Below, in pieces: positions 1-32,073 of a stretch of DNA of 32,073 bases. Made by a program: the position numbers and the translations under genes. Source of the DNA: Octopus sinensis (taxonomy: Eukaryota); contig NW_021832660.1 of the NCBI RefSeq assembly GCF_006345805.1, positions 1-32,073 on the forward strand, written 5' to 3'. The notes below the pieces were generated by a model, which worked only from the letters and a program-made list of their open reading frames with translations, was not told the DNA's origin and did not search any database. Each line of letters begins with the position of its first letter. The stretch's first letter is position 1.

Positions 1-155
1 GTAAACAGTAATATATTTCAGTTGAGTCTATAACAGTCCTTCTTCTCCTTCCAAAATGTTGGTGAGGAGAGATAAGATAGATTTTGAGGTGGCGAAGAAG
101 AGATTCAGAAATGAGAGACTACCACGTGAAATGCGTTTCTCTATTTAGTTACGTT

Positions 156-625
156 ACTTTTGCTGGTTTTGCTCATTAGACTGCGACCATGCTTGGGCAC
201 CGCCTTGAAAAAGTTTTAGTCGAGTGAACCGACCTCTGTACATACGTATTTTTAAAAACCTGGTACTTATTCTATCGGGCTGTTTTGTCGAACCGCTCGG
301 TTACGAGAACGTAAACATACCAATACCGGTTTTCAAGTGGTGGTGGTGGGCGGGACAGACACAGACACAAGGACAAACACACGCGCGCGCGCGCGCACAC
401 ACACACACACACAGACTCACACTAAACACACATACACACACATATACACGCATACACACATACGACGGGCGTCTTTCAGTTTCGTCTACCAAATCCACTC
501 ACAAGGTTTTGAACTTTCCGAAGCCATAGTAGATAACATTCGCCCAAGCTGCTACGCAGTGGGACTGAACCCGGAATCATGTGGTTGGGAAGCAAACTTC
601 TTACCACACAACCACAGCTGCGTCT
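156..625 (-). mobile_element. tRNA-derived SINE, 'family A' (tRNA-like head, internal microsatellite, conserved 3' body)
   Basis: The minus strand reads agacgcagctgtggttgtgtggtaagaagtttgcttcccaacc...gggttcagtcccactgcg (A/B-box-like head), then an internal (TG)n, then gatagaataagtaccagg. It is homologous to copies at 16712-17143 and 25209-25630. Confidence 0.8.
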
Positions 626-769
626 ACAATACATTACTTACAACAACTTACATTCTACGTTCAAATCCTGTTAGAATCTACCTTGAATTCCGTCCGTCTA
701 GGATTGTGAAAATAAGCACCTGCTACTCAGCGTGATTGACTTAACTATATTCTTTCCCGATAAAGTTAT

Positions 770-960
770 GACAACCGGTGTAAGTTTGTATACGTACCCG
801 TAACTTAACGGTTCGACAAAAGAGGTCGATAGAATAAGTATCAGACATTAAAAAAACTGAAGTACTTGGGTCGATTCCTTCGACTAAACTCTTCACGTCG
901 ATGCACCAGCATGACCGCAATTCAATAACTGAAGCAAGTAAAATATAGAAAAGAAGAATA
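770..960 (+). mobile_element. 3' half of a family A SINE
   Basis: Contains cgtaacttaacggttcg...gatagaataagta...gggtcgattccttcgactaaa...cagcatgaccgcaattcaataactgaagcaagtaaaa, which matches the 3' body of other family A copies. Confidence 0.7.
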
Positions 961-1532
961 TAGATGAGATGCAAACGTGATTTCTTTGAAATCTTCGGCA
1001 AAATCGTATCATATCGTTTTGATGGTCGGTTCAACGTCGACTCAGTAACAGTGGCTGCTTAATCCCAGGTCAGTTCAGAGTGAGAGTTCACATAATCAAA
1101 AGACATTCAAGTAGGGACCTAGAATATAGTTTACAAGGGTGTCCCTGGTATATGATTCGGAAACTTAAATAAGTTTGCCCAACATGTATTACATATGCCC
1201 AACATATAGATATGTTGGGCAAACTTATTTAAGTTTCCGAATCATATACCAGGGACACCCTTGTAAACTATATTCTAGGTCCCTACTTGAATGTCTTTTG
1301 GTTATGTGAACTCTCACTCTGAACTGACCTGGGATTAAGCAGCCACTGTTACTGAGTCGACGTTGAACCGACCATCAAAACGATATGATACGATTTTGCC
1401 GAAGATTTCAAAGAAATCACGTTTGCATCTCATCTATATTCTTCTTTTCTATATTTTACTTGCTTCAGTTATTGAATTGCGGTCATGCTGGTGCATCGAC
1501 TTGAAGAGTTTAGTCGAAGGAATCAACCCAAG
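865..1532. repeat. Long near-perfect inverted repeat (321-bp arms, 26-nt spacer)
   Basis: 865-1185 is the reverse complement of 1212-1532 with no indels and about 3 substitutions by eye. The ORF track shows mirror ORFs at 741-1034(-) and 1363-1548(+). Confidence 0.95.
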
Positions 1533-1814
1533 CTTGATGTTCTACTAGCGGACTGTCTACAAACACCTTATTTCAAATCGTAAACCTGTTTAAATTTTGC
1601 CATGGTGGCCATGTTGCATATTTCATTGAGTTAGCTTATAAGGATACTTTTATGATCGAAACAGAGAAAAGAAAAGAAAAAAAAAATGGAAGAAATTTTT
1701 TTTTGCTTATTTGAAAAGTTCCATTGTTCACGGTTTTAAAGTTTCTGTCCGATTACATATTCACAAAGCTTAGACCGTGGTCGTTCGTACAATGATATAC
1801 AATTTCTTTTCACG

Positions 1815-1887
1815 CACACATACATACATACATGGATACATACATATATGTATGTATGTGTATGTAGGATGTATGTATGAGTGTATG

Positions 1888-1919
<32 letters not shown>

Positions 1920-1989
1920 TACATAAATATATATACATTTATACGTGTATATATGTATGATATATATGTATGTATGTATTATATATATA

Positions 1990-2044
<55 letters not shown>

Positions 2045-2102
2045 ACATATATACATAAATATATATACATATATGTATATATGTATATATATATATATGT
2101 AT

Positions 2103-2168
<66 letters not shown>

Positions 2169-2310
2169 TACATAAATATATATACATTTAACGTGTATAT
2201 ATGTAGATATATTATGTAATATATATATATATATTATATATATTATATATATACACATATATATATATACACACATATAACACATAATATGCATATATGT
2301 ATATGGATAT
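1815..2310. repeat. Compound (TA)n/(TATG)n microsatellite
   Basis: Directly visible. Confidence 0.95.
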
Positions 2311-2584
2311 TAATTTAAAAAGTGGCAGTGCATATATTTACATACATATGTACATTCATATAACTTATGTGTGCGTGGGTGAAGGAGAAAGAGAAGGAGA
2401 GGGAGGGGGAGTTTATATGTGTGTGTGAGTATGTGTTTACATATATACATCTGTCTGTGCCGGCAGCATGGCTGTATATCTCTCTATTAAGTTGCGTTTG
2501 GTATTGTGTACGAAATTGTGTATTTGCGCACAGGAATACGCAAATACACGCAGACATGTATATTTACATTTGTGCGCGCGTGTT

Positions 2585-2634
<50 letters not shown>

Positions 2635-2848
2635 TGTGTGTGTGTATGTGTGTGTGTGCGTGTGTGCGCGTACTGATGTGTAATAAGTCTAATATTAACT
2701 ATGTATGAATTTATGTGTTTATATATGCACGTATTTATATGAGAAATATGGCTGCGTGAACTCTGCTGTTTGTTCGTGTATTCGCGTATTTCCGTGTCCA
2801 TTAAGTTAGTTTAGGTGTAACAGCTGTGTGTGTGTGTTTACGTGCGTG

Positions 2849-2884
<36 letters not shown>

Positions 2885-3105
2885 CATACACACATGTATT
2901 CATATGTGCTTTTCACATATGCTTGCATATTTGCTTAGACCAAGAATGCAAATATTAAAAGTTGGGTTCATTCTTGACAGCACACCGGCTCTTAACAATG
3001 GCAACGGTAGCTACAGCAGTATAATCAAATACAAGCAAAACCACCGCTGCCATCACAACCGCCGCCGCCACCACCAACGCCATAGCAACAACAATAACAA
3101 CTGTT

Positions 3106-3136
<31 letters not shown>

Positions 3137-3674
3137 CCGCAACAAATTTTCTGGCGTCATTATCAATAAGCACAAACCCAATATTGTTCAGAACTGGTGC
3201 AGGCAGATGAAAATAAAGAAATTCTAGGCAAAGCTCTTCAAATCCAAATGCAAATATGTTTAAGCCTCTCAACAAAAAGAGTTCAGATGTAGATAAGGGA
3301 GATAATTATCATTACTGCCACTGATGCTATAACCACGAACTCTCTAATAATCGGTGTATATGTATATGTACTTATATGTGTGTAATATATTATATATATA
3401 TACACATATTCAAATGAATGTGGGAGTATTGCTTCACGTTTGAAAGTCGTGTTTACTGTGTATATTCTTTTATTTATTTCACTGGTTTCAGTTACTAGAC
3501 TGCGGCCATGCTGTAACACCACCTTCAAGCGTCTACGCGGACAGAATATATGCTTGTATATAGCAGAAACAATTGCTGTTTATACATAGCAAACAAAGTT
3601 GATGCCAAACGCATTTGATCTCACAGATGGTATATAAACTTTGTTCAAACATATAAGCAGATCATAATGTATCT

Positions 3675-3915
3675 TTCTTTCTATTCATCATCTGGTCAAG
3701 CTTGCTCGGACAATAATAAACGACTCACGCTATTCGTCTCGGCCCTGCATTAATTGACAGAGGTCTTCGGGGAGGCATCTGGTGTCTCTGATGAGTTGAT
3801 CTGCATACTACGGCCATGCTTTGGCATCCGTAGCAGTAAGTCACTTACCAGCTCTTGTTTAGGTCGCTAGTAATACCCCGCAAAGTGTAAGCGCCTTTCC
3901 TTTACAATAGTGATC
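3675..3915 (-). pseudogene. Degenerate 3' end of an RTE/RTE-X-like non-LTR retrotransposon
   Basis: Manual minus-strand translation with frameshifts and stops gives ITIVKERRLHFAG..RPKQELVSDLLLRMPKHGR...YADQLIRDTRCLPEDLCQLMQGRDE*RESFIIVRASLTR**. This resembles the RRLRFAGH...DR..WR C-terminus of RTE-group ORFs. Confidence 0.7.
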
Positions 3916-4109
3916 ACCATACAACTGCTTCCTCCCTAAACAAGTCCTAATTTCATCAGAAGTAATCATTTCAAGGCCATCAGTTCATAACAATGCGAAA
4001 ATCGATGACATCGACCTAAATAGTTAACTTTAATAGGTTTCGGCCAGTATAGGTACAGGCCATGTCTAACTCAACAGCACCACGTTGACTTTTATTAAAA
4101 AAATATTTT

Positions 4110-4265
4110 TTGACTTATTTCAGTTATTTGACCTGCGGCCATGCTGAAGCACCGCATTTAGTCGAACGAATCTACCTCGGGACTTATTCTTTGTAAGCCT
4201 ACTACTAATACTACCTTCCCCTTTTGCCGAACCGCTAAGTTACGGGACGTAAACACACCAACATC
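4110..4265 (-). mobile_element. Family A SINE 3' fragment
   Basis: ctgcggccatgctgaagcaccgc...tttagtcgaa...ttttgccgaaccgctaagttacggg is the reverse complement of the family A 3' body. Confidence 0.7.
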
Positions 4266-4549
4266 AGTTCTATATTTAAAAATAGGGTCGGGGGCGCTGA
4301 GGGTATTATGTAACTATGAGGGGGCCCAAAAAGTTTGAGAACCTCTGATCTAGGGGATCTCATTAATTGTGATCTTTGTCTTTTAAGCTGAGAGCCTACA
4401 CAAATATATCACATATATATGCGCGCACGCTCATACACTCACACACGCACCCACACAAACCCCCTACACACACTCACATGCAGACACACACATACACATG
4501 CACACATACATACGCACCCATATACACAACCCTCCCACACGCACACACA

Positions 4550-4810
4550 TGTTTGTTCCTTCTCGAGCCACGCCTGGCTCATAAGGGCCGGTTACCCGGT
4601 TTCCTTAGCGTATAGGTTCCCCACCTGGACGAGACGCCGGTCCGTCGCAGGTGAGCCGCAAGATGTAGGAGGAAAGAATGAGAGAAAGTTGTGGTGAAAG
4701 AGTCAGCAGAAGTTCGCCATTACCTTCTGCCAGACCCGCGTGGAGCTTAGGTGTTTCGCTCATAAACTCACACATCGCCCGGTCTGAGATTCGAACCCGC
4801 GATCCCTCCG
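4550..4810 (-). mobile_element. tRNA-derived SINE, 'family C' (head truncated)
   Basis: The minus strand has a B box (gggttcgaatctc) and gagcgaaacacctaagctccacg...ctctttcaccacaacttt, homologous to 31095-31262. Confidence 0.7.
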
Positions 4811-4824
4811 CACACACACACGCA

Positions 4825-4870
<46 letters not shown>

Positions 4871-5164
4871 TCACACACAGACACACACATACACACTCGC
4901 AAATACACACACACACACTATCTCTGACTCACTTTCAGACACATCAATGTTTTTATGCCAAGTCATATATATAAACAATTTAACACTAAACTGGAGGGTC
5001 TTATACTTTTAGGAAGAGTGCATACTTGATAATTTTTACGGGGAAGTTTGATAGTGACTTCGAAATTTCTGCTTGTTTTGCCGTCATCGATAAAATTGCT
5101 TAAGGCGGTGCTCCAGCATAGCCAATGGCTTGAAAACTGTTACATGCAGAAACACGAAATAAAA

Positions 5165-5200
5165 TGTGTGTGATTGTATTTGTGAGTGTGTTTACTAGTA

Positions 5201-5243
<43 letters not shown>

Positions 5244-5759
5244 GTATGCTGTGAGTGAGTGTGTTTGAGTATGTGTGTGTGAGTGTGTGTGAGTGAGTGT
5301 GTTTGAGTGGGAATTAGTGCGTGAGTGTGTGTTTGTGCGAGTGAGTGTCTGTGTGTGTCAATGAATGTGTTTGTGTGTGTGTATGAGTGAGTGTTTTGTG
5401 TGTGAGTGAGTGTATTGTGTGTGAGGGTTTTGTTTGTGCGTGTTGTGTGTGTGTGTGTGTGTGTGTTTGAGTGTGTGTGTTTGAGTGTGTGTGAGTGTGA
5501 TTGTGCGTAAGTGAGTGTGTTTCTGTGTGCATGTGTGTTTCTGTGTGTGAGAGTGAGTGTGTGTGTGTGTTTGAGAGTATGTTTGTGAGTGTGGTTGAAT
5601 ATGTGTGTGTGAGTATGTTTGTGTGTGAGTGAGTGTTTGAGTGGGAGTTAGTGTATGTGTATGTGAGTGTGTATTTGTGAGTGAGGGTATGTGAATGTGT
5701 TTGTACGTGAGTGAGTGTGTTTGTCTGTGTGTTTGTGTGTGTATGAGAGAGAGTGGGCG

Positions 5760-5797
<38 letters not shown>

Positions 5798-5872
5798 AGT
5801 GTATGTGTGCATGTGTATATGCGCGTGCGTGTATGTTTGTGTGTGTAGGTGTGTATGTGTGTGTTTGTGTGT
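5165..5872. repeat. Degenerate (TG)n/(TGAG)n low-complexity tract
   Basis: Directly visible. Confidence 0.95.
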
Positions 5873-6160
5873 ACCGTGAGAGAAATGGCGAGAAATCGGG
5901 AGATAAAGCATGTAAATAACAGAAACAAGACTCAAAGATTGTATGGCTGCCATCTTAAACAGAACTGATTGATTAGTTGTTCAGATATAACAGCTGAAAC
6001 GAGAAAACTAAACACTGGTTTATTTTGACCCTGCTTCCTGTTTGCTTAACTCTTCATTCTTGACTATTTGCACATCCTCCTTTAGTCTCTCCGTCCCTTT
6101 CTTTTTTTTTTTTTTCATTTGTGTATCCCTGACTACTCTTTTTTCTTTCTTTCTTCCTTC

Positions 6161-6216
<56 letters not shown>

Positions 6217-6718
6217 ATTCTTCGTTAAACATATCTCTCGTATCCTTTAATCGATTAATTCTTTCATCACTAATTAACTATCCTTTTTAAACACGTTCGT
6301 CACAAGGCTTTTGACACCTCTCATTTGAAAGGTTCAGTTTTTTTTTTATTTCCTATTTGCTCAGCTCTCACTTTCCTTCGAAAAAAAAAAAAAAAGAACC
6401 CAACAACAATAAAATTGCACAAAATCTATTTCTCAATAATTAGTTAAGCTTATCTACACTTAAATAAATTCACAGTTAGATACTAACAATTTTTTAAAGC
6501 AATGATATGAACCCAAAGATGAATATTAACTTGTGTTAAATGGCGATACGACGAATAAGAATCTTAACATATTAACTTAATTCATTGAATAAAGATATCG
6601 CAAATGAAAACCTAATGGCGAGTATTAACATGTTTTATTAACCAGGAATATGACAAATGATGAGAACAAAGATATTAACATAATTTATGAATACAGATAT
6701 TGCAAATGACAACCTTAT

Positions 6719-6860
6719 CGCAGGCGTAGCTATGTGGTAATAAGTTTGCTTCACAACCATAAGGTTTCTGGTACAATCTCACCGCGTCTTCTGCTACAGC
6801 CACGTGTTGACCAAAGCCTCGTGAGTGGATTTTGGTAAACGGAAACTGAAAGAAGCCGTC
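6719..6860 (+). mobile_element. Family A SINE 5' half (interrupted by PLE insertions)
   Basis: cgcaggcgtagctatgtggtaataagtttgcttcacaacc...gtgagtggattttggtaaacggaaactgaaagaagccgtc matches the head of the 16712 copy up to its internal microsatellite. Confidence 0.8.
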
Positions 6861-6895
<35 letters not shown>

Positions 6896-7149
6896 TGTAT
6901 GTATGTATGTATGTATGTATGTATGTATGTATGTATATACATATATATATATATATAATGTGTGTATATATATATATATATATATAGTAATGTTTATATG
7001 CCAACAGAGCATGGCAGTCTTATATAGGACGGTGTTACTGTTGTTATAGCCCCAGGAAAGCATATTTTCCAGTTGGCTATCGACACACAGCCTGTGCCCT
7101 TATAGCATTTCCAAGGGAGCTCATTGCCCCATCTCTAGCCTTATGTGAT

Positions 7150-7195
7150 ACTCACATACCTAGGTTTCTGGGTGTTATCCATCCTCAGTGCGAGT
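7150..7195 (-). ncRNA. Minimal type I hammerhead ribozyme
   Basis: Minus strand: ACUCGCA-CUGAGGA-UGG(AUAACAC)CCA-GAAAC-CUAG-GUA-UGUGAGU. It has a 7-bp helix I (one G-U), CUGANGA and GAAA cores, a GUA cleavage triplet and a palindromic ACCUAGGU helix III. Confidence 0.8.
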
Positions 7196-7347
7196 TAACC
7201 ACAAGCTATACGTATATATATAAATGTAATATGTGACAATTAAATTACTCTATTTACATAATATTGAGGTCTCTTTCATTCTTTTGTTGTTTTACCATTT
7301 TTATCAATATATATATATATATTATATATATATATAATATATATATA

Positions 7348-7395
<48 letters not shown>

Positions 7396-7397
7396 CG

Positions 7398-8749
7398 TTG
7401 CTCCTAAGGGCATTGGACTTCGCCAAGCAGTATGTCAACATCGATAGCTCGGAAATTGATATTATTATGCATGCGAGGAAATCGCTTCTTTTTTTCGAGG
7501 ATTCCACCTGGATTAAGAAGACTGAGGATTCTCTTTTCGATGTACCGATGGGGGCATACGACGGGCCTGAGTTATGTATGCTCATAGGAGCCTTTATTCT
7601 CCATAATCTAAAAATAGAATTCCCATTTATAGATGCAGGTTTATATAGGGATGACGGCCTTATAGCCACGCATAATCTAAACGGCCATGAATCAGATAGA
7701 CTTAGGAAGGACCTTATTGCTTTCTTTCAAAGGATGGGCTTACGGGTTACAATAGATGCTAACCTGAATAGTGTAGATTTTTTAGACGTAAATTTTAATG
7801 TAAGGTCGGATAGATTTAAACCTTTCCGTAAGCCCAATGAAAAGCTATCGTATATTAGCGAAGATTCGAACCATCCACTAGTTATCCTTAGGAACTTAGT
7901 CAGCAATGTAGGTAAAAGAATATCTTCAATTTCTTCGGACGAGGCAGCATTCCATAATGCTGCACCTTATTACGATAGCGCATTAAAGAATAGTGGATTC
8001 TCTGAGAAGATCCAGTTCAACCAGCTTAATGCTGGTAATAATGCTGCACGAAGAACTAGGACCAGGAAAGTTTTGTGGTTCAACCCGGCTTTCAATTTGG
8101 CCGTAAAGACTAATATAGGTAAGGAATTTTTGAGATTAGTCTCTAAGCATTTTAAGCGGGTCATAAATTCTATAGGATATTTAATAGAAGAACCCTGAAG
8201 GTTAGCTATTCTTGTTGCAGAAATTTCGCCTCTTACATTAGCCAGCATAATAGGAATCTGATTGAGATTAGACATGGTGCCGAGCCCATTAAGAAATGCA
8301 ATTTCAAAAACGAAAACTCCTGTCCGTTAGAAGGGAAATGTCTAGTGAAAGGAGTAGTTTATAGAGCCAATGTGCAAATAGAAGGCTCATCGGAATACAA
8401 GACATACACAGGGGCTTCAGAAAATTCATTTAAAACACGATTTTATTCACATAAAAATTCATTTAAATACCCAGAGAATAGGAAGAGGACCAGCCTAGCA
8501 AAATATGTCTGGGAACTAAAAGAAAAGGAAACCCCACCTTTCAACGTGACATGGAGTATTCTGGACAGAGCGGCACCATACTGGCATGGAGCACACAGAA
8601 CTAATTTTAAATGCAAGCTTTGCCTATTAGAAAAACTGTACGTTTTATTCAAAGACAATAATTCTTTGAATCAAAGAAGTGAGCTAATGAACTTATGTAG
8701 ACACGCAACCAAATTTAAAATGTCAAATATAAATATACCATTTGGATAG
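7398..8749 (+). pseudogene. PLE reverse transcriptase-GIY-YIG endonuclease polyprotein, N-terminally truncated, single frameshift at ~8160
   Basis: RT motifs FDVPMGAYDGPELC, GLYRDDGL, VDFLDV, FRKPN, SNHP and linker RKVLWFNP..VKTNIGKEFL. Restoring one base at aagcgggtcat gives HKFYRIFNRRTLKVSYSCC...CNF..SCPLEGKCL, in frame with ORF 8345-8749 (VVYRA...YTGASENSFKTRF..H, CKLCLLEK, LNQRSEL..CRH). Confidence 0.92.
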
Positions 8750-9884
8750 AGTATATATTTTGTATTTTTGATTTTTGAAATTTTGATTTTGACTCTTGAA
8801 CTAGTATGTAAACGCGACGATGGATTTGTTTCGCGCTATGTAGATTTCATTCCGTATAGCAAAGTCTTATATTTCTACATATACATTAGGAAAAACCTTC
8901 GGCTTTGTTTATTTCATCTTATTGTATTGTATAGGATTACCTTGATTTTTAATTTATAGATGATCCAAAATAGGGTGTTATATTTTATATGTCTTTCGTA
9001 TATTTTTCATTATTGCACTCACCTTTTTTTAAAAAGCAATGTTGTCAATTTTGATATAAATATGTGTATAGCCATGGATATGTATTTGTAAGCATGCGTA
9101 TCTGTGTATGTGTAAGTGAGCGTATGTTTGTGCTTAAGCACACACATACACGACTGTATGTGTATGTATCCATTCGAACTTGTGTATTTGTATACTTGTC
9201 TCCATATATGTCAATAACGCGGTTACACAGCTTGTTACATAATTTTTCTTATTTCGTTTTTTTCCCCACCCCTCCTTTTTCTTTTTTTCTTCCCCTTCTT
9301 CGTTCCTTTTTCTCTCTCTTCCTTTCTTTTGTTTTTTTTCTCTAACTGATACTGATACAACTTTACGTCCCCCTTACTTAAGCTTTACTCAGTAAATGAG
9401 AAACGCTACATCGATGATTTTAACTTGCGTGCGAGATAGATTGCGTACATATATGTATGCATGCATTTATGTGTATATTTTAGATTTATGTGTATATTTT
9501 AGATTTATATTTATACGTCTGTATATGTATGGCGTTTGCACGCATCCTTCTGTGTATGTTGATATATATATGTACACTTTAATATGAATATGTATTGCAG
9601 TGTAATATTTATAATAAGTTTTAATTTCTATGCATTAATTATATTTTCTTCATTAACGTCAATATGTATTTTATTCAATGTAAGGTTTTTTCCTCGAATT
9701 TTATAATTTTTATAATTTTTATAATTTTTTTTATATATATATGCATATATTTTTGAGCTCTTTTTTTGTTTATCGCTCGAAGATTGACCGTTATTTCTAA
9801 AGGGCCAATCAAACAAGTCCATTTTTTTTAAAGGTGTAGCGTTTGTAAGAGTCTGGATTGAATTGATATATCGGTTCCATTCTA

Positions 9885-9936
9885 GCAAAAACTGTCTGAT
9901 GAACGGCAACGAGAAACTCAGAGTAACAGATTTTGT
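9885..9936 (+). ncRNA. Minimal type I hammerhead ribozyme in the PLE 3' region (pLTR); helix II weakened
   Basis: GCAAAAACUGU-CUGAUGA-ACG(GCAA)CGA-GAAAC-UCAGA-GUA-ACAGAUUUUGU. Helix I pairs at 10 of 11 positions; cores are at 9896-9902 and 9913-9917, GUA at 9923-9925. Confidence 0.75.
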
Positions 9937-9989
9937 TGAATTTTCTGCTGCTTTAAATAAAGTATATATTGTATATATATATATAATAT

Positions 9990-10021
<32 letters not shown>

Positions 10022-10071
10022 CAAATATATGTGTGTGTGGTGTGTGTGTGTATGTATGTATATATATATAT

Positions 10072-10290
10072 GTCCTTGTTTCTGTGCTTGTCCCCCGACC
10101 ACCGATTGACAACTGATGTTGGTGTGTTTATGCTCCCGTAAGATTAGTAGTTCGGCAAAAGAGCCCGATAGAATAAGTACCAAGCTTTAGAAAAAGTACG
10201 GGGGTCGATTCATTCGACTAAAATTCTCCAAGATGATGCCCCAGCATAACTGCAGTCTAATATTTGGAACAAGTAAAAGAAAAAAAGATA
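10072..10290 (+). mobile_element. Family A SINE 3' half
   Basis: cttgtccccc...ttgacaactgatgttggtgtgtttatg...gatagaataagtacc...ggggtcgattcattcgactaaaa...ccccagcat matches the part of family A after the microsatellite. Confidence 0.8.
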
Positions 10291-10327
10291 TGAGATACAA
10301 AAGATAATTTAATCAAGCTAATATATA

Positions 10328-10408
10328 TAGCAATCCCTCGACTATCCTGGGTGTTACGTTCCAAAAACTCTTGCGATAGGTGAACCGCGATATAGCGAGG
10401 GATTACTG
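10328..10408. mobile_element. Tiny Tigger/pogo-like MITE (~81 bp)
   Basis: Imperfect TIRs tagcaatccctcg... and ...cgagggattactg, flanked by TA on both sides. Confidence 0.55.
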
Positions 10409-10739
10409 TATTAATTGAGAATCCAAAGGTTTCGTTTACGGCAGCACGACAATGTTAATAATGATTTCTTCTGAATGATCTGTTGCCGACATCTGGGCAT
10501 TTGCATTCTCAATAATCATCACTATGATCGGGTATATTGGCTAATACTGTCCGGAGTACATTATTCCAGAAAGTCCAGCCTCTTGACTTGGAACAAGCTG
10601 TCGATCCGGTGAACTGTAAGAGAAATAACAGAAGGGCCCAAATTGAAATGGAAGCTTTTACCTCGGCACTCAGGATTGCCCTGGCCTAATCTCGGCAGAT
10701 ATAGGACTCTTGATACAGTAAGAAAATAAAGACAGATTA

Positions 10740-11132
10740 GATTCAGTCCTATGTAGAGAACGGGTAATTTGAGATGCTTCAATGATGCTTTGAGAACTGG
10801 CTACGGTCCACAGACCTCTAGTTCATCTCTGGTGCTAAGCACAGACGAGGTCGCAAACTTAACGGACAAAAAGACGACGCTTAAAAAACGGTGGAGAGCA
10901 TTTACACAGTCTTCTGAACGAGCACTTTACTGTCAATAAGTCAACAGTAGTTCGTTTGACACAGGTGACTCATGTTACTCTCTGAGGACGGAGTCAGTCA
11001 GGCCCTGGGTGCCTTTAGACCTAACACCATTCTAATCGGGTTCTTCAAGATCAGTGACCCATGTCTTATCTTATGCCTCTCAAACTTCTTTCACTGACAA
11101 CAAAAGCAGGAGGTAATTCCACCTGAGTAGGA
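10740..11132 (+). pseudogene. Degenerate RTE-clade LINE fragment (endonuclease-RT linker)
   Basis: Manual translation gives FNDALRTGYGPQTSSSSLVLSTDEVANLTDKKTTLKKRW...GFFKISDPCLILCLSNFFH*QQKQEVIPPE. This resembles the RTE linker (FYDALK.VYGP...LLS.DG..LTDK..IL.RW...E.IP.E). Confidence 0.65.
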
Positions 11133-12372
11133 AGAAATCGTTTGCGCGGTGGACGGCACAAACATCACAAGAATACTCACAAGGCTTTCGTAAAAGACTT
11201 CTGCATTGATTCAGAATTTATGGAAAAACTTTGTTACAACCACAACCACCAGAAGCATTAACTATTGAACGGTGGTTCGCCACCTTTACCAAAGGGCGTT
11301 TTACAATCACCCTCTAACACGCATGTTTTTCAAAACAAAAAGCAGATTACTGCAATGAAATTGAAACTAATCTCGTATAGTGGTTAATTATCCATATTTT
11401 CTTATACGATTCCAACGAACCTGTCCCTCTATTTAGATATTTGCACGGCCTTACACCACCTATGTTAAATGTATATGAAAAATCTCCATTCTGTTTCTGG
11501 ATGAAATTCTTATTATTGCGTTTTTTTTTTAAAGTATGTAAAGGTGTTTTTGTTATCTTCAGTCATGTGCGAGTCTGTGTTATGATGACAATTAGATAGG
11601 TGATCGAAGAAAGTGAAAGATTTGTATCAGATGGTCGTGTTAAATATATGTAAAAAGCAAGAGATGAAATATGGGGGAAAAGAGTTATTGCGTCTGGTTT
11701 GGTGAGGTATGTGAGTAGTGTTGTGGTTTGTTTAAAAGATTTTGAAAAATCTAGTCACGATGTTGATAAGTCAGTCCACGTATTATTTGCATTATATGAA
11801 AAAATAAGAGGTTTTAGAGTATTTTGAAGTCTCACTGAATTATAGAGTCTGTGAGAATGTGAAAGTGCAATAGGTTAGCCATGTAGTCTAGTGGGAAGGT
11901 TAGGTGAAATGGTATTGATATAGGAAGTTTTAATATGCACATTAGCATTTCGTTAAATCAGCCATAAATTTATATGGTAAATACATATATTGACAGAACG
12001 ATTTAGCCAAACCATCGAGCGATTGAGTATTCTCTGCTTACGGGTCTATGAGTGATAGACGAATCTAGTCTAGTGATCCTAGATTCACTCATAGGGCGGT
12101 TATCTCCCCTCTCAGTGTATATATATTGTGCGCTTCATATAACATTAAGAAATTTTAACTCTTATTTCTAACAATATAGATACTTCAGCTCCATCATTCA
12201 TAATTAGTGACGATTAGATACTTTCTTTATGGCCTTATATTGCGCCAAACTGTTTATATATATATATAATTAATAATATCAAAGGGTAATCTGAAATATT
12301 AGAAATTTCCATTACAAGTGGCCTAGCATGTAAAAATTTAGTCAATAGACTATATTTTATTCATACGAATAC

Positions 12373-12509
12373 AGTGTATATTTAAACACATAAGAGGTAT
12401 CCATAATAGGACTAGCTACACGCTAGAGTGGACAGTTAAGAATTTAACTGTCCTCTCTAGCGTGTAGGTAGTCCTATGATGGATACCTCTTAAGTGCTTA
12501 AATGTACAC

Positions 12510-12510
<1 letters not shown>
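12373..12510. repeat. Imperfect inverted repeat/hairpin (67-bp arms, 4-nt loop)
   Basis: agtgtatatttaaacacataagaggtatcc...ggacagttaa-gaat-ttaactgtcc...ggatacctcttaagtgcttaaatgtacact; about 6 mismatches and no indels. Confidence 0.9.
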
Positions 12511-12540
<30 letters not shown>

Positions 12541-13624
12541 ATATATATACATATATATATACATATATATACATATATATATATATACATATATACATAG
12601 ATACCTATATATATCTATATATATAATATATGATATATATATATATATATTATATAATACAATATATATACATACACACACATACACATCCACACACCTA
12701 TATATGTATGCAAATGTATGTATATGCCTATGTGTGTATGTTTATTATATTAGTATGTTTCGTGTTCTAGTTTTATTTTGAAAGACCACAATTTTCATTT
12801 AACATTCTTCCCCATTAGTTTGCAAATATCATTTCCGATATTTCTACATAGAACACAAATAGTCATGTATCATAGAAGATCAATCCCGTTCTAATTAGGT
12901 GTGTCTCATCAGATTAGGTATAGTCTGATTCTCGATTTTTCTGTAGTATGTATGCTATTTAAATTATTTCTGCATATTATGGTTGATGATATCTTTTAGT
13001 TCCATAAAAGTGATTTTAATACCCCTAATGTTGTATTGCAGAGTTTCAAGGGTTTGTACATTATATTTACAAAAGTTGTGTGAGGGTGAAACATTTATTC
13101 GTTTAAAATATGTTCTGTGCAAATCTGTAACTTGATGAAGTAATATTTACATTCTATTGTTATTGTATTTTTGCTGTCTCTGTTATTTTCTTCGTAAATT
13201 CGTGTATTTGTCTGAATTATTTGTAAACGTTGTTGTTTTGTAGTATTTGTGTGAGTATGTGAAAATTTCGTAAGGTACATCTAAATTTTGCTTTAGTTTG
13301 AGAGACTCATTTTATGCAGAGTTGTTGCTTGGGCCATTCACTTACAAAGTTCACACGTCTGAGAAATATTTGTGTGTTGGTTAAAACAATATTCAAACGG
13401 CATTCTAACAGTTTCAATTGTATTTTCTTTACTGACGTTCTATGTTTAGCATTAGTTTATCCTGTAGTTTGACTAGTTTTGAAGACGATAGGTTAGTATT
13501 TGAGGAAAATTTGGCTGCAGTTTCTTAGCTGTTGGAGCTTCGTAGCTGGTTCACATTGGTGTTAGTTGTGTTGAGAGGTAATGAGTCATGTGACCTTTAC
13601 TGAATGATACAGTTAGTAGTAATA

Positions 13625-13845
13625 AGGCGGCGAGCTCTAGCATACTGGAAACGTTAGCATACTGAGCAAAATGCATAGCAGCATTTCCTCGGCCTTTACG
13701 TTCGGAGTTCAAATTCCGCCGGGGTCGACTTTGCCTTTCATCCTTTCGGGGTTGATAAAATAAGTACCAGTTGAATATTGGGGTCGGTGTAATCGACCAG
13801 CCTCCTCCCCCGAAATTGCTGGTCTTGTGCCAAAACTCGAAACTT
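13625..13845 (+). mobile_element. tRNA-derived SINE, 'family B' monomer
   Basis: Head ggcggcgagct...gttagca, B box gagttcaaattcc, and central domain gtcgactttgcctttcatcctttcggggttgataaaataagtaccag. Confidence 0.85.
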
Positions 13846-14989
13846 ATATAATTAGTAGTAGTTTTGGTGGTGGTATGGTTTCAGTTGTAATGATGGTGGT
13901 GGTATTGGTGATGGTGGAATTAAGATTATTATAGTGATGATGATGCGAAGTGATATTGATAGTGGTGATGATGATGGTGGTGGTGGTTGTGGTAGTGATA
14001 GTGGTGATGATGATGATGATGATGATGATGATGGTTGTGATGGATATAATAATAGTCAAGATGATCGTATTTGTGGTTGTGGCAGTGGTGATATTGGATA
14101 TAGTAGTAAGTGTTGTGGTGGTGATGGTAATAATGTAGCTGCAGTGGTTGTTATGATATTGGCAAGGATACTGTTGGTGGTCGTAATGGTGGAGACGATG
14201 GCGGTAGTGCTGGTTGGTGCGTCGGTGGTGGCATTGGTTTTGGCGGTCTCGGTAGCTGAGGTGACGGTTGTGGTAGCCGTAGTATAGTGTCTATGGTTGG
14301 TGATGGTGATGGCTGTGGTGGTGTTCGTAGGTGAAGAAGTAGTGGTGGTGGTGGTAGTAATGTTGGTTTGGGTTGGAGTCGAAGTGGTTGTAGTGGCGGT
14401 GCTGGTTTGGGCGGGGCTAGTGGTGGTACTGGTGGTGATGGTGGTGGCAGGGATACTGAGGTGGTTGGTTTGTAATGGTAGGGGTAGACGAGAATGTGTT
14501 AGATTTGCTTCACCGATTAATCGGGTAGCGCTAAATCAGTTATCGCTTCAATCAATAAGCAGCAACACGTACAAGATCGATTGACAACAAGCTTCGATGG
14601 TTAGTAATCCAGTGGCTGATTTCGTTAAAGTGGTCTCGTTGTTACCATCTACTTCACCGCCACAACAACCACTGCTGCCGCCGCCGCCGCCACCGCCACC
14701 ACCTCCACCACCACCACCACCACCACCACCACCACCACCGCCGCCGCCGCCACCACCACCACCACCACCACCACCTCAACCACTACCGCCGCCGCCTCCG
14801 CCGCCGCCGTCACCGCCTTCCTCGCCGTCTCCGCCGCCATATACGTCGTCGTTGCGACTGTTTAGCCTCAGATCAGACTCGATCCAGCAGACCTGTATGT
14901 CCCACCAGTGGCTATTCCGTCATTCTTGTACGTCTGAATCTACATTACCCGGTGTATTCTTCTTCGTTTAAGATAGTTAAGGTGTGATT

Positions 14990-16420
14990 TAAAGAAGATT
15001 TCGGCTGATAGTTGTAGCAAGTCGAACAAACATGTAAATGTTACGTGTTGTTTTATAGACAGTGGTTTGGCAGAATCGTTGAAGTGTAGGCCAAAATTAC
15101 TTTCAGTGTTTTTATGTTTTGAGTTCAAATCCTACTAAAGTCAAGTTTATTTTTCACTCATCTGTGGTATATAAAATAAACTACCAGTAAAATGCGGATG
15201 CTAGTCAAATCAGCTGACATTGTCGTCTTATTAGTTTCTTCAAACAAAAGACTAAGGCTGAAATTTCCGAAAACGTTTCTGTTTCGTACAGCTTCTACTT
15301 GTGTAAACCCTGGAATTATGGTGTAAACCTTGGTGGTGACGAAATTATTGCGATGAACAGTAATCCCTAGATACTTGTAGTTTAATCTAACTTTTTCATG
15401 AACTGGACTGTAGCCTACAATTAAAGGCATTCTTGTATTGTGCACTCTGTTCTGTTAGTGCTATTTGGAATTACATTATCTATTGTGTCTTTTTATTTTA
15501 TTTAATACTATGAGTTGTGATATGAGACAGATCTGGTGGTAATTTCTGGACAGTGATTTCTAAACGCTGACTCGATTCATCAGATATTCTTTTCTATTCT
15601 AGGCACAAGGTCCAAAATTTTTGAGGAAGAAGCCAGTCGATTAGGTTGACCCTAGTACGCAACTGGTATTTATTTTATCGACCCCGAAAGGATGAAAGGC
15701 AAAGTCGATCTCGGCGGTATTTGAACTCAGAACGTAAAGACAAACGAAATACCTATTTCTTTACTACCCACAAGGGGCTAAACACAGAGAGGACAAACAA
15801 GGACAGGCAAACGGATTAAGGCGATTTTATAGACCCCAGTGCGTAACTGGTATTTATTTAATACACCCCGAAAGGATGAAAGACAAAGTCGACCTCGGCG
15901 GAATTTGAACTTAGAACATAGCGGCAGACGAAATACCGCTAAGCATTTCGCCCGACGTACTAACGTTTCTTGCCAGCTCGCCGCCTTCGATTCATCAGAT
16001 ATTGTGGTCCATATTGATAAGAGCGATTTGTTGTAAGTGGATGAACTTAGCCAGATAGTGAGATTTCTTAGCTACACCTTGATGGCAGCAGTAATTGATA
16101 GCAACAGAATAATGTAGTCGTGGGTCAATCGTAGCAGATACTTTTAAACTGGCGAGTCGAAAGTTTGATTTCTTTAACAAATCTCTTGTTAAAGTGTCAC
16201 GTACATGAATACGTGTATTTTTGTTTTAGGTGTGTGTGTGTTGTTCGTTTGTCGATCCGGTGTGGAACATCATGACATCATAAATGTGCAGATAGCTATG
16301 CAGCCCAATCTGCGTTCGGAAGAATCTTCGGTAATGTGGATAGAGAATAGAGGCAGTAGTAGTAGATCTGATGACATTTTTCTTTCAAACGTAAGGTATA
16401 CGTGTTGTCACGGTTAGAAC
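14990..16420 (-). pseudogene. Possible heavily decayed PLE remnant, interrupted by a SINE
   Basis: Weak minus-strand peptide resemblances occur in PLE order: RT end (LTFERK..., ~16400), linker (RMPLIVGYSP, ~15430) and GIY-YIG (KHKNTESNFGLHFN, ~15100). No intact catalytic motif is present. Confidence 0.3.
15589..15986 (-). mobile_element. Family B dimeric SINE with a 17-bp TSD
   Basis: Two tandem B-box plus central-domain units, flanked by an exact direct repeat tcgattcatcagatatt at 15572-15588 and 15987-16003. Confidence 0.9.
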
Positions 16421-16711
16421 GCCGTTGATCATAGGTCTCTCAGTCAGAACTAACTCAGAGTTAAACAACAACAATATTATTTCTCAACCTTCGGAGAGCG
16501 AAGAGAAAAATACACGTTATATGATGGTCTACATGCCACGTCTGCTACCGGTATCACGCAACTTAGCTCCAATTTTCTTGTTACACATAAGATGGCATAA
16601 ATTTCTGTGTTAAAATTTGTATATTTTCATAAATGTATCAGAAATTTAAGGGAAGCGTTCCCAGTTGAGGACTGAAACCGTCTTTCAGTTTCAAATAAAC
16701 TAGAATTAATA

Positions 16712-17143
16712 GCTCAGGAGTGACTCTGTGGTAAGTAGCTTACTTACCAACCACATGGTCCCGCGTTCATTCCCACTGCATGGCACTATGGGCAAGTGTC
16801 TTCTACTATAGCCTCGGGCCGACCAAAGCCCTGTGAGTGGATTTGGTAGGTGGAAACTGAAAGAAGCCCATATACATATGTGTGTATGTACGTATGTATG
16901 TATGTATGTATGTATGTATGTATGTATGTATGTATGTATGTGTGTATATGTTTGTGTGTTTGTTTGTCCCCCCAACATCGCTTGACAACCGATGGTGGTG
17001 TGTTTACGTCCCTGTAACTTAGCGATAGAATAAGTCCTAGGCTTACAGAGAATAAGTCCTGTGGTCGATTTGCTTGACTAAAGGCGGTACTCAAACATCG
17101 CCGCAGTCAGATGACTGAAACAATTAAAAGAGAGTGAAAGAGA
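16712..17143 (+). mobile_element. Family A SINE, full length, internal (TATG)n
   Basis: tRNA-like head, gggcaagtgtcttctactatagcc, internal microsatellite, and a 3' body ending gactgaaacaattaaaagagag. Confidence 0.85.
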
Positions 17144-17545
17144 GCTCCGTAAGTAAGTCCGGCACTAATTAACTAAAACAAAATTAACAGTAAAACTAGG
17201 CATATTGCTGTTTTTGTTGCTTAGCTCTAGGTCAAATTTGGTCGTGTAGAACAATGATCGATAACATTCCTTGGACAACAATGACTATCCTGCTTTTCAT
17301 TTTCGAGTGCATTGTATTTCGAGTTACGTTATTCCGGTGTATTCTCTGTCTCTTTTCTGAGATGGCAGGGTGCAATCAGAAGGATATTTGGCTGATACTT
17401 CTAGCGCGTCGAATGATCGTTTGGGGAATCCTTGAAACTTTACGACAGTCCAATCGAATGAACCGATTTGTTATTGATTTAAAACAAGTAACTGATTTAC
17501 GTTATTAACATTCGACAGATATTTGTTCTCATCTTGTTTGTTGTT

Positions 17546-17591
17546 AACACAACGTTTCGGCTGATATACTCTCCAGCCTTCTTCAGGTGTC
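17546..17591 (-). ncRNA. Minimal type I hammerhead ribozyme lacking a helix III loop
   Basis: GACAC-CUGAAGA-A-GGCUGG(AGAGUAUA)UCAGCC-GAAAC-GUU-GUGUU. Helix I is 5 bp, helix II is 6 bp, and helix III is replaced by the palindrome AACGUU. Confidence 0.8.
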
Positions 17592-17646
17592 TTGGGGAAA
17601 TTTCGAACCTGGGTTCTCATTCCTAAGGTATTTTTCGATGTTATTA

Positions 17647-17690
<44 letters not shown>

Positions 17691-17695
17691 GTTCA

Positions 17696-17768
17696 GGGCA
17701 CTGCTTGGATTCGAACTCAGAATCTTGGGGTTAGTAGCCCGCGCTCTTAACCGCTATGCGATATGCCC
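17696..17768 (-). promoter_or_regulatory. tRNA-like head with Pol III A/B boxes (pseudo-tRNA, not a tRNA gene)
   Basis: 73-nt gggcatatcgcatagcggttaagagcgcgggctactaaccccaagattctgagttcgaatccaagcagtgccc, with an acceptor-like gggca/tgccc pair, A-box-like tcgcatagcgg and B box gagttcgaatcc. Confidence 0.7.
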
Positions 17769-18411
17769 GTGGGCATATCCGTCGAATGTAAATAATGTAA
17801 ATAATGTACATAATTTCTCATCTCTTAAATATAGGATTAACTGATTTGTTAATTATTCTATCGACCAAAGGAAGGGCTGGGAGGTGGGGGTCGGGGGCGC
17901 GGAGATAAAATGCAAAGCCTTGTTTGGGAGGAAAACTGAACTCGCAACACCAAAATTAGAAGATATTAGATGTACCACAAAACATTTTAGGCGGACGTTC
18001 TGCCATTTTATTTCCATTCCATTATACAGAACAACAAAATAAATAAATAAAAGAATATTAATAAAAACTGCTAGCAGAATAATAATAATAATAATAAATA
18101 ATAATAATAATAATAATCTGTGTCTCAGTTCCCGGATGTCATTGTGATTTTCACTTCCATTCGAATAACATGTTCATTGGTATTAATCACCACTTCCCGT
18201 TCTTCAAAAAAAAAAAACATCCCCGCCATCTCTTTCACTTTCTCTCCCTTTCATTACAACACCTTCCCCTCCATCTTAGCCTCGTTCTAGATTTTTTTTC
18301 TTTTTCTTTTTTCCTCCCTTTCTTGCCCGCCATTTTACCTCCGTTCCCAATCCACATCCAACAATGTCCGTTATCTTGTCAGTAATTAATTTTCACTTAA
18401 ATAACATCGGC

Positions 18412-18575
18412 TTTTCTTCTTCTTCTTCTTCTTCTTCATCTTCTTCTTCATCTTCTTCTTCATCTTCTTCTTCATCTTCTTCTTCATCTTCTTCTTCTTC
18501 TTCTTCTTCTTCTTCTTCTTCTTCTTCTTCTTCTTCTTCTTCTTCTTCTTCTTCTTCTTCTTCTTCTTCTTCTTC
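18412..18575. repeat. (CTT)n microsatellite
   Basis: Directly visible. Confidence 0.95.
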
Positions 18576-18843
18576 CACTTCTTTCGCCTCAGCATCCCTT
18601 TTAGATAATCACTGCAAATCCTTCTGCCTGTTCGCCCTGCCTCTAACTATTACTCTCCTCCGTCCTCCGTCCCCTTTCTTAATCTCTCATATAATACTCT
18701 CACTTCCTCTCTCGGTTTTCACCCCCCCTCCTTTTCTCACCCTCTCATTACATTCTAACAACACCAACAACATCAGCACTAACATTATAACCACCGACGC
18801 CTTCACTTTCAATCATTTACTATTTTAAAAATCTGTACCATTT

Positions 18844-18875
<32 letters not shown>

Positions 18876-19067
18876 GTCCATTCAATATTCCTCACAAGCT
18901 TTTCTCTTTTGATTATTTCCCTTGCTCGATATCCCACCCGCTTTGTTTTTGCCTCTCACTCATCAGGACATCCTCTTCTCCTTCCTCCTCGTCAACTTTT
19001 TTTTTGTTTTTGCCATCGTCGTCATCGTCATCACGAACATCTCATCAACAGCAACATCAGTAGCAGT

Positions 19068-19098
<31 letters not shown>

Positions 19099-19160
19099 TA
19101 CTCTCCTTGTCCTCCGCCTCCTGCTATAATTTTATCTCCTACTCTCCCTCCTCCACCTTC

Positions 19161-19194
<34 letters not shown>

Positions 19195-19341
19195 GAATAG
19201 CAAAATCAACACGAATATTTGATCATCACCTTCATCTTAAGAACATGGTCATTATCATGTCTTCTTCTTCTTCTTTCTTCTCTATCATAATAATCATTAT
19301 TAGCACCGCTGCCATCCTCCTCTTTCTCATCGCAGTCGTTC

Positions 19342-19372
<31 letters not shown>

Positions 19373-19737
19373 AAACATCATCGTCATCAGTTTTCTATTT
19401 CAAAAGAAGAAATCATTATGGGCTGCTACCTCATCACTCCCACTGCCCCTCTAACTAATTAATAACATTAAAAACCACCACCACCACCACCACCACCACC
19501 ACCACCACCACAGCCACCGTTGCCACCGCCACAGCCGCCGCCACCGCAAGAACCACCACCACCACCACCACCACCACTACCATCATTAAAACAACGGCAT
19601 GGAGTTTTGCTCACCTCTCCCACCTAACTGGTCTTACATCCAACTCTGTTGCTCTCTTTTAATCACCCTCTCTTCCTTCCTTTCTTCGTCTCGTTCATTA
19701 TCTCACTCCCCTACTCACTCTCCCTTCCATCTTCCCT

Positions 19738-19822
<85 letters not shown>

Positions 19823-19953
19823 CCTCTGTCGTTCTCTTTCTCTTAGGAGACCACGTCACTCTCCTATTTTCCAATTTCCCTGTTCTTACACCACCACCGC
19901 CACCACCACCACGTCTGTCTATCTGTCTATCTGTCTGTTTGTCTGTCTGTCTG

Positions 19954-19991
<38 letters not shown>

Positions 19992-20710
19992 TTCTCTCCC
20001 ACCGATGCCGTCGCCTCATAAATATTCATAAAAACCAGCAAAGCTGAAAATGAGAATGGAGTGTTATTTTCCAGCAAATCTCTCCTGTTCTCAGTCTCTC
20101 TCAATTACCGACCCCCGCCACCACCACCACCACCACCACCACCACCACCACCAACACCACCACCACCATCTTATATTTTCTCTATTACTATCTCCTCTCT
20201 TTTTCACCTCTCTCATGGTTTCTTCTCTCACTCTTTCTCTTACTTACTCTCTCTCTCTCTCTCTCTCTATCTCTATCTCTCTATCTTCAGCTTCTTCACG
20301 CTCAGTCGAACTTCTCATTCGGGGAAATCATTCAAACGAAGCGTGACCATTTATTTTAGCTACGCACAAATCTTTCGGAACAACAACTCTCTTACATTGC
20401 AGACACACATTCGCGCCGTTTTAGTAGTGCACGTTCTGTGCCACTGGTCGCTGATCTTAGCCCCTCGCTCTCCCACCATCCCATCCATCACACCACAACC
20501 ACCGCCCATTACAACACAACCACCAGCACCATTAACAACAACAACAACAACAACAACAGCAGCAGCAGCAGCAGCAGCAGCACTTTCTCCGCAACTACCA
20601 CCAATTATAATACTTACTACCACCATCGCCGCCGTTGCTGCTCCCGTCTATGCGGTTACACGGCCTGCTAAAAATAGCAGTTAACATCTAGCTCAGTTTC
20701 CACTCTAGAG

Positions 20711-20790
20711 CAGTGCTCCGTAACCGGTATGCCGTGGCACACTAGTATACCACGAGACGGTGCTAGGTGTGCCGCAGTGTAACCTAAATT
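20711..20790 (+). mobile_element. Possible hAT/Charlie-type terminal fragment
   Basis: cagtgctccgtaaccggtatgccgtggcacactagt...ggtgtgccgc resembles Charlie-type termini and subterminal GTGCCG repeats. No partner end is visible. Confidence 0.4.
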
Positions 20791-20814
20791 AAATGTTTTC
20801 CCTTATACTTTTAG

Positions 20815-20898
20815 TATTTGAACTCAGAACGTAACGGCAGACGAAATACGGCTAAGCATTTCGCCCGGCGTGCTAACGTTTCTGCCAGCTCGCCGCCC
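20815..20898 (-). mobile_element. Family B SINE head fragment
   Basis: Reverse complement of ggcggcgagctggcagaaacgttagcacgccgggcgaaatgcttag...ctgagttcaaa. Confidence 0.8.
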
Positions 20899-21135
20899 TA
20901 GCGAAAATTATATATTGTTCATATAAAAATTTAGAAACTCCAAGTTACCTTTTCTTTTTTTTTTTTTTTCGGAACAGTGAATCTCGAAGCAGATAGAACT
21001 ATGAATAAAAGCGTGTAAATTTTGAGCTAAAAACATCCTTCAACGAACTATCATTTGACGAAATCACTATAATACAAACTTAGAATGAGATAATTGTTTA
21101 CCAGTTTACCATAATACGACATTAAAATGAGAAAA

Positions 21136-21560
21136 GGCGGCGAGCTGGCAGAAACGTTAGCAAGCCGGGCGAAATACTTAGCGATATTTCGAATGCCGTT
21201 ACGTCCTGAGTTCAAATTTCGCCGAGGTCGACTTTGCCTTTCATCCTTTCGGGGTCGATAAATTAAGTACCAGTTACGCACTGGGTTCGATGTAATCGAC
21301 TTAATCCCTTTGTCTGTCCTTGTTTGTCCCCTCCTTGTTTAGCCCCTTGTGGGCTATAAAGAAATAAGAAACGTTAGCAAGCCGGGCGAAATGCTTAGCG
21401 GTATTTCGTCTGTCTTTACGTTCTGAGTTCAAATTCCGCCGAGGTTGACTTTGCCTTTCTTCCTTTCGAGGTAGATAAATTGAGTACCAGTTGCGTACTG
21501 AGGTCGATCTATTCGACTGGCCTTCTCCCCCAGAATTTCGGGCCTTATGCCTTGGGGAGA
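21136..21560 (+). mobile_element. Family B dimeric SINE with a 15-bp TSD (enclosing a nested MITE)
   Basis: Two tandem units; direct repeat attaaaatgagaaaa at 21121-21135 and 21999-22013. Confidence 0.9.
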
Positions 21561-21566
21561 AAATAT

Positions 21567-21992
21567 GGATCTTTTCGGTTTGAACGGCAGTTTTTAAAAA
21601 TAATTTCCACGTAAGTAAACACTTTTAAACTTCGTATACTGGAAGAATGTGTTTATAAAACATCTTTTTCTCTTGGATTTATTGAGAAAATTCTATAGTT
21701 TGTAAGATATTTGTTGTTGTTTTTTTCTTCAATTTCTGCAATTTCAACCAATCAATGACGTCTATTGAGGTGAAAAACATTCTGTGCCGTATGAATATGT
21801 CCCTCGTTTAAGAAACAGATTGGGTTTATTTACATTTCTGAAGAAGAAAAGATACCCTTCCCCTCACCCCTAACCCTAACCCTAACCCTAAAACAGATTG
21901 AAATGCAATAGATTGATACTAGGGTCATAATTATGGGTGACAATTTCATATGACATCGCTTGAAAATATTACCGTTCAAACCGAAAAGATCC
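21567..21992. mobile_element. MITE (426 bp) with 21-bp perfect TIRs and internal (CCCTAA)4
   Basis: TIRs ggatcttttcggtttgaacgg (21567-21587) and ccgttcaaaccgaaaagatcc (21972-21992); 8-bp near-TSD gaaaatat/aaaaatat. Confidence 0.9.
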
Positions 21993-22116
21993 AAAAATAT
22001 TAAAATGAGAAAATCGTTTTCGTACCTAAATAGAAATAGGAGATATTTATTTCATTTATTACCCATGGAGGACAATTAAGATTCCGAGATGCAAATTCAC
22101 TACTTATACCTCCACT

Positions 22117-22430
22117 GGCACCGGCACTCCGTCGGTTGCAGCGATGAGGATTCCAGTCAATCCGATCAACAGAACAGCTTCCTCGTGATATTAACGTGCA
22201 GGTGGCTGAGCACTCCACAGACACGTGTACCCTTAATGTAGTCCTCATGAGATTCAGTGTGACACGTTTGGCCCTTTGAAATACAGGTACTACTCATTTT
22301 TGCCAGCTGAATAGATTGGAGCAACGTGAAATAAAGTGTCTTGCTCAAGGACACAACATGTTGCCGGGAATCGAACTTATGACCTTACGATATTAAGTTA
22401 AATACCCTAACCACTAAACCACGTGCCTTC
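22117..22430 (-). mobile_element. tRNA-derived SINE, 'family D' (CORE-like centre)
   Basis: Head aaggcacgtggtttagtggttaggg...agttcgattccc and gtgtccttgagcaagacactt. Its tail is shared with 31265-31460. Confidence 0.8.
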
Positions 22431-22587
22431 ACCATATCTCTACTGTCACCACCACTATCACCACAAACCACAAACTAGTTCATCACCACTAGTATTATGA
22501 ATACTACAGCTGTACTACTACAGCCAATACTATAAGGCACCGTTATTGTCATCAGTGACATATCAGTCACAAGCACCAGTTCTAGTA

Positions 22588-22820
22588 CAGGGTGTTCAAA
22601 AAATCTTTCCGCAGTGGATTTTTTCATCCTGCGCATCACCATGGCGCTACTTCAAGAGCTTTTCGGTGAACGAATTATTTCGAAGGGACTATGGCCACCA
22701 AGATCACCTGATTTAACACCGCCAGATTTTTTTTTCTGGGGAGCAAGTGAAGAACCAGTGTAGAAGAAAGGCTCGAAAACCATGAAATACTTACTACGGA
22801 GAGACTTTGTGAACACCCTG
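22588..22820 (+). mobile_element. Internally deleted Tc1/mariner-superfamily element (233 bp)
   Basis: TIRs cagggtgttcaaaaaatct / agactttgtgaacaccctg, TA flanks, and an internal transposase remnant ELFGERIISKGLWPPRSPDLTPPDFFFWG. Confidence 0.88.

Positions 22821-32073: not shown

What the first reader, a model, noticed from the sequence alone, without database searches (positions are those of the whole stretch)
17489..17847. Candidate Penelope-mobilised SINE: tRNA Pol III head + hammerhead ribozyme + inverted pLTR-like end
Seen, reading the minus strand: a 73-nt tRNA-like head with A/B boxes (17768-17696), (AAT)n, ~45 nt of unique sequence, a minimal HHR (17591-17546) and a 3' end at ~17496. 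Just upstream of the head, in the opposite orientation, is a copy of that 3' end (17775-17801 vs 17496-17522, 24/27 identical). This copy carries ~35 extra nt that the sense copy lacks. The join is a fold-back palindrome, gatatgccc-gt-gggcatatc (17760-17779). The unit is flanked by taactgattt (17489-17498 and 17838-17847; the left copy overlaps the element end). Established: minimal HHRs, an inverted upstream partial pLTR and a short tail extension are hallmarks of PLE insertions, whereas SINEs normally parasitise LINEs. Schistosoma SM-alpha is a precedent for a Pol III repeat carrying an HHR. Inference: this is a Pol III-transcribed, self-cleaving, non-autonomous element copied by PLE RT/GIY-YIG machinery. 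I cannot verify here whether it has been described in cephalopods.
Basis: partly seen in the sequence, partly recalled or inferred. Interest (0 to 1): 0.85.

Follow-up and report, generated by a model that had tools for sequence, protein, structure and literature searches.

The report
Penelope retrotransposon with captured tRNA promoter
The supposed SINE is a short copy of the end repeat of a protein-coding Penelope-type jumping gene that carries a tRNA-like segment, and that segment likely serves as the element's own RNA polymerase III promoter, which would be unusual for a retrotransposon that encodes its own enzymes.

Summary
The anatomy is real, but the unit is not a separate SINE. It is the pseudo-LTR of an autonomous Penelope/Poseidon-type element (RT plus GIY-YIG). 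The tRNA-like head follows the ORF end in 23 of 29 loci chosen by protein alone. The hammerhead and tail are the first ~55 codons of that ORF: 39 of 42 residues in the window match a 391-aa frame that runs on toward the RT. Inverted partners, one-sided tails (50 of 51 pairs) and ~10-14-nt duplications (38 of 69 pairs) are ordinary PLE marks. The unusual part: 48 of 86 head-bearing copies begin within 15 nt of the head's 5' edge, while only 3 of the 23 that pass it stop in the next 90 nt. A and B boxes sit at tRNA numbering. No TTTT run is shared by copies along the ORF, whereas 0 of 46 related ORFs lack one. Best reading (0.6): a captured tRNA promoter sets the RNA's 5' end, and internal priming in the upstream repeat yields SINE-like short copies. 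Pol III activity and self-cleavage are untested; unstranded RNA reads did not decide it.

The parts
17696..17768 (-). tRNA-like segment of the PLE untranslated region (A box ~17761-17751, B box ~17716-17707); candidate Pol III internal promoter
   Evidence: follows the ORF end by ~35 nt in 23 of 29 protein-selected loci; not called by ARAGORN or Rfam
17769..17775 (-). 5' leader of the sense copy: upstream arm of the element's native hairpin, where most copies begin
17760..17779 (.). palindromic junction of the inverted and sense copies (native hairpin extended by fold-back or microhomology)
   Evidence: the same joint appears in reads (joint 562-3042)
17641..17693 (-). (AAT)n tract in the untranslated region, variable in length between copies
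17495..17620 (-). first 42 codons of the PLE ORF (ATG at 17620-17618); short 3' end without tail
   Evidence: 39 of 42 residues match the 391-aa frame in L117
17546..17591 (-). minimal type I hammerhead motif inside the ORF start; predicted cut 17551/17550
   Evidence: same core with different complementary helices in 17 matches from related PLE loci
17775..17837 (+). inverted partner: end of the body plus the ~33-nt PLE tail (ORF codons ~33-55)
17489..17498 (+). target-site duplication, copy at the sense 3' end (overlaps the element end)
17838..17847 (+). target-site duplication, copy beyond the inverted tail

Best explanation
[quoted passage not shown] Shown: the element's order is RT/GIY-YIG ORF, stop, ~35 nt, tRNA-like head, (AAT)n, ATG, hammerhead, tail, rest of the ORF. 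Inferred: RNA starts about 6-8 nt before the head and runs into the ORF. The element's own protein would nick AT-rich DNA and start reverse transcription internally at one of two sites ~30 nt apart in the ORF start, as shown for the anole element PAc. Priming in the upstream repeat would run off the RNA's 5' end after ~300 nt and give the head-to-tail 'SINE-like' copies, often folding back at the native hairpin or joining an inverted partner. Priming in the downstream repeat would give ORF-containing, 5'-truncated copies. The hammerhead is predicted to cut only as a dimer or with protein help and may not be needed for insertion.
For: Head after ORF end in 23 of 29 protein-selected loci. 551-aa frame with DKG, RT and GIY-YIG-like motifs, 42% identical to a protein with RVT_1 and GIY-YIG hits. 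The body is the ORF start. 48 of 86 head copies start at -8..+7; of 23 that pass, 3 stop in the next 90 nt (nine calls corrected by eye). 15 of the 48 have unique flanks with no fold-back sign. Ends lie on the 5' side of the hairpin and stop at -7/-8, as run-off predicts; an RNA-structure stall would give ends on the 3' side (inference). L402/L416 is a duplication-flanked insert that starts at the head and ends ~170 nt past the tail inside the ORF. No TTTT position is shared by copies: the highest share is 11 of 159, over ~2.7 kb with coverage >=11; 0 of 46 related ORFs lack TTTT (444 observed, 389 expected). A+B boxes occur in 31 of 86 own copies and 0 of 80 related loci. One long and one short end in 50 of 51 pairs.
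Against: No direct evidence of Pol III transcription. Three unstranded RNA runs from a coded organism showed no start pile-up at the head, and depth broadly followed copy abundance. The TTTT signal is modest: about 3-4 runs expected, P about 0.02-0.05 by my estimate; single copies are not significantly depleted (P 0.37 and 0.47); the terminator length in this animal is unknown. No complete head-ORF-head copy was found among the loci examined. An uncapped, non-polyadenylated 2.9-kb RNA would need a way to be translated. D. virilis Penelope uses a LINE-like TATA-less promoter (PMC2377424, abstract). Rfam and ARAGORN do not call the head.
Confidence: 0.6

Rival explanations
1. The tRNA-like segment plus (AAT)n is a passenger: a small SINE or tRNA retrocopy that landed in the UTR. 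The element uses a Pol II promoter or host read-through, and copies end there because the native hairpin favours fold-back or template switching, or because a Pol II start lies at the same spot.
For: tRNA plus microsatellite looks like a simple SINE. Many junctions are fold-backs at the hairpin (77-155 reads per RNA run at joint 562-3042). Known Penelope has a LINE-like promoter in its pLTR (PMC2377424 abstract). TTTT depletion is borderline.
Against: 15 of 48 boundary copies show no fold-back. None of the 13 head copies lacking a body revealed a second SINE body; three pairs share unrelated downstream repeats. The boxes are canonical while the stems have mismatches.
Confidence: 0.27
2. One reading: an independent non-autonomous Pol III element (a PLE-dependent SINE) whose short copies act as their own masters and borrow the PLE protein.
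For: Short head-to-tail copies far outnumber ORF-bearing ones, have A/B boxes, and could be transcribed.
Against: No position where the majority base differs between 48 head-start and 46 ORF-linked copies; 2 of 9 variable sites reached nominal p<0.05, both transition changes of the CpG-decay type. The ORF start frame is kept. In PAc the RNA needs ORF sequence beyond the priming sites (PMC11167929), which tail-ended copies lack.
Confidence: 0.11
3. Chance nesting of an unrelated tRNA-SINE, a microsatellite and a PLE fragment at this one locus.
For: The window is crowded with repeats.
Against: The same order recurs in 73 of 86 head-selected and 23 of 29 ORF-selected loci.
Confidence: 0.02

Closest known systems
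Penelope/Poseidon-clade PLEs, e.g. Poseidon of Anolis (PAc; PMC11167929, parts 1-2 of 4 read)
   Same: Single RT/GIY-YIG ORF, ORF start overlapping the hammerhead, two 3' ends ~30 nt apart (tail), AT-rich targets, inverted 5' partners.
   Different: The UTR is almost wholly a tRNA-like segment plus (AAT)n, and copy 5' ends pile up at its edge. None of the PLE papers searched mentions this in the passages seen.
Minimal hammerheads in metazoan PLE pLTRs (PMC4209133, passages)
   Same: Unpaired base between 9 and 10.1, G10.1-C11.1, short helix I, palindromic 15.2-16.2.
   Different: Helix II is 5-6 bp against the 7-8 bp given for schistosome motifs; activity not tested here.
TRIMp3 elements: Cassandra, Helenus, Ajax (PMC10886601, passages)
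   Same: A small-RNA-derived Pol III promoter inside a terminal repeat.
   Different: Those are non-autonomous LTR elements of 0.3-1.3 kb; the paper argues their autonomous partners must use Pol II. Here the repeat belongs to a coding PLE.
Schistosome Sm-alpha and animal non-LTR retrozymes (PMC6765202 passages; bioRxiv 10.64898/2026.07.22.740005 part 1 and term search)
   Same: Hammerhead in a dispersed repeat; Pol III promoter in Sm-alpha; proposed pLTR origin for retrozymes.
   Different: Non-coding and tandem. Copies here are mostly single or head-to-head and match a coding element.
Octopus OK, OR1, OR2 SINEs (Ohshima and Okada 1994; only the citation was seen, content recalled)
   Same: Recalled: tRNA-like head of uncertain parent, a trinucleotide tract, and in vitro transcription from genomic DNA.
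   Different: No sequence was available to compare. The short form may already be catalogued as a SINE without the PLE link.

Membership tests
EN+ Penelope-like elements | Single ORF with PLE-type RT followed by C-terminal GIY-YIG | tested here: met
   Frames in L091 and L117; 42% to P0064 with RVT_1 and GIY-YIG hits. The decayed frames themselves gave no Pfam hit and only weak PDB RT hits.
EN+ Penelope-like elements | pLTR with minimal hammerhead | tested here: met
   Motif by sequence; Rfam does not detect it.
EN+ Penelope-like elements | Inverted or tandem 5' partner and a 30-40-nt tail at one end only | tested here: met
   72 of 116 loci have an inverted partner; 50 of 51 classifiable pairs are long/short.
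Penelope/Poseidon clade | No extra Zn-finger motif in the RT-EN linker; phylogenetic placement | tested here: inconclusive
   No CxxC in the linker by eye; no tree with named references was built.
PLE hammerheads | Self-cleavage as a dimer or with protein | not testable with these tools
   No clear pile-up of 5' ends at the cut site.
tRNA-derived SINEs | tRNA-like head with A and B boxes | tested here: met
tRNA-derived SINEs | Non-coding lineage separate from its autonomous partner | tested here: not met
tRNA-derived SINEs | Transcribed by Pol III | not testable with these tools
   Only unstranded short-read RNA was available.
Non-LTR retrozymes | Non-coding head-to-tail arrays of hammerhead units | tested here: not met
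   Loci are mostly single or head-to-head, and the unit is part of a coding element.
Octopus OK SINE | Sequence identity to the published unit | not testable with these tools
   Only the citation was seen; the search found no paper.

The most novel reading that the evidence does not exclude
An autonomous retrotransposon transcribed end to end by RNA polymerase III: a Poseidon-type PLE replaced its promoter with a captured tRNA gene, purged Pol III terminators from its 2.5-kb ORF, and sheds thousands of SINE-like short copies from the same RNA by internal priming, a snapshot of how a PLE-dependent SINE could be born.
Probability: 0.35. Interest if true: 0.85.

Novelty: new variant of a known kind. 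Interest (0 to 1): 0.62.

Why it matters
Pol III promoters in retroelements are taken to be limited to short non-coding parasites; PMC10886601 argues that autonomous partners must use Pol II. A coding PLE with a tRNA-type promoter and a terminator-free ORF would break that rule and raise the question of how such an RNA is translated. The family also gives a genomic test of PLE internal priming: a fixed RNA 5' end plus two priming repeats predicts the mix of short and long copies seen. In practice, some repeats annotated as tRNA-SINEs in such genomes may be PLE end repeats.

Tried and rejected
Rfam found no tRNA or hammerhead in the window or in L065; ARAGORN found none at default settings. ARAGORN at a relaxed threshold gave 10 of 30 own heads but also 140 hits in 80 control loci, so I discard it. 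The first A/B-box pattern failed its positive control (0 of 30); that negative is void and was redone. Only 14 of the 80 control loci clearly include the ORF end plus >=230 nt downstream, so the absence in relatives is weakly tested. The parent tRNA is unresolved: Arg, Thr, Cys and Ala score alike on a six-isotype panel. TTT codon avoidance is only suggestive (3 of 46 controls as low). Run search: no RNA holder listed on record; three raw RNA runs were laid by species label and were unstranded. Pfam on decayed frames was blank. No complete head-ORF-head copy turned up in 30 long loci and 40 of 118 junction loci. Literature searches returned nothing describing a tRNA-bearing autonomous PLE in what I saw; Repbase, Dfam and subscription papers were not searchable, and supplements were not read. 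Look-ups of earlier findings by sequence and by the full word set were empty.

Full report
Observation. Standard detectors are blind to both RNA motifs: ARAGORN finds no tRNA and Rfam finds neither motif at E<=10. The tRNA likeness rests on box residues at tRNA numbering in most of 50 whole-head copies (numbering recalled) and on an alignment score of 59 to this genome's tRNAs against a shuffled maximum of 50. The hammerhead matches the minimal PLE type described in PMC4209133 (passages read), and 17 matches in related PLE loci show the same core with different complementary helices.

It is a large family. A DNA search found 3,386 candidates, and one head 20-mer has 3,719 exact matches with 0 for the reversed control. 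With copies differing at roughly 5-10% of sites, I estimate on the order of 10,000-30,000 head copies.

It belongs to an autonomous element. Seven of the first 60 loci had sequence upstream of the head that reads as a GIY-YIG C-terminus (one of the seven supplied the query). The reciprocal test used that protein alone: in 23 of 29 independent loci the head follows the ORF end directly (counted from the table; the query locus was left out). L091 holds a 551-aa frame with DKG, RT and endonuclease motifs. It had no Pfam hit itself, but it is 42% identical to P0064, which hits GIY-YIG over the cut-off and RVT_1 under it; closer homologs hit RVT_1 over the cut-off. At the other end, L117 holds a 391-aa frame that begins in the 'body' and runs through DKG toward the RT. 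The window's 17620-17495 translates to the same start at 39 of 42 residues. So hammerhead and tail are the first ~55 codons of the ORF, as in the anole element PAc, where the ORF starts in the hammerhead and reverse transcription starts at two internal sites that define the tail (PMC11167929, parts 1-2 of 4 read).

The insertion marks are those of PLEs (PMC8557442, passages). Of 116 loci, 72 have an inverted partner upstream. Of the 51 pairs in which both ends could be classed, 50 have one long and one short end. Duplications of >=10 nt flank 38 of 69 pairs, against 1.5% of 545 controls.

It is not a separate SINE lineage. 73 of 86 head-selected copies carry the body within 500 nt; the sample is the first 90 matches on contig C1 minus 4 duplicates. 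The 13 others run into the microsatellite or into unrelated repeats and show no second body. Head-start copies (48) and ORF-linked copies (46) share the majority base at all aligned positions; 2 of 9 variable sites reach nominal p<0.05. Among 40 of 118 tail-to-ORF junction loci, 8 have a sense head upstream; six of those begin near its 5' edge. One (L402/L416) is bounded by a 12-nt duplication and ends ~170 nt beyond the tail inside the ORF, so its template began at the head and continued into coding sequence.

What is unusual. In one search, 48 of 86 copies start between -8 and +7 of the head, 15 start at +9 to +21, and 23 extend upstream; nine automatic calls were corrected by eye (six with internal deletions moved to 'extends', three moved to the boundary). 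Of the 23, only 3 stop in the next 90 nt. The stop rate per base is thus about 40-fold higher at the boundary. Many boundary copies are fold-backs at a native hairpin, but 15 have unique flanks and no fold-back sign. Ends accumulate up to -7/-8 and then cease, which fits run-off at a fixed RNA end 13-15 nt before the A box (a Pol III-like spacing, recalled). Along ~2.7 kb of ORF and UTR no TTTT position is shared by copies (highest 11 of 159; 60 runs in 139 kb of aligned copies). Synonymous shuffles of two natural frames predict about 1.6 runs per kb, so 3-4 for the ORF, giving P about 0.02-0.05; each single frame is not significant (P 0.37, 0.47). Of 46 related ORFs from metagenome contigs (34 of 80 loci dropped for short or motif-less frames) none lacks TTTT, and they show no depletion (444 observed, 389 expected); three low-T relatives have only one run. 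A corrected A+B-box scan finds 31 of 86 own copies and 0 of 80 related loci, though only 14 of those clearly include the region after the ORF.

RNA. Three raw RNA runs of a coded organism, listed by species label, carry the family in 8,413-11,928 of 11.5-12.9 million reads, equally on both strands, with depth broadly following copy abundance and no start pile-up at the head. The libraries appear unstranded and this fits read-through of embedded copies. It neither supports nor refutes Pol III transcription.

Mechanism. Shown: element order, coding nature of the body, PLE-type ends, the 5' boundary. Inferred: Pol III starts just before the head; the element's protein primes internally; priming in the upstream repeat gives ~300-nt complete run-off copies such as this one, and priming in the downstream repeat gives truncated ORF copies. 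I put this at 0.6. The main rival (0.27) is a passenger tRNA relic with a Pol II promoter and hairpin-driven fold-back; D. virilis Penelope has a LINE-like promoter (PMC2377424, abstract only). An independent SINE gets 0.11. Against the best reading: no direct transcription data, no complete head-ORF-head copy found, and the problem of translating an uncapped RNA. A mixed case is possible, with Pol III making templates and Pol II read-through making protein.

Novelty. PLEs with hammerheads, tails and inversions are known. Pol III promoters in terminal repeats are known for non-autonomous LTR elements (PMC10886601, passages), and Pol III plus hammerhead for schistosome repeats (PMC6765202, passages). 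Nine literature searches gave no description of a tRNA-bearing autonomous PLE in the listings and passages I saw; a recent octopus repeat annotation lists Penelope and SINE families without such detail in the passages read (PMC13282606). Repbase, Dfam and the 1994 octopus SINE paper could not be checked, so the short form may already be named. Verdict: new variant of a known kind, interest 0.62.

Noticed in passing
window 865-1532: A 321-nt, 99% perfect inverted repeat with a 26-nt spacer, overlapping a dispersed repeat at 769-964; it looks like a fold-back insertion and causes the spurious mir-5014 hit.
   Followed up: no
window 157-626, 4103-4271, 6719-6983, 9648-10300, 13618-13860, 15584-15994, 16708-17144, 21126-21809, 30783-31073: Other high-copy dispersed repeats, each matched many times among the fetched loci; probably SINE-type families.
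   Followed up: no
L144:1570-1990 region and L308 downstream of the head: Another short repeat has inserted into the PLE end repeat just after the (AAT)n tract; LINE fragments interrupt the tract in L158, L295, L332 and L342. The tract seems to attract insertions.
   Followed up: partly
P0003 N-terminus: A homolog from another organism (56% identical) has an N-terminal peptide that mirrors the hammerhead-encoded stretch, suggesting the ribozyme-in-ORF overlap is conserved in this clade; no DNA was available.
   Followed up: no
alignment A2, column 59: Copies carry either A or T at the free position 7 of the hammerhead core, which also switches one residue between Glu and Asp.
   Followed up: partly
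L195:393 (loose ends): A second recurrent fold-back point lies in hammerhead helix II, seen in RNA reads and DNA contigs.
   Followed up: no
L125-L128 and L159, L160, L162, L163: Near-identical loci with shared flanks point to segmental duplication or uncollapsed haplotypes; four were dropped from the 5'-end count.
   Followed up: partly
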